NCBI GenBank assembly: GCA_002070455.1
Contig: MWDG01000001.1
Span: 240-64,239 of the forward strand
Length of the DNA stretch: 64,000 bases
Direction of reading: 5' to 3'
DNA from: Deltaproteobacteria bacterium ADurb.Bin151
GTDB lineage: Bacteria > Desulfobacterota > Syntrophia > Syntrophales > Smithellaceae
How positions within the stretch are numbered: the stretch's first letter is position 1; every line of letters starts with the position of its first letter. The translations under genes were made by a program, and so were the position numbers. Shown in pieces: positions 1 to 64,000 of the stretch. Below the pieces are notes generated by a model. That model was given only the letters and a program-made list of their open reading frames with translations. It was not told the DNA's origin and did no database searches.

Positions 1-1376
1 CCTTCCAACTCCTGACGGTTGTATCCGCTTGTCTGAACCGCGTTTTCGTTGACAAAGAGGATCTTCCCGTCCAGACTTGTTCTGACAACAACTTCAGGGA
101 TCGTGTTGACCAGCCGTGTGTATAATTCCTCACTTTCGCGCAAGGCTTCCTCTGTTTTTTTCCGCTCAGTGACATCAGTGTTTATTGCTAACAGTCCTGT
201 TACTTTGCCAGTCTCATCCTTAATGGCATCTGCACGGAGCATAACAGTTAACCTGCGCCCATCCTTGGCTATGTCCTCTACTTCTCCACTCCACGAACCT
301 CCATCCATGATGGTCTTAAATACGTTGCGTGCAACATCCTGATTAACATAAACGCTTTTCGCCACTCCATCTTTACGGAGTTCTTCAGCTGTGTATCCTA
401 AAAGATTGGTAAATGCTTTGTTTTGATAGAAATGATTGCCCTGCTTATCCGCCATTCCAATTGCATCGCTCGAACCTTCAATCGCTTTTTTGAATAAAAG
501 AAGTTCTTCCTGTACTCGTTTGCTTTCGGTGATGTCACGAACAATGGCCTGAATGTAATATTTCCCCCGGTCGTTGAAGGCGTTCAGGCTGACTTCTGTG
601 TCAAAAAGCGTTCCATCGTAACGACGATGCTGCAGTTCGTAGGATTGGGGATGACCGTTAATCGCTGCTCTTGCCTTCTTAAGGGTTTTTTCTCTGGTTT
701 TGCTTCCATCCGGCTGAAATTCCGGCATGAACCGGTCAAAAGAATGTCCGATAATCTGTTCCTTTGTGCAGCCGAGCATCTCCATGGCCTTCTGGTTGCA
801 ATCAATGAATATATTTTCATATGCTAAGAAAATGGCATCCGTGGAATGTTCGAAAAGGCTTTTGTATTTAGTTTCGCTTTCACGCAGGGCATCCTCTGAT
901 TGTTTACGTTGGGTAATATCGAAGAAAACGCAGGCGAAACGGTTAGGCGCTGGCTGAAAGCTTGTTACCATAAAATATTTGTTCAGCACATTTGAATAGT
1001 TCTCGAAGACAGCCGGTTCACCCGTCAGCGCCACTCGCCCATAGGTCTCTATCCAGTAATGCTCCGTACCCGGCAGTACTTCCAGAACCGTTCTGCCGAG
1101 AATGTCATTTGCTTTCAAACCGGTTATGCGTTCGAAGGCCGGGTTGACAGACAAAAAACGATAATCAACCGGCTGTCCCTTGTCATTACAAATGACCTCA
1201 TGCAGAGCAAATCCTTCCAGCATTTCACGGAAGGTGGCTTCGTAATCCTGCTGTGTCTGATTATGATTCATCATGTTTTGGTCAGACAGGGATTGCCCTG
1301 TTTTATGCGTTTTCTTTTTGAAATCAGAATTTTCTACGATAAGTGCCCGCGTGGTCCTGGATGAATCTTTCTTCAT
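1..1376 (-). CDS. Multi-PAS/PAC sensor protein, N-terminal ~458 aa (partial; C-terminus lies beyond the window start)
   Basis: Absent from the ORF track because there is no stop in the window. Reverse-strand translation from ATG (comp. 1376-1374) reads MKKDSSRTTRALIVENSDFKKKTHKTGQSLSDQNMMNHNQTQQDYEATFREMLEGFALHEVICNDKGQPVDYRFLSVNPAFERITG... and stays open to position 1 (...ILFVNENAVQTSGYNRQELEG). It has repeated PAS-like blocks with D(I/V)T(E/Q)(R/S)K PAC boundaries. Confidence 0.8.
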   Translation of the reverse strand, partial: MKKDSSRTTRALIVENSDFKKKTHKTGQSLSDQNMMNHNQTQQDYEATFREMLEGFALHEVICNDKGQPVDYRFLSVNPAFERITGLKANDILGRTVLEVLPGTEHYWIETYGRVALTGEPAVFENYSNVLNKYFMVTSFQPAPNRFACVFFDITQRKQSEDALRESETKYKSLFEHSTDAIFLAYENIFIDCNQKAMEMLGCTKEQIIGHSFDRFMPEFQPDGSKTREKTLKKARAAINGHPQSYELQHRRYDGTLFDTEVSLNAFNDRGKYYIQAIVRDITESKRVQEELLLFKKAIEGSSDAIGMADKQGNHFYQNKAFTNLLGYTAEELRKDGVAKSVYVNQDVARNVFKTIMDGGSWSGEVEDIAKDGRRLTVMLRADAIKDETGKVTGLLAINTDVTERKKTEEALRESEELYTRLVNTIPEVVVRTSLDGKILFVNENAVQTSGYNRQELE

Positions 1377-1564
1377 GCCTGTAACCTGCTGCGATTAATG
1401 ATGGCAAATGACAAGAAAAAAGCCGGTTATTTGATATACCTTGATCTTACCTGCTTATTATAATGACAAGGATCCATGTTGATGTCAAATGAAAAATAGT
1501 CTGTGGTGATTTTGATGATAAAATTTGAAACGTCAATAATGATTCTTGCAGTTGTAAAAATATT

Positions 1565-3679
1565 CTATCTTCTTGCCTTGTGGTATCCCGCTTTTATCGC
1601 ATCCTCTTCGGAGTCGAATTCCACCCGGTGATAGGCCTCAACGGCATTGTAGTATTTCATGCCGGGAAGATGATATCTTTTACTGTCCCGATTGCCGATA
1701 ACTTTTACCTTTTGTGCGGGCGCAGGAGACACAGAAGATGTTTTTACCGGAGCAGTTGCCTGAACCGCAGGTTGTGTTGTCACCGGTGTTTTTACCGCAG
1801 GTTTAGCCTGTACGACAGGGGTAGCTGTTGCGGGTGTTTTTACCGGAGTAGTTGCTTGAACTGCAGGTTGTGTTGTCACCGGTGTTTTTGCCGCAGGTTT
1901 AGCCTGTGCGACAGGGGTAGCTGTTGCGGGTGTTTTTACCAGAGCAGTTGCCTGAACCGCAGGCTGTGTTGTCACCGGTGTTTTTACCGCAGGTTTAGCC
2001 TGTACGACAGGGGTAGCTGTTGCGGGTGTTTTTACCGGAGTAGTTGCTTGAACTGCAGGTTGTGTTGTCACCGGTGTTTTTGCCGCAGGTTTAGCCTGTA
2101 CGACAGGGGTAGTTGTTGCGGGTGTTTTTACCGGAGCAGTTGCTTGAACCGCAGGCTGTGTTGTCACCGGTGTTTTTGCCGCAGGTTTAGCCTGTGCAAC
2201 AGGAACCGATGTATCCGGAAATCCAGCTGTTGCCGCACCGGTTGTTTTTACCATTGCTTTTGGTTGTTCTGGAACGGTACCGGCAGAGGGTGTTTTTGAG
2301 GGAGCTGTTGTATCGGCTATAATCTCTTCTTCCTCGGAAATTTTACGGTTGTATATGTTGGGACGGAACTGCGCAGTTCCTTCTGAATCAATCCACGCTG
2401 TCACATATACAATATTAATGGGAATAGGAGAAGGGAGGTTAATGCTCCGTGTTTTTCCCTTGTTGATGGCGGACTTTATGGCTTCTTCGGAACCCATGGG
2501 AGTGTCCTGCAGCAGGTAGGCGGCCAGATCTATGGGGTCTTTAACCCTTATACATCCGTGACTGAAAGCGCGCGGAAATCTCTGGAAAAGTTTTTTTGTC
2601 GTGGTATCATGCAGATAAATATCATGCGGGTTGGTAAACATGAATTTTATACGGCCAAGGGAATTCCCCGGTCCCGGATCCTGGCGCAACAAAAGAGGGA
2701 AATTATTTGCCGAGTAGCTGGACCAGTTTATTGTGCTGGGGTCAATCCGCTGGTTTGCACGATATACCCGCATGCGGGACCGGCTTAAATATCCCGGATT
2801 TTTTTTTAGTTTCGGAAGATATTCCTTGGATGCGATGCTGTATGGGACTGACCAGGCCGGATTGATAATCAGGTTTGTGATGAGGCCATCGAACTCAGGA
2901 GTCTGTTGGGTTTTTTTCCCAACAATGACGGGCATGGTTAATACAGGTTTGCCATCTTCAAAAAGATTGAGGGTGAAGTCTGTGATGTTTATTAAAATAT
3001 AACGATTTTCCTGAAGAGGTGGCAGCTTACTGCAGCGTTCTATGGTTGCCGAAAGTTGTTTGATGCGTTCTCTTGCCGGCACGTTGAGTTCTTTTAAGGT
3101 TTCCGCCCCCACAATACCATTGGCAGTGAGGCCGTGGCGTATCTGGAACCTCTGTACGGCTTCCTTGAGCATTTCGTCAAAAACATTATCCTGATTGACT
3201 AATTCGGCCGGATCATTTTTTGTGGCCGGCTTTTTTTTGGGCAAAGGGGGGCTTCCATTCCGGTTTAAATCAAGACCGTTGACTGTCGGGTCACGGTGCG
3301 TCTGGGATACTGGTATAGTTTCAATGAGATTTCCATTGACAGCATCAAGCTGATTCGGTTTGTGGGCAGGCTCAAGATCTCCACTGACGATAAGGCGTTT
3401 TCTCAAAAAAGAGACACGATCATTCCGGTCTCCTTCGCGCAGATCCCGACCGGATGGAATCTGAGGCCATCCGCCCTCATCTGCGATTTGCAGATAATCG
3501 GAAATGGCTTTTTCCAGTGCTGAAATATCGCACAGCTGGCGTCTTTCGGACAAAGATTCGTCTGCCGCCAGAGCGTAAAACGGAAGGAAAGTGAATAGAA
3601 TCGCGCAGCAGAACATTCGGATGAGGTGTTGTGATGCGGGAAGTTCAGGAATACGTGCTGTGCGGGGGGAATCTACCAA
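1565..3679 (-). CDS. YcbB/LdtD-type L,D-transpeptidase (PG-binding plus YkuD domains) with a C-terminal Pro/Thr-rich tandem-repeat tail and a small terminal sunset-like domain
   Basis: 704-aa ORF. Contains HGLTANGIVGAETLKELNVP (PG_binding_1-like) and IYLHDTTTKKLFQRFPRAFSHGCIRV (YkuD catalytic Cys motif). Hydrophobic N-terminus MFCCAILFTFLPFYALAADE. The start is ambiguous: TTG at 3679 overlapping the upstream stop, or ATG at 3616. Confidence 0.85.
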   Translation of the reverse strand: MVDSPRTARIPELPASQHLIRMFCCAILFTFLPFYALAADESLSERRQLCDISALEKAISDYLQIADEGGWPQIPSGRDLREGDRNDRVSFLRKRLIVSGDLEPAHKPNQLDAVNGNLIETIPVSQTHRDPTVNGLDLNRNGSPPLPKKKPATKNDPAELVNQDNVFDEMLKEAVQRFQIRHGLTANGIVGAETLKELNVPARERIKQLSATIERCSKLPPLQENRYILINITDFTLNLFEDGKPVLTMPVIVGKKTQQTPEFDGLITNLIINPAWSVPYSIASKEYLPKLKKNPGYLSRSRMRVYRANQRIDPSTINWSSYSANNFPLLLRQDPGPGNSLGRIKFMFTNPHDIYLHDTTTKKLFQRFPRAFSHGCIRVKDPIDLAAYLLQDTPMGSEEAIKSAINKGKTRSINLPSPIPINIVYVTAWIDSEGTAQFRPNIYNRKISEEEEIIADTTAPSKTPSAGTVPEQPKAMVKTTGAATAGFPDTSVPVAQAKPAAKTPVTTQPAVQATAPVKTPATTTPVVQAKPAAKTPVTTQPAVQATTPVKTPATATPVVQAKPAVKTPVTTQPAVQATALVKTPATATPVAQAKPAAKTPVTTQPAVQATTPVKTPATATPVVQAKPAVKTPVTTQPAVQATAPVKTSSVSPAPAQKVKVIGNRDSKRYHLPGMKYYNAVEAYHRVEFDSEEDAIKAGYHKARR
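1741..2205. repeat. Tandem 96-bp repeat, ~4.8 copies (units begin at 1741, 1837, 1933, 2029, 2125), inside the L,D-transpeptidase gene
   Basis: Direct reading: successive 96-nt units (tttttaccggagcagttgcctgaaccgcaggttgtgttgtcaccggtg tttttaccgcaggtttagcctgtacgacaggggtagctgttgcgggtg) differ by only a few nt. Each unit is two related 48-nt halves and encodes AKPAAKTPVTTQPAVQATAPVKTPATTTPVVQ-type 32-aa units. Confidence 0.9.
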
Positions 3680-4227
3680 GTGCGGAATGCTCCTGAATCA
3701 ATGTGGACGAAATTTGCTCTCGGATAATAGCCGACTCCTCCCCTTTGCAGTGAGAGCGCACTGCTGTGAACATCGGAAAGGTCGATGCCCGGAATGCGGA
3801 TATCGATAGCGCGGCCTTCCAGGTGTAAGCTTTGTCTTCCAACCCTGTGTCCGGTGCTCAGAAGGTAATTGTTGTATTCCGGTGAACGGTAGCCTGAAAT
3901 GACATGAATTTCATTGTCGCCCCCGAGCCTGGTGTTGACCATATCAAGATACTCAAGGGTTCTGATGTCAATTGGATATTGCTCATTGGTGTGGTGGCAG
4001 CGTAAAAACCAGTTCAGTTTTCTGATGGATTCAAAGTTGTAATGACCATGCCTGTTGCGATATTGGGTGTGAATGGTTTCATAGGTATGGGTGTTGTAAA
4101 GTCTGAGTCGGCCGGAAGGCTTTATTTCCCTGAAAGGGCTCGCTGTAACCTTTTCGGGGAGGAGAAGAGCTGCCCCGGCAAGAAGCGAGGTTTTGAGAAA
4201 AGAGCGCCTGGTTGTGGTAAAACTCAT
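3673..4227 (-). CDS. mepK: YcbK/MepK-like DUF882 (peptidase M15 superfamily) murein endopeptidase with a Tat signal
   Basis: 184 aa. Twin-arginine leader MSFTTTRRSFLKTSLLAGAALLL. Motifs GYRSPEYNN and SLHLEGRAIDIRIPG. Sits directly upstream of and overlapping the ldtD-like gene, the same pairing as E. coli ycbB-ycbK. Confidence 0.78.
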   Translation of the reverse strand: MSFTTTRRSFLKTSLLAGAALLLPEKVTASPFREIKPSGRLRLYNTHTYETIHTQYRNRHGHYNFESIRKLNWFLRCHHTNEQYPIDIRTLEYLDMVNTRLGGDNEIHVISGYRSPEYNNYLLSTGHRVGRQSLHLEGRAIDIRIPGIDLSDVHSSALSLQRGGVGYYPRANFVHIDSGAFRTW

Positions 4228-4572
4228 TAAAACTCTCCAACTATCAACTGCAAATAATGGTTATTTTGGGCAGGAGTATAGGAAAAGAGACCCTGTATGT
4301 CAAGAATTTTATTGTAATTGTCAATCACACCGTCACTTGAAGCTACCTGGCTGAACTTTGAATGGCAGAGAAAATTAGTGCAAATATACTTGTTTTTATT
4401 CGATTTTTAATGATGTGCGCTGCAAATGGAACGGAAAGGTTACGGCTAAAACAGATTCATCCGGTTCATTATGAAGAATCGTTCAAATTGCATAAAACAG
4501 TGTTCATGGTTTAAATGCTTTTATGCTACAATTCATAAACAAATTCACTCGGTCACAAAAGGATTCGTCAAT

Positions 4573-4998
4573 ATGCGCAGCGATATTAAAAATCTTATTC
4601 AGGAAAATTGCGTATGTGTTATGGCAACGGTTTCCGGGGGCCAGCCACATTGTTCTCTGATGTCTTATGCGCCGGATGCGGACTGTCGTGAAATTTACAT
4701 GGCAACTCACAAGGAAACGAAAAAATACCGCAACCTGGCGGCTAATCCTTCCGTCAGCCTTCTGATCGACTCCAGAGAAGCGGGAGGTGAAAGCCAAACC
4801 AAAGCACTGACCGTTACGGGTACCTTTCAGGGAATCATCGACGAACAAAGAAAAACGGTCATTCAGGAAGCGCTGCTAAAAAGGCATCCTGATTTAAAAG
4901 AATTCTTTGCCGATCCGGCCTCGGAAATTATTGTGATCCGGGTAAGGGCTCTTCAATTGCTGGACGGAATAACAGATGCGTATTATGAGACGGTATGA
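4573..4998 (+). CDS. Pyridoxamine 5'-phosphate oxidase-family FMN-binding protein
   Basis: The ORF track gives 4471-4998. I prefer the internal ATG at 4573 (MRSDIKNLIQENCVCVMATVSGGQPHCSLMSY...), which is typical of the PNPOx-like split-barrel family. Confidence 0.7.
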   Translation: MRSDIKNLIQENCVCVMATVSGGQPHCSLMSYAPDADCREIYMATHKETKKYRNLAANPSVSLLIDSREAGGESQTKALTVTGTFQGIIDEQRKTVIQEALLKRHPDLKEFFADPASEIIVIRVRALQLLDGITDAYYETV

Positions 4999-5060
4999 TG
5001 ATCGCTACAAAGGGATGTCGTTTGGGCAACAGGCTGTTAAATAGGAATTTCCTTGCGATC

Positions 5061-6158
5061 TTATGACAAAGGAGAGGAACTGGCAACTTCAGCCAGGATC
5101 TTTCTGTCAATTTTTGACATCGGCAGTTTTTCTAATTGCGAAGTCGTTGCCCAGCGCCAATTCTGGCAGGTGCGTGCCTCGGGATTGCCTTTCATCAAAC
5201 GGCAATCGAATGCCTGAAGGGTCAGGCGAAAATGGGTATAGGTATGATCTGCCGAAGCCAGGCAACTGCCTGCGGCAATCGAAATATTCAGCTCTTCCCT
5301 TACGCAGTCCCGCAAACATTTCTTTATGCTTTTACCGTCATGAACAAATCCGCCGGGCAGCTTCCACAGGGAGGCAAGAAGCCCGGATGAAGGACGCTGC
5401 ACAATCAGCAGCCTGTGACTGGCATCGAAAATCACGGCGGCGGCTCCCTGTTTACGGGGAATGGCCGGATTTTTCCTCGTTACCGGAATAGACTCCTGAA
5501 GGCCGGAAAGACGCACCCGGCAAATTGAACCAACCGGGCAGATCAGGCAATCAGGTTTTTTCACTCTGCAAATGGTTGCCCCCAGATCCATCAGGGCCTG
5601 GTTGAAGTCGCCGGCATGTCTGGAGGGAACCAGTGCCGCCGCCAGATCACGCAGTTTCTTTTGTCCCCGGGGATCATCCACGGATTTGCGAATGGCAAAC
5701 AATCGGCACAGGATCCGTCGGACATTGCCGTCAACCGCGGGAACGGCCAATCCGTAAGCGATGCTCAGGATCGCCCCCGCCGTGTAATCGCCAATGCCGG
5801 GGAGTGTTTTGATTTCTTCAGATTTATCGGGTATCCGCCCTCCGCAGCGATCGGTGATAATGCGGCTTGCGGCATGAATATTTCTGGCCCTTGAATAATA
5901 TCCCAAATTTTCCCAGATTTTGAGTACGTCCTGTACGGGTGCGTTCGCAAGTGTCCGGACATCAGGGAAGGATTTTATGAACCTCTCATAATAGGGAATC
6001 ACTGTATCGACCCTCGTTTGTTGAAGCATGATTTCCGAGATCCAGATACAGTAAGGGTCATTTGTGTTCCGCCAGGGAAGGGAGCGTTGGTGGTGCCTGT
6101 ACCAGGCAAGGAGTTTGCGGCGGAGAGGATTTTTGATTTTTGCTGCGTACTTCATCAT
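5061..6158 (-). CDS. mutY: A/G-specific adenine DNA glycosylase
   Basis: 365 aa. N-terminal HhH-GPD block (LPWRNTNDPYCIWISEIMLQQTRVDTV), 4Fe-4S Cys cluster (CRVKKPDCLICPVGSIC) and a C-terminal NUDIX-like domain. Confidence 0.9.
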   Translation of the reverse strand: MMKYAAKIKNPLRRKLLAWYRHHQRSLPWRNTNDPYCIWISEIMLQQTRVDTVIPYYERFIKSFPDVRTLANAPVQDVLKIWENLGYYSRARNIHAASRIITDRCGGRIPDKSEEIKTLPGIGDYTAGAILSIAYGLAVPAVDGNVRRILCRLFAIRKSVDDPRGQKKLRDLAAALVPSRHAGDFNQALMDLGATICRVKKPDCLICPVGSICRVRLSGLQESIPVTRKNPAIPRKQGAAAVIFDASHRLLIVQRPSSGLLASLWKLPGGFVHDGKSIKKCLRDCVREELNISIAAGSCLASADHTYTHFRLTLQAFDCRLMKGNPEARTCQNWRWATTSQLEKLPMSKIDRKILAEVASSSPLS

Positions 6159-6327
6159 GGTTGACTATATATCCTATGCAAAAGGACATGACAACTGTGC
6201 TGTTTCCGGCGATGTTTTTTTTAATTCATCTGAAAATCCTGAAGGTTATATTCTTGACAGCGTCAAAGGGTTTTGTTAGTCCTAAAAAAACTAAAAAACA
6301 AATTACAGTTTGAAGCAAGGAGGAGGT

Positions 6328-8229
6328 ATGTCTGATTCGTTGAAATACAGGGATGTGTATGAGCAGTCGATCAACCAGCCTGATGTTTTCTGGGGCAGGG
6401 CAGCGGACGCTGTCCAGTGGACGAAAAAATGGGACAAGGTTCTTGATGACAGCAAAAAGCCCTTTTATAGCTGGTTTACAGGCGGCGAGCTCAACACTTG
6501 CTACAATGCGCTTGACTATCATGTGGAATCAGGCAGAAAGGATCAGGTTGCGATCATTTATGACAGCCCTGTTACAAATACAGTTAATAAAATTAGCTAC
6601 GGAGAGCTTCTCGACACGGTTTCCAGATTTGCGGGTGTGCTTTCCGGATTAGGCGTCACAAAAGGCGATACGGTGATCATTTATATGCCGATGATCCCGC
6701 AGGCCATGGTGGCGATGCTGGCCTGCGCCCGTATCGGTGCCGTGCATTCTGTTGTTTTCGGCGGTTTTGCCCCCAATGAGCTGGCTATCCGCATTGACGA
6801 TGCCAAGCCGAAAATCATCATATCCGCCTCCTGCGGCATCGAAGGGAAAAAAACGCTGGCATACAAACCGCTTATGGACGAAGCCATCAACATTGCCGCC
6901 CATAAACCTCAAAAGACTGTTATCTATCAGCGTCCGCAGGTGAAGGCCGATTTGATTACCGGCCGTGACCTGGACTGGGAGGAACTGATGAAAACAGCGA
7001 AGGCCGTTCCCTGTGTGCCTGTTGCCGCAACCGACCCCCTCTACATTCTTTATACATCGGGAACAACCGGCAAGCCCAAAGGTGTCATGCGGGACAATGG
7101 CGGCCATGCCGTCGCTTTGAAGTGGTCCATGAAGCACATCTACGACATCAAACCCGGGGAAGTTTTCTGGGCGGCCTCCGATGTCGGCTGGGTGGTAGGA
7201 CATTCCTATATTGTTTATGCGCCGCTGCTGTATGACTGTACGACAGTTATGTATGAGGGCAAGCCTGTCGGGACACCCGATCCCGGTGCGTTCTGGCGTG
7301 TCATTTCCCAGCATGGCGTATCCGTTCTGTTTACCGCGCCGACAGCTTTCCGTGCCATTAAAAAAGAAGACCCCAATGGAGATTACCTGAAGAAATATGA
7401 CATTTCATGCCTGCGATATCTTTTCCTCGCCGGCGAGCGGCTCGATCCCGACACGTATCACTGGGCCAGCGGCATGCTGAATATTCCTGTCGTTGATCAC
7501 TGGTGGCAGACTGAAACAGGCTGGCCGATTGCAGCAAACTGCATGGGAATTGAACAATTCCCGATCAAAGCGGGATCACCCACGAAACCCGTGCCCGGCT
7601 ATAATGTTCAGATCCAGGATATGGACGGCAAAACCCTTCCCGACGGTGAAGAAGGCGCAGTGGTGATCAAGCTGCCTCTTCCTCCCGGCTGTCTCCCCAC
7701 CCTCTGGAAAGATGACAAGCGATACCTGGAATACGTCACCGAAAGACCCGGATATTATGTGACCGGCGATGGCGGCCGTTTCGATCTGGACGGTTATCTT
7801 TACATCATGGGACGCATAGACGACGTAATCAATGTTGCGGGCCACCGGCTTTCCACAGGGGCGATGGAAGAAATTGTGTCCAGGCACAAGGATGTCGCTG
7901 AATGTGCCGTGCTGGGCGCAGACGATCAGCTCAAAGGTCAGGTCCCGGTGGGCTTTGTTGTTTTAAAAGCCGGTGTGGACCGGAAACCCGAGGAGATTGT
8001 TGCGGAACTGGTGCAAATGGTAAGGCAGGAACTTGGTGCACTGGCCTGCTTTAAGGAAGCTGCTGTGGTAAAGGCATTGCCCAAAACGAGATCCGGGAAA
8101 ATTCTGCGCTCCACGATGCGTAAAATCGTAGACGGCAAGGAATATGTTGTCCCTTCCACGATCGATGATCCTGCGGTCCTGCCGGCCATTGCGGAGTCGG
8201 CGAAAATGATCGGCTACGGAAAGAAGTGA
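6328..8229 (+). CDS. prpE: Propionate--CoA ligase (acetyl/propionyl-CoA synthetase family)
   Basis: AGGAGG 7 nt before ATG 6328. Near-collinear with enterobacterial PrpE by eye (YEQSINQPDVFWGRAA, YTSGTTGKPKGV, DVGWVVGHSYIVYAPLL, DDVINVAGHRLSTG, LPKTRSGKILR, STIDDPAVL). Confidence 0.85.
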   Translation: MSDSLKYRDVYEQSINQPDVFWGRAADAVQWTKKWDKVLDDSKKPFYSWFTGGELNTCYNALDYHVESGRKDQVAIIYDSPVTNTVNKISYGELLDTVSRFAGVLSGLGVTKGDTVIIYMPMIPQAMVAMLACARIGAVHSVVFGGFAPNELAIRIDDAKPKIIISASCGIEGKKTLAYKPLMDEAINIAAHKPQKTVIYQRPQVKADLITGRDLDWEELMKTAKAVPCVPVAATDPLYILYTSGTTGKPKGVMRDNGGHAVALKWSMKHIYDIKPGEVFWAASDVGWVVGHSYIVYAPLLYDCTTVMYEGKPVGTPDPGAFWRVISQHGVSVLFTAPTAFRAIKKEDPNGDYLKKYDISCLRYLFLAGERLDPDTYHWASGMLNIPVVDHWWQTETGWPIAANCMGIEQFPIKAGSPTKPVPGYNVQIQDMDGKTLPDGEEGAVVIKLPLPPGCLPTLWKDDKRYLEYVTERPGYYVTGDGGRFDLDGYLYIMGRIDDVINVAGHRLSTGAMEEIVSRHKDVAECAVLGADDQLKGQVPVGFVVLKAGVDRKPEEIVAELVQMVRQELGALACFKEAAVVKALPKTRSGKILRSTMRKIVDGKEYVVPSTIDDPAVLPAIAESAKMIGYGKK

Positions 8230-8230
8230 A

Positions 8231-8266
8231 ACAGGCTGGCAGGCTGTAGACTGTTAGGCTGTTAGG
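8231..8266 (+). repeat. Degenerate 7-8-nt tandem array (acaggctg gcaggctg tagactg ttaggctg ttagg) starting 1 nt after the prpE stop
   Basis: Direct reading. Units match those of the arrays at 14520-14621 and 54146-54180 (GGCTGTTA/TAGACT words). Confidence 0.6.
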
Positions 8267-8272
8267 AAAAAG

Positions 8273-8316
8273 AAGGCCGGCTGCAATAAATATTGAGCCG
8301 GCCTTTGTATTTTTTC
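8273..8316. terminator. Bidirectional rho-independent terminator between convergent prpE and lepB
   Basis: Stem aaggccggc (8273-8281) / gccggcctt (8297-8305). A T-run follows on the + strand (8310-8315) and a T-run follows on the - strand (complement of aaaaag 8267-8272). Confidence 0.75.
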
Positions 8317-8325
8317 AAAGCCTTA

Positions 8326-8955
8326 CTATTTGATCAGTTTGGCCAGACGGTCCCAGCGGACACGCTTTTCTTCTGAATCCCATGACCAGTAAAGAATGAA
8401 GGCCTTGCCCTGAACGTCCTTCAAATTGACAAAACCCCAGAAACGGCTGTCCAGACTGTGATCGCGATTGTCGCCCATCACAAAAAGAGAATTTTGCGGA
8501 ACGGTTAACGGCCCAAAGTTGTCCCGTGGCTGGACCTCGGCCGGATAAACCGTAGCATCGTCATACACGCCGAATGGATCTTCGAAAGGCTGGTCGTTGA
8601 TAAACAGCTTCTTGTTTTTCATTTCTATCTTGTCGCCGCCAATGCCGATCACCCGTTTGATAAAATCTTTGGATCGGTCTTCCGGGTAAATAAAAACAAC
8701 AACGTCGCCTCTTTTGGGGTCGGTCACAGGGATGATCGTTTTTCTGATCAAAGGAATTTTAACGCCATAAATAAATTTATTAACGAAAAGATGATCGCCG
8801 ATCAGCAGGGTTGGAATCATTGAACCGGATGGGATTTTAAAGGCCTGGACGATAAAAGATATAATGAAACCGGCAATCAAAACGGCCATCAGGACGGCTT
8901 CAACAAATTCTCTGAATTTTGATTTAATTTTTTTTGGCGGTAATTTCTTCCCCAT
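8326..8955 (-). CDS. lepB: Signal peptidase I
   Basis: GSMIPTLLIGDHLFVNKF, RGDVVVF and GDNRDHSLDSRFWG motifs. I use the internal ATG at 8955 (MGKKLPPKK...) because the longer track ORF overlaps the upstream flavodoxin gene. Confidence 0.9.
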   Translation of the reverse strand: MGKKLPPKKIKSKFREFVEAVLMAVLIAGFIISFIVQAFKIPSGSMIPTLLIGDHLFVNKFIYGVKIPLIRKTIIPVTDPKRGDVVVFIYPEDRSKDFIKRVIGIGGDKIEMKNKKLFINDQPFEDPFGVYDDATVYPAEVQPRDNFGPLTVPQNSLFVMGDNRDHSLDSRFWGFVNLKDVQGKAFILYWSWDSEEKRVRWDRLAKLIK

Positions 8956-9017
8956 AAACCTGAACCTCTTTTCAATGATTATTTGGATTGCAATCAACGG
9001 ACAGAACGGTCTTGTCT

Positions 9018-9473
9018 TCAGTAAATTTCCATGGCGCATCCGCCGGCTAGCGTTCCGCCGAGTTCACGGCATTTTTCCAGGATTTCCTCGGTGATTTTCC
9101 CTTTTGCGATAACAGGGGTGAAAACATTTTTAAATTTGTAACCCAGGGCGATGCGCTCGATAGCCCTGAGGGCCCCCGATCCGTCATTGCCGGCGCTGAT
9201 GAAAACGACATAGGGCTTGCGGAAAACTTTGTCCTGGGCGTCTCCGTATGTCCGGTCAAAAAAATCCTTGATCATGCCGGACATATAGCCAAAGTTTTCC
9301 GGCGTGCCGATTGCAAGACCGTCACAGGTTAAGAGGTCGTCAATGGTCGCATCTACAGCTTTTTTAAAATTGACCTCCACGCCGTCGATGACCTTTGCGC
9401 CTTCATAGACGGCTTCGGCCATTTGCCGGGTATGCCCGGTCTGGGAATGATAAACAACTAAAATTCGGGTCAT
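9018..9473 (-). CDS. Flavodoxin-family protein
   Basis: 151 aa. Starts MTRILVVYHSQTGHTRQMAEAV, a typical flavodoxin-fold FMN-binding N-terminus. Confidence 0.75.
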   Translation of the reverse strand: MTRILVVYHSQTGHTRQMAEAVYEGAKVIDGVEVNFKKAVDATIDDLLTCDGLAIGTPENFGYMSGMIKDFFDRTYGDAQDKVFRKPYVVFISAGNDGSGALRAIERIALGYKFKNVFTPVIAKGKITEEILEKCRELGGTLAGGCAMEIY

Positions 9474-9480
9474 AAAATAA

Positions 9481-9639
9481 AATGGGTAAAGGGTTAGGGG
9501 TCATAGGTTAGGGGTGATGGATAATGGGGAAGAGGTAATAGGTGAGGAGTGAGGGGAGAAGAGTCAGAAAAAAAGATTTTTCATCCCCTAACCCTTCACT
9601 ACTCACTCCTGACCCCTAACCCATAACCCCTGACCTTTC
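9481..9639. repeat. Phased heptamer array forming a long imperfect inverted repeat (G-rich arm 9481-9564, C-rich arm 9591-9639)
   Basis: Direct reading. Left arm: aatgggt aaagggt taggggt cataggt taggggt gatggat aatgggg aagaggt aataggt gaggagt gagggga gaagagt. Spacer: cagaaaaaaagatttttc. Right arm: acccttc actactc actcctg accccta acccata acccctg acctttc. The right arm abuts the tpiA stop codon (comp. 9641-9639). Confidence 0.8.
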
Positions 9640-10385
9640 TATGGCATTTTGGAAATAATGCCCAGGAAGCCATCGGCTTTCAGCGATGCCCCGCCGACCA
9701 ACGCTCCGTCGATATCTTCCATCGCGATCAACTCAGTGATATTATCTTTCGTCACACTGCCGCCATAGAGAATACGAACATCAGCGGCCGCACAGCCGTA
9801 TATTTCAACAAGAAGCCGGCGAATGAAGTCATGAACATCTTCAGCCTGTGGCGGTGTTGCGACCAAGCCCGTTCCGATTGCCCAGACCGGTTCATAGGCG
9901 ATGACGACGTCGTCCAGCTTGTCAATTCCGTCCAGCGCGCCGCGAACCTGACGGTTCACAACTGCCTCCGTGATCCCTTTGTTTCTTTCACCGTCCGTTT
10001 CGCCGACACAGACAATAGGCTTCAAACCGGTTGCCAGCGCTTTCTTCACTTTCAAATTAACGGTTTCTTCGCTTTCGACAAAATACTTGCGGCGCTCCGA
10101 ATGCCCGATGATGACGTACGTGCAACCTGCATCTTTCAGCATCAGCGGAGAAACTTCGCCGGTGTACGCTCCCTTGTCTTCGAAATACATGTTTTGAGCA
10201 GCAATCGCCACAGTTGATCCTGTTAGGATTTCTCTGACGCTCTGCAGAGCGGTAAACGGTGGAGCAACCACCACCTCTCCGTTTTTTAAACCGGCCGTTC
10301 CTTCTTTTACTGTGCGGGCCAGTGCGACGGATTCGTCAATGGTGTTATTCATCTTCCAGTTGCCGGCAACAATCCATTTTCTCAT
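9639..10385 (-). CDS. tpiA: Triosephosphate isomerase
   Basis: 248 aa. AGNWKMN, IIGHSERR and AYEPVWAIGTG motifs. Confidence 0.95.
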   Translation of the reverse strand: MRKWIVAGNWKMNNTIDESVALARTVKEGTAGLKNGEVVVAPPFTALQSVREILTGSTVAIAAQNMYFEDKGAYTGEVSPLMLKDAGCTYVIIGHSERRKYFVESEETVNLKVKKALATGLKPIVCVGETDGERNKGITEAVVNRQVRGALDGIDKLDDVVIAYEPVWAIGTGLVATPPQAEDVHDFIRRLLVEIYGCAAADVRILYGGSVTKDNITELIAMEDIDGALVGGASLKADGFLGIISKMP

Positions 10386-10399
10386 CGGCTTTCTCCCTG

Positions 10400-11575
10400 T
10401 TAACCGAGTGCGGCAACAGCCGGCAGTGTTTTGCCTTCAAGGAGTTCCAGAAACGCGCCGCCGCCTGTGGATATGTAAGATATTTTATCGCTCTTGCCGG
10501 TCTTGTGAACGGCCGTGTCCGTATCGCCGCCACCCACAATGGTCATCGCACCGGATTGCACAACCGCATCCACCAGTTTAAATGTTCCTGAGGAAAAAGG
10601 AGCAAGCTCAAACATGCCCAGCGGACCGTTCCAGACAATTGTTTTGGCCGTTTTCACCGCGTCTGAAAAAGCCGCAATGCTTGCAGGGCCGATGTCCAGA
10701 CCCATCCAGCCGTCCGGAATGTCCTTGACGGCAACAATATTTCTTTCCGCATCCGCGGACGGTTCCTGGGCGATAACGGTATCCACCGGCAGGAGAAACT
10801 GCACGTTTTGGGCTTTGGCTTTGTCCATGATTTTTCTGGCCAGATCCAGCATGTCCGTTTCACACAGGGACTTGCCGACGTTGAAACCCTGGGCTTTCAG
10901 AAAAGTGAAAGCCATGCCGCCTCCCACGATCAGGCGGTCCACTTTGTCGATGACATTTTCCAGAACTTTAATTTTGTCGGACACTTTGGCACCGCCGATA
11001 ATGGCGACGAGCGGCCTTGTAGGATTGCCCATGGCCTTGTTGAAATATTCAATTTCATTTTTCAGAAGAAAGCCCGCGGCGCAGACCGGTACATACTTTG
11101 TAATGGCCGTGTTGGATGCAGCCGCACGGTGCGACACGGCAAACGCATCGTTAACATATACGTCACACAGTTTTGCAAGTTCCTGTGCAAAGGCTTCATC
11201 ATTTTTATCTTCACCCGGATGAAAACGCAGGTTCTCAAGTAAAATCAAATCACCTGCTTTCATCGCGGTCACGGCTTTTTCCGCTTTTTCGCCGATGCAG
11301 TCGTCAATAAAGGGAACGTCTGTTTTCAGCATTCCGGCAAGAACCGGGGCGACCGGTCTTAAGGAGAACTCTTCAACTCTTTTGCCCTTGGGCCGTCCTA
11401 GGTGAGATGTGACAATCACCCGGGCGCCTTTATCCCTGATAAAATTAATCGTTGCCAGACTTGCTTTGACGCGGGTAACGTCAGTGACGTTGCCTGACTT
11501 GTCCATGGGCACATTGAAATCCACCCGTACCAATACCTTCTTTCCGCTTACATCGATCTGATCCAAGTACTTCAT
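10400..11575 (-). CDS. pgk: Phosphoglycerate kinase
   Basis: 391 aa. VRVDFNVP, SHLGRPKG and STGGGAFLE motifs. Confidence 0.95.
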   Translation of the reverse strand: MKYLDQIDVSGKKVLVRVDFNVPMDKSGNVTDVTRVKASLATINFIRDKGARVIVTSHLGRPKGKRVEEFSLRPVAPVLAGMLKTDVPFIDDCIGEKAEKAVTAMKAGDLILLENLRFHPGEDKNDEAFAQELAKLCDVYVNDAFAVSHRAAASNTAITKYVPVCAAGFLLKNEIEYFNKAMGNPTRPLVAIIGGAKVSDKIKVLENVIDKVDRLIVGGGMAFTFLKAQGFNVGKSLCETDMLDLARKIMDKAKAQNVQFLLPVDTVIAQEPSADAERNIVAVKDIPDGWMGLDIGPASIAAFSDAVKTAKTIVWNGPLGMFELAPFSSGTFKLVDAVVQSGAMTIVGGGDTDTAVHKTGKSDKISYISTGGGAFLELLEGKTLPAVAALG

Positions 11576-11602
11576 GCGCGTTACCTCTTTTCACGTATTA
11601 TT

Positions 11603-12601
11603 TTATTTCATGATAAAAGACAGGAGCTCCAGCATTCGATTGGAGAAGCCCCATTCGTTGTCATACCATGAAAGTATTTTTACCATTCTGCCGCCGATGA
11701 CGGTAGTGTTGGGCAGATCCACAATCGATGAATGGGGATTGCCGTTAAAATCTTTGGATACCAGTTCTTCTTCGGAGCAGCATAAAATGCCTTTCATTGC
11801 CCTTTGAGAATGTTCTTTCAGTTTTTCGTTGACTTCCTGCTTGCTTGTCTCGCGGGAAAGGGTTGCCACAAAATCCACCAGGGAAACATTGGGGGTGGGT
11901 ACGCGTATCGCCAGTCCGTCAAGCCTGCCTTTCATTTCCGGAATGACTTCCGCAATAGCGCGGGCCGCGCCGGTTGTTGTCGGAATCATAGAAAGGGCTG
12001 AAGCACGGGTGCGCCGCAGGTCCTTATGGGCTTCGTCAAGCACGACCTGGTCGTTGGTGAAGGAATGAATGGTCGTCATCAATCCGTATTCAACCCCGAA
12101 TTCCTCATGCAGAATTTTCACAATCGGAGCCAGGCAATTTGTGGTACAGGATCCCATGGAGATGATGTGATGTTTCGAACGGTCATAGTCCTGCGAATTA
12201 ACGCCGAAAACTACCGTGACATCCGCTCCCCTGGCGGGCGCGGAGATGACCACTTTTCTGGCGCCGGCTTTCAGGTGCTTTTCCGCCCCGTCCTTGTCCG
12301 TGAATCTTCCCGTACTTTCGAGCACAACATCCACGCCTAAATCTCTCCAAGGCAGTGTTTCCGGGTCTCTGACGGAAAAGGCTTTGATTTCGCGGCCGTC
12401 AACGGTGATTGCATTGGGAGTGACTTTCACTTCAGCATCAAGTGTTCCATGGGTAGAATCATATTTGAGAAGGTGAGCGATTGTTTTTGCATCGGCTAGA
12501 TCATTGACTGCCACGAATTCCACATCTTTGCTTCTGTAACCGGCGCGGAATACCAGCCGCCCGATTCTTCCGAATCCGTTTATTGCAATCTTTATAGGCA
12601 T
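11603..12601 (-). CDS. gap: Glyceraldehyde-3-phosphate dehydrogenase (type I)
   Basis: MPIKIAINGFGRIGR start at 12601, preceded by GAGGAGG. SCTTNCLAP active site. The longer track start (12658) adds 19 non-conserved residues. Confidence 0.95.
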   Translation of the reverse strand: MPIKIAINGFGRIGRLVFRAGYRSKDVEFVAVNDLADAKTIAHLLKYDSTHGTLDAEVKVTPNAITVDGREIKAFSVRDPETLPWRDLGVDVVLESTGRFTDKDGAEKHLKAGARKVVISAPARGADVTVVFGVNSQDYDRSKHHIISMGSCTTNCLAPIVKILHEEFGVEYGLMTTIHSFTNDQVVLDEAHKDLRRTRASALSMIPTTTGAARAIAEVIPEMKGRLDGLAIRVPTPNVSLVDFVATLSRETSKQEVNEKLKEHSQRAMKGILCCSEEELVSKDFNGNPHSSIVDLPNTTVIGGRMVKILSWYDNEWGFSNRMLELLSFIMK

Positions 12602-12885
12602 TTTTTCCTCCTCAATCCTTACTTTAAAAAGATTAAACAAAAGCCTGTGGGTTGTCAATCCATTTCTCTTTTTTAAGGGGAGTCTGTCGGGCCAACAGGC
12701 GACCTAAGGCATGATGGATGCAAGGGAAATTGTTATGTTGAAGTAAGAGAGCTTATTTGCTAGAACCCAATCATGTCCGGTCGTCCACAAAATATTTTTT
12801 GCGCCGGAATGCTGCAAAAAAATCGATGGAGTGTTCGTTTGAATGAGGTGAACATTTCAATAAAAATTCCGGGGTGCAAACATCA

Positions 12886-14127
12886 ATGAGCGATGATAAA
12901 TTATACATTGTGCTGATGGGGCTCCCCGCCAGGGGAAAGTCCACGCTGGCTTTGCGCCTGCTGGAGGCATTTCGCAAAGACCACATCCGGACAAGAATAT
13001 TCAACAACGGTAATCTGCGCCGAATTTACCGACCGCTTGACGAGACGTCCCGTGCCGAGTTTTATTCTCCCCGGAACTTCGCTGCCATAGCTCTGCGGGA
13101 TAAGTTTGCCCGCATGAATATGGAAAGGGCCAGAAGTTATCTTCGCAATTCAGGCCAGGTGGCTATTCTGGATGCGACCAACGCCAGCCGCCGCCGCAGG
13201 GAAACAATAGAGACTTATCTCAACGATCATCCTCTTCTTTTTATCGAGTGCATTAACGATGACCAGGAGATTCTGAATTTAAGCATTCTGGAAAAAACAA
13301 GGCTGCCGGAATTCAGTCATCTGGAATACAAAAAAGCGGAAGCGGAATTTTTAAAAAGAATTGATTATTATAAGTTGATTTACACTCCCTTGAAAATGGA
13401 AAGAAATTTTGTTTGCCTGGATTCGCTTCAGAACAGGATTATCAAAGAAAAACATACAGATCCTATTTATCTTTTCGCCCGACTGCGGGATTATCTGGTG
13501 ACGGACGAAGTAAAAAATCTGTTTTTGATCCGGCATACGCAGACAGAATATAATCTTGAAGACCGCATCGGAGGAAATCCGGGTTTGACCATAAAGGGCA
13601 AGGAGCAGGCTGAAGCGCTCGCGCAGTTTTTCTGCGCGAAAAAAATATCCTACATCTTTACCAGCAGCAAGATCAGGACCAAAAGGACGGCGGAAGCGAT
13701 TGCATCGAAACAGGATTATTGCCGGATCATAGCGCTCAAAGAGTTTGATGAAATCAATGCCGGCATCTGTGAAGGCATGACCTATGCGGAGATTGAAAAA
13801 AAGATGCCTGATGTTTTCCGCGCCCGCGAAGCCAACAAATATGCTTATGCCTATCCGGAAGGCGAAAGTTATGCGACGATGAAGCCGAGGATTGAGGAAG
13901 GAATCAAAAAAGCTTTCTTCCTGAACCGGCACTCCCACAATATTATGATTATCGGCCATCAGGCAGTCAACCGTTTGATTCTGTCGCATTTTCTTTACCG
14001 GCGGGAAGTGGACGTCCCTTACATTTACATTCCGCAGGATCGTTTCTATCATATTGTTTCCATGCAGAACAAAAAACTTTTTGAATTAAAACGTTATGAT
14101 AAATATTTTTATAAAAAAACAGCATAA
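12886..14127 (+). CDS. Bifunctional 6-phosphofructo-2-kinase / fructose-2,6-bisphosphatase-like protein (PFKFB architecture)
   Basis: N-terminal half: IVLMGLPARGKSTLALRL, FNNGNLRRIY, GQVAILDATNASRRRR, FIECINDDQEIL (6PF2K signature blocks). C-terminal half: LIRHTQTEYNLEDRIGGNPGLT, YPEGESY, IMIIGHQAVNRLILSHFL (histidine-phosphatase blocks). Confidence 0.8.
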   Translation: MSDDKLYIVLMGLPARGKSTLALRLLEAFRKDHIRTRIFNNGNLRRIYRPLDETSRAEFYSPRNFAAIALRDKFARMNMERARSYLRNSGQVAILDATNASRRRRETIETYLNDHPLLFIECINDDQEILNLSILEKTRLPEFSHLEYKKAEAEFLKRIDYYKLIYTPLKMERNFVCLDSLQNRIIKEKHTDPIYLFARLRDYLVTDEVKNLFLIRHTQTEYNLEDRIGGNPGLTIKGKEQAEALAQFFCAKKISYIFTSSKIRTKRTAEAIASKQDYCRIIALKEFDEINAGICEGMTYAEIEKKMPDVFRAREANKYAYAYPEGESYATMKPRIEEGIKKAFFLNRHSHNIMIIGHQAVNRLILSHFLYRREVDVPYIYIPQDRFYHIVSMQNKKLFELKRYDKYFYKKTA

Positions 14128-14141
14128 GGAGGCTGAATCCT

Positions 14142-14522
14142 ATGAGCGGCATTAAAATGAATATGGATGAATTCAGCAGGCTGGCAAAGAATCCCGATGA
14201 AAAGCCTTTTGTCATGTTGAATCTGCTCAAGTTCAAAGGTGCACAGGGGCAGGCTTCTTACACCCGCTACATGAAAGAGGCCGGGGAATTTGTTGCAGGC
14301 GTCGGAGGAAAAGTTCTGTATCTTGGAAAACCTGATGAACTGCTCAACGGCAATGAAAAATGGGATCTGCTCATGCTGGTGCATTATCCATCCCGCAAAG
14401 CATTTCTTTCCATGGCCAACAATCCCGATTATCTTAAAGTACATCGTTTCCGAGAAGAGGGGGTCGAACGGGCTGTCCTTTATGCGACCGATCCGATCAG
14501 GTTCAGGGATATAGCCATTTAG
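14142..14522 (+). CDS. DUF1330-family protein (dimeric alpha/beta-barrel-like)
   Basis: 126 aa. FVMLNLLKFKG...LMLVHYPSRKAFLSMANNPDY pattern resembles DUF1330. Confidence 0.6.
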   Translation: MSGIKMNMDEFSRLAKNPDEKPFVMLNLLKFKGAQGQASYTRYMKEAGEFVAGVGGKVLYLGKPDELLNGNEKWDLLMLVHYPSRKAFLSMANNPDYLKVHRFREEGVERAVLYATDPIRFRDIAI

Positions 14523-14621
14523 ACTATAGGCTATTAGGCTTTTAGCCTAATAGGAAGAGCGCACAGCGCCCAACAAATCAACCTAACAGTCTAACACGCT
14601 AACAGCCTATAGCCTGATAGC
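14520..14621 (+). repeat. Phased ~8-nt degenerate tandem array in direct then inverted orientation (long imperfect hairpin); its first unit contains the TAG stop of the DUF1330 gene
   Basis: Direct reading. First half: tagactat aggctatt aggctttt agcctaat aggaagag. Centre: cgcacagcgcccaacaaatcaa. Second half: cctaacag tctaacac gctaacag cctatag cctgatag c. Inner perfect hairpin ctattaggc-ttt-tagcctaat; outer pairing ctataggct / agcctatag. Confidence 0.75.
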
Positions 14622-14712
14622 AACCCTTTTTACCCTTGCGTTCATCTATTGTTGCTCATATACTTCGGCAAAAAGGAATCACGGGACCTAGGGACTGATT
14701 CAGGAGGAAATA

Positions 14713-15156
14713 ATGAAAAAAGTTTTTGTTTTCGTAATGGCTGCAGTGATGTTGTTGGTTTTTTCCGGTTTTTCGAAGGCGGCGGAACCCTCCATTACCG
14801 GTATATGGTCTATGCCCGTTGTGAAGGGCCAGGATAAGGGAAAAGAAAGGTTCCAGGTTGAAATTTCTGAAAAAGACGGAATTTATTACGGCAAGATTGT
14901 CAAGCTCTCCATCCTTCCTGCCAATGCGGTATGCAAAAAATGCAAGAAAGAGAGGCAGGACAAACCGCTGATGGGTATGCTGATGCTGATCAATCTGAAA
15001 AAAGAAGCAGGAAGATACGTTGGGGGAAAGATCTATGACGTTGACGAAGGAAAAGAATACAAATGTAACATGACACTGATTTCGCCGGACAAGCTGCAAG
15101 TGACGGCATGCGTAATGTTTATCTGTGACAGCCATTACTGGACAAGGGTTAAATAG
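14713..15156 (+). CDS. DUF2147-family secreted protein
   Basis: Signal peptide MKKVFVFVMAAVMLLVFSGFSKA. Also GIWSM...GKIVKL...GGKIYDVDEGKEYKCNMTL...LQVTACV pattern. Confidence 0.6.
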   Translation: MKKVFVFVMAAVMLLVFSGFSKAAEPSITGIWSMPVVKGQDKGKERFQVEISEKDGIYYGKIVKLSILPANAVCKKCKKERQDKPLMGMLMLINLKKEAGRYVGGKIYDVDEGKEYKCNMTLISPDKLQVTACVMFICDSHYWTRVK

Positions 15157-15161
15157 ACAGT

Positions 15162-15497
15162 ATGTATCATCGCCAAAATAAAGACGGATATCATTCAAGG
15201 GTAAAGGGCATTGATCAGAAAACCCTGGTCTTCGGAGACCGGACACTGATGACGGAATTCAGGCTCAACAAAGGTGCTCTCGTGCCCCGGCACTCTCATC
15301 CTTACGAGCAGACGGGGTACCTCGTAAGCGGCCGCATGATCTTCATTACAGGGGAAGAGAGCTTCGTAGCGCTTCCCGGAGACAGCTGGTGCATCCGTAT
15401 GAATGTTGAACACAGTGCTGAAGTCCTGGAAGATTCCGTGGCTGTGGAAATATTTTCTCCGATCCGTGAGGATTATCTGCCGGGGAGGACGTTTTGA
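15162..15497 (+). CDS. Cupin-domain protein
   Basis: 111 aa. LVPRHSHPYEQTGYLVSGRM...PGDSWCIRMNVEHSAEV has the two cupin motifs. Confidence 0.65.
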   Translation: MYHRQNKDGYHSRVKGIDQKTLVFGDRTLMTEFRLNKGALVPRHSHPYEQTGYLVSGRMIFITGEESFVALPGDSWCIRMNVEHSAEVLEDSVAVEIFSPIREDYLPGRTF

Positions 15498-15522
15498 TAG
15501 ATAAACGGGGAAGGGGGCATTA

Positions 15523-16293
15523 TTGATGAAACAATTTTCACTTACACCGGCGGCCGGTAAAAGACTTATCGGCAAAGGCATGGCCGGCCATCCGGAGGTG
15601 CTCTCCGCGCTGAAAGGCAAAACGATTGTCATTATTGCCGGTACGACCAACGGTTACGTGGCCGAGGAGTTGCTTGCCTTAATCGGGCAGGCGGATGAAT
15701 TCCGGCGGGAACGTTTTTTCCGTGGCATTGTTTTACCTCCTTCCCAACCGACGTTGCCCTCCGGCAGGTTTCCGGATGAAAGCGGTTTTCCGGGCGATGT
15801 AGTGATTCAAAAAGGGATCTGGCAAAAAGGCAAAACCATTTTTGACGCAGTGGATGAACTGAAAGAGGGCGATGTGATTTTAAAAGGGGCCAATGCGGTT
15901 GATCTGGAGTCCAGACGGGCTGCAATTCTGATTGGACACCCGCAGGCGGGAACCATCGGTGTGTCGCTTCCTGCATATTACGGCAGGCGTGTGCGGCTGA
16001 TTATTCCGGTTGGCCTGGAAAAACGCGTTTACGGAAATCTGGACGATCTGGCCTGCGAGATCAACAGGCCCGGAGCACACGGGCCCAGACTGCTGCCCGT
16101 TCCCGGTGAAGTTGTGACGGAGCTGGAAGCCATTGGTTTATTGACTGGCGCAAAAGCAAAAATAATTGCTGCAGGCGGGGTTTCCGGTGCGGAAGGCAGT
16201 GTCTGGCTGTCTGTGTGCGGCAAACCGGATCAGGAAGAAAGGGCCGCGGTGCTGCTTCAGTCTTTGGTTTCAGAGCCGGCATTTAAAATATAG
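15523..16293 (+). CDS. Conserved-looking protein of unknown function
   Basis: 256-aa ORF with a coding-like, Gly-rich composition ([30 protein letters not shown]). I cannot place it in a family from sequence alone. Confidence 0.5.
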
Positions 16294-16302
16294 GAGAATG
16301 TC

Positions 16303-16506
16303 ATGCCAGTCGTAAATGTAAAAATCGTTAAGGGAAGAACCGTTGAACAGAAACGCAATCTGGCCAAAGCGGTAACGGACGCGGTTGCCCGAACGATCGA
16401 TGTCAAACCGGATGCTGTCTGGGTTTTGATCGAAGAATACGAAAAAGAAAACTGGGCGGCAGGAGGCGGACTTTATTCCGATCGTAACGCCGGTGTTCAA
16501 AAATGA
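16303..16506 (+). CDS. 4-oxalocrotonate tautomerase-family protein
   Basis: 67 aa. Starts MPVVNVKIVKGRTVEQKRNLAKAVTDAV, with the catalytic Pro1 after Met removal. Confidence 0.75.
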   Translation: MPVVNVKIVKGRTVEQKRNLAKAVTDAVARTIDVKPDAVWVLIEEYEKENWAAGGGLYSDRNAGVQK

Positions 16507-16513
16507 TTTCGGA

Positions 16514-18211
16514 TCATGATGAAAATTCGGCAAGGAAAGCGCTTTCCGCTTCATAGGTGCCGATGAGGATAAGTTCATCATTATTCTCCATCTGGAGGTT
16601 GGGCTCAGGATTAATCAGGGCAGTGTCCTTGTGCTGTATTGCCACAACAGTGCAACCGGTTTTCTCTCTTATGCCCGACTGCGCCAGAGTCTTGCCGACA
16701 AGGGATCTCGGGACCTGCAGATGGAAAAAGTTCAGTCCTTCCGCCAGCAGCAGCGTTTCTTCGTTCATCAGGAAATTGAAAATGGCATTTGCGCCGAGTG
16801 ATGCGTAGGACATGACAAAATCTGCACCCGCGCGGTGCAGTGTGGAAATATTACGGTCCTCACTTGCGCGGCTGAGAATCTGCATGTCGGGCCTCAGACT
16901 TCGGAGATATTTGGTGAGATAAATATTAGTGGCATCATCGTGAGAGGTGATCAGGGCTGCCGGCGCTTTTTCGAACCAGGCTTTCTCCAGCGTGTGAATA
17001 TCAGCAGCATCTCCGTAAACAAAGTGGGTGTCTTCTTCGTTTCTCCGGCGGTTCCTTTCAATGATGAGGTAGAGGATATCGGATTCCTGAAACCGTGCGG
17101 CTATCGCGTGGCCGACTCGCCCGCCGCCGACAATGATGACCGGATCACCGGCAACTTTGCAGATCTGATAGAAGGAATAAACTTCATCATATTTTGCCAC
17201 GGAAGCTTCGGTTCCGGCAAAGACAAGAACACTGGTCCTGTCGATGATGGTATCCGGCTTGGGGACGATGAATTTTCCTCTTTCCCAGATGCCCACTACC
17301 GTAAGCCCAAAGGATTCCCGAATCCCGCTTTCGGACAGGTTTTGTCCGACAAGAGGGGTCCCGATAACCGGTGCCTGGGCGATAACCAATTGTTCGTAGC
17401 GGCCGATCACGTTGGCCTTGCAGTCGCCTGCGATCGTCCATGCCGCAAGAGAACTTCCCAAAAGGTCATAGAGCTGCAGGACGCGTGAGCTTCCCGCGAG
17501 CTGCAGGATGTCCACGGAATGAGGCGACTCTGCGGTGGTAACGATCGGCAGGTGTTCAAATTCTTCCCGCAGGGTCAAGGTGATGTTTGTATTCATCTGG
17601 TCGCTGTTGGTGGCTACAATCAAAGCTGCATTTTGAGCGCGAAGATTCGAATAGGTTTTGGGGTCATCAATATTGCCGATAGCCACCCGGATGTTCCTGT
17701 CGTATAGTTCCAGTGCCTGCTTTAATTCATCGACCAAAACCACATAATCCTTTTTATAGCTGATGAGCTTTTCCACCAGGGAGGAGGTTACCGGATCGTA
17801 ATTGGTGATGATTACATGGTTGCGGGTGTCCATCGGAAGTTCACGAGGGGCACGGCTTCTTGCCTGCGCGTCCATCCAGGGGGCGAAAAAGAACTTGATA
17901 AAGACAAAAGGGAGCAGGATTAAAAGAAGAATAACGCCTGACAACAGAACAATAATAGAAAAAGCACGGCCGATGTCGCTGGTGAACGTTATATCTCCGA
18001 AACCCAGAGTGGACATGACGGTCAGCGTCCAGTAAAATCCGGTAATCCAGGAATGCTCCTGCCCTTCCAGATCCATCAAATAATGAAAAAGAATGCTGTA
18101 GAAGGTGATCAGCGCCACAATGGCCAGCAGGTACTTGGCCAGCATGCTGATGTTGGCTTTAACAATCTTGCTTCCCGATATTGTGCTTAAAATCGCGGAC
18201 AGAAACTTCAT
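16514..18211 (-). CDS. Potassium channel with two RCK (TrkA-N/TrkA-C) domains
   Basis: Pore signature TVMSTLGFGDITF. GxGxxG blocks (IIVGGGRVGHAIA). The start is taken at ATG 18211 (MKFLSAILS...); the track start 18286 is possible. Confidence 0.8.
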   Translation of the reverse strand: MKFLSAILSTISGSKIVKANISMLAKYLLAIVALITFYSILFHYLMDLEGQEHSWITGFYWTLTVMSTLGFGDITFTSDIGRAFSIIVLLSGVILLLILLPFVFIKFFFAPWMDAQARSRAPRELPMDTRNHVIITNYDPVTSSLVEKLISYKKDYVVLVDELKQALELYDRNIRVAIGNIDDPKTYSNLRAQNAALIVATNSDQMNTNITLTLREEFEHLPIVTTAESPHSVDILQLAGSSRVLQLYDLLGSSLAAWTIAGDCKANVIGRYEQLVIAQAPVIGTPLVGQNLSESGIRESFGLTVVGIWERGKFIVPKPDTIIDRTSVLVFAGTEASVAKYDEVYSFYQICKVAGDPVIIVGGGRVGHAIAARFQESDILYLIIERNRRRNEEDTHFVYGDAADIHTLEKAWFEKAPAALITSHDDATNIYLTKYLRSLRPDMQILSRASEDRNISTLHRAGADFVMSYASLGANAIFNFLMNEETLLLAEGLNFFHLQVPRSLVGKTLAQSGIREKTGCTVVAIQHKDTALINPEPNLQMENNDELILIGTYEAESAFLAEFSS

Positions 18212-18319
18212 CGGATGTATCCCTGAACAATCCTTGGAATTATTTTTTGACTGAATGAGTATAGGAACAACGTTTGGGACTGTCAACAGAAATCATGTCA
18301 CGGTGAATTTACGCTGCCG

Positions 18320-19225
18320 CTAATGAACGATGATATTGTTCAGCGCTTCTTCGATTCCCGGATATTGAAATTGAAATCCTGCGTCAAGCAGGCGGCGGGG
18401 AATCACGCGTTGGCCTTTGAGCAGGACAGAACCGAATTCACCGAGAACCAGTCTGATCATAAAGCCTGGTGCGGGCAAAATGGATGGACGGTGCAATACT
18501 TTGCCGATGGTCTTCCCAAGGTCCCCGTTGCGGACAGGCCGGGGAGAGCACAGATTGAACGTGCCGGATACTTCTTTATGTTTCAGCAGGAAAACAATTG
18601 CTTCCGTGAGATCTTGAATATGGATCCAGGAAAACCACTGACGTCCACTTCCCAGCGGACCACCCAAAAAGAATTTAAAAAGGGGAATCATTTGCCCCAG
18701 CGCTCCTCCGTCTGGACCCAGCACAATACCGAAGCGGGTGATGACAACGCGCGCATTTTTTTCTTGAGCCCGGAAAGCTTCCGCTTCCCAATCATGTGCC
18801 AGGCGTGCCAGAAAATCATTGCCCGCAGGCGATGATTCAATCAGTTCTTCATCTTCGTGAAATCCGTAATATCCGACAGCGGATGTGCTGAAAAAAGTGA
18901 TGTGACTTGCATTATCCGGCAGGGCTTCGACCAGATGCTTTGTTGTGTTGATGCGGCTTGCACGCAGAATGATCTTTTGCTGTTGTGTCCATCGGCTGAA
19001 TATGGAAGCCCCCGCAAGGTTGATGATGACATCGTGATCGCGAACGGCTTCCTGCCATTTGCCCCTGCTGTTAGGATCACCGTTCAGATAGGAGAGATTG
19101 TTTTTTTTTGCTTCTCTGCCGGTAATTGCCTGCGTGAGGATTGTAACCTGATGACCTTCCCGGATAAGACGGTCCGCCAGGAATGTTCCGACAAAACCTG
19201 TTCCGCCTGTCATGAAGATTTTCAT
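18320..19225 (-). CDS. SDR-family NAD-dependent epimerase/dehydratase (YfcH/TIGR01777-like)
   Basis: MKIFMTGGTGFVG start at 19225 with AAGGAG 8 nt upstream. C-terminal PRRLLDAGFQFQYP block typical of the DUF1731 end. Confidence 0.75.
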   Translation of the reverse strand: MKIFMTGGTGFVGTFLADRLIREGHQVTILTQAITGREAKKNNLSYLNGDPNSRGKWQEAVRDHDVIINLAGASIFSRWTQQQKIILRASRINTTKHLVEALPDNASHITFFSTSAVGYYGFHEDEELIESSPAGNDFLARLAHDWEAEAFRAQEKNARVVITRFGIVLGPDGGALGQMIPLFKFFLGGPLGSGRQWFSWIHIQDLTEAIVFLLKHKEVSGTFNLCSPRPVRNGDLGKTIGKVLHRPSILPAPGFMIRLVLGEFGSVLLKGQRVIPRRLLDAGFQFQYPGIEEALNNIIVH

Positions 19226-19255
19226 GGTACCCGTCTCCTTTTTCATGCGGTTTTT

Positions 19256-19645
19256 TCATGAAACTGTTCCGTCACCAATCAGGGGCAATACCTTGTCCAG
19301 ATGAAAAAAGATCAGAAATTTCGGACCACTTTGGGGATTGCCTTTTCCTGAGGGATGCTTTTTCCGTCTTATTTCCTCAATCAACGGGCTGTCTTTTTCC
19401 TCTCGGATTTTAGTGATGTAAAGCCTGCGGCCTTCGTAACCGCCTTTTTCCTTGAAGATGTATGCGGCATGGGGATTTACCTGAAGATTTGCGTGAGTAA
19501 GCCTGTCACCGGCAATGAAGGTGATTGTTTCTTCATCCATAAAGTGCGGTCTGCCGTAGACCGCGGCGTTGACTTTACCGCTTTGATCAGCGGTGGAAAG
19601 AACACCAAAACCATCCGCCTGATCAAAATACTCGCTTAACTTCAT
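19256..19645 (-). CDS. Pyridoxamine 5'-phosphate oxidase-family protein
   Basis: 129 aa. GFGVLSTADQSGKVNAAVYG... split-barrel pattern. Confidence 0.65.
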   Translation of the reverse strand: MKLSEYFDQADGFGVLSTADQSGKVNAAVYGRPHFMDEETITFIAGDRLTHANLQVNPHAAYIFKEKGGYEGRRLYITKIREEKDSPLIEEIRRKKHPSGKGNPQSGPKFLIFFHLDKVLPLIGDGTVS

Positions 19646-19725
19646 ATTTCCCCCCTTTGATTTTGATGCGTTTTGACATAAAGTAAACTATGTATGATCT
19701 ATTGTAAAGGCAAGGATGATCTAAA

Positions 19726-20253
19726 ATGAAAAAAATTAATTGGGTTTTTATTTTTGTGCTGGTCAGTTGCGTCTCTATGCCGGATGGTGTGAAGCCGGTG
19801 GACAATTTTCAGGCCAAGCGATATCTGGGGCAGTGGTATGAAATTGCCAGGCTGGATCATTCTTTTGAACGGGGATTGACCCGTGTAACGGCTGAATATA
19901 GCCGTCGTGAAGATGGAGGCATCCGGGTCGTGAACAGAGGTTGTCTGGCAGGTGAGGGCAAATGGAAGGAAGCCGAAGGCAAGGCGTATTTTGTTCATGG
20001 GCCTGCGCATGGGTTCTTAAAAGTTTCCTTTTTCGGCCCGTTTTACGGATCTTACGTGATTCTGGAGCTGGATAAGCAGGATTACTCTTATGCACTGGTC
20101 TGTGGACCGGACAAATCCTATCTGTGGATTCTGGCCCGCAGCTCCGAACTGGACAAAGAAATCATAAACCGGTTGATATCCAGAGCATCATCCCTGGGAT
20201 TTGACACCGGCAAGCTCATTTTTGTGAAGCATGATGAAAGGGGTAAACCATGA
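19726..20253 (+). CDS. blc: Bacterial lipocalin (outer-membrane lipoprotein Blc)
   Basis: Lipobox LVSC. YLGQWYEIARLDHSFERG lipocalin signature. Confidence 0.85.
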   Translation: MKKINWVFIFVLVSCVSMPDGVKPVDNFQAKRYLGQWYEIARLDHSFERGLTRVTAEYSRREDGGIRVVNRGCLAGEGKWKEAEGKAYFVHGPAHGFLKVSFFGPFYGSYVILELDKQDYSYALVCGPDKSYLWILARSSELDKEIINRLISRASSLGFDTGKLIFVKHDERGKP

Positions 20254-20891
20254 CTTGCAGAATTCTTGGCATTTCCGGATCGCCGGTGAAGAAAGGCAAT
20301 GTTGAAACATTCTTGAGCCTTGCAATGAAAGGACTGCCCGCAAAAAATATCGAACAGGATACGATTCATCTTTCAGGTTTGAAAATTCAGGATTGCATCC
20401 ATTGCAATTTTTGCCTGTCCAGGCAGAAACCCGGTAAATACTGCTCCCTGAAGGATGACGCTCAAGCCGTTTTTGAAAAAGCCGGGGCGGCGGATATCAT
20501 CGTGCTGGCCAGCCCCGTGTATTTCATGCGCACTTCCGCGCGGATGGCGGCAATGATTGACCGGTTTCGGATTTTTGTATTCGGCAATCTGACGGCAGGT
20601 CGCATGAAAAATAAAATTGGTGTGAGCCTGGCTGTGTCCTGGCTTCGGCAGGGTGGAATTGAAACAACGCATTTGGCTCATATCCTGGCTTTTCTGACTT
20701 TGGAAATGATTCCGGCCAGTGTTCATCAGGGGATAAGCCCTCTGGGCGCATCTGCGCATGCCAGTTCCATGGGCTCGGGTGATTTTGATATTCAGAGAAT
20801 GTCTGGAATCGAGAGTGACGTATCCGGCCTCCAGTCAGCAAGGTTCATCATGAGGCGTGCGCTGGAACTGAACAGGCTGATGCATAAATGA
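20250..20891 (+). CDS. Flavodoxin-like FMN reductase / iron-sulfur flavoprotein-like protein
   Basis: ATGA overlap with the blc stop. ILGISGSPVKKGN, a Cys cluster CIHCNFCLSRQKPGKYC and VLASPVYFMR. Confidence 0.7.
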   Translation: MTCRILGISGSPVKKGNVETFLSLAMKGLPAKNIEQDTIHLSGLKIQDCIHCNFCLSRQKPGKYCSLKDDAQAVFEKAGAADIIVLASPVYFMRTSARMAAMIDRFRIFVFGNLTAGRMKNKIGVSLAVSWLRQGGIETTHLAHILAFLTLEMIPASVHQGISPLGASAHASSMGSGDFDIQRMSGIESDVSGLQSARFIMRRALELNRLMHK

Positions 20892-21099
20892 GGTTGGCTC
20901 AGCGTAATGGGAAAAATCTTTCTGTGTTTGTTTCACCATTATGATAAAAAATTACGAATGGGGATAGATACTGTCGAAAAAAACAGAAACAAAATGACCC
21001 TGTTTTTTTATTTATCAGGTATCACACGAATACAAGCAAAGCCTGTAGAAGGCCTATTTATGGGTTGCGGGTTGCCTGTTTGATCAAACGGCTTCTTGA

Positions 21100-21357
21100 T
21101 TACGCATAACACTGTTTTAGGGCAGATTTTCCTTCCCTTCGGTGAGGAGGGCCAAATTGCTTTATTTCCCGCTTTTTTTCCAGTCTCCAGAAGTATCGGA
21201 TCTTGCAAACTTCTCCGATGGGCAACCCCGTCATATTTTCCAGATCCGTAATGCGAATATTAGGGTTTTTATCAAGTTCATTAACAATGATCTGCTCTTG
21301 ATGACTCATCTTTTTACCCTGCCCTTCATTAGGATGAAACGAATCCAGGTTATTCAA
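21100..21357 (-). CDS. Small hypothetical protein, possible HTH
   Basis: 85-aa ORF (or 69 aa from ATG 21309). The segment ITDLENMTGLPIGEVCKI looks HTH-like. There is no further support. Confidence 0.3.
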   Translation of the reverse strand: MNNLDSFHPNEGQGKKMSHQEQIIVNELDKNPNIRITDLENMTGLPIGEVCKIRYFWRLEKKREIKQFGPPHRREGKSALKQCYA

Positions 21358-21896
21358 TTATGATTAAAAAATACTTTGTGATACAATATAGCAAATAATG
21401 TGCCTTATGGGCGTATTTCTGTTCATATGCTATAATATTCTGATATTGTTATTTAATTTTAAAAGCGATTTTGTGAAAAATATGACGGTTCTTGATTGGT
21501 CCGTCTGTTACTGTAAATCATTCCGACAATAGAATTCGCGCAGAAGCGCGTTTTAGAGATCAAGGCTCGCAGAAATAGATTTCATTACAATATTTTACAT
21601 CAAATATTCATTATGTAAAGAATTCCGATACCAATTCCGTTCGCGGTGAACCATACATAGTTCTAAATAATTCAATTGTTTAGAGAATAATCATGGATAG
21701 ATTCTTTTCTTCCTGATGCTAATCCATCAGAAGTTTTTTAAAAACTGCCAGGTTTCAACCCCAACACTTGTTGTAGAAAATTACCATTGACTTCTAAAAT
21801 TATTCCTCATAATGTTTTTTAGAATTTTATGATAGTGAAGTGAAATTTTAGTCGGTTCCTGTTAATATAATAATAGGTTAAGATTATTGTAAGCAT

Positions 21897-24416
21897 ATGA
21901 AAATAAAATCAAAACCAAGTGAACCCAGAACGCCGGATCAGCCTGAAAAATCTGGGAAATTAGCAGAAACAATACAAGCAAACAAACAATGGTTCCATGC
22001 TATTGCCCAGCAATCTTCGGATATTATTCTTGTGGTGAATCGGGAAGCAGTGGTGCTGTATGAAAACGATGCTGTGGAAAGAATCCTGGGATTTAAGCCT
22101 GAAGAAAGAATTGGCGAAAAAGTATTTGATCATGCGCACCCTGATGACGTGGGTTTTTTAAGTGACGCATTCAATTTATTATTTGCAGATGAAAATGCTC
22201 CGGTTCAGCAACGTGAAGTGCGTGTGCAGGACATTGAAGGGAATTGGCATATTTTTGAAGCAGGTGCAAGCCATCTGAAGCAGAAAGGCATTGTTGAAGC
22301 AGTCGTAGTTAATCTCCGCGATATTACCGATCGCAAGCGTGTGGAAGAAGCCCTGCAGGAAAGTGAAGCACGCCTCCATGAAAGAGAGGAGCGTTACCGG
22401 AACATTCTCGATAACATGGAGGAGGTGTATTACGAGATAGATCTGAAAGGAAGAATGACGTTTTTCAATAGCACGGCAGTGAGGAAACTCGGATACAGCA
22501 GGAATGAAATGATAGGCATGAATTTTCGCCAATATGTGGAAAAGGAGAGTCATCAAAAGGTGTTCGATGCGTTCCACAAGGTTTTCCTTACAGGGGAGCC
22601 TGTTCAGGGAGTTGATTGGGAGATCATCAGCAAAACAGGCGTGAGAATGCCCGTTGAAAGTTCCATATCTTTGATGCGGGGACTTCAGGGTGACCCTGTT
22701 GGGTTCAGGGGTATTATCCGCGATGTTACCGAGCGTAAACGTGCAGAGGAGAAATTGCATCGCGAAGAACAGAGATTTCGGGCTCTAGCTGACCAATCTG
22801 CGGACATCATTGTCATCGTAAATCGAAAAGGGATTATTATCTACGAAAACAACGCGATTGAAAAAGTTTTAGGATACAAACCTGAAGAAAGAATCGGTGG
22901 CGGCTTATTTGATCTTGTTCACCCGGACGACTTAAAATATTTAACTGAAATAGCTATTAAAATTGCCAAAGATATCAACGCCCCTCATCTGCGGTCTGAG
23001 ATGCGTATTCGTCACAGGGATGGAGACTGGCGCATATTCGAGGTTACGGGAAGCAGCTTGATCAATCGGGGGAAAATTGAATCAGGAATTGTTAACCTCC
23101 GGGACATTACCGAGCGCAAGCTTGCGGAAAAAGCGCTCCGGGACAGTGAAGCACGTTACCGCGAAAGAGAGGAGCGTTACCGGAATATCCTCGATAACAT
23201 GGAGGAAGCCTATTATGAGGTGGATCTGAAGGGGAACCTCACATTTTTCAATGCTGCAGCCGTGATGAATCTCGGTTATGCGGATAATTTCATGATGGGT
23301 CTGAATTTCCGGGAGTATGTGGATGACGAGAATGCGAACAAGGTGTTCGAGGCCTACCATAAGGTTTTCCTTACGGGGGAGCCTATCAAGGGAATCGATT
23401 GGGAGTTGATTACTAAAGAAAGCGGGAAAATACCCGTTGAGAGTTCCATCTCTCTGATAAGGGATGTTCAGGCCAAGCCTGTTGGGTTCAGAGGGATTAT
23501 CCGTGATATCACCGAGCGCAAACGGGCTGAAGAGGCACTGCGGGAAAGCGAGGCGAAGTTCCGAAACCTTACCGAAACCGCCCAGGATGCGATTGTAACG
23601 ACCAATATGAAGGGAATGATTACTTACGCCAACCCGGCGGCAAAAGCACTTGCCAGCGGCAAGGCGGTTGTCGGAATGGTTTTGAAAGATTTCCTGCCCC
23701 CGGATTCAGTTGAACATCATTATGATCAAATTTTTGACTTACTCAGCAGAGGCTTTTCAGAGACCCTGTCTTACGAGTCGAAAATCATGAGATCGCCGGG
23801 TGATGATCCGCTTTACTTCGATGTAAAATCCTCCACACTATGGAATCGAGGTGAACCTTCGGGAATCCTTCTTGTTGCTAGGGACGCAACCGAGCGCAAG
23901 CGGACAGAGGAGGAGATCCGCCTGATGGCCATTATTGATCCCATGACGGGATTGCTCAACAGAAGAGGTTTTATCTCCCTCGCCGAGCAGCAAATGAAAG
24001 CAGCTGTCCGGTCCTGTAAAAAAATGCTTCTTTTTTTCATCGATCTTGACGGCCTGAAGTTTATCAACGATACCTGGGGGCATGAAGAGGGTGACCGCGC
24101 ACTGAGAAGAACATCCGCGATCCTGAAAAATACATTCAGGGAATCCGATATTGTTGCCCGCCTCGGGGGAGATGAATTTGCCACGCTCGTTTACGACAGT
24201 CCTGAACTGCCCGAAGTTATTATGAAACGTTTGCAATGCAGGACTGATGAGGAATGCGCCGCTTCTGATCTTCCTTATATCATTTCCATGAGTATCGGCA
24301 TCGCAGATTACGATCCTTCGGTGCCCTGTTCAATCCATGAATTGATGTACGAGGCTGACCAATTGATGTATAATCAAAAGAAAAGCAAAAAACAGGCGGG
24401 GAAATATCCTGTTTGA
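21897..24416 (+). CDS. Multi-PAS/PAC diguanylate cyclase (GGDEF)
   Basis: 839 aa. Five PAS-like blocks separated by D(I/V/A)T(D/E)RK boundaries. C-terminal GGDEF domain (DPMTGLLNRRGF, RLGGDEFATL). No EAL domain. Confidence 0.9.
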   Translation: MKIKSKPSEPRTPDQPEKSGKLAETIQANKQWFHAIAQQSSDIILVVNREAVVLYENDAVERILGFKPEERIGEKVFDHAHPDDVGFLSDAFNLLFADENAPVQQREVRVQDIEGNWHIFEAGASHLKQKGIVEAVVVNLRDITDRKRVEEALQESEARLHEREERYRNILDNMEEVYYEIDLKGRMTFFNSTAVRKLGYSRNEMIGMNFRQYVEKESHQKVFDAFHKVFLTGEPVQGVDWEIISKTGVRMPVESSISLMRGLQGDPVGFRGIIRDVTERKRAEEKLHREEQRFRALADQSADIIVIVNRKGIIIYENNAIEKVLGYKPEERIGGGLFDLVHPDDLKYLTEIAIKIAKDINAPHLRSEMRIRHRDGDWRIFEVTGSSLINRGKIESGIVNLRDITERKLAEKALRDSEARYREREERYRNILDNMEEAYYEVDLKGNLTFFNAAAVMNLGYADNFMMGLNFREYVDDENANKVFEAYHKVFLTGEPIKGIDWELITKESGKIPVESSISLIRDVQAKPVGFRGIIRDITERKRAEEALRESEAKFRNLTETAQDAIVTTNMKGMITYANPAAKALASGKAVVGMVLKDFLPPDSVEHHYDQIFDLLSRGFSETLSYESKIMRSPGDDPLYFDVKSSTLWNRGEPSGILLVARDATERKRTEEEIRLMAIIDPMTGLLNRRGFISLAEQQMKAAVRSCKKMLLFFIDLDGLKFINDTWGHEEGDRALRRTSAILKNTFRESDIVARLGGDEFATLVYDSPELPEVIMKRLQCRTDEECAASDLPYIISMSIGIADYDPSVPCSIHELMYEADQLMYNQKKSKKQAGKYPV
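21987..23552 (+). repeat. Intragenic tandem duplication of a two-PAS module (2 x 783 bp: 21987-22769 and 22770-23552)
   Basis: Example: 22380-22450 gaaagagaggagcgttaccggaacattctcgataacatggagga... versus 23163-23233 gaaagagaggagcgttaccggaatatcctcgataacatggagga.... Protein blocks EERYRNILDNMEE(V/A)YYE(I/V)DLKG and VGFRGIIRD(V/I)TERKRAEE recur 261 aa apart. Confidence 0.8.
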
Positions 24417-24653
24417 TTTTCCTGTATAGGGACATTATTTTCAATTGTTCTGGATCCACTTTTATTTTTTGCACGATACAATTCAGAACTTCGAAAAAAT
24501 TAAAAATTCTTGAAAATCCACAGAATCCGTATTACGAACCTACGGGGCTGAATTTTTATTGAATGAATATAATCTGAAGACGCTGATGATGATTCTCAGA
24601 AAGCGAACAGAAGATGCCAAATATAATTACATGTTCATTATTGGAGAGAGACA

Positions 24654-24929
24654 ATGCCTGACTACAGAGTGAAAATTTCCGAAACGCAGGATGAGGATCT
24701 GGAATATCATCACTATTTAGTGACTGCGAAAGATGAGAAAGAGGCAAGGGCGTTTACCATGAAATTTATGGAGCGCTTCATTGATGATGATAATGATCCG
24801 GAAATCATTGAAAATGGATATACCTTCTACAACAAGGCAGTGATTGTCCGGCTTGAATCAATCAAAGAGACGACAAAAGAGAAGTTCAAGGATTTTCTGC
24901 TGAAAATTCATACGATCAACATGGCCTGA
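24654..24929 (+). CDS. Small acidic hypothetical protein
   Basis: 91-aa ORF with GGAGAG 6 nt upstream of the ATG. No recognisable family. Confidence 0.4.
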   Translation: MPDYRVKISETQDEDLEYHHYLVTAKDEKEARAFTMKFMERFIDDDNDPEIIENGYTFYNKAVIVRLESIKETTKEKFKDFLLKIHTINMA

Positions 24930-25153
24930 TGTTTGTCATTACCGGTCGGATCCCTAAAATAGAGCGCAATCTTTTGTTTTTTCTGTTTTACAGACTTTTG
25001 CGACGAAAAACGCATTTGCAATGATTTTAAATGCCTGTTATTATTAATGTGTTGTTATTCCGGCAATGTTTCTCGAAGCGGATGTTGACTAACGGCCATA
25101 TAATACGATATAGAGCCACAATGTCGTAAATAAATAGAAGTAAGGAGGTTTGT

Positions 25154-26992
25154 ATGGCAAGTTTATGGATTGATGAGAGGGATATAAAATTCCAGCTGAA
25201 TGAGGTTTTCAATATCGGGGAAACCATTCTGGGCAAAGGCCGCTATGCCGATCACGATGTGGATATGTGCAACATGGTGCTCGATCAGGCGCAGAAATTT
25301 GCCGAGGTTGAGATAGCTCCCACTTATCCGGATGAGGTTCATCGTAAACCGGTTGAAGCTGTATTCAAGGATGGAAAGGTTTATGCACCGGAATCCTACC
25401 ACCGCCTCTGGAAACTGTATTGCGAAGGCGGCTGGATGACCACAGCCGATTCACCTGAAGTTGGCGGCCAGTCCTTTCCGTTCATTATTGGGGCTGCTGT
25501 TGCCAACATGTTTCTGGCTACCAATCAGGCGTTTCTCATGTATGCCGGTTTGAGCCATGGCGCGGCACGGTTGATGGAAGATCACTTCAAAAACCCCCTG
25601 CGTGACATTATCATCGAAAAGATGTTCTCCGGCCAGTGGGCTGGCACAATGTGCCTGACCGAACCGGGTGCGGGGTCTGACCTGGGCATCCTGAAAACTA
25701 CAGCTAAAAGGAATGGAGACGGTACTTATTCCATCGTTGGCACCAAGTGTTTCATTTCTGCCGGAGATCATGACCTGACAGAGAATATTATTCATCCGGT
25801 GCTGGCCCGCATCGAAGGTGACCCGGCCGGCACGAAGGGAATTTCCATCTTTATGGTTCCCAAGATCCGTTTCAATGAAAAGGGCGAACTGGGAGAACCC
25901 AACGATGTGCAATGCGGCAACATCGAAAGCAAAATGGGTATCCACGGCAACGCCACCTGTACTCTGAACTTCGGCACCGACGGAAAATGCATCGGTTATC
26001 TCATGGGTGAAGAGTGCGATGGTATGAAGATCATGTTCCAGATGATGAACGAAGAACGACAGGGCGTGGGAATGATGGGTGTGTCCCTGGCCATGTCGGC
26101 TTACCTGCATGCGCTCGACTACGCCAAGCAGCGCATCCAGGGCTCGAACATCATTGCCGTGGCATTGAAAGATCCGAATGCAAAGGCAGTGCCGATTATT
26201 CAGCATCCGGATGTGCGCCGCATGCTCTTAAAGCAGAAGAGCATTACCGAAGGTATGCGCGCTCTGGCTTTCCTGTGCTACTATGCGATGGACCAGGAAT
26301 TTAACGCCGGTCTTGAGAACAACGAACAGCAGAAAGAATACTGGCATGGCATGATTGAAATGCTCACCCCGATGGTCAAGTCCTACTGCACGGAGAGAGG
26401 CATGGAAGTATGTGGCGATGCCGTTCAGACTTACGGTGGTTACGGCTATTGCCGTGAATACCCGGTCGAGCAGATGATGCGTGACCAGAAGATCAACCTG
26501 ATTTACGAAGGCACCAATGGTATCCAGGCGATGGACCTGCTGGGCCGCAAGCTTGGTATGAAGAAAGGCCTGTATTTCATGAATCTGCTGGGTCTGACCC
26601 AGGCGGCCATTGCCGAAGCGAAAAACAACGAGGGCCTGAAGGCGGAAGCGGAAATCGTCGAAGGCGCCCTCAATGCCTGTGCGGCAACCGCAATGGATTT
26701 TGCAAAGATGATGAAAACCACGCCTTTCGTTCCTCTGATTGGCGCCTGTGACTACCTCAATTGCTTATCCGACGCTCTCGTCGGCTGGCTGCATGTCTGG
26801 ATGGCCAATGTTGCGACCAAAGGTCTTGCCAATGCCACAAACGATAAGGACAAGGCTTTCTACAGCGGCAAGATCCAGGGTGCAAAATTCTTTATCAACC
26901 GCATCACCGGTCTCGTACCGGCCAAACTGGACAATTTAAAGAAGGATGAGCAGAGCGCTATGAACATTAGCGAAGAAGCTTTTGCCGTCTAG
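25154..26992 (+). CDS. Long-type acyl-CoA dehydrogenase with a C-terminal extension domain
   Basis: 612 aa. AAGGAGG upstream. CLTEPGAGSDLG and QTYGGYGYCREYPVEQMMRDQKINLIYEGTNGIQ ACAD motifs, plus about 150 extra C-terminal residues. Confidence 0.85.
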   Translation: MASLWIDERDIKFQLNEVFNIGETILGKGRYADHDVDMCNMVLDQAQKFAEVEIAPTYPDEVHRKPVEAVFKDGKVYAPESYHRLWKLYCEGGWMTTADSPEVGGQSFPFIIGAAVANMFLATNQAFLMYAGLSHGAARLMEDHFKNPLRDIIIEKMFSGQWAGTMCLTEPGAGSDLGILKTTAKRNGDGTYSIVGTKCFISAGDHDLTENIIHPVLARIEGDPAGTKGISIFMVPKIRFNEKGELGEPNDVQCGNIESKMGIHGNATCTLNFGTDGKCIGYLMGEECDGMKIMFQMMNEERQGVGMMGVSLAMSAYLHALDYAKQRIQGSNIIAVALKDPNAKAVPIIQHPDVRRMLLKQKSITEGMRALAFLCYYAMDQEFNAGLENNEQQKEYWHGMIEMLTPMVKSYCTERGMEVCGDAVQTYGGYGYCREYPVEQMMRDQKINLIYEGTNGIQAMDLLGRKLGMKKGLYFMNLLGLTQAAIAEAKNNEGLKAEAEIVEGALNACAATAMDFAKMMKTTPFVPLIGACDYLNCLSDALVGWLHVWMANVATKGLANATNDKDKAFYSGKIQGAKFFINRITGLVPAKLDNLKKDEQSAMNISEEAFAV

Positions 26993-27011
26993 AAGTATTT
27001 TCCCGGGTTCA

Positions 27012-27049
27012 ATAAAAAAGGGGGAACCTTCAGGTTCCTCCTTTTTTTA
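27012..27049 (+). terminator. Rho-independent terminator after the acyl-CoA dehydrogenase gene
   Basis: aaaaaagggggaacc-ttca-ggttcctcctttttttat: GC-rich stem, 4-nt loop, T7 run. Confidence 0.8.
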
Positions 27050-27130
27050 TATGCGAAGCTGATGTGTAAAACCGATGGGTAAAACTGAGGAGTCCGCTAT
27101 CCTTCAGGACGGGTGGAATGATCAGGCTTC

Positions 27131-27682
27131 TTATGTCTTCTCAAAATGGTGATAGTCTTTAGGCTGTTCAAAGTTTCCTCCCCAGTGCCATCCCCGCTGG
27201 AGAAATTCACGAACAACGGGATGATCTGCGGTGAACGTGCCGCGGTTTGCCGGACGATAAACGGCTCCGGCGGGTGCGATCAGTCCGGTGGGATAAATCA
27301 CGGGATTCTGTAAGGGATTGATGTCCACGGCGCGCCCGAAAGAATGGAGAGACAGTTTGTTGGTGTCAGCGATGACACGGAAGTTGAATGCGGAAGAATT
27401 ATTGTCCGCCATGGAATCACCGTCTTCCCAGCGGTAAGAAACAATGGGGATCACTTTGCCAACTGGAAATTTCAGTCTGTCGATTAGTTCAAATATTTCG
27501 TAGATGTCGTCTTCAAGCCTTGCATCAACAAGGATCTGCCCCTGATGACGCAGGCCGTCAAAAGAATAGTAATACACGTCAATCATGGACAGAGAGTCTA
27601 TGATTTCAAGAGGTGCCGTGGAACCTTCAATGGCTGCAGCAAAACTCATAGCGCTGTCGATAATGATATCATCATCCGGCAT
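27131..27682 (-). CDS. Peptidase M15 (LAS-type, VanX / L-Ala-D-Glu peptidase-like) protein without a signal peptide
   Basis: 183 aa. SLHSFGRAVDINP (H-x-x-G-x-A-x-D) and WHWGGNFEQPKDYHHFE motifs. The N-terminus [10 protein letters not shown] is not a leader. Its start codon overlaps the upstream stop by 1 nt (TAATG). Confidence 0.7.
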   Translation of the reverse strand: MPDDDIIIDSAMSFAAAIEGSTAPLEIIDSLSMIDVYYYSFDGLRHQGQILVDARLEDDIYEIFELIDRLKFPVGKVIPIVSYRWEDGDSMADNNSSAFNFRVIADTNKLSLHSFGRAVDINPLQNPVIYPTGLIAPAGAVYRPANRGTFTADHPVVREFLQRGWHWGGNFEQPKDYHHFEKT

Positions 27683-30093
27683 TATGTAAACTCCTTGAGT
27701 ATTATCCCGAGCATTTCCTCGTTGAGCGAGACTTCGTTATAGATTGCGCTCAGAGTGCTGCAGGAAAGATGTTCAAAATCCGACAGCCGCGGTGTGATCA
27801 CAACACCGGCCATGTCAATGGCGCCCGGGGAAATAAATATATTCTTTTTGCCCTTGGCAAAGTAAGCGTCGGGACGATGCTTCCGGCGCAGGAAAATGGT
27901 CAGTCGCCAGGTCTTTCCGGCGTAAGAACAAATGACATTCACCGGTGGTTCATCCCTTTTTGCCAGGATTTTCCGCGCAGCTTTTACGAAACGGTTGAAT
28001 TGCTTCATCAAAGCGGCCGCATTGCCGGATTCCATAACAATGACAGCACGATCAAATTGTTTTCCTGCTGTGATTTGAACGGAAGAGGCGGCCTTGGTCA
28101 GGGGGAGTTTGTTGAATCGGGCCAGAAACGGCAGGACGTTGGATGGAATCATCTGGAAATGAGCGTGATCGGGCGCGGAAGCTCCGCAAAACGGACCGTT
28201 GTAGAAAACGATATAATCCGGCCCAACATCGGCGGAAAGCTTCAGGAGCCGATCCAGAGATGAGACAATGTTCTGTGGCCGGTGCCGGAGGGTGACAATC
28301 GTAAAGTGCCGGTTAAAGATCGGGGCTGGATTACACAGGATAAGAAAATCATCCCTGTATAATATGGCTTGTTGGGCGTCAGGCAGGTTTTTCCGGCATA
28401 GAAAACAGGGGCGTTTTTTTATGGACTCCCTGTCCACCGCAGCGCCGCCGCTTACCGCACGTGCGGGATTGTATTGCAGCGTGATGGTATATCTGCCGCA
28501 TGAGAGCTGTCTGGTCTTTATGTTTTTCAGGTCCCGGCAGGCAGCCGCAAACTCGGGCCATGTTTCTTTCTGGCGATGATCAAGATCCCGGCAGAGAGCA
28601 GGTAGCGAGATGTTTCCCGATCCCGTGAAACTGGCAGAAACGGGATTCAGCTGAATGGACCGGGACGCCGTCTGAATTGGCCGGCCTTCGTTGATCAGCT
28701 GGCGGGCGCGCAGTTCCATCGTTCGTAGCCTGTCTTTGTAATAGTCATTTTGGTTTTGCCGTTCGACGGAAAGACCTGCGTCGGTATTATCTGCCCACCG
28801 ACGGCACAGATAGAGGCTTTCGTAAATTCTGCCGACTTTGAACTCCCGTGTTATCTGCAGGGCCACCGCGTAATCCTCCCCATAACTCACATTGGGGAAG
28901 CCGAACCGGCGCAGGACATTTGTATTAAAAGCCCTCGGTGCGCCCATTCCGTTGATCCGAAGCAGATTGTTATGGCCGTTTTGGGAGGTCCATTCCCGGT
29001 GATCAATGAGCCCGGGCGGAATCTCTCTCTGCCGTTGGTCTACCAGAGTATAGGAGCCGACGGCCATTGCGTATTTTCCCCTGCGCAGAGTATTGATCAT
29101 GGTTTGCAGAGATTTTGGTGAACTGTAAACGTCGTCGGAATCCAGTTGAACCGTGTACCGTCCGCAGTGGGGTGAATAAATCGCTTCATTCCAGCAACCG
29201 CCAATGCCCAGGTCGCGTCGTTTGGGTACCAGATGCCGCAGGTTGGGATGTTTTGCCGAAAATTTTTTTATAATTATTGCTGTCTTGTCCGTCGAATGGT
29301 TGTCAACGACAATGACATTAAAAGGGAAATTCGTTTTCTGACAGAGGGCACTTTGAAGCGCATCGGCAATCGTTTTTTCGCGGTTGAGCACCGGAATGAC
29401 AATGCTGGCTTCCCATGGAAAGTCCGCCGATTCCTGAGTCGCTTTTTTTGTTCGTGCCGGTAAATACGCGCCGATACGTTTCAAATGCTGCGTCGCAATT
29501 TTTTCAAACTTTTTCTGGCGGGCAAAATTTTCTTTTGCGACATAGTGAAAATGTGTTTCTGACTTTCCATTTTTTTTCTTCTGCTGTTTTTTGATGGACG
29601 CTGTATAAAGGAATTCCGGCAGATGGAGAATGACCGAGTCAAGAGAAATTTTGAGTCGCAAATCATAAAGAGCGGTGTCCGGATCGGATCCGGGCGCACC
29701 GTATTTTTTCATGGCGGCTTGAATTGCATTGGAGGAAAGAATGAAAAAATGACCAAAGTTGAAATCATCGCGGATCGATCCCGGTTGGCAGTCGTTAAGC
29801 GGATGGGCAGCGCGGCCATTGGCAGTGGTTGTAAGAAAGTCCGGGTAAACGATCCCTGCTCCGGTCTCCCGGGCAACGGTAAAGAGTCTTTGCAGGGAGT
29901 GCTCCGGGCATAGCACGTCCACACCGGAATCAACGGCCAGCAGATAACCAGAAGAAAGTTTACGGAAGAATGAAGATGGCTGTCGTGTTTCTTTGATGAT
30001 GGATGATTCAGACGGCCAGCGCTCCGCGGCCTGTTTTTCATCCGAGGCGCAAAAGAGAAAAAATCGCCCTGATTGATAAATCGAAGGTTTCAT
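27682..30093 (-). CDS. Three-domain fusion: degenerate GT-A-like N-domain, glycosyltransferase family 2 domain, and a DUF4922/GalT-type HIT (HxHxQ) nucleotidyl-transferase/phosphorylase-like C-domain
   Basis: 803 aa. GT2: [23 protein letters not shown]...[12 protein letters not shown]...QLDSDDVY. C-terminal: [15 protein letters not shown]...[11 protein letters not shown]...[15 protein letters not shown]-terminal ~190 aa contain YDLRLKIS but no clear DxD. Confidence 0.7.
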
Positions 30094-30116
30094 GAAGCCT
30101 CGCGAAGGGAGGAATT

Positions 30117-30650
30117 TTAAAAATCAGCCATCATCATATTGAAAGCATTTTCCGTCGTGTCCTGGGCCAGTTTGGAAAGAGCCTGTTTTCTGGCAGGTAG
30201 GGGGTTGGTATCGTCAATCAGTCTGTAATCCACGGTACCGACGATATTTCGCGAAGACCAGATGGTTTTCCCTGTGTCTTTTTCACGGAAACTGGCTTCG
30301 AGGATAACAGTCATCCTCTCTTCGGCCGCCAGCAGGTTGTCCCGGTAGGAGAGTGTGCTTGTGCTGATATTAAGAATGTTGCCGCTGATCACCGCGTCCG
30401 CCTGTTCGATGTCCGAAACGGTTTGAAAGCGGTTGCTCTGGATAACCTGGTCAATAAATGCGGAGCGCATGTAATTTTCCACTTCGGCCAGGGCTGTTCT
30501 GTTGCCGAAAGGTGCCACATAGACATTTTGTATACGGCTGTCGATGTGTTCGCCCTGAGGGGCGAATGTATACCCACAGCCGAAAATGACCAACACGATC
30601 AGAAGGGTCAACCCTGATTTTATCGCTGACAAGAAGTTTTGTTTTTTCAT
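30117..30650 (-). CDS. lptE: LPS-assembly lipoprotein LptE-like
   Basis: 177 aa. Lipobox VIFGCGY. Sits immediately downstream of leuS, the conserved proteobacterial leuS-lptE synteny. Confidence 0.65.
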
Positions 30651-30663
30651 GGATGGTTCCTGC

Positions 30664-33246
30664 TTACGGTTTTATTACAATATTCACCAGTTTTTTGGGG
30701 ACGTATATCACTTTTACAATCGTTGCGTCTTTGAGCATCGCCACAATTTTTTCATCAGCCTGCGCATCAGCCTTTATTTTTTCGCCATCTTCATCAACCG
30801 GGACAGTCATCCGGCTGCGCAGCTTGCCGTTGATTTGAATCACGATGGTCATTTCTTCTTCACTGGCGATCGCTGGATCAAAGTCGGGCCAGGGCATTTC
30901 GGCTACAGATATTTGATTCCCCATTATTTGCCAGAGTTCTTCCGTGATATGCGGAACGATCGGCGCCAAAAGCAGGACAGCCGATTCCAGCGCTTCACGG
31001 ATGACCGCCAGCGCATTCCGGTCGTTTTTTGCCGGTCGTTCGACAGCGTAGAGTGTATTGACCAGTTCCATCACAGCGCTGATTGCGGTGTTGAAATGGA
31101 AGCGGTCTTCAATGTCCATGGTGACCTTGCGGATGGTCTGGTGCGTTTTTCGTCGCAAGGCCTTGAGATCTCCTTGGGCCGACAAGGCTTCTTTTGGGGG
31201 TGCTGAAACCGTTTTGATATCTTCCAGATAATCGTCAATGATTCTCCACAGACGCGAAAGAAAGCGGAAAGATCCATCCACGCCCTGCGAGCTCCATTCC
31301 AGGTCCTTTTCCGGAGGCGAGGCAAATAGACAGAAAATCCTTGCTGTGTCGGCGCCGTAACGCTGAATAAGATCATCCGGGTCAATTACATTTTTGAGTG
31401 ATTTGGACATCTTTTCCGTTTTGCCGATGATGACATCCTTTCTGCAGATGTGGCACTTGCCATCGGTGGCCTGTTCGGGGAAAAGATAGCCGTGTTCCGG
31501 GCATTTCATGGTTTCTTTGCAGACCATGCCCTGTGTCAGAAGGTTGGTAAAGGGTTCGTCTACACCGATAACGCCGAAGTCGCGCAATACTTTGGTGTAA
31601 AACCGCGAGTAAAGCAGATGCAGAATCGCGTGTTCGATGCCGCCAATGTACTGATCAACCGGCATCCAGTAATCGAGGGTTCTGCGGTCCAGACCCGGCT
31701 TTTCGTCATAATCAGGACAGCAGTAGCGATCGAAATACCAGGACGACTCCACAAACGTGTCCATGGTGTCGGTTTCTCTGGAAGCTTTCCCTCCGCAACT
31801 GGGGCAGACCGTATTGACAAATTCGGGAAGCGCAGCCAGGGGAGAACCGCCCTCCGGACTGAAGACGACATTTTCGGGTAGGACAACCGGAAGATCTTCC
31901 TCTTTTACAGGAACGATCCCGCATTTGTCGCAGTTGATCATGGGAATGGGGGCTCCCCAATAGCGCTGACGTGAAATGCCCCAGTCGCGGAGACGATACT
32001 GGATGGTTCGGCGGCCTTTTCCCTGGGATTCCAGGAAATCAGCGATAGCCTCCAGAACCTTCGTGTTTTCCATGCCGTCAAATTGACCGGAATTGACCAG
32101 AATTCCTTCATCCACGTATGCTTCGGTCATAGTTGCCGGATCCAGTGTCCTGTCTTTTGGGGAAATGACAACTATCAGCGGAAGGTTAAATTTTTTGGCA
32201 AATTCGAAGTCCCGTTGATCGTGCGTGGGAACGGCCATCACGCAGCCTGTTCCATAATCGGCCAGAACAAAATTGGCAGCGTAAATCGGCATTTCCCGTC
32301 CGGTGAGCGGATTTTTGCAATAGGAATCCAGAAACAGACCTTCCTTTTCATAATACTCGGAGGTCCGCATGAGCTTGTCCTGTTTTTTGACCTTTTCAAC
32401 AAATGACCGGACATTGCTTTCGCAGGGTTTCCCTTTGGCCAGCTCCATGACCAGTGGGTGTTCGGCGGCGATCAGCATAAACGTCGCGCCGAAAAGGGTG
32501 TCCTGTCGGGTCGTGAAGACTTTAATTGCTCCTTTACCGTTGGCCATGGGAAAATCTACTTCACAGCCGTAGCTTTTGCCGATCCAGTTTTTCTGCATCG
32601 TCATGACGCGTTCCGGCCAGCCGGGCAGTTTGTCACAGTATTCAAGCAGTTCATTGATATAGGCGGTGATCTTAAAAAACCACTGATCGAGGACTTTTTC
32701 TGTCACTTCCGTGCCGCAGCGCCAGCAAAGGCCGCCTTCGACCTGTTCGTTTGCCAGAACCGTATCGCATTTGGTGCAGAAATTGACGCTGGAGCGTTTT
32801 TTATAGGCCAGGCCTTTTTCGTACATCCAGATAAAAAAGAGCTGCTCCCATCGGTAGTATTTGGGGTCGCATGTGGCGATTTCCCTGTCCCAGTCGTAGC
32901 TGAAGCCCATGCGCTTGAGCTGTTTACGCATGTGACTGATGTTTTCATAGGTCCACTTTGCCGGATGGATTTTATGCTCGATGGCGGCATTTTCCGCCGG
33001 CATACCGAAGGAATCCCAGCCCATGGGATGCAGGACATTGAATCCCCGCATGCGCTTGTAGCGGGCGACCACATCGCCGATGGTGTAATTACGGACATGA
33101 CCGATATGAATTTTGCCGGAAGGATAGGGAAACATTTCCAGCAGATAGTATTTTTTCTTATGAGGATCTTTGGTGACTTTAAAGGATTTATCCTGCTCCC
33201 ACTTCTTTTGCCATTTTTCTTCGATGGCAATCGGTTCGTACTTCAT
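30664..33246 (-). CDS. leuS: Leucine--tRNA ligase
   Basis: [16 protein letters not shown] start at 33246. [12 protein letters not shown] (HIGH) and KMSKS motifs. The track start 33294 adds 16 non-conserved residues. Confidence 0.95.
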
Positions 33247-33354
33247 AAATATGGTATGCTCCCCAATGGTAATAATCGGCAATTTGTCTAACATATCGGC
33301 CTGGTGCTTGCAATGCCTTTGTTCAGGCTAATGTGCGGGCCTTATCATTGCCCA

Positions 33355-33388
33355 ATAAAAAAGCCGGGGGTAGGCTCCCGGCTTTTAC
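33355..33388 (-). terminator. Rho-independent terminator downstream of the TetR gene
   Basis: Stem agccggg (33362-33368) / cccggct (33377-33383). On the - strand it is followed by TTTTTT (complement of aaaaaa 33356-33361). Confidence 0.7.
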
Positions 33389-33409
33389 TTTCATCTGTTA
33401 CAAAGACCA

Positions 33410-34036
33410 TCAGGCCAATACCGATTTTAAAATCTGTTTTTCAAGAAGATCGATCAGTTTTTCTTTGGAATATTTTTTCATATTCCAGCGACGCAGGGCG
33501 CGCAGGGATAACTGGTAAATAATCATGTTGGCTGTAAATGATGCGTCCTCAAAATGAAACACTTTTCTTGCTTTTCCCTTTTTAAGGATTTCTTCCAGGT
33601 AGGAGACCACCTTGCTTTCCCTGGCCAGAATAATTTTAAGCAGACGTTTTGAAAGGGCTTTTGATTCCCGGTATAAAAGAAGGATTTCATCGGCGTAGTC
33701 ATAACTGTAATAAATGAATTCATGAATCAGCGTCTTGAGCTGTTCGAGGGGATCGTCCACCGTCATCAATCCTTCCTGTTCGAAGAGCTCTTCCTCCCGT
33801 TTGTGGATCATTTCAAAAACAAGGAAAAGAATATCCTCCTTGCTTTTAATGAAGTAGTACAAATTCCGGATATCAATGCCTGTCGCTCTGGAAATTTCCC
33901 GCATGGATGTCTGAACATACCCTTTTTTCATGAAAAGTTTTGTGGCTTTTTTAATGATCTGCATTTGTCTTTTCTGAAACAGAACGTTGGTTTTTCGTGG
34001 CTTGGATTTAGGTTCAGACAATGTTTTTTTTCTCAT
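33410..34036 (-). CDS. TetR/AcrR-family transcriptional regulator
   Basis: 208 aa. N-terminal HTH IIKKATKLFMKKGYVQTSMREISRATGIDIRNLYYFIKSKEDIL. Confidence 0.85.
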   Translation of the reverse strand: MRKKTLSEPKSKPRKTNVLFQKRQMQIIKKATKLFMKKGYVQTSMREISRATGIDIRNLYYFIKSKEDILFLVFEMIHKREEELFEQEGLMTVDDPLEQLKTLIHEFIYYSYDYADEILLLYRESKALSKRLLKIILARESKVVSYLEEILKKGKARKVFHFEDASFTANMIIYQLSLRALRRWNMKKYSKEKLIDLLEKQILKSVLA

Positions 34037-34149
34037 GGATTTTTTACAACCCTTTCAGAAATCGCTGTACATTTTTATAACAAAAATACCCCATCTGTCA
34101 ATATAAATTGAAAAAATCGCTTGACAAAATTATCAGGGCAAAATAATTC

Positions 34150-34171
34150 ATACAACGAATGATAGTTGTAT
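34150..34171. promoter_or_regulatory. Candidate TetR operator: inverted repeat atacaac-N8-gttgtat in the tetR / hbd divergent region
   Basis: Direct reading. The 7-bp arms lie just downstream of a TTGACA (34121-34126). No experimental or comparative support. Confidence 0.3.
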
Positions 34172-34243
34172 TTTATCATCTTGGAAAAAGGGTTGTTTTT
34201 CATAACTTTTTCAACAAAAATCCATGAAAGCGAGGATCAAAAG

Positions 34244-35113
34244 ATGAAGATTGAAGACGTGAAGAATGTGTGTGTTGTTGGTGCCGGTAACATGGGACAT
34301 CAGATTGCGCTGCAGTGCGCACTTTCCGGCTTTAAAACCGTCAGTACGGATGTCATTCCGGCCGTTTTGGAAAAAGCGGAGAAATTTGTAGATACCTATC
34401 TGGCAGGCCGCGTACAGAAAGGGAAAATGACAGAAGATACGGCAAAGGCGGCCCGTGCAAGAATCTCCTTTACCGGGGATTTGAAGGAAGCCGCGAAAGA
34501 CGCTGACGTTGTAATCGAAGCCGTTTTGGAAAGAATCGATCTGAAAAGGAAAGTATTTGCCGAGCTGGACAAATATGCGCCGCCTGACGCCATTCTGGCT
34601 AGCAACAGCTCTTTCATTGTGAGCTCCAGAATTGCCGATGCCACAAAAAGGCCCTCCCAGGTATGCAATCTCCACTTCTTCAACCCTGCCCTGGTGATGA
34701 AACTGGTGGAAGTGGTCCAGGGGCCCCATGTTTCGGATGAAACGGCCAAGTGCATGATGGATTTCTGCCTCAAGATCGATAAAGTCCCCATCCATATCAG
34801 GAAGGAGGTCGATGGATTCGTTTTAAACCGGATTTTCAGTGTGATTCACAAAGAGGCACTCTGGATGCTGGAAATGGGCGTGGCTTCTTTTGAAGATATC
34901 GACAAGGCATGCGTCTATGGCGCCGGTCATCCGATGGGGCCTTTCCGTTTGCTGGACCTGACCGGTATTGATCTGGCCTATGATATCGGCATGAGCCACT
35001 TTTACGAAACCGGCAACCCCGCCGATCTGCCATCTCCCAGTATTGTGAAACGTTACACAGAAGGCAAATACGGTCAGAAAACGGGTGAAGGCTGGTACAG
35101 CTACAAGAAATAA
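34244..35113 (+). CDS. 3-hydroxyacyl-CoA (3-hydroxybutyryl-CoA) dehydrogenase
   Basis: MKIEDVKNVCVVGAGNMGHQIA start at 34244. Also NSSFIVSS and HFFNPA motifs. Confidence 0.85.
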   Translation: MKIEDVKNVCVVGAGNMGHQIALQCALSGFKTVSTDVIPAVLEKAEKFVDTYLAGRVQKGKMTEDTAKAARARISFTGDLKEAAKDADVVIEAVLERIDLKRKVFAELDKYAPPDAILASNSSFIVSSRIADATKRPSQVCNLHFFNPALVMKLVEVVQGPHVSDETAKCMMDFCLKIDKVPIHIRKEVDGFVLNRIFSVIHKEALWMLEMGVASFEDIDKACVYGAGHPMGPFRLLDLTGIDLAYDIGMSHFYETGNPADLPSPSIVKRYTEGKYGQKTGEGWYSYKK

Positions 35114-35141
35114 ATAACAAAAATATCATGGGGGAGGAATT

Positions 35142-36350
35142 ATGAACAGGGAAGTTGTATTTGCAGGCGGAATCAGAACCGCCTTTGGCACGCTGGGGAG
35201 AACGCTGCGGAACATGATGGGCGAAGAACTGGCCGGACTTGCCATGAAGGGTCTTTTGGAAAAGACGAAGGTTCTGGAAAAAGGAGGCGTGGTGGATTCG
35301 GTTTTTATGGGATCGGCCATTGGCGGCAACACGGCAATCAACCCGGCACGCTGGGCAGTTCTGGCCTCGGGGCTTCCGGATACTACGTCGGCTTCTTATA
35401 TTGAAATGCAATGCGGTTCAGCAATTGACTCCATCAATCATGCTGCGTGGAAAATTCTGGCAGGTCAGGCCGATATTATGATTGCAGGCGGGTTTGAATC
35501 CTACAGCCAGGCTCCGTGCCGGTTTCCGATGACCACGGAACCTTTCCGCATGATTCCTCCGATGCCGATTGCCTATTCACTTGCTCCTTCGAGGGACGCT
35601 GCTACGATGAACATGGGCTTTACGGCAGAAAAGCTCCAGCAGATGTATAATATTTCCCGGGAGGCGCAGGATGAATTTTCTTATCGGAGTCAGCAGCGTG
35701 CTAAAAATGCGATCGAATCCGGTTTCTGCGCCGAGGACATTCTGCCGATCATGGTGCCTCAGGGCAAGAAACCCGCGATCGAGTTCAAAGTGGATGAATT
35801 TCCCCGCCCTGAAACCACGATGGAAGGTCTTGCCAAACTTCCGCCGGCTTTCGTCAAAGACGGAACGGTTACAGCCGGCAATTCTTCCGGCCGCAATGAC
35901 GGTGCTGCTTTCGTTTTGATGATGACCAGAGAAAAAGCCGAACAGTTGGGGTTGGCGCCCTGGGCCAAATGGCTGGCCGGCGGTGACTGCGGTGTTGATC
36001 CAAAAATCATGGGGATTGCTCCGGCGTATTCCGTGCCTCTCGCGCTCAAAAAAGCCGGCTTAAAATTGAGTCAGATGGATGTGATGGAATGCAATGAGGC
36101 GTTTGCTGTCCAGAACCTGGCTGTGGCCGCCGAACTGGAAAAACAGACGGGAGAGAAAGTGGATTGGGAAAAGTGGAACCCGAACGGCGGCGCAATATCT
36201 TTCGGTCATCCAAACGGCGCTTCCGGTGCCCGTATCGGTATCTTCACCATGCGTGAGCTGATGAAAAAAGGTAGCAGGTACGGATGCTTCAGTTCCTGTT
36301 GCGGAGGAGGCTTGGGCGTAGCCACGGTTATAGAGAACCTGCAGGTTTGA
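35142..36350 (+). CDS. Acetyl-CoA C-acyltransferase (thiolase)
   Basis: 402 aa. QCGSAIDSIN (active Cys), NPNGGAISFGHPNGASGAR and CCGGGLGVATVIE thiolase signatures. Confidence 0.9.
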   Translation: MNREVVFAGGIRTAFGTLGRTLRNMMGEELAGLAMKGLLEKTKVLEKGGVVDSVFMGSAIGGNTAINPARWAVLASGLPDTTSASYIEMQCGSAIDSINHAAWKILAGQADIMIAGGFESYSQAPCRFPMTTEPFRMIPPMPIAYSLAPSRDAATMNMGFTAEKLQQMYNISREAQDEFSYRSQQRAKNAIESGFCAEDILPIMVPQGKKPAIEFKVDEFPRPETTMEGLAKLPPAFVKDGTVTAGNSSGRNDGAAFVLMMTREKAEQLGLAPWAKWLAGGDCGVDPKIMGIAPAYSVPLALKKAGLKLSQMDVMECNEAFAVQNLAVAAELEKQTGEKVDWEKWNPNGGAISFGHPNGASGARIGIFTMRELMKKGSRYGCFSSCCGGGLGVATVIENLQV

Positions 36351-36404
36351 TTTTTTAAAAAATTCATATTCTTTGTGGACTCACGGGAGCTCCTGATTAC
36401 ATGA

Positions 36405-36444
36405 AAAAGCCCTGCCTTCAGCTGACAGAGGGCAGGGCTTTTTC
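36405..36444. terminator. Rho-independent terminator between the convergent thiolase and hsp20 genes
   Basis: Stem gccctgcc (36409-36416) / ggcagggc (36431-36438). Flanked by aaaaa upstream and ttttt downstream, so it is usable on both strands. Confidence 0.8.
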
Positions 36445-36447
36445 GGT

Positions 36448-36948
36448 TTAGGCCGCTTTGATCGGAACTTTCGTTCCCTTTGCCTTTGCTGTCTGGTTCT
36501 TGGGAACGGTGATGTTTAAGACACCGTTTTTAAAACTGGCTTCAGACTTATTGGCATCTGTTTCTGAAGAGAGTGGTATCACCCGGTTAAAGGAACCGTA
36601 TGAACGTTCCATGTAGTAGTAGTTTTTACTCTTGTCTTCTTTTTCTTCCTTCTTTTCTCCTTTGATTGTTACGGTATCATTGGTGACAGTGACTTCGATG
36701 TCCTTCTCCTCTACGCCGGGGAGCTCGGCGCGAATCGTAAATTCTTTGTCGCTTTCCTTTACATCGACAGACGGAATGAAAGCCGCGAATCCGCCGGTTT
36801 TGAGGGAACGAGGCACCATATCAAATCCGGAGAAAAAATCATCGAACAAACTATTCATCTGATGCTGCAAAGAATAGAAGGGATGATCAACATCACTTCT
36901 TTCCGGTCTTTGCACTGCCGGCAACAAATTTCTTATTCTCATGACCAT
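36448..36948 (-). CDS. Hsp20/alpha-crystallin-family small heat-shock protein (third of three)
   Basis: 166 aa. PSVDVKESDKEFTIRAELPGVEEKDIEV...ASFKNGVLNITVPK. Confidence 0.9.
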   Translation of the reverse strand: MVMRIRNLLPAVQRPERSDVDHPFYSLQHQMNSLFDDFFSGFDMVPRSLKTGGFAAFIPSVDVKESDKEFTIRAELPGVEEKDIEVTVTNDTVTIKGEKKEEKEDKSKNYYYMERSYGSFNRVIPLSSETDANKSEASFKNGVLNITVPKNQTAKAKGTKVPIKAA

Positions 36949-36985
36949 ATCCTCCTCTCTTTAAATTCTGAAATAAAAATTAAAT

Positions 36986-37061
36986 CTTTTTCCTTTAGCC
37001 TTTATCCTTTTTCCTTTTGCCTTTTTCCTTGAACCTTAGCCCTTGGCCCTTGAACCTTTTT
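36986..37061 (-). repeat. Phased heptamer array (CTTNNNC) x10-11 on the + strand, which reads (GNNNAAG)n on the sHSP mRNA; fills the spacer between the 2nd and 3rd hsp20 genes
   Basis: Direct reading from 36986: ctttttc ctttagc ctttatc ctttttc cttttgc ctttttc cttgaac cttagcc cttggcc cttgaac ctttttt. The array abuts the TAA of the upstream hsp20 (comp. 37064-37062). Confidence 0.85.
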
Positions 37062-37454
37062 TTACGCCGCTTTAATGGCAATCTTCTTCGGTTTTACCTT
37101 TTCCGCTTTCGGCAATTCCAGACGCAAAACGCCGTTTTTTACGGTTGCCACAATTTTATCGCGGTCAATTTCATCCGACAGAGTAAAAACCCTCTCGTAA
37201 TCGCCAATCTCATACTCCGAATACATCATGGTGGCATCATGAATCCGGCCGTTATCCACCCTTCCCGTGATCGTCAATACGTTTTTTTCCAGTTCAATAT
37301 CTACGGTCTTTTCGTCGACACCCGGCATATCGGCTAACAAAAACAGGGAATCTTTATTCTCGTATATATCCACTCGAGGCGCAAATACCTTGACATTGCG
37401 GATACGTTCCGTTGTCGGCGCGTTTTGAGTTTTTTGCATTTCTTGTTCTGCCAT
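37062..37454 (-). CDS. Hsp20/alpha-crystallin-family small heat-shock protein (second of three)
   Basis: 130 aa. PRVDIYENKDSLFLLADMPGVDEKTVDI...ATVKNGVLRLELPK. Confidence 0.9.
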   Translation of the reverse strand: MAEQEMQKTQNAPTTERIRNVKVFAPRVDIYENKDSLFLLADMPGVDEKTVDIELEKNVLTITGRVDNGRIHDATMMYSEYEIGDYERVFTLSDEIDRDKIVATVKNGVLRLELPKAEKVKPKKIAIKAA

Positions 37455-37475
37455 GGAAGTATACCTCCTTTCCTT

Positions 37476-37913
37476 TTATTTGATTTTAATCTTCTTGGGT
37501 AAATCTTCTTTGATTCTGGGTAGTGTAACCATCAATATCCCTTTTTCGTACTTTGCTTCAACAGCCTTTACCTCGACCTGATACGGAATCTGAATGTTGC
37601 GTTTGAAATTTCCGATCCCTCTTTCCTGGCGTAAATAGGTTTCGCCCTTGTCAAAGTTCTCCTTCAGGGCTGTTCCTGCAATGGACAATACATCGCCGGA
37701 GACGGTAATGTCCATTTTTTCAGAGTCGATTCCGGGAAGTTCAGCTGTTACAATTGAGGCACCGTCTTTTTCCCAGATATTGACTGCAGGATAATCCTGT
37801 GTAGTCTTTTGACCTGCACTGGAAAAAAGTCGGTTCATTTCCTGCTGCAGATGCATGATTTCCGGCATGACATCGGAAAATCTTCTTACTCTCCATAAAC
37901 CAGGGTTGAACAT
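37476..37913 (-). CDS. Hsp20/alpha-crystallin-family small heat-shock protein (first of three)
   Basis: 145 aa. PAVNIWEKDGASIVTAELPGIDSEKMDI...AKYEKGILMVTLPR. GAGGAGG 7 nt upstream of the ATG. Confidence 0.9.
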   Translation of the reverse strand: MFNPGLWRVRRFSDVMPEIMHLQQEMNRLFSSAGQKTTQDYPAVNIWEKDGASIVTAELPGIDSEKMDITVSGDVLSIAGTALKENFDKGETYLRQERGIGNFKRNIQIPYQVEVKAVEAKYEKGILMVTLPRIKEDLPKKIKIK

Positions 37914-37965
37914 AAACTTTCCTCCTCTCTTTACGTGTATTTTTTTGTAACTATTTGCTGTTATT

Positions 37966-38009
37966 CATCATTTTCCTCTTTTAATCAAAATATATGAATG
38001 AAAATGATG
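37966..38009. promoter_or_regulatory. Perfect 10-bp inverted repeat catcattttc-N24-gaaaatgatg bracketing the -10/start region of the hsp20 promoter
   Basis: Direct reading (37966-37975 and 38000-38009). One arm lies in the -35/-10 spacer and the other just downstream of the predicted start, which is an operator-like geometry. Confidence 0.4.
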
Positions 38010-38016
38010 TTGTCAA
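37989..38016 (-). promoter_or_regulatory. Candidate sigma70-type promoter of the hsp20 operon
   Basis: The - strand reads cccTTGACA-acatcattttcattca-TATATT (16-nt spacer). The hexamers are identical to those of the divergent gmhA promoter. Confidence 0.4.
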
Positions 38017-38095
38017 GGGCAGTTGGGGGTGTGTTTTGCGACCGTCCTTCAGAGGGAATATTGAGGGAGCATCAGGATAAAATGGGCTTCCACCC

Positions 38096-38124
38096 TTGAC
38101 ACTCTATATTCCAGTTCATATATT
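38096..38124 (+). promoter_or_regulatory. Candidate sigma70-type promoter of gmhA-grpE-dnaK
   Basis: cccTTGACA (38096-38101), 17 nt, TATATT (38119-38124). Lies 49 nt before the gmhA ATG. Confidence 0.45.
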
Positions 38125-38172
38125 AGGCGCGCTTCAGCGGAGGGTCAAATAATGAACTAAGGGCTGGGAATC

Positions 38173-38757
38173 ATGAAAGATCATGTGGTCAAGATATTCA
38201 AGGAGAGTTGCCGGGTCAAGGAGGCTTTTATCAACGATAATCTCGGCCGTCTGGTGAATATCATTGAGGTACTGACAGCCGCCCTGAAAGCAGGAAATAA
38301 AATTTTGATTTTCGGCAACGGTGGTTCTGCGGCGGATGCGCAGCACATCGCCGCCGAGTTTGTGAACCGCTTCATGATCGAAAGGCCCCCGCTGCCGGCC
38401 ATCGCGTTGACAACGGATACATCCGTTATTACCTCTGTTGGAAATGACTACGATTTCTCGGAAATTTTCTCCAAGCAGATTCGTGCTTTGGGACAGCCCG
38501 GTGACGTAGCGTGGGGGATCAGCACAAGTGGTAATTCTCCCAATGTAATCAAAGGTCTCGAAACGGCCAAGAAGATGGGACTGATCACCTTTGCTTTTAC
38601 CGGTGGGGATGGCGGGGCGATTGGCCAAATTGCGGATTTGTTGCTGAATGTTTCGTCAAACAGTACGGCGCGCGTTCAGGAAACACATATCACAGCCAGT
38701 CATGCGATTTGCGAGCTGGTTGATATAAAATTATTCCAGAAACCGGATTTAAAATAA
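38173..38757 (+). CDS. gmhA: SIS-domain D-sedoheptulose-7-phosphate isomerase (GmhA/DiaA family)
   Basis: 194 aa. ILIFGNGGSAADAQHIAAEF and GISTSGNSPNV motifs. Confidence 0.8.
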   Translation: MKDHVVKIFKESCRVKEAFINDNLGRLVNIIEVLTAALKAGNKILIFGNGGSAADAQHIAAEFVNRFMIERPPLPAIALTTDTSVITSVGNDYDFSEIFSKQIRALGQPGDVAWGISTSGNSPNVIKGLETAKKMGLITFAFTGGDGGAIGQIADLLLNVSSNSTARVQETHITASHAICELVDIKLFQKPDLK

Positions 38758-38772
38758 GAAAAGGCTGCAGGA

Positions 38773-39384
38773 GTGGTAGTGAAAACAAAAAAAGAACATA
38801 CGGACAAAAAAATAAAGGTGGAAACGGCCGAAACGGTCGACTCGACAGAAAAAGAGATTTTCCCGCAGGGCGATGAATTAACACAGTTGCAGGAAGCACT
38901 CGAAGCGAAAGAAAAAGAAGCCAAAGAAAATTATGATCTTTACCTTCGGGCAGTGGCTGAATTGGATAATTTCAGAAAACGGGCGGCCCGGGATAAAGCC
39001 GATATCATTAAGTTTGGTAAAGAGGATTTAATAAAAGATATTCTGCCCTTTCTGGACAGCCTGGATCGCGCTCTTGAGCACAGGGGCAGCAGCGATGCAC
39101 AGGCTTTTAAAGACGGGATCGCCCTGATTCAGGACCAGTTTTTGTGCTGCTTGAAAAAGCACGGGGTGGAGAGAATAGAAAGTATCGGAGCTGATTTTGA
39201 CCCGAATTTCCACGAGGCGCTGATGAGGGTGGACAGCGTGGATCATCAGGACAATCAGGTTGTGAGCGAGATGGAAAAGGGCTATTTGCTCAACGGCAGA
39301 TTGATTCGGCCATCAAGAGTCTGTGTTTGCAAAAAGACCGGAGAAAACAGTGATTGTGAAATAAGCGAGGCTAATGGAGAATAA
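38773..39384 (+). CDS. grpE: Nucleotide exchange factor GrpE
   Basis: YLRAVAELDNFRKRAARDK and LLNGRLIRPSRV motifs. The start is GTG 38773 or GTG 38779 (GCAGGAG just upstream). Confidence 0.9.
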   Translation: MVVKTKKEHTDKKIKVETAETVDSTEKEIFPQGDELTQLQEALEAKEKEAKENYDLYLRAVAELDNFRKRAARDKADIIKFGKEDLIKDILPFLDSLDRALEHRGSSDAQAFKDGIALIQDQFLCCLKKHGVERIESIGADFDPNFHEALMRVDSVDHQDNQVVSEMEKGYLLNGRLIRPSRVCVCKKTGENSDCEISEANGE

Positions 39385-39396
39385 GGAGGAAGAAAA

Positions 39397-41319
39397 ATGG
39401 GAAAAATTATTGGGATAGATTTGGGAACAACCAATTCGTGCGTGGCAATTATGGAAGGCGGTGACCCGGTCGTTATTGCGAATCAGGAAGGCAACCGCAC
39501 CACGCCTTCTGTTGTTGCCATAACGGATAGCGGTGAGCGGCTGGTTGGGCAGGTGGCCAAAAGACAGGCCATCACCAATTCGGAAAATACTGTTTACGCC
39601 GTGAAAAGAATGATCGGCAGAAAATATAACTCCAAAGAAATTCAATATGACGTGAAGATTTCCGCATACAAGATTACGGAGGCGGCCAATGGCGATGCCC
39701 AGGTTACCGTAAGAGGAAAGAATTATTCGCCGGCGGAGATTTCCGCGATGATTCTGACCAAGATGAAGCAGACCGCTGAAGACTATCTTGGAGAAAAAGT
39801 GACGGATGCCGTAATAACGGTTCCGGCTTACTTTAACGATTCACAGCGCCAGGCAACCAAAGATGCAGGAAAGATCGCGGGACTGAATGTTCTTCGAATC
39901 ATTAACGAACCTACCGCGGCGGCGCTGGCCTATGGTCTGGACAAGAAAAAAGATGAAAAAATTGCCGTGTTTGATCTTGGCGGCGGTACGTTTGATATTT
40001 CCATCCTGGAGCTGGGGGAAGGCGTTTTCGAAGTGAAATCAACCAATGGTGACACGCACCTGGGGGGTGAAGACTTCGACCAGCGTGTCATGGATTATCT
40101 GGTAGCTGAATTCAAGAAGGACCAGGGAATTGATCTGCGCACCGACAAAATGGCGCTGCAGCGATTGAAGGAAGCGGCGGAAAAAGCGAAGATGGAACTT
40201 TCCACAACCATGGAAACGGACATCAATTTGCCTTTCATCACGGCGGATGCCTCAGGTCCCAAACATATGAATATCAAGCTTTCGCGTGCCAAGCTCGAAT
40301 CGCTTGTGGAAGAACTGATCGATAAAGTCATTGGTCCCTGCCAAACCGCACTGAAAGATGCCGGAATGTCCAGCAAGGATATCGATGAGGTCATTCTGGT
40401 GGGCGGCATGACCCGCATGCCCCGCGTTCAGCAGAAGGTGAAAGAAATCTTCGGGAAAGAACCACACAAGGGTGTCAATCCGGATGAAGTTGTGGCCGTG
40501 GGCGCGGCCATTCAGGGCGGTGTGCTGGCAGGCGACGTCAAAGATGTTCTTCTCCTGGATGTTACGCCGCTCTCTCTCGGCATTGAAACCTTAGGTGGTG
40601 TGATGACGAGGCTTATCGAAAAGAACACGACCATTCCCAGCAAGAAAAGCCAGATCTTTTCAACGGCGGCCGACAATCAGCCCGCGGTGAGCATTCATGT
40701 TCTTCAGGGCGAACGCCAGATGGCTGCCGATAACCGTACGCTCGGACGTTTTGAACTGGTGGGAATTCCGCCGGCGCCCCGTGGTGTGCCTCAGGTTGAA
40801 GTGACGTTTGATATTGACGCGAACGGCATTGTTCATGTCAACGCGAAAGATCTGGGCACCGGGAAGGAGCAGAGCATCAAAATTACCGCCTCCAGCGGTT
40901 TGAGCGAGGCGGAAATTGAAAAACTGGTCAAGGAAGCGGAGATGCACGCGGAGGAAGACAAGCGCCGCAAAGAATTAATTGAAGCCAGAAACCATGCTGA
41001 TTCACTGGTTTATTCCGTCGAGAAGAACATCAAGGAATTTGGTGACAAGGTTGATGCGGCGGAAAAGGCTAAAATAGAGGAAGCGATTGAAAAAGTGAAA
41101 AAAGCGCTGGAAGGCGATGATCTGGATGCCATTAAGAAAGCACAGGATGATCTGATGAATGTTTCGCATAAGCTGGCGGAAGCCATGTATGCCAAGACCG
41201 CGGGTGGTCCTGGCGGTCCGGGGGCTTCAGGTGGAGCCGGATCTGCGGGTGCTGATCAGGCTTCAGGTAAAAAAGACGACGATGTCGTCGATGCGGATTT
41301 TGAAGAAGTGAAAAAATAA
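39397..41319 (+). CDS. dnaK: Molecular chaperone DnaK (Hsp70)
   Basis: 640 aa. [17 protein letters not shown] and [11 protein letters not shown] signatures. Confidence 0.97.
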
Positions 41320-41339
41320 AGAGAAGAATGTCTGTTGCA

Positions 41340-41376
41340 AGCCCGAAACCGTGAAATACGGTTTCGGGCTTTTTTA
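41340..41376 (+). terminator. Rho-independent terminator after dnaK
   Basis: agcccgaaacc-gtgaaatac-ggtttcgggct followed by ttttt. Confidence 0.85.
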
Positions 41377-41430
41377 TATCGACCTGCCTCGAAAAATATT
41401 ATAGAATAATAAAAATTTTCAGGAGGCATA

Positions 41431-42717
41431 ATGAAGAAATATCGGCTTTTAGGGGCAATATTGGTTTTGTCCTTTTTTGTCTTTATTGCGGGATGCGCGA
41501 AAGTACCCCTGATAAAGAAAAAAGCAGGTCCGCCTGTCAGAAAAAAAATTGAAAAACCCCTGGCGGCACCGAAAGAAAAAGAAGGATATCCATCTATTGT
41601 TCGCCCCCCTTCCATTTTAACCAGCCGCAGCAATGTGGGATGCATTTTCCCCCTGACCGGCCGCTTTGGCAACGCAGGGCGCAGGGCACTGGAGGCAGCC
41701 CAGTTGTCATTGAAGAAATTCAAACAACATTCTTCTCCTCCGTGTGAAATCGTTTCTGCCGACTCTGGAGAGACCCCTGAAAAAATAAGAGAAGCCGTTT
41801 CTTATCTCGCGGATGATGTCAATGTAATAGCCCTTGTGGCCATGTCTGGTACAGCGGAAGCGATTATCCTGGCTGAGGAAGCCCAAAAAAGAAAAACGCC
41901 TTTGATATTAATTGCTTCCAAGGAAGGTGTTACCCAAACCGGGGAATATGTATTCCAGCATTTCCTGACGGCGACGCAGCAGATAGATGCTTTGATGAGA
42001 TATGTTCACAATAAATTGAATATTGGAGTTTTTTCAGTCCTCTATCCTCAGGATGATTATGGCCTTGAAATGGTCAATCTTTTCCGAAATAAAGTGAAAA
42101 GCATGGGCGGTACAATCCATCAGGCAGTTTCTTACCGCAAAACGGACACAGATTTTTCGGCACAGATCAGGAAACTTACAGGAAACAGGATCGATTCACA
42201 GCAGCAGGACAACTCTGCTGCGGAAACCACTTCCGGTAGATCAACGGTGGATTTTGAAGCCCTCTTTATTCCGGATTCACATCAGCGTGTAAAGATGATT
42301 ACTTCTCAACTGGCTTACTATAATGTCAGGGGGGTGCAATTATTGGGAGCCAGTTTGTGGCACTCACCGGATTTGATAAAAAGTGGCGTTGAATTTTTTG
42401 AAGGAGCTGTTTTTGTGGACAGTTTTTTTGTAAATGGATATCTTCCGGAAACAAATGACTTTGTTGATGTATATTATGCAGAATACGGACGTGAGCCCGG
42501 CAACATTGACGCGTTGGTTTATGACACAATGGACATTGTGCTGCAAATTCTGGATAAACATAAGATTAAGACACGGGATGAATTCCTTGAGGCTCTGCTG
42601 GATGTCCGTGGTTTCCGGGGAGCGACAGGCATTGTTTCTTTCAACGGTAATCGCGTAGCTCAAAAAGACGCATTTATTTTGATGGTTCAAAACGGGAAGA
42701 TTGTGCAAGTAAAATAA
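41431..42717 (+). CDS. Lipoprotein with a type-I periplasmic binding-protein fold (LivK/LpoA-C-like)
   Basis: Lipobox FIAGCAK. GCIFPLTGRFGNAGRRALEAAQL and later blocks resemble Leu/Ile/Val-binding-protein-family receptors. Confidence 0.6.
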   Translation: MKKYRLLGAILVLSFFVFIAGCAKVPLIKKKAGPPVRKKIEKPLAAPKEKEGYPSIVRPPSILTSRSNVGCIFPLTGRFGNAGRRALEAAQLSLKKFKQHSSPPCEIVSADSGETPEKIREAVSYLADDVNVIALVAMSGTAEAIILAEEAQKRKTPLILIASKEGVTQTGEYVFQHFLTATQQIDALMRYVHNKLNIGVFSVLYPQDDYGLEMVNLFRNKVKSMGGTIHQAVSYRKTDTDFSAQIRKLTGNRIDSQQQDNSAAETTSGRSTVDFEALFIPDSHQRVKMITSQLAYYNVRGVQLLGASLWHSPDLIKSGVEFFEGAVFVDSFFVNGYLPETNDFVDVYYAEYGREPGNIDALVYDTMDIVLQILDKHKIKTRDEFLEALLDVRGFRGATGIVSFNGNRVAQKDAFILMVQNGKIVQVK

Positions 42718-42751
42718 TAATGCGCGGCAGGGCATCAAAGGCGGATAAACG

Positions 42752-43513
42752 ATGAGAATTTTATTGACGAATGATGACGGGATTTATGCCCGGGGGCTTG
42801 CCGCGCTTTATGAGGAGCTTTCCGGAGAGGCAGATTGCCTGATTGTTGCGCCGGAAATTGAACAAAGTGCGGTAGGTCACGCGATTACGCTTTTCCGGCC
42901 GTTAATGGTGCGGAGCGCAACGAAGGGCGGAAATTTTCTGGGTTATGCGGTTTGCGGTACCCCTGCCGATTGCGTAAAAATCGGAATCAAGGAACTGGCC
43001 GGACAAGCGCCTGATCTCGTTATTTCCGGGATCAATCGCGGCTCCAATTGCGGGAACAATGTGATTTATTCAGGCACGGTTTCAGCTGCCACGGAAGCAG
43101 CCATGATGGGTGTTACGTCTATGGCGGTGTCTCTCGATACACATCAGGAGGCGGATTTTACTTTTGCCGCCCGTTTTGCAGGCAGGATGGTGCGGCTGAT
43201 CGAAAAAAACACGTCGTTGCATGGGAGCGCCTTCAACGTTAACATTCCCTGTCTGCCGGAAGAGAAAATCAGGGGAGTTGCGGTGGTGAGACAGGGTAAG
43301 GGCAACGTCATCGAGACCTTTGAAAAACGCACGGATCCACGCAGCAATATTTATTACTGGATTTCAGCTGAATCGCTTGCGGCTGCCAAAGACGTGCAGA
43401 CAGACATCGGCGCTTTGTCCGAAGGTTACATTACCATCACGCCGATTCAATACGACCTGACCCGTTATGATTTGCTGGAATCACTGAAAACCATGCTGGA
43501 TCATTCTTTTTGA
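42752..43513 (+). CDS. surE: 5'/3'-nucleotidase SurE
   Basis: MRILLTNDDGIYARGL and GINRGSNCGNNVIYSGTVSAA motifs. Confidence 0.9.
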   Translation: MRILLTNDDGIYARGLAALYEELSGEADCLIVAPEIEQSAVGHAITLFRPLMVRSATKGGNFLGYAVCGTPADCVKIGIKELAGQAPDLVISGINRGSNCGNNVIYSGTVSAATEAAMMGVTSMAVSLDTHQEADFTFAARFAGRMVRLIEKNTSLHGSAFNVNIPCLPEEKIRGVAVVRQGKGNVIETFEKRTDPRSNIYYWISAESLAAAKDVQTDIGALSEGYITITPIQYDLTRYDLLESLKTMLDHSF

Positions 43514-43630
43514 CATTCCGTTCAAAGCCGGATGATGAGCTCAAATCATCAAGACATTAAACACGACGTTCATAAAAAACCCCGGTATCCGGACGACTGA
43601 ACACATTAAGGATTCCACACACCGGTAAGT

Positions 43631-45262
43631 TTAGCTTTTTGTCTTACTCACCTGATCTTTCAGCCTTTTAATATGCCCTCTGCCTAGGCCTTTCACATCG
43701 CAGCCTAATGCCAGATATTGTCGGATGCGGTCATCGTCGAGAATACCGAAGCAGTCGATTACGGCAATCGGGTGCCCAGCGGCCCTCACGATTCTGGCAG
43801 GATCCAGATACAGATAGGCGTCATGGCGGACTGCCAGCACCAATGCATCAATGTTTTTCATGGCCTTGTTCAGATCCTTTTGCACCTTTAAGTCTTTCAG
43901 TTTTTTCTGGTTACGAAAGAAGACGGACTTGCTTCCCGGATCATCTTCCTGGCTTCCAAATTCAAACCAGGAGTCAACATAGGGGTCGTGTACCCGAATT
44001 TCAGCGCCCATTTCCGTCAGTCTTCTGATCAGAATTTCAGATCCGCTATAGCGTGTGTCACCGACATCCTCGCGGTAAGATGCCCCCAGAATAAGGACTT
44101 CCGCGCTGGCGATGGGCAAACTCATATTGCGCAAAGCATCACGGACAAGCTGGGCGGCATGCAGAGAACGGGTGTCGTTGATGTCAATCGCCATGGGCGT
44201 TATTTTAAAAGAGTCATCTTCGAAACCAAGAATATGACGGTTGGCCCAGACGCCCAGTCCGCCATCTTTAGGCAGGCAGTAGCCGCCGATGCCGGGTCCG
44301 GGGAAAATCATATTGGAGTGCGTCGGACGCACTTTGATCGCCTTAATTACTTTAATCAGATCCACACCGTTTCTTTCGGCAAACAGACTCCATTCGTCGA
44401 GGAACGCCAGAATGGTCGCCCGGTAGCTATTTTCAACGACTTTGGCTGTTTCTGATTCGATGGGCCGGTCCAGCACGGTGAGGGGAAACTTTTCTGTATG
44501 GAGCACCTCATTGAGGAACTTAATTACTCTTTTTTTTGCTTTTTCGTTGACACCGGAACAGACACGCCAGAAATCACGGATCGACGCCACGTAGTTTCTT
44601 CCCGGCATGACGCGTTCATAACTATGAGCAATCAGGGGGTCGCTTTTAATGCCTCTTTGCCGGAAAACTTTTCTCATGGCCGGCAGGGCAACCTGTTCGG
44701 TGGTTCCCGGTGCCACGGTCGTTTCGATGAGAACCAGGCATTTCGGGGGAATGTGATGGGCGATAATATCAAAGGACTCTTCAAGAGCGCTCATTTCCAC
44801 ATGGCCGTTCCGCACATTGCCCAGTTGATTTTTTGCATAGTCCAGTTGGACGTCCACAACCACAACATCCGCAAACTTTAATACATCATAAACAAAGGTT
44901 GCGACGAGGGTTCTTTTTTCCAGAACGCAGCGCCGGATCATAGGGGCCACTTCCGGATCCTCCGCTTTGACGGGTGATATGCCCTCGTTGAGTTTGGGGA
45001 TCTTCCAGTAACTCCTATTACTCGGTCTCTGCATGCCGATCACAAACTTGCCCGGCTGGCCGTTCTTTTTGGTTGTGTCTGCAATGATAGCCGCCATGAC
45101 GGAGCCGACAAAGCCTACCCCCATGACCACAACAATTTCCTGTCCCTTTTCCCGGGCTCGCCCCACCAGTTTCCCGATGCGGGCTAATTCTTTTTTGTAT
45201 TCTTCCTGGCCGGGTAGTGGATATTTCGTGCCGTCTGGACTGATGGAGATGGACTGATTCAT
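43631..45262 (-). CDS. Nucleotide-sugar dehydrogenase (UDP-glucose/GDP-mannose dehydrogenase family), long form
   Basis: 543 aa. VVMGVGFVGSVMA (Rossmann) and PGIGGYCLPKD (catalytic Cys) motifs. Confidence 0.75.
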   Translation of the reverse strand: MNQSISISPDGTKYPLPGQEEYKKELARIGKLVGRAREKGQEIVVVMGVGFVGSVMAAIIADTTKKNGQPGKFVIGMQRPSNRSYWKIPKLNEGISPVKAEDPEVAPMIRRCVLEKRTLVATFVYDVLKFADVVVVDVQLDYAKNQLGNVRNGHVEMSALEESFDIIAHHIPPKCLVLIETTVAPGTTEQVALPAMRKVFRQRGIKSDPLIAHSYERVMPGRNYVASIRDFWRVCSGVNEKAKKRVIKFLNEVLHTEKFPLTVLDRPIESETAKVVENSYRATILAFLDEWSLFAERNGVDLIKVIKAIKVRPTHSNMIFPGPGIGGYCLPKDGGLGVWANRHILGFEDDSFKITPMAIDINDTRSLHAAQLVRDALRNMSLPIASAEVLILGASYREDVGDTRYSGSEILIRRLTEMGAEIRVHDPYVDSWFEFGSQEDDPGSKSVFFRNQKKLKDLKVQKDLNKAMKNIDALVLAVRHDAYLYLDPARIVRAAGHPIAVIDCFGILDDDRIRQYLALGCDVKGLGRGHIKRLKDQVSKTKS

Positions 45263-45282
45263 AGAGGTTCTCCTTTTATTTT

Positions 45283-46122
45283 TTAGCGTATTAACAAAAC
45301 GGGAATGGGACTTTTCCGGATGACCTGCGATGTTGTGCTTCCCAACAGCAATTCGCGAAGGCGGTTGTGACCATATGCGCCCATGACCATCAACTCCACC
45401 GATCCCTCCTTAATAAATTTAAGAATTTCATCAGCCTCGCGCCCGGTTGATATAATCACTTCGCAGTCGGCGCTGCCCTGCTGGATGGTTTCTTCCACCT
45501 GTGCGGACAATTCCGCTGCCCTCGACTTATCTGCGCTGACGATGATTACGGTGATCGGCCAGCTTGCTTTTTCCGAAATCATCATGGACAGTTCCAGTGC
45601 TTTTCTGGACGGGGCACTGCCGTCGTAGGCCAGTCCCATGCTTTCGATTACCTGAAAGGATTCCCCAATGACCATAACGGGTTTTCCTGAATGACGGATG
45701 ACAATTTCGGCAACGGATCCGATCACTCCACCCTCTTTTACGTGAAAGTGTTCGCCCTTTTTTGCCATTAAAATCAAATCTGCGTTTTCGGATTCTTCAA
45801 TGATTGCGTCGCTGATCTTGCCAATATTTTTTTGGGTACGGCAGGGAATGGCCGCCATCCGGCAGCGGTCTTCAAAGTCTTTAAGCAGCAGGTCGGCTTT
45901 TTCTTTCAGAGATGCTTCAATGGTTTCAAAGAAACCATCGTAGGGAGGCATGCCGACGGTCGTCGAGATGTCGGTCATCATCGGCCCCTGGATTAGCAAA
46001 ATGTCGATAACATGGAGACCCGTCAGCGCCGCCTCCAGTTTCGGCGCGATATAGATACCGTAATCGACAGCGTTTGCGCTGTTGGGTGACCCGTCAACCG
46101 GAATGAGTATGGTTCTGATCAT
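45283..46122 (-). CDS. Tandem-domain universal stress protein
   Basis: 279 aa with two UspA-like halves (ILIPVDGSPNS...; ...GSTTSQVIRKSPIPVLLI). Confidence 0.85.
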   Translation of the reverse strand: MIRTILIPVDGSPNSANAVDYGIYIAPKLEAALTGLHVIDILLIQGPMMTDISTTVGMPPYDGFFETIEASLKEKADLLLKDFEDRCRMAAIPCRTQKNIGKISDAIIEESENADLILMAKKGEHFHVKEGGVIGSVAEIVIRHSGKPVMVIGESFQVIESMGLAYDGSAPSRKALELSMMISEKASWPITVIIVSADKSRAAELSAQVEETIQQGSADCEVIISTGREADEILKFIKEGSVELMVMGAYGHNRLRELLLGSTTSQVIRKSPIPVLLIR

Positions 46123-46155
46123 GGTGCCTGTCTCCCTGTTTTCTTCTCGCAGTGA

Positions 46156-46809
46156 TCATTTTTGTTTTTTATCAAAATGACTCAGATCGTGCAGAAGGTT
46201 GCCGATATCTTTATCTTCCCAGATGCGTTTTGAATCTTCGTCTTCTCCCGAGTCCTCATCCGCGTGTGTTCCGTCCTCCCTGAAGCTCAGAAACTTGCCT
46301 GTCAGATTCCCGTTTTTGTAGGTTGCCTTTTCCCTGATTTGTCCGTTTTTAAAATAAGAAATATATTCGCCCTCGCGTTTGTCTCTTTTAAACAAACCCT
46401 TTTCCTTGATTTGCCCGCTTTTGTAATAGCATATATATTCTCCGTCAAATTTGCCTTGCTGAAAGTGTTCTTCTTCGCGCAATTCTCCTGTCTTAAAATA
46501 ACGGTGGTAGGAGCCGTCCAGTTTTCCGTTTTTATAATTTTCTTCTTCGCGCACATGTCCGTTTTCATAATAGGAAACATAGGGGCCATCCATCTTATCG
46601 TTTGCGAAATTCACTTTTTCCCGCACCTGTCCATTGGCATAATAACTGATGGCGGAACCGTTTTTTTTGCCGCTTGAAAAATGAAGCTGGGCCATGATTT
46701 GACCGCTGGGGAAGTATGTTGTATATTGACCGTGTATTTTACCTTCCAGAAGATATTTTTTTTCCTTTATGGCTCCGTTCGGATAATGAATTACTTTTTC
46801 TTTGGGCAT
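46156..46809 (-). CDS. MORN-repeat (YwqK-like) protein
   Basis: 217 aa with about 7 repeats of a ~23-aa unit Y(Y/F)xNGQ(I/V)(R/K)E(K/E)xx(F/Y)KxGKxxGxY. Confidence 0.7.
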   Translation of the reverse strand: MPKEKVIHYPNGAIKEKKYLLEGKIHGQYTTYFPSGQIMAQLHFSSGKKNGSAISYYANGQVREKVNFANDKMDGPYVSYYENGHVREEENYKNGKLDGSYHRYFKTGELREEEHFQQGKFDGEYICYYKSGQIKEKGLFKRDKREGEYISYFKNGQIREKATYKNGNLTGKFLSFREDGTHADEDSGEDEDSKRIWEDKDIGNLLHDLSHFDKKQK

Positions 46810-47063
46810 AATATCCTGCTCATTTCATTTTCGGTAATTGTTTTTTTTAATTCATTGGACCCTGCAAGCCTGCTACCGTTATTCTATCCGGTTTGTTATT
46901 CTCAATTTAACAGGGAGATGATTTGTAAACAGCTTTACCCTGCAAGGCCAATCTCTGGAAGAATAATGTCTTTTTTAAACAATCCCCCCGGAGAATGCAA
47001 CCAAAAACAGAAAGGGTTTTTCAGTAAATTTTGTTTTACTTTTTGTAAAAAGGCTATTAGGGT

Positions 47064-47093
47064 TTGACAGCCGGACGATTTATTCCATATAAT
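47064..47093 (+). promoter_or_regulatory. Candidate sigma70-type promoter of the gpsA-like gene
   Basis: TTGACA (47064-47069), 18 nt, TATAAT (47088-47093). Lies 32 nt before ATG 47126. Confidence 0.45.
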
Positions 47094-47125
47094 AAGAACG
47101 TATTACAATATTTGAGCGGACAGAA

Positions 47126-48319
47126 ATGATTGTTTCCAATTTAGATACAACAAGAGTTGCCGTTATAGGCCCGGGACGTCTTGGCACGTCGTTTGCGTAT
47201 AAGTTGGGACGCGATAACAAACGGGTCGCCATTTATTATCACAACTCGGAAGTATGCAAGGCCATTAACCGTGACCATTTAAATCCGATCCATTTAACTG
47301 AGGATTTAGCCAGGCGTTTGGGCGGAATGGACCAGGTTCCCCGTTTGTCGCAGAAAGTTTACGCGACGAACGACCTGGAGCATATCGTTGAAACCAACGA
47401 TTTCATTATTCTGTCGGTAACGATGAATCGTCTACCCGAACTGCTCAATTATCTGAAGCCGATGATTGACAGAAAGGCGGGTGACACCTGCCTGATATCA
47501 CCGATCAAGGGTTTGATTTCCGATGAAATATCGACTGAACTGATCACGCCGTCACAATTGATTCACAATCATTTGCGTCATCTGGAGAATAAATATCAGG
47601 TTGTGTGCATTGGCGGTCCTTTTTTTGACATGGATATCGCGCTGGGCAAACCGGTTTGCCTGACTGTTGCGGGGAATCGTCGTGCAGCCGGGATTATCCG
47701 GGATCATCTGCTGATGTTCAACCGCAAGGAGCTGAATGCCTATTATAATTTTGACAAAATCGGTGTGGAGGCCTGCGGAGCCCTGAAAAATATTGTTGCC
47801 AATATCAAGGGCTTGACGGATTCACTGGATCTGGGTGATTCGATGCCGGGCACGATCTTTGCCCGTTCCGGAGTGGAAATCCGCTCGCTGACCAGAGTGC
47901 TAGGAGGCAGTTTCCAGGCGTTTCACTCTCAGGCCGGCGTTGGCGATATGTATGTCACTGTTTCATCGCTGGCCAGCAAGAATTACCGTTATGGAAAGTA
48001 TTTCTATGAATTGTATACCGGTAATCCCATTGAAACGAACCTGAAGGTGCTTGGAAAAATTGACGGCACACCGGAAGGTCCCAACACGATCCGCAATGTT
48101 TATAAATATCTGGACAAGAAAAACATGTACAGCCCGCTTTTTTCCTGCGCTTATAATATTTTTAATAAAGGCGGCAACAAAGAGGCGATCAAAGACATGA
48201 TTATTCACGCCTGCCAGTTTGACAAGAGGAAGAATGAATATATTGGGCCTTTTTCCAGATTGATGTATCGCATCATTCCGGATTACTGGTACCGGCGCGA
48301 CAAGGAAATTTTCGATTGA
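47126..48319 (+). CDS. Divergent, elongated NAD(P)H-dependent glycerol-3-phosphate dehydrogenase-like protein (GpsA family)
   Basis: 397 aa. VAVIGPGRLGTSFA (Rossmann), GVEACGALKNIVA and AGVGDMYVT blocks align by eye to GpsA. Several insertions and a ~60-aa C-terminal extension. Confidence 0.6.
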   Translation: MIVSNLDTTRVAVIGPGRLGTSFAYKLGRDNKRVAIYYHNSEVCKAINRDHLNPIHLTEDLARRLGGMDQVPRLSQKVYATNDLEHIVETNDFIILSVTMNRLPELLNYLKPMIDRKAGDTCLISPIKGLISDEISTELITPSQLIHNHLRHLENKYQVVCIGGPFFDMDIALGKPVCLTVAGNRRAAGIIRDHLLMFNRKELNAYYNFDKIGVEACGALKNIVANIKGLTDSLDLGDSMPGTIFARSGVEIRSLTRVLGGSFQAFHSQAGVGDMYVTVSSLASKNYRYGKYFYELYTGNPIETNLKVLGKIDGTPEGPNTIRNVYKYLDKKNMYSPLFSCAYNIFNKGGNKEAIKDMIIHACQFDKRKNEYIGPFSRLMYRIIPDYWYRRDKEIFD

Positions 48320-48467
48320 CATTGCTTGATCCAATGAGAACCGGCTGATCCAGGCCGGGCCTGACGTCAGAGTTTTCAATTCATTCCTGAAAGTGAAACA
48401 AAGGTATTCCCCGGACAGACTGAAGGATAATTGACAAACAGAAAAAACGCAGACGGGGTTTGAAGAT

Positions 48468-50306
48468 ATGTGGAAGCAGAAAATCGTTTCTCCCGAAAAC
48501 ATGCTGGCTAAAATTGATCCGGGCATGAGCATCTTTCTGGGAACGGGAATGGCCGAACCCCGGACGTTGGTCAAGCACCTCATGGAATCCGATCAGTCCA
48601 ACCTGCAGGACCTGGAACTGATCCAGCTGGTCAGCCTGGGCGATGCCGTGGCCATTGATGAACGTTATGCCCGAAAATTTCGGTTAAAAACATTTTTCTC
48701 CGGATGGCTTGCATCCGATGCCATTAGCCAGGGGCGGGTTGACCTGATTCCCAGCCGTTTTTCGCGCGTTGCCTGGCTTTTTAAAACCGGAGTGATCAAT
48801 ATCGATGTCGCCTTTATCCAGGTTACTCCTCCCGATGAAAACGGCTATGCTTACCTGGTCGGGGCGTCTGTAGAAAAACAGGCCATGGAAATGGCTAAGA
48901 TCGTTGTCGGTGAAATCAATTCCCAGATTCCCCGGACAATGGGCGATACCCTGGTGAACATGGACGATTTCAATTACCTGGTTGAGGCAACCGAACCTCC
49001 ATATTATGTAGGCCGCTGGCCGCTTCAGGAGGTTTATCTGAAAATCGCTGCCAATGTGGCTTCCGTTATCCAGGATGGCTGCTGCATATCCTACGGGATC
49101 GGGCCACTTTTTGAAGCACTGGCCAAAGCGTTGACGATGAAAAGAAATCTGGGCGTGCACTCGCCTTTCTTTACGGATGCGCTGATGGACCTGGTCAAGA
49201 GCGGAGCCGTGACCAACCGCTATAAAAATATTTATCGTGGAAAGTCATGCGCCTCCTATGTCATTGGTACCAAAGAGTTGATGCAATGGCTCGATTTGAA
49301 TCCACTGGTGGAATTCCAGCCGCAGGATATCGTGATGGATCCCCGGGTCATTGGTCTAAATGATAATATGGTAGCCATTTTTCCGGCGCGAAAAGTCGAC
49401 CTGACAGGCGATATCGCGCTGCACTCCGGCAAGGGCAATGTTACTGCCGGACCGGGAAACGTACAGGAACTTTTTATGGGCGCGGCGCTATCCAAAAACG
49501 GCCGGAATATATTTGCCCTGCCCAGCCGTAACCGCAAAGGGCAGCCCAATATCAAGATATCCCTGGATAAATATCCTTTTCAATTCACCAATCGTGAGTC
49601 GATGGATGTTGTTGTAACAGAATATGGAGTGGCTTATCTGATGGGAAAGACACTGCGTGAGAGGGCACAGGCGCTCATTGAAATTGCGCATCCGGATGAC
49701 CGTCCGGAACTGGTCCGGCTGGCCAAGGAAGAAAAGATGATTTACGCTGATCAGATTTTTTATGCTGAATCCGGCCACCTTTATCCGGATAAAATAGCCT
49801 GTTCTCATAAATTCAAAGATGGTCTGGTGGTTCGTTTCCGGGCGATCAAACCGTCTGATGAAGAGGAAATGCGCCGTTTATTTTACCGGTTTTCGGATCA
49901 GGCGGTTTATTACCGCTACTTCAGTCCGATCAAAACCATGCCCCACAAAAAAATGCAGGAATATGTCAACGTGGATTATCGCTGCACCATGTCCCTTGTG
50001 GCCATCATTGACGAGTCCGGGGTTGAGAAAATCATCGGTGAGGCACGCTATGTCAGAACTAAAGGGGAACCTTTTGCCGACACCGCCTTTATTGTCGATG
50101 AACAATACCAGGGCATGGGCATATCAACCTATCTTTTCAATCTGCTGATCCGTGCGGCGAGAGAAGAGGGCGTTGCCGGACTGAAGGCCGATGTTCTGGA
50201 AAACAACCGGGCCATGTTGAAGGTTTACGAAAAAGCAATCTACCCCGTACAGACTGTTCTCTCCGGAGGAGTTTATAAAATTACGATTCCTTTTGATGCA
50301 AAATAA
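48468..50306 (+). CDS. Fusion of an acetyl-CoA hydrolase/transferase-family domain with a Pat-type GNAT acetyltransferase domain
   Basis: 612 aa. The N-terminal ~440 aa resemble 4-hydroxybutyrate/acetyl-CoA transferases. The C-terminal part, VRFRAIKPSDEEEMRRLFYRFSDQAVYYRYFSP...EARYVR...AFIVDEQYQGMGISTYLFNLLI...VLENNRAML, matches the GNAT domain of Pat/YfiQ-type protein acetyltransferases. Confidence 0.75.
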   Translation: MWKQKIVSPENMLAKIDPGMSIFLGTGMAEPRTLVKHLMESDQSNLQDLELIQLVSLGDAVAIDERYARKFRLKTFFSGWLASDAISQGRVDLIPSRFSRVAWLFKTGVINIDVAFIQVTPPDENGYAYLVGASVEKQAMEMAKIVVGEINSQIPRTMGDTLVNMDDFNYLVEATEPPYYVGRWPLQEVYLKIAANVASVIQDGCCISYGIGPLFEALAKALTMKRNLGVHSPFFTDALMDLVKSGAVTNRYKNIYRGKSCASYVIGTKELMQWLDLNPLVEFQPQDIVMDPRVIGLNDNMVAIFPARKVDLTGDIALHSGKGNVTAGPGNVQELFMGAALSKNGRNIFALPSRNRKGQPNIKISLDKYPFQFTNRESMDVVVTEYGVAYLMGKTLRERAQALIEIAHPDDRPELVRLAKEEKMIYADQIFYAESGHLYPDKIACSHKFKDGLVVRFRAIKPSDEEEMRRLFYRFSDQAVYYRYFSPIKTMPHKKMQEYVNVDYRCTMSLVAIIDESGVEKIIGEARYVRTKGEPFADTAFIVDEQYQGMGISTYLFNLLIRAAREEGVAGLKADVLENNRAMLKVYEKAIYPVQTVLSGGVYKITIPFDAK

Positions 50307-50324
50307 GGGCGCGACTGAAGAAAA

Positions 50325-50360
50325 ACACCTGCCGAGAAGTGTGCTTTTTGCGGCAGGTGT
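50325..50360 (-). terminator. Hairpin terminator downstream of the nagB-like gene
   Basis: 10-bp stem acacctgccg / cggcaggtgt with a 16-nt loop. On the - strand it is followed by TTTTT (complement of aaaaa 50320-50324). Confidence 0.6.
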
Positions 50361-50397
50361 CTGAGGGGTATGAACCAAATGACCAAAAGATCATGGA

Positions 50398-51357
50398 CTA
50401 GGTCAGGTTCCGAATAGCCACGTTTCTTTCCTTGAGCTCCCTGCGGTTCGCGAGAAGACCTTCGGCGGCAACATGGTCGAGGACATAAATCAATTCGCCG
50501 CCCCGTTTGGAATACTGCTGACCATAGGAAATGGGAATCTCGGGAGTGACGCCACCCAGGAGAGATCGTGTTACGGATTCCGTCTTTCGTGCGCCGTTGG
50601 CCAGAAGAACAACGGTTTTCGCCTGATAAACCAGTTCAGCCCCCATACTTACGGCATACTGCGGCGAATCCGCTTTCCTGCTGAAATGCCCGTCGGCAAC
50701 TGCATTATGGATGGTATTTTCGTCCAGCTTTACGAGCATCACCGAACTTCCTTTAAAAGGAATACCTGATTCGTGAAAGGCCACATGACCGCGGCCGCCC
50801 ACCCCGATAATTTGAAGATCAATCCCGCCTGCCGCCTTAATTTTCCTGGCGTATCCATCCAGAATTTCTCTCCGAATCCAGGTCAGGTATTCTGATGATG
50901 CTCTGGCATGGATGGCGATGGATTTTCCGGCGTCGGTACCCCTGAATTCCCAGTCGCTTTTGTTTTCCTTTAATTCCCTGATCAGCTTTTTCTGGTCAAT
51001 CAACGATCCGTAGGGAACGCGGGTTTCAATGAATTTCTTCTCCAGATGACTGAAAAGCTCCTGAATCATAAAATAAGCATAGCTTTCCGGATGCAGGACC
51101 CGCTGCTGAATGTTGTCACCGGGCAGGCCGACATATTCATCGAGGTTGAAACTGCGGATCCGGCCGGAATCAAAAAGACCTTCATTGGCTGCCCGGGCGA
51201 AGTGTTTGTAAAGCCCTGTTGGTGAGTTTCCCGTGGCCAGCCCCAAAACAGCCTTTTTTTTCTTTTTAAGAATATCTACAGTTTTTTTGATGACAAGCCC
51301 TGAAGCAATTTCACTCATGTGCGAGAAGTCTCTTGTCACCCAAACCATTATGCCCAT
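50398..51357 (-). CDS. Glucosamine-6-phosphate deaminase / 6-phosphogluconolactonase-family protein (NagB-like, with insertions)
   Basis: ATG 51357 with AGGAG 9 nt upstream. LGLATGNSPTGLYKHF and GVGGRGHVAFHESG motifs. Confidence 0.7.
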   Translation of the reverse strand: MGIMVWVTRDFSHMSEIASGLVIKKTVDILKKKKKAVLGLATGNSPTGLYKHFARAANEGLFDSGRIRSFNLDEYVGLPGDNIQQRVLHPESYAYFMIQELFSHLEKKFIETRVPYGSLIDQKKLIRELKENKSDWEFRGTDAGKSIAIHARASSEYLTWIRREILDGYARKIKAAGGIDLQIIGVGGRGHVAFHESGIPFKGSSVMLVKLDENTIHNAVADGHFSRKADSPQYAVSMGAELVYQAKTVVLLANGARKTESVTRSLLGGVTPEIPISYGQQYSKRGGELIYVLDHVAAEGLLANRRELKERNVAIRNLT

Positions 51358-51373
51358 AATGTGTTCTCCTGTC

Positions 51374-52723
51374 TTATCCAAGTTCACTTTTTACAATATC
51401 AGCAATCTGCTGACAATACTTTGCCGTCACTGTATCGGAAGGACCTTCCACCATCACACGACACATGTTCTGGGTGCCTGAATAACGAACCAGAACACGA
51501 CCTTCTTCACCCAGTTCTTTTTCCACCTGTCTGATGGCCTCCACAAGCTTGGGAACTTTTTCAATATCCGGCTTACGTTGGACATCCACGTTGATCAGTT
51601 TTTGAGGGAAAATATCCATCATGCGCGCCAGTTCGGAAAGCGGTTTGCCTTCTTTGATCATTGCGGCAACCAGCTGAAGGGCGGCAATGATACCGTCGCC
51701 CGTGGTGTGATGCCTGAGGAAGATCATGTGCCCTGCTTCCTCTCCTCCGATGACGGATCCAAGCCGCAGCATATCTTCGAGAACATAGCGATCTCCCACT
51801 TTGGCGGCATGGTGCTGAAAACCGTATTTCTTGCAGGCCATTTTTAAACCCAGATTGCTCATCACCGTACTGACCAGCAGATCATTTTTCAGTTTTCCTT
51901 CTTTTTTCAGAATGTTTGCACAGATAATCAGAATCTGATCTCCTGTGATCTCATTGCCCTTTTCATCCACCGCGATGAGGCGGTCACCGTCCCCGTCGAA
52001 AGCCAGCCCGATGGCCGCGCCGTTATCGACGACTGTTTTTCTGAGGCGTTCTGTGTGCTGGGATCCGCACTGGTCGTTGATATTGATACCGTTTGGCGTT
52101 TTGTGAATCGTTTCAACATCAGCCCCAAGTTCGTTAAAGGTGTCCTGCGCCACCCGATAGGTAGCGCCATTGGCGGTGTCCAAAACAATTTTCATGCCTT
52201 CCATGGAAAGGCGGCGGGGAAATGTGTTTTTAACAAAAACGATGTACCGGCCAATTACCCCTTCAAGCCGGAAAGCTTTGCCAATGCCGCTTGCCGGCGG
52301 CAAATATTCATTGAGCCTGTGATTCAGAATCAGGTCTTCGATTGTTTCTTCCTGGGCATCGGTAAGTTTGTAGCCGTCACTGCCAAATATTTTTATTCCA
52401 TTGTCCTGAAACGGGTTGTGAGATGCTGAGATCACAACGCCCGCGTCTGCACGCATGCTCTGGGTGATAAAAGCAATTCCCGGTGTGGGCAGCACACCGA
52501 CAAGATAAGGATTCCCTCCCATCGAGCTTATCCCCGCTTCCAGAGAACTCTCCAGCATGTACCCGGAAAGCCGGGTGTCCTTGCCGATAATGATCATGGC
52601 GCGGTGCCCTTCCTTTTTAAATAGATGCACCATGGCCCGTCCAACTTCAAAGGCAATTTCAGGTGTCATGGGATAACGGTTTGCTTCGCCTCTGATCCCG
52701 TCCGTTCCAAATAATTTACCCAT
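51374..52723 (-). CDS. glmM: Phosphoglucosamine mutase
   Basis: 449 aa. MGKLFGTDGIRG, ISASHNPFQDNGIK and GDGDR motifs. Confidence 0.92.
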   Translation of the reverse strand: MGKLFGTDGIRGEANRYPMTPEIAFEVGRAMVHLFKKEGHRAMIIIGKDTRLSGYMLESSLEAGISSMGGNPYLVGVLPTPGIAFITQSMRADAGVVISASHNPFQDNGIKIFGSDGYKLTDAQEETIEDLILNHRLNEYLPPASGIGKAFRLEGVIGRYIVFVKNTFPRRLSMEGMKIVLDTANGATYRVAQDTFNELGADVETIHKTPNGININDQCGSQHTERLRKTVVDNGAAIGLAFDGDGDRLIAVDEKGNEITGDQILIICANILKKEGKLKNDLLVSTVMSNLGLKMACKKYGFQHHAAKVGDRYVLEDMLRLGSVIGGEEAGHMIFLRHHTTGDGIIAALQLVAAMIKEGKPLSELARMMDIFPQKLINVDVQRKPDIEKVPKLVEAIRQVEKELGEEGRVLVRYSGTQNMCRVMVEGPSDTVTAKYCQQIADIVKSELG

Positions 52724-52784
52724 TGATTTTCTCCTTCTCTCAATGATTCACATTCTACAGGTGATTACATGTCGGGTTTTTTTA

Positions 52785-54014
52785 TCAACCTGTTGGCGGC
52801 AGAGCCTGGGCGGCTTTTTGAACAATGGCATCCACAATGCCGTTTAACCATGTGATGCCCTTTCCCGAAACCTCTGCCGGCAGACGCTGGATGGTTGATA
52901 TGTAATTCGCACTTTTATCTTTCGCGTTTTTTTCAAAGTCGTTTAGAAATTCCTCCCGGGCTATTTCTGTTGCGGTCATGATCTCCGGTATTTTCCCCGT
53001 GAAAAGTTCTTCAAGCCATCCGATCTTTGATAGCAATTCCTTTCTTTTGCTGCTTTCTTCGACGGGTGATATGGCGGCTTTTGCGGTCATCGCCTTTAAT
53101 CTTTTCAGGCGCTCCTTTCTGGCCGACAGAAGCTGCTCCAGAAGAGCTTCATAGATCAGAGTTCCGAATTCCATGGTTTCCAGAAACGGTTTTCTTACCT
53201 GTGAATACCACGACTCAAGGGCCGCAAGGTTTGCAAGATAAAGAAAATTATTTTTGATGATACGACCAAAATTAGGGTATGCCGCGGGAATATAATCTTT
53301 GGTTCCATTTGCGGGGGATTTTTCAAATATCATTTGATTGCCCCCGGGATAATCATGCCGCAGGATGGATCCTGCTGCCACGACATTGCCGAAACCCAGT
53401 CTCACCGGTCCGATGATTCCTCCCTGTCCGCCCAGAAAGATGGGGGGTTGGTTCAACATGACCCCCCGGGGGACATCCCCCAGCAGCGAGGGGGTTGTTT
53501 TGTCGGCATCCGGCGTGAAATTAAAATGGATGTAGGAGCTTCCCACTTCAGAATGATTACTGCGGCTGGTGCCGCCGGCCATGAAGCAGTCGCAGAAGTT
53601 GATCAGGCTTCCCAGCGTTACAAAGGGGAAAAGAATGGTCTGCTTTAATCCGACGGTGTGCGCGCCGCTGGCTTCTTCTTCCAGGATGCATCCCTCCCGG
53701 ACATGTGCTCCCCTACCCATGTTTGCTTTTTCCAGAAATACGGATTGGCTGAAAAAGCCTCCTTTTAACTCAACTTTCGGGCCGAGCCGGCAGTTATCAA
53801 TGGTTGCCGGACCTTCGTAGCCCAGCTGGCAGCCGGATGATATAACGGTTTTACTTCCATAAATCCGACAACCCGGATAAATCCGGACTCCTTTGCCGGA
53901 AATCTGATCGATATTGACATCGTCACCAATATCAATGGTTCCCGGATTGGGAATTTCTGCACCTTTTTCAATCAGCTGTTTTATTTTTTCATAGGATTTT
54001 TGTTTTAAATCCAT
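52785..54014 (-). CDS. Left-handed beta-helix (hexapeptide-repeat) transferase-like protein, GlmU C-domain-like, with a helical C-terminal extension
   Basis: 409 aa. Imperfect hexapeptide periodicity through residues ~25-230 (IDIGDDVNI, VRIYPGCRIYG, TIDNCRLGPKV, GFGNVVAAGSIL). First gene of the glmM/nagB-like operon. Confidence 0.55.
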   Translation of the reverse strand: MDLKQKSYEKIKQLIEKGAEIPNPGTIDIGDDVNIDQISGKGVRIYPGCRIYGSKTVISSGCQLGYEGPATIDNCRLGPKVELKGGFFSQSVFLEKANMGRGAHVREGCILEEEASGAHTVGLKQTILFPFVTLGSLINFCDCFMAGGTSRSNHSEVGSSYIHFNFTPDADKTTPSLLGDVPRGVMLNQPPIFLGGQGGIIGPVRLGFGNVVAAGSILRHDYPGGNQMIFEKSPANGTKDYIPAAYPNFGRIIKNNFLYLANLAALESWYSQVRKPFLETMEFGTLIYEALLEQLLSARKERLKRLKAMTAKAAISPVEESSKRKELLSKIGWLEELFTGKIPEIMTATEIAREEFLNDFEKNAKDKSANYISTIQRLPAEVSGKGITWLNGIVDAIVQKAAQALPPTG

Positions 54015-54053
54015 ACACTTTCTCCGGCTTCCTGAATTTCATTCCCATGACAC

Positions 54054-54086
54054 ACAGGGAACGGTCACTCAAGAACCGTTCCCTGT
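54054..54086. other. Perfect 11-bp-stem hairpin (acagggaacgg-N11-ccgttccctgt) between gdhA and the LbH gene
   Basis: Direct reading. No U-tract on either strand, so it is not a canonical intrinsic terminator. Confidence 0.5.
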
Positions 54087-54145
54087 TATTTCCTTGGTCC
54101 AGGCGCAAAGCGTCCTGCATCTTAATCTGACTCCCGACAATTTAC

Positions 54146-54180
54146 AGTGTAATAGTCTAATAGGCAATAGTCTATCAGCC
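54146..54180 (-). repeat. Degenerate 7-8-nt tandem array (tagtctaa taggcaa tagtctat cagcc on +) beginning 5 nt after the gdhA stop
   Basis: Direct reading. The reverse complement ggctgatagactattgcctattagacta shares TAGACT and GGCT words with the arrays at 8231 and 14520. Confidence 0.55.
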
Positions 54181-54185
54181 TTTTT

Positions 54186-55562
<1,377 letters not shown>

Positions 55563-55607
55563 TTAATAATTTATTTTTAACTTATGCGTTCTTCATAGAA
55601 AGCATTT

Positions 55608-56627
55608 TTATATTTTTATTCCTTCAATATCCTGCATTTTCTCATACTCCATCACGGTGGACATGGCCTTGTTGTCCACATCAAAGCCTGATTCACAGGC
55701 CGCGGCTATCGGATTTAAGCCGCCGATCAGAATCATTCCGATCTTGTTCATGTCCACATGGGTCTGGCACACGGGATGTCCCGTGTTACCGATAGACAAA
55801 ACACCGTGAATGCCGGCTCTGTCGAAATCGTCGATCACATGATTCACGAGGTTTCTGCTTAATGCAGGGATTTCACGGAAATTGGCCAGGATTTTTCCTT
55901 CGCCTTCTGCAGCCACCTGTGAAACGGATGTCATTTTGCCGCGAATGAAGATTTCCGACGGATCAAGGGAAGAACCGGCGTAATGGATCAATTCAACGAA
56001 TCTTAAAATTTCCCCCTTTCTCATCTGGAGAATGCCACCGAACTTGGAGTCAATGGGGATACCTTGTTTGAGCAGTACACCATTGATCACAATACTGCAA
56101 ACGGTAGCCAGGCCAATTTTGCCTTCGGGTACCAGGATATCGCCAAGGGTTTTTCCGGGCAGACCCACTGCCACGCGGGAACTGACAGCCAGTTTTTTTG
56201 CGAAAACAGGCTTCATGGCCTTCAGCGCCCTGGAAAATTGTTCCTTTGGGAAGAAAGAGATGTTTACTGGCACCATGCCGCGTTTCTTTTTGACGTCAAA
56301 AGTCGTCTTGAAGGACAGAACATCAATGCGTGAAATGGAAAGACCGATTTTATCCTGTACCCGGGCGTCGGATATTTCACTTTCCCCCTTGTCGGTAATC
56401 ATACGGCCGTCGCGCCGTCCCACCAGTTTGGTAAGACCGCGCTCGTCCATAATCTTGAGATGATATCTCACCGTTCGTTCGCTGAGCTGTATATTTTGTT
56501 CAAGCATCCGGCGCGCAATCACACGGGCTCCGAGCGGCTCCGCGCTTTCGTGGAGTATTTTCAGGATCAGGATTACCCTGCGTTCCAAATCTTCTGGTTT
56601 ATAAAACTCTTTCATATTTTTCTTCAT
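55608..56627 (-). CDS. nrpR: NrpR-like nitrogen regulatory repressor homologue (winged HTH plus one DUF128/NrpR regulatory domain)
   Basis: LERRVILILKILHESAEPLGARVIARRMLEQNIQLSERTVRYHLKIMDERGLT matches the archaeal NrpR N-terminal wHTH pattern, followed by ~250 aa of DUF128-like sequence. The start is uncertain (ATG 56627 or 56615, TTG 56666). Confidence 0.7.
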   Translation of the reverse strand: MKKNMKEFYKPEDLERRVILILKILHESAEPLGARVIARRMLEQNIQLSERTVRYHLKIMDERGLTKLVGRRDGRMITDKGESEISDARVQDKIGLSISRIDVLSFKTTFDVKKKRGMVPVNISFFPKEQFSRALKAMKPVFAKKLAVSSRVAVGLPGKTLGDILVPEGKIGLATVCSIVINGVLLKQGIPIDSKFGGILQMRKGEILRFVELIHYAGSSLDPSEIFIRGKMTSVSQVAAEGEGKILANFREIPALSRNLVNHVIDDFDRAGIHGVLSIGNTGHPVCQTHVDMNKIGMILIGGLNPIAAACESGFDVDNKAMSTVMEYEKMQDIEGIKI

Positions 56628-56901
56628 ACGGCAATCGGCAGCCGTTTGCCGTATGCTTACTGACAAACCTTTTTTTTGTCAAATAAAAAATACTATATTC
56701 TGTTGTCTTTATGATAAGTAATTGATATAATAGATAAATAATTAAATATGCGCGAAATCTGCGCGTCGGTTTATGTACAAAATACTTTCAGGCAAGCGAA
56801 AAGGATATTTGGGCAACAGGCCGTTGAGATGCCATGTGTCTTCCAATATACGGGTCAGACAGGCGCTGACCGTTTGAACAGGGCATAGTGTGAGAAAAGA
56901 T

Positions 56902-58329
56902 TTATACAGGCAGGCTCAGAATGGCCCGGGTTCCTCTGCTTTCACGGTTCTCCAAAAGAATATCGCCACTATGGAGAGAGGCCACTTGACGAACGAAATT
57001 CAAGCCCAGCCCTGTGCTTTTTTTCCCTGTTTCCGGCCTTTGGAGGGAATAAAATTTATCAAATACCTTATCAATGGCGTAATCGGGAATGCCGGGGCCG
57101 TGATCTTCAATGATAATTTTTACACTTCTGCCTTCCAGCCGGCCGGTGATGCGGATTTCTTCGTTTTTTCCGCTGAAGTCAACCGCGTTTTGGACGAGAT
57201 TGGCCAGGGCCTCATGCAACAGGAATTTATCCCCGGAAATCATGATTTCCGATGGTACTTCACAATGAAGGTCAAGTCCCTTGCGTTTCAGCAGCGGCTG
57301 TTTGCTTTCCAGCACTTCGGACAGAAGGGACCGCAGATTCACTTTTTCAATCGCTTGGAGCATTTTGAGATTTTCCAGCGCTGAAAGGGCCAGCAGCCGT
57401 TCAACGATATCATTGATCCGGCCGGCTTCATTGCGGATGTTGGCCAGGAATTTTGCCTGCTGCTCGGGCGGCATTTTTTCCTCCAGAAGCTCCGCCGCGG
57501 CGACAATAGCAGACAGGGGACTTTTTACCTCATGTGTCAGTGTCTGGATGTACTGCTCCACGTATTTTTTCCCCTCAAGGGTGGTTTTCATTTTTTCAAA
57601 TGCTTTTCCCATTTCACCGATTTCCGTGGCATCCAGTCTGGGGATATGAACGTTCTTTCCTTCCCCGATATCATTGGCATACCTTGTCAGGCGTTTGATG
57701 GGCAGTGTGATCCACCAGGACGCCAGCAGGCTCAGAAGGACCGCGGCAAGCATTGAAACGGATACCACCCTGTAGAATTCGGGTTTAAAATTCTCGATAA
57801 AATTGTTGATATTGGTTGTCGGTTTGGCAACCGTCAAAACTCCTGCGATGTCACCGCGGACGTAGATGGGAGCGCCGACATAAAGAATGGATGACTTCGG
57901 ATCTTCAAGGCTTGCCCTTGTGGAACGAGCTCCATATGCCCCTTCCAGCGTCAGGCGGACATCCCGCCATTTTGTGAAATCGGCGCCCACGTTATTCCTG
58001 TTTTGAGCATCAAAGAGCACCCTGCCGTTTTTGTCTGTGATATAGATGTTCATGTCCACATTTGTTTTGTCAAATTCATAGATTCTGGCGGACAACCGCC
58101 GGCGATAAACACTGTCAAATACCTGATACAAGCTCTCGCTGCTGAATTGCTTTGTTTCCATATCGCGGCCTACCATTGTTGCAAGAATGTTGGCCTGGTC
58201 CACAAGAGGATCTTCCACTCCTTCCAGGTAACGGAAACGGACTTTGTCTTTCATCCAGTTTACCGAATAATAAAAGCAGGCCGAGAAAATGATCAGGTAA
58301 CAAACAAAAATGCGGATGCCGATTTTCAT
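56902..58329 (-). CDS. CreC-like two-component sensor histidine kinase
   Basis: 475 aa. N-terminal TM, periplasmic domain, second TM/HAMP. HisKA LTHEVKSPLSAI. HATPase blocks NLVQNAVDF, DHGPGIP, GLGLNFV. Length and N-terminus resemble E. coli CreC. Confidence 0.75.
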   Translation of the reverse strand: MKIGIRIFVCYLIIFSACFYYSVNWMKDKVRFRYLEGVEDPLVDQANILATMVGRDMETKQFSSESLYQVFDSVYRRRLSARIYEFDKTNVDMNIYITDKNGRVLFDAQNRNNVGADFTKWRDVRLTLEGAYGARSTRASLEDPKSSILYVGAPIYVRGDIAGVLTVAKPTTNINNFIENFKPEFYRVVSVSMLAAVLLSLLASWWITLPIKRLTRYANDIGEGKNVHIPRLDATEIGEMGKAFEKMKTTLEGKKYVEQYIQTLTHEVKSPLSAIVAAAELLEEKMPPEQQAKFLANIRNEAGRINDIVERLLALSALENLKMLQAIEKVNLRSLLSEVLESKQPLLKRKGLDLHCEVPSEIMISGDKFLLHEALANLVQNAVDFSGKNEEIRITGRLEGRSVKIIIEDHGPGIPDYAIDKVFDKFYSLQRPETGKKSTGLGLNFVRQVASLHSGDILLENRESRGTRAILSLPV

Positions 58330-59006
58330 AAATTTTCTTTCAGGGAATATCCGGCTCCCCGATGGGTGATGATCGGTTCAATGTCCGGTTCAATCGATTT
58401 TAATTTTGCCCGCAGATTTTTGACGTGCGCGTCCACGGTCCTGTCCATGCTGGCTTCCGGGACGTCCCAGGCGAGGTCCATTAATTGACTGCGGGAATAA
58501 ACGTGCCCGGGTCTCCTGATAAAAGTGGTCAGAATCCGGTATTCGTAATTGGACAAATCCAGCGGTTTGCCAAAATAGGTGATTTGCCGTTTTGATTCAT
58601 TAACCTGGAAAGTGTGGGAACCTGATTCAGGAGATAGGCCTGTTTTGGAACGCCTTAGAATTGCTTTGATTCTCGCGGAAAGCTCGCGCGGGCTGAAGGG
58701 TTTTACAACATAGTCATCCGCGCCGATTTCCAGGCCGACGACGCGGTCGATTTCTGTTGTTCTTGCCGTCAGAAACAGGATCGGTGTATCACTGATTTTC
58801 CGGATTTCCCTGCAAAGATCAAATCCATTGATATCCGGCAGCCCCACATCCAGGACGATCAGATCAATCCTCTCGCTTTGCAGCAGGGGCAGAACCGGAC
58901 TGCCCTCGGAGAGGCTCAGGGTTTCAAAGCCGTCTGTTTCCAGCACATAACGGATCGCGTCTGCGATGGCCGGTTCGTCATCCACGATAAGAATTTGCAA
59001 TTTCAT
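58326..59006 (-). CDS. CreB-like OmpR-family response regulator
   Basis: 226 aa. ILIVDDEPAIADAI, LDVGLPDINGFDLCREIR, FLTARTTEIDRVVGLEIGADDYVVKPFSPREL. 4-nt overlaps with both neighbouring genes. Confidence 0.8.
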   Translation of the reverse strand: MKLQILIVDDEPAIADAIRYVLETDGFETLSLSEGSPVLPLLQSERIDLIVLDVGLPDINGFDLCREIRKISDTPILFLTARTTEIDRVVGLEIGADDYVVKPFSPRELSARIKAILRRSKTGLSPESGSHTFQVNESKRQITYFGKPLDLSNYEYRILTTFIRRPGHVYSRSQLMDLAWDVPEASMDRTVDAHVKNLRAKLKSIEPDIEPIITHRGAGYSLKENL

Positions 59007-59791
59007 AAATTCCGCCCGGGTTCCTGTTTCGGTTTGGCTGACCTATAGCATATTACCAGAAGAAACATCATTACAAAAAGGAAAAAACTGACAATCAGGA
59101 CATACATGGCATGCTCCCGAAATAAAGAGGGATTCTTGATGTGCGCCTGATTCATAACGGGCAGGGCGAGCACGATGAAGAGATACCAGAAAAGAGGGAC
59201 CAGGCAGGAGACGAAAATGCTTTTATGGTTGTCGCGTTTATTTTCTCGTTTACCCGTGTCAAAGTGCCGGCCTGATGAGATTTTTTGAACGCAAAAATAG
59301 AGGAAGCACAGGCAGACGAAATAAATGGCAATACCGGCGAGGCGATGGATATTCGCAGGCGTCATCATGGAGAAGTAGATGTCAGCTCGGTAAAGATAAA
59401 TAGAAAGGATGATGCGCAGACTGTTCGTGCAGACCGTCATGCCATAGGCAGCGGCAAAACCGGCCATCAGGTAAAGCGTTAAATATTGTTTGCGGTTTGT
59501 CGAACAAACAAGCGAAATGGTCAACATGCAAAATGCGGCAATCATGAAATTAATGCCGGAACATCCCGGAATGATCGCAATACGCTGATGGACGCTTACG
59601 TATCCGATGTTTTGCTCCTTCATGAACTGCTCTCCGGTCAGGGCTTCAACAAGGGATGCAGTAGGGCCGAGAATCCATTGGAGATCTTCGCTTGTGGACT
59701 GGCTGTATGTGTATTTCAGCCCTGCTGCAATGAATAAGACCAGCAGACAGTAAATAATTTTTCCTGTGTTCATCCGGTTCAACATTCTCAT
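59003..59791 (-). CDS. Exosortase/archaeosortase-family integral membrane protein
   Basis: 262 aa, polytopic. Contains the family's Cys motif IIPGCSGINFM and the downstream NSLRI Arg motif, plus ANIHRLAG. Sits directly downstream of a PEP-CTERM protein. Confidence 0.7.
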   Translation of the reverse strand: MRMLNRMNTGKIIYCLLVLFIAAGLKYTYSQSTSEDLQWILGPTASLVEALTGEQFMKEQNIGYVSVHQRIAIIPGCSGINFMIAAFCMLTISLVCSTNRKQYLTLYLMAGFAAAYGMTVCTNSLRIILSIYLYRADIYFSMMTPANIHRLAGIAIYFVCLCFLYFCVQKISSGRHFDTGKRENKRDNHKSIFVSCLVPLFWYLFIVLALPVMNQAHIKNPSLFREHAMYVLIVSFFLFVMMFLLVICYRSAKPKQEPGRNL

Positions 59792-59818
59792 TCTTCCCCC
59801 TTGCTGAAAAATTTGGAT

Positions 59819-61825
59819 CTAACTGCGGTTCTCTGCTGATCTACGCATTTGTTTAAGCGCAGCAGACAGGACGATCAGAAAGGCCATGAGGATCAGCAGA
59901 TAAAACTCCGGTTCGGGCGCGTTTAGCATCCCGCCCCCCACGGCAAATTCGGACACGCCGGCAGGCAGCGACAGGGGCTGCCTGATATCCCTGCTTTGAG
60001 CTTCGGGATTGCGTACAACTTCATGGACGGCAACAAACGATGTATGGGCTGTGAGCAGATTGTACCGCATGCCGAGATTCACAATCTCTTCCTTATTGCC
60101 GTTCTCTCCGTAAGCAGTGTTAAAATCTGATAGAAAGGAAAGTTTTTTCCTTGCCCATAATTGTCGGAGTGCGGCATTTTTATCTGAAGGTCCGGTGGAG
60201 GCAAGATCCAATGACTGGGAATAGCTGTTGTTGCCATTTTGGCCGGTGATGGTGATTCTTCCCTCAGGATTTCCACGCCATTTGCCGATCAGAGCGACCG
60301 GCCGTTCGGCAAACATATCCGGAATTTTTTCCGGTTCGACGTCATAGGCCTGAAATCCTTCAAAAGACACGCCAATGCCGGTCAAAAGAGGCGATGCAAT
60401 ATAGTTTCGGAATTTTTCAGCCGCTGCTGCCGCCCCCTCCTGCCTGGTGACAACAAAAGGCTCACCCTGTCCGGCATGCGCGATGCCTTCAATCAGGTAC
60501 CGGTTGACACTGCTTCCGATGCCAAAAGAAAAGAAATTGGTATTGTTGAGACTCTGCCGGATGAGCCGCAGGGCTTCCTTTTCCGCTGAAATATATCCGT
60601 CCGTCACCAGAATGACTGAACGGGAAACATTCGCCTTTCGGGGGATCGAAACGGCCGTCTTGAGTGCTTCAGAAAGTTCCGTTCCGCCGCTGCCCTGCTG
60701 CCCGTCTATTAAACGAATGGCCTGGTCAATGTTTTCTTGGCTGGCTGATACAGACACCGGCGACATAGTGACCGAACGGCCCGAGAAAAGAACAACGTTA
60801 AACCGGTCTGTGGGACGGAGTCCGCTGATCAGATTTTGCAGAAGTCTCTTGGAGATATCAAGAGGGAAGCCATACATGGACCCGGAAACATCAACCACAA
60901 AAATATACTCGCGTGCGGGAATGTCGGAGGTCCTGATATGATGCGGAGGTTGAACCATCAGTAAAAAGAAATTTTCGTCTTCTCCCCGGTATAACATCAA
61001 ACCGGAATGAATTTTTTTGCCCGTCAGGCGGTACTTCAAAATGAAGTCCCTGTTGCCGCTGTCGGCTTCGGACTCGTCAAGGGTGACCGATGCCGTATTT
61101 CTTTCCGGCCAGACAGTTCTGATTTTGTGCGTAACGCATGCAATGTCTTCCACCGGGACGCCGCCGGTGATGTCGACCGCAATATTGAAAGCGGATGTAG
61201 GTTTATTGCCTTCTTTCAGATAGGGACTTTTCACCCACTTGTCGGATTCCGGAGCAGCAGCTTCCGGAGTATTTGAATAGCGTGGACCGACGACTGTCGG
61301 ATAAACGAATTCGTAAATACCTGCCGTCGGTATGAGCAGTTCGGTATATCGCAGTTCAATCTCAACCCTGTCGCCGGGCAGGATATTGGCCACGCTCATG
61401 GTGAAGACATTCGGTCTTTCCTGGTCGAGAAGAGAAGCGCTTTTCCCTTCCTTTTTGGCCTTTTCAAAAGTCTGCCGGGCAGCCTTTCTTTCCTGAATTC
61501 TGGCGGTAATGAGTTGATTCCCGATTTTCATTTTCATCCCATAAACCGCCGCCTGTGTGGATGCGGGAAAAACATAGCATGCGTTAATCGGTTGTGAACC
61601 CTCATTGACATAATGCTGGGTCACCATAACATCGGCAATGATGCCGCTGATGCGAACATCGGCTTTTGTTTTTTTCAGCGGGAACCGATCAACGGATGCA
61701 TCGCCTCCTGTCACAACAAAGTAAGGCGATAGAGTCTTATCACTGTCCTGACCCGCAAAACCGGCATACGGGAAAAGAGTGAACAGCACAGTAAACGATA
61801 AAATAAGCCTGAAAATTACTCTCAT
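59819..61825 (-). CDS. Secreted VIT-domain plus von Willebrand factor A-domain protein with a PEP-CTERM-type sorting signal
   Basis: ATG 61825 (MRVIFRLILSFTVLFTLFPYAGFA signal peptide) with GAGGAGG 7 nt upstream. VIT block FPLKKTKADVRISGIIADVMVTQHY. vWA MIDAS FVVDVSGSM. C-terminus GGGMLNAPEPEFYLLILMAFLIVLSAALKQMRRSAENRS. Confidence 0.8.
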   Translation of the reverse strand: MRVIFRLILSFTVLFTLFPYAGFAGQDSDKTLSPYFVVTGGDASVDRFPLKKTKADVRISGIIADVMVTQHYVNEGSQPINACYVFPASTQAAVYGMKMKIGNQLITARIQERKAARQTFEKAKKEGKSASLLDQERPNVFTMSVANILPGDRVEIELRYTELLIPTAGIYEFVYPTVVGPRYSNTPEAAAPESDKWVKSPYLKEGNKPTSAFNIAVDITGGVPVEDIACVTHKIRTVWPERNTASVTLDESEADSGNRDFILKYRLTGKKIHSGLMLYRGEDENFFLLMVQPPHHIRTSDIPAREYIFVVDVSGSMYGFPLDISKRLLQNLISGLRPTDRFNVVLFSGRSVTMSPVSVSASQENIDQAIRLIDGQQGSGGTELSEALKTAVSIPRKANVSRSVILVTDGYISAEKEALRLIRQSLNNTNFFSFGIGSSVNRYLIEGIAHAGQGEPFVVTRQEGAAAAAEKFRNYIASPLLTGIGVSFEGFQAYDVEPEKIPDMFAERPVALIGKWRGNPEGRITITGQNGNNSYSQSLDLASTGPSDKNAALRQLWARKKLSFLSDFNTAYGENGNKEEIVNLGMRYNLLTAHTSFVAVHEVVRNPEAQSRDIRQPLSLPAGVSEFAVGGGMLNAPEPEFYLLILMAFLIVLSAALKQMRRSAENRS

Positions 61826-62122
61826 GATATATCCTCCTCGATCAATTGGTTTCCAATGGTTTTGGCCCATCGTTGGAAGTTAAGATAAACGGTGATTGTG
61901 AAGTGGTGATGAACGCAAAAAGAAAAATATGTGAAAAATGCTGTTCCATTTGATTCTCACCGTGGAAGTGGATCAAAGGTTGACTAATCTCGAAGAATAT
62001 GTGAAATAATCATTAATGTTGATGGTCATGTTTTTGAATTCCCGGCAGTCGCAAGCAGTAAAACGCAAAAGAACCAACATTCATAACATTGAAAAAAAGT
62101 AACCCGGAATGAAAATTTCATA

Positions 62123-62896
62123 ATGATGAATAAGAAAATAAAAATAGGCATTTTTGGCTTTGGTAAAACAGGCAGGCTGGTTACCAATGAATTTCTACAA
62201 GATAGGAATTTTGATGTTGTCTGGGTTGCAAGAAGGACCTTAAAAGATCATTATAAATTTGCCAGTCATCTGCTTGGCTATGAATATGAAAGAGGTGCAA
62301 TTTATTCGATCGCTGACATTGATGAAAGTTTTTTCAAAAATCATTTTGTCGACATTATTGTTGATTTCTCAAGTGCGAAAGGAGTTTATTCCTATCAGGC
62401 TGCGGCAGGGGAGGGAATAAAAATCATTTCTGCAATATCAAAATATAACCCGGAAGATATTCAATTGCTTGAAAGCCTGAAGAACGATACGGCCGTTCTA
62501 TATTCGCCGAATATTACGCTGGGTGTGAATTTTCTGTTAATCGCTTCTCAGATCCTGCAAAAAATTGCACCGCATGCCGACATTGAAATTGTTGAGGAAC
62601 ATTTCCGCGACAAAAAAGAAACATCCGGCACGGCGCTGAAAATAGCCAACATTTTGGGATTAGAAAAGGACAGGCATGTCAATTCCATCCGGGTTGGTGG
62701 AATTGTCGGAAAGCATGAAATCATCTTTGGCCTTCCCAATCAGACCATTCGTCTGATCCATGAAAGTTTTAATCGTGCCGCATTCGGACAAGGTGCGATT
62801 TTTGCCGCAAACTGGCTGATCCAAAAGAAAAAAGGCCTTTTTACGATGGAAAATATTATCATAGACATGTTTCAAAAGAATATACCGGTCTGCTGA
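62123..62896 (+). CDS. DapB-family (4-hydroxy-tetrahydrodipicolinate reductase-like) paralogue
   Basis: 257 aa. IGIFGFGKTGR (Rossmann), SPNITLGVNFL, EIVEEHFRDKKETSGTALKIA (compare the DapB signature E-x-HH-x-x-K-x-D-A-P-SGTA), GIVGKHEIIFG. Confidence 0.7.
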   Translation: MMNKKIKIGIFGFGKTGRLVTNEFLQDRNFDVVWVARRTLKDHYKFASHLLGYEYERGAIYSIADIDESFFKNHFVDIIVDFSSAKGVYSYQAAAGEGIKIISAISKYNPEDIQLLESLKNDTAVLYSPNITLGVNFLLIASQILQKIAPHADIEIVEEHFRDKKETSGTALKIANILGLEKDRHVNSIRVGGIVGKHEIIFGLPNQTIRLIHESFNRAAFGQGAIFAANWLIQKKKGLFTMENIIIDMFQKNIPVC

Positions 62897-63193
62897 TTTT
62901 GCAGATTAAGACCACTGATCATTACAGCCCGTCTGAAATAACCTGATAAAAATAACCTTGACTCATTGATTCGTGTGTGTTTTATTTTAAAAGTTAGTTA
63001 TATAAATTACTTAAGATCGTTCAGCGGTTTTATTTTTCTTTCGATAAGGGCTGAACGGGTGTGAAAGGCAATATTCAGGATAATAACCTGGCTGAAAAAC
63101 ATGAGAGAGGCACCCGCATGGATCGATCTGATGATCTGATCTTGAAGTTCTTTATGATGAGAAGTGTTGTCAATAACCAGAGGATGTTTTGTT

Positions 63194-64000
63194 ATGAGTA
63201 GCATGCAAAGCAATTCCGAAATTTCCGATCTGCAGGAGATCCTCAGACTGCAACAGGGATTGCAGGACATTACCGACTGCATCAATGCTGCGCAGAACGT
63301 AAAACAGATCATTCTGGATTCCCGGCCTCTGATTCTCAAGCTGTTCAATGTCGAAGCAGCTCATATTTACGTTGTAAACAGCAAGAACAAGACAGAAATA
63401 TACACTTATGTTCTTGCGGGTGATCAGGTAAAAGAAAGAAAGACAGAAGTCAGCAATCAAACCATCCCCGGTTATGTTGCGAATACCGGCAGGATGATTA
63501 ATATTTCCGATTTCAGCAATAATCTGCAGATCAACAAGTACTCAGACCTTCTGCTTGATTCAAACACGGATTCGAGATTCGGCGTACAAGTGAAACATAT
63601 TCTGGCAATGCCGGTTGTTTATGGCGGTGAAGTTCTGGGCGCCATTGAAGTTATCAACAAAAAGGGCAAGGAGGAACAGTTTTCAGATGATGAACCGGTG
63701 TTGCTGCAGGAAATTGTGGATGTGCTGGGTGTCGCACTTTACAATCAGCAACGGGTGGATCCCCGGGCAAAAAAATCAAAATTCAGTTATCTTGTTTCAA
63801 ACGGCCTGATTACGGAGGAGCAATTAAATCTGGTAAAAGAGGAATCCAGGGCATCCGGTGATTCGTTTGAGAATATATTAATGAATAAATACAATGTGCC
63901 TAAAACTGAAATCGGTCAATCCCTCGAGTATTTCTATCAATCCCGTTTTATTTCGTTTGATCCGAACACGCCCATTCCGGGTGATCTTCTGAAAAATCTG
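63194..64000 (+). CDS. GAF-domain protein continuing into a GspE/PilB N-terminal (T2SSE_N/MshEN-like) domain; partial, runs off the window end
   Basis: Absent from the ORF track (no stop in the window). ATG 63194: MSSMQSNSEISDLQEILRLQQGLQDI...IPGYVANTGRMINISD...ILAMPVVYGGEVLGAIEVINKKG (GAF), then YLVSNGLITEEQLNLVKEESRASGDSFENILMNKYNVPKTEIGQSLEYFY (T2SSE_N-like). Confidence 0.7.
   Translation, partial: MSSMQSNSEISDLQEILRLQQGLQDITDCINAAQNVKQIILDSRPLILKLFNVEAAHIYVVNSKNKTEIYTYVLAGDQVKERKTEVSNQTIPGYVANTGRMINISDFSNNLQINKYSDLLLDSNTDSRFGVQVKHILAMPVVYGGEVLGAIEVINKKGKEEQFSDDEPVLLQEIVDVLGVALYNQQRVDPRAKKSKFSYLVSNGLITEEQLNLVKEESRASGDSFENILMNKYNVPKTEIGQSLEYFYQSRFISFDPNTPIPGDLLKNL

Follow-up and report, generated by a model that had tools for sequence, protein, structure and literature searches.

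The locus raises the question of how a VIT-vWA protein whose homologs are sortase targets comes to end in a PEP-type tail, next to an exosortase and a CreBC-like two-component system (TCS), and whether these elements work together. Analysis of the window (the whole 64-kb stretch of DNA) makes it probable that CreBC, an upstream array of cre-tags, the VIT-vWA cargo and the exosortase constitute a self-contained, self-regulating surface-protein module of a Smithella-type syntroph, the novelty of which resides in the cre-tag array upstream of the cargo gene.

Organization of the locus

The four genes, like all features described below, lie on the minus strand. Their ORFs span 59819-61870 (683 aa, cargo), 59003-59791 (262 aa, exosortase), 58326-59006 (226 aa, regulator) and 56902-58329 (475 aa, kinase), with a gap of 27 nt between cargo and exosortase followed by two 4-nt ATGA stop/start overlaps, so that ORF coordinates and junction sequences uphold the layout given by the original prediction. 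The two overlaps suggest translational coupling, and co-transcription of cargo, exosortase, creB and creC appears likely; a promoter scan of the locus detected no clear terminator or sigma-70 promoter. The end of the unit, formerly placed at 61913, has to be corrected: no gene boundary lies here, and a cre-tag-like repeat has its 5' end at this position; the functional unit reaches at least 61935. While the cargo ORF is open to 61870, translation almost certainly begins at the ATG at 61825, which encodes M16 of the long ORF (gene 59819..61825, 668 aa), as judged from a Shine-Dalgarno GGAGG (61833-61837) 7 nt upstream, the starts of orthologs and the 668-aa product in public records.

The cargo and its sorting tail

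As predicted, the cargo is made of a Sec signal peptide (61754-61825), a VIT domain (61346-61678; Pfam, E 3.8e-34) and a vWA domain (60452-60904; Pfam, E 1.3e-21) with the MIDAS sequence DVSGS (aa 327-331, 60878-60892), the further MIDAS residues T (in GGTELS) and D (in VTDGY) being present as well, and it may have an adhesive role. It scores 432 bits over aa 67-644 against the marine sortase target model TIGR03788, which substantiates the proposal of an identical cargo architecture attached to another sorting system. The C-terminal sorting signal (59822..59980) reads QPLSLPAGVSEFAVGGGMLNA-PEP-EF, then a TM helix (59855-59905) and the basic cluster KQMRRSAENRS (59822-59854), and the C-terminus previously quoted as PEP motif, TM helix and basic residues, ...GGGMLNAPEPEFYLLILMAFLIVLSAALKQMRRSAENRS, is present letter for letter. 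The generic PEP-CTERM model TIGR02595 does not match this tail, and the MSEP-CTERM model gives no detectable match to the cargo, even at E up to 10. The tail follows the pattern QPLPLPxGVSxxAVG, 2-6 residues, [PAVSGD]EP, TM helix and basic cluster in about 70 loci and is retained by orthologs of several phyla.

A compact exosortase of the XrtK class

The 262-aa protein (59003..59791) is a compact exosortase of the XrtK class on the grounds of family models, invariant columns and an AF2 model. It scores 31.4 bits against the exosortase signature model (cutoff 23) and 101.5 bits against the XrtK model (cutoff 55), which aligns from position 2 to 160 of its 163; the family models uphold the predicted exosortase and miss the PEP-CTERM assignment of the cargo. 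The motifs IIPGCSGINFM (aa 73-83) and NSLRI (aa 123-127) are found as first quoted, and C77, N123, R126, H149 and R150 are invariant among 17 homologs with identity down to 33%. According to the AF2 model (pLDDT 84.8, pTM 0.83) and the positive-inside rule, the catalytic candidates Cys77 (59561-59563), Arg126 (59414-59416) and His149 (59345-59347) all lie at periplasmic helix ends, on the membrane side predicted for the PEP motif of the cargo.

That the tail is an uncleaved membrane anchor and the 262-aa protein a non-proteolytic factor, such as a chaperone or scaffold, strikes us as very improbable. Such a reading draws on the lack of biochemical work on XrtK-class exosortases and on a search that found no related solved structure, but it leaves the invariance of Cys, Arg and His unaccounted for, and a plain anchor would need neither the conserved EP motif nor the conserved signature upstream of it. 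We favor processing by the exosortase. Sec would export the VIT-vWA protein, whose C-terminal helix would retain it in the inner membrane; the six-helix enzyme, with its three candidate residues at the periplasmic face, would then cut it in or close to the PEP motif and transfer it to an acceptor, so that a ligand-binding protein with a MIDAS would end up on the cell or outside it.

Pairing of cargo and exosortase across phyla

Conservation of the gene neighborhood, which the original prediction proposed as a check, is extensive. The cargo gene lies directly upstream of the exosortase gene, on the same strand, in 77 of 79 non-duplicate related loci from several phyla, the cargo position falling off the contig in the other two; CreBC-like genes are also carried by 39 of the 79, and 33 loci have the pair but no CreBC. 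Flanking genes vary from locus to locus and no fifth conserved gene was found across the related loci. Across loci, the four genes diverge in close step with one another (rho 0.87-0.92), which suggests that they are inherited as a unit. Adjacency on the cargo side is not universal: in the complete genome L085, cargo and tag array are present and the adjacent exosortase and TCS are absent.

This separation, together with the possibility that large genomes such as that of Desulfosarcina variabilis (L032) hold other PEP-CTERM proteins, would suit a general enzyme that also sorts several proteins encoded elsewhere in the genome, the VIT-vWA protein being merely the most conserved client. We regard this as unlikely in view of the adjacency in 77 of 79 loci, of a tail signature so specialized that the general PEP-CTERM model misses it, and of the absence of a second PEP-type tail from 900 kb of flanks and from the window. 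Neither is the locus an EPS/XrtA locus, since its neighbors in the window are DapB-like, NrpR-like, GDH and GlmM genes. Moreover, enzyme-target adjacency is typical of single-target systems, as stated in the pertinent passage of Haft and Varghese (PMC3237569). A dedicated one-substrate enzyme is supported by this synteny, and its exclusivity seems plausible.

A CreBC-type system and a cre-tag array

The CreB- and CreC-like identities hold, with NCBI equivalog cutoffs passed by both proteins. The OmpR/PhoB-family regulator (58326..59006, 226 aa), whose start overlaps the exosortase stop, carries the receiver Asp53 (58848-58850), scores 314.9 bits against NF008296 (CreB, cutoff 273) and is 50% identical to E. 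coli CreB. The sensor histidine kinase (56902..58329, 475 aa), whose start overlaps the regulator stop, has two TM helices and a Pfam domain architecture in which a weakly Cache-like periplasmic domain is followed by HAMP, HisKA (His266, 57532-57534) and HATPase; it scores 568 bits against NF008312 (CreC, cutoff 356) with residues 1-474 aligned and shares 37% identity with E. coli CreC along its entire length, including the sensor domain.

Upstream of the cargo gene, a predicted CreB binding site (61898..61935) consists of four half-sites with an 11-bp period, TTCAC (61935-61931), TTCTT (61924-61920), TTCAT (61913-61909) and TTCAC (61902-61898), and occupies the usual -35 position of the promoter. 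Its sequence agrees with the E. coli cre/blr-tag TTCACnnnnnnTTCAC (PMC3660660), and the tag of the E. coli creD promoter resembles it in sequence and position. With both strands scanned, it is the only array reaching at least 16/20 in the window (shuffle mean 0.07), and it stands in a conserved block within upstream regions that have otherwise diverged between orthologous loci. A weaker cre-like array in the same intergenic region (61968..62005, 15/20) is only tentative, because about 0.5 arrays per window are expected by chance at that threshold. Ten nt downstream of the last half-site lies a -10-like hexamer TATCTT (61882..61887), whose TTATYYT equivalent is kept in L001, L002 and L005, and the promoter scan found no consensus -35 in the cargo promoter, which would fit an activator-dependent promoter.

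Across related loci, 17 of 29 with a linked TCS have the dimer tag (one mismatch allowed) vs 4 of 36 others, and its reverse complement, used as control, is found in 0 of 29 and 1 of 36. Of the four tagged "others", L015 and L020 stop short of where a TCS would be visible, L016 breaks off within a CreB-like gene, and the sequence of L074 opens within an upstream kinase gene. Mean four-site scores are 15.9/20 in TCS-linked loci vs 11.6 in others (shuffles about 11), with a perfect 20/20 in L037, degenerate arrays (12-14/20) in the TCS-linked L021, L030, L062, L063 and L066, and a TCCAY variant of the half-site in gammaproteobacterial loci. Except in L026 and L085, cargo-upstream arrays are confined to loci with linked or unjudgeable CreBC/CreB-like genes. 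TCS-linked loci are mostly AT-rich and TCS-less loci mostly GC-rich; the strand and shuffle controls speak against base composition as the source of the association.

The uniqueness of the array in the window and its association with linked CreBC/CreB-like genes point to direct CreB control of the cargo promoter. The kinase would sense a periplasmic or envelope signal and phosphorylate the regulator; CreB~P, assuming an E. coli-like DNA specificity for a 50%-identical CreB, would bind the four TTCAC-like half-sites, 11 bp apart and standing in for the -35, and activate a single transcript of cargo, exosortase, creB and creC.

Conversely, cargo and exosortase might mainly serve as input to CreC, either as an extracytoplasmic co-sensor or through a processing state that CreC reads. 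The strict co-inheritance of the four genes, the unknown signal of CreC, the ligand-binding capacity of a vWA MIDAS domain and the leading position of the TCS genes in gammaproteobacterial loci speak for such a role, which we nonetheless consider quite unlikely: a tag array upstream of the cargo is the signature of a regulated target, 33 loci have cargo and exosortase without CreBC, and the Pds analogy (see below) shows output regulation. In addition, short Acidobacteriota variants of the cassette adjoin a kinase, a sigma-54 regulator and a TPR protein, and this unrelated sigma-54 type TCS implies that cargo and exosortase function independently of CreC. The input and output readings are compatible.

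Comparison with known systems

Exosortase K (TIGR04287) has the MSEP-CTERM family (TIGR04286) as its partner in the TIGRFAMs description. Our enzyme matches the TIGR04287 model, but its cargo has no MSEP-CTERM match, and it bears a two-helix C-terminal extension (aa 174-262, 59006-59272) lying outside the 163-position model. To our knowledge, CreBC linkage is no part of the XrtK description. Exosortase K is also the name given by NCBI and JGI to this protein and over a thousand relatives. In public Smithella records, three of the four genes already bear names, as exosortase K, CreB and CreC, and the cargo is listed as a 668-aa product with its tail unrecognized.

The XrtA/PEP-CTERM system comes with PrsK/PrsR/PrsT, going by NCBIfam model names and TIGRFAMs descriptions. 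Both systems place an exosortase and PEP-type tails under two-component control, and the Acidobacteriota kinase, sigma-54 regulator and TPR protein weakly resemble PrsK, PrsR and PrsT. Unlike the XrtA system, the module is no EPS locus and does not appear to be many-to-one, its regulator is OmpR/PhoB-type instead of sigma-54 dependent, and its tail is missed by TIGR02595.

A parallel in wiring is the proteobacterial dedicated sortase (Pds) system, made of sortase TIGR03784, VIT-vWA LPXTG target TIGR03788, the dedicated TCS PdsS/PdsR (TIGR03785/TIGR03787) and OmpA-like PdsO. Its TCS drives the cassette in Shewanella algae, where the linked genes for sortase, VIT-vWA target and PdsO are expressed 126- to 799-fold more strongly upon mutation of the pdsS kinase gene (PMC11580497). 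Both share a homologous cargo, one enzyme beside one target and a linked TCS. They differ in the enzyme and tail (polytopic exosortase and PEP, TM and basic tail vs sortase and LPXTG), in the TCS, the kinase and regulator found here scoring far below the Pds cutoffs (126 vs 612 and 142 vs 336 bits), and in PdsO, no such gene being found at the locus, whether as a fifth conserved gene or among the window neighbors. Of the proposed re-plumbing onto an exosortase wired to CreBC, the exosortase and CreBC part stands, whereas TCS wiring is, given PdsS/PdsR, a shared theme and no new principle.

As early as 2011, Haft and Varghese (PMC3237569) showed a VIT-vWA protein that ends in a PEP-CTERM tail; their passage on VIT-vWA "vault homologue" tails lists GlyGly-CTERM/rhombosortase, LPXTG/sortase and, in Verrucomicrobium spinosum, PEP-CTERM. 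The cargo family and the idea of swappable tails are the same; their single PEP-CTERM example is recognized by TIGR02595, unlike the tail described here, and that passage describes no dedicated XrtK-class partner, CreBC link or tag array.

Lastly, CreBC (BlrAB) is known in E. coli, Aeromonas, Pseudomonas and Stenotrophomonas, with a cre/blr-tag regulon that includes creD. Besides passing the equivalog models, the system described here has in common with it TTCAC repeats that are separated by 6 nt and precede the regulated gene. It departs from the known system in that neither creA nor creD was found in the window, the TCS comes last in gene order, and the regulated genes would be a sorted surface protein and its exosortase, to which CreD is unrelated. 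The module offers a concrete candidate output for CreBC signalling, which is poorly understood, and in one related locus, L087, creD is still found downstream of the cassette.

Gene organization of the locus

The four-gene cluster of the original prediction is real, and our analysis supports its interpretation as an exosortase-based surface-anchoring module under signal control. Four ORFs follow one another on the minus strand and encode a cargo protein with VIT and vWA domains (59819-61870), a 262-aa membrane protein of the exosortase family (59003-59791), a CreB-type response regulator (58326-59006) and a CreC-type histidine kinase (56902-58329). Their positions, the 27-nt spacing between the cargo and exosortase genes and the ATGA stop/start overlaps at both the exosortase/creB and creB/creC junctions were recovered as predicted, and every sequence motif quoted in the prediction was found in the window. 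Its upper limit of the locus, 61913, needs correction: no gene boundary lies there, and the position is the 5' end of a cre-tag repeat upstream of the cargo. Translation of the cargo most likely starts at the ATG at 61825, since this codon is preceded by a GGAGG Shine-Dalgarno sequence at 7 nt, the same start is used in orthologues and the resulting 668-aa product is the one found in public records. The neighbours of the locus in the window are housekeeping genes with no EPS locus among them, so that an exosortase belonging to a general EPS locus, the alternative considered at the outset, is not what is found here. A scan for sigma-70 promoters and terminators gave nothing above shuffle expectation, and the end of the kinase gene is followed by no clear terminator.

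The exosortase and its C-terminal extension

The prediction depended on an exosortase HMM match for 59003-59791, and three models scored above cutoff: the TIGR04178 signature model (31.4 bits, cutoff 23), PF09721 (Exosortase_EpsH; 28.9 bits, cutoff 25.7) and TIGR04287 (exosortase K; 101.5 bits, cutoff 55), the latter aligning residues 11-173 with model positions 2-160 of 163. Exosortase K is a curated family, and most of the >1,600 sequence clusters related to the window protein bear this label. Among 17 homologues, down to 33% identity, residues C77, N123, R126, H149 and R150 are invariant. The AlphaFold2 model (pLDDT 84.8, pTM 0.83) displays six membrane helices and consists of an N-terminal TM helix, a periplasmic helix with a beta-hairpin, three helices bearing the Cys, Arg and His residues, and two last helices (residues 186-252). 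Because of this model and of where Lys and Arg occur in the loops (positive-inside rule), we place the candidate catalytic residues C77, R126 and H149 at periplasmic helix ends; the PEP motif of the cargo, just outside its TM helix, would then be on the same side of the membrane. No solved structure matched by sequence, and Foldseek found none at or below E 0.001, ranking generic 7-TM proteins first.

The protein is larger than the 163-position TIGR04287 model, residues 174-262 forming two extra helices with a conserved periplasmic loop (PLFWY...PxxNxA...LFxEH), and short relatives of 175-200 aa that occur in other clades are devoid of this extension. According to the TIGRFAMs description, MSEP-CTERM (TIGR04286) is presumably the partner of exosortase K (TIGR04287). 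The window protein thus passes the model of the family but carries an extension absent from it, and its cargo is unlike that partner: membership of the cargo in the MSEP-CTERM family was ruled out, TIGR04286 giving no match at E up to 10. The extension itself (59006-59272, minus strand) matches TIGR04286 weakly (E 1.3e-4, positions 135-196 of 920, within the N-terminal membrane region of MSEP-CTERM), which may reflect TM composition only, because other membrane-protein models score almost equally.

The cargo and its tail

The cargo contains an N-terminal signal peptide, a VIT domain (E 3.8e-34), a vWA domain (E 1.3e-21) with a complete MIDAS (DVSGS, corresponding to DxSxS, then T, then D) and, at its extreme C terminus, a tripartite tail made of a PEP-like motif, a TM helix and a basic cluster that is kept across loci. 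TIGR03788, the model of the marine proteobacterial sortase target, aligns over residues 67-644 with 432 bits, short of the 551.65 required of an equivalog; the cargo therefore belongs to the same protein family with another C terminus. This agrees with the predicted use of one cargo architecture with an exosortase instead of a sortase: the homology runs along the mature protein, the tail is of PEP type and not LPXTG, and no sortase was present among the neighbours checked. The passages of PMC3237569 devoted to the VIT-vWA family record three alternative tails, GlyGly-CTERM, LPXTG and PEP-CTERM.

The tail, whose conservation in orthologues was critical to the prediction, obeys in about 70 loci the signature QPLPLPxGVSxxAVG, 2-6 residues, [PAVSGD]EP[EGD], a hydrophobic helix and a basic cluster. 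The PEP-CTERM HMM match also expected for the cargo failed to appear: the 53-aa tail alone matched no family, TIGR02595 (the PEP-CTERM model) included, at E up to 10, with the proviso that HMMER filters may lose short matches. Assignment of the tail to TIGR02595 was dropped, this generic model giving no match, and the tail is treated here as a variant signal. No further PEP-type tail was detected in the 64-kb window or in 900 kb of flanks.

The CreBC-type two-component system

The predicted CreB-like and CreC-like identities are borne out by the NCBIfam equivalog models, with 314.9 for the regulator (cutoff 273) and 568 for the kinase (cutoff 356), and by whole-length identities of 50% and 37% to CreB and CreC of E. 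coli K-12, the periplasmic sensor domain of CreC included. The sortase form of the cargo likewise has its own two-component system, within the proteobacterial dedicated sortase (Pds) system (PMC11580497). Assignment of the present pair to the Pds type was considered and ruled out, since the scores stay far below cutoff, with 126.4 bits for TIGR03785 (cutoff 612.2) and 141.7 bits for TIGR03787 (cutoff 335.7).

In E. coli, creA and creD share their locus with creBC. The window differs in that neither gene has a match anywhere in it, and among the related loci creD lies near the cassette only in L087 (4624-12657), from a Pseudomonadota MAG. There, the cargo, xrt, creB and creC genes are followed by an ankyrin-repeat gene and then creD, and a 32-aa relic of the 3' end of creC (11760-11855) directly precedes creD, which hints at an ancestral creC-creD junction. 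Kinship of E. coli CreD with the exosortase or the cargo was also considered and rejected (hhalign probability 0.1, BLASTP E > 0.1).

A conserved cre-tag array precedes the cargo gene

The E. coli cre/blr-tag is TTCACnnnnnnTTCAC (PMC3660660), and the creD promoter of this organism bears TTCACcgtcacTTCAC 77 nt before the start codon. In the window, the corresponding tag TTCATcaccacTTCAC is found 88 nt before the cargo ATG and forms the downstream half of an array of four sites, TTCAC, TTCTT, TTCAT and TTCAC, with an 11-bp period (61935-61898). Scored out of 20, it is the sole array reaching at least 16 on either strand of the window; shuffles gave a mean of 0.07 such arrays, with none reaching 17. 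A -10-like TATCTT lies 10 nt downstream of the array and no -35 consensus is present. As an array in place of the -35 is the layout expected of an OmpR/PhoB-family activator bound over this element, the most likely reading is that the CreB-type regulator acts directly on the cargo promoter as an activator and, by read-through, also drives its own synthesis, both binding and co-transcription being read from sequence.

Comparison of related loci gives weight to this assignment. In orthologous loci the array stands as a conserved island amid diverged intergenic DNA. Of 29 loci linked to a two-component system, 17 have the dimer tag, with at most one mismatch, in front of the cargo, vs 4 of 36 others, and the reverse-strand control gives 0/29 and 1/36. 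Of the four tag-bearing exceptions, two (L015 and L020) end before a two-component system could be visible, one (L016) ends in a CreB-like gene and one (L074) starts in an upstream kinase gene. Mean four-site scores follow the same trend, with 15.9 for linked loci, 11.6 for others, 10.8 for the reverse strand and about 11 for shuffles, and a Desulfatitalea locus (L037) attains 20 of 20. Gammaproteobacterial loci have a TCCAY variant at the same position.

A second cre-like array scoring 15 of 20 was noticed 70 bp upstream of the main one (61968-62005, minus strand), in the intergenic region shared with a divergent DapB-like gene (62123-62896); it may represent either an additional CreB site or a chance occurrence. 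Past the cargo promoter, GC content falls from about 0.48-0.50 to 0.38-0.42 (61500-64000), a stretch that takes in the DapB-like gene together with its downstream sequence.

Distribution and evolution of the module

Exosortase-derived patterns were scanned against a single genome for each GTDB species; together with metagenomic contigs, this yielded 79 non-duplicate exosortase loci. Complete genomes are among the carriers of the cassette (Desulfosarcina variabilis NZ_CP159846.1, OW818679.1 and OZ257260.1). The conservation of the neighbourhood anticipated for the module is evident: the cargo gene is directly upstream of the exosortase gene, on the same strand, in 77 of the 79 loci across all lineages, the cargo being off the contig in the two remaining ones. 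The order cargo, xrt, creB-like, creC-like is present in 35 loci from Syntrophales, Desulfobacterales, Geobacter, Binatia, Thermoanaerobaculia/Holophagales and Polarisedimenticolia, while creB and creC precede the pair in four gammaproteobacterial loci, plus L074, in which the contig end cuts the kinase gene. CreBC-like genes are absent from 33 loci, mostly of Acidobacteriota and Polyangiaceae, and seven loci of various origins, whose contigs end less than 1.5 kb after the exosortase, are mostly impossible to judge (L016 among them ends in a CreB-like gene). Flanking genes vary between loci, and clustering of flank ORFs revealed no fifth conserved gene, CreBC-linked loci sharing only the cassette genes and antisense shadow ORFs.

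From locus to locus, the four genes diverge in close step with one another (rho 0.87-0.92). Three clades emerge when the exosortase core is placed in a neighbour-joining tree, comprising gammaproteobacterial sequences, short forms without CreBC, and sequences with CreBC downstream. Because this last clade crosses phylum boundaries, the tree suggests that the whole module has been horizontally transferred.

Several variants were encountered. In short Acidobacteriota forms from Vicinamibacterales and other groups (L053, 335-7489; also L048, L051, L055, L057-L059, L064 and L073), the cargo gene overlaps that of a 175-200-aa exosortase by about 25 nt, and genes for a histidine kinase, a sigma-54-dependent response regulator and a TPR protein precede the pair in place of CreBC; the cargo-enzyme pair is therefore wired to different regulators according to lineage. 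Four loci on contigs of MAGs labelled Bacillota, Clostridiaceae or Acetatifactor (L027, L029, L034 and L035) have the cargo and a long exosortase without CreBC, their exosortases nest in the CreBC-linked clade, and L035 is flanked by glycoside hydrolases and an AraC regulator; these data are compatible with a monoderm host as well as with mis-binning. Sampling from the cargo side gave three loci, two with the full cassette and one (L085, 5876-8010, complete genome CP070843.1) with an intact cargo tail and an upstream array of 17 of 20. Within 6 kb of the latter there is no exosortase or CreBC, the cargo being followed by a 64-aa ORF and an uncalled gap, and its partner genes may be elsewhere or lost. 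Lastly, the cargo gene of L004 (6308-8004) is split into two ORFs of 238 and 234 aa, and those of L013, L050 and L051 likewise appear split or truncated in these MAG loci, probably through assembly frameshifts, pseudogenes being possible.

Proposed mechanism and significance

We propose that CreC would sense an extracytoplasmic signal and that CreB~P would switch on the operon. The cargo would be exported by Sec and retained by its C-terminal helix until the exosortase cuts at or near the PEP motif and passes it to an acceptor, after which the MIDAS domain would bind a ligand at the cell surface. The analysis establishes the identities of the components, the conserved catalytic residues and tail, the synteny across phyla, and the presence and conservation of the array and its association with linked CreBC-like genes, whereas each step of the scheme, from sensing to ligand binding, is an inference. 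The closest experimental support, indirect and by analogy, comes from Shewanella algae, in which the linked genes for the sortase, the VIT-vWA target and PdsO gain 126- to 799-fold in expression through a point mutation of the Pds kinase (PMC11580497).

Each component by itself is known and has been annotated before. The exact protein sequences are public in Smithella sp. and anaerobic-digester MAGs under the NCBI names "VWA domain-containing protein", "exosortase K", "CreB" and "CreC", and among genomes an uncultured Smithella MAG matches the window best, with 95% identity. As the tail signature is missed by PEP-CTERM models, the cargo is annotated just as a VWA domain-containing protein. The literature searched, which did not extend to the main exosortase paper, contained no description of XrtK or of an exosortase together with CreBC. 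What is new stands at the system level: a conserved cre-tag array accompanies the CreBC-type wiring, the module is broadly distributed, and the tail has a signature that escapes current models.

CreBC has been known since the PhoM era, and its enterobacterial regulon is a mixed gene set. Here, the pair and its DNA tag are tied to one defined and portable output in dozens of genomes of Desulfobacterota, Acidobacteriota, Binatia and Gammaproteobacteria, and the cassette offers a clean system for asking what CreC, long enigmatic, senses; cell-wall damage, as for CreBC/BlrAB of Pseudomonas and Aeromonas, is one candidate cue. The exosortase-based form is the third, putatively dedicated, VIT-vWA form beside the sortase and rhombosortase ones, and two-component control of this cargo recurs with different regulator families. 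We tentatively raise a broader view, which we hold to be possible rather than probable: that the CreBC-governed module of XrtK-class enzyme and VIT-vWA protein is ancient and has moved between phyla, that recognition of the cre-tag is conserved between E. coli and Desulfobacterota, that a sorted MIDAS surface protein is a primary, possibly ancestral, output of CreBC, and that the same cargo was independently wired to three two-component systems (PdsRS, CreBC and a sigma-54 type) as well as to three or more sorting enzymes. If so, the cargo would be a generally important, signal-induced factor of the envelope or of adhesion. More speculatively, in Smithella-like syntrophs a signal-induced adhesin-like surface protein could affect aggregate formation.

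Other genes of the window

Three further features of the window deserve mention. At 50398-51387 there is a gene with a weak likeness to glucosamine-6-P isomerase. A 409-aa ORF (52785-54014, minus strand), placed between glmM (51374-52723) and gdh, matches no Pfam family with an E of 1e-5 or below, and its N-terminal half appears repeat-like by eye, with a resemblance to beta-helix/hexapeptide folds. An NrpR-type regulator gene (55608-56666, minus strand; NRD1_2, E 1e-81, and a winged helix) is directly upstream of the glutamate dehydrogenase gene gdh (54186-55547, minus strand). NrpR is known chiefly from archaea, as a nitrogen repressor, and this pairing suggests nitrogen control of gdh in a bacterial genome.
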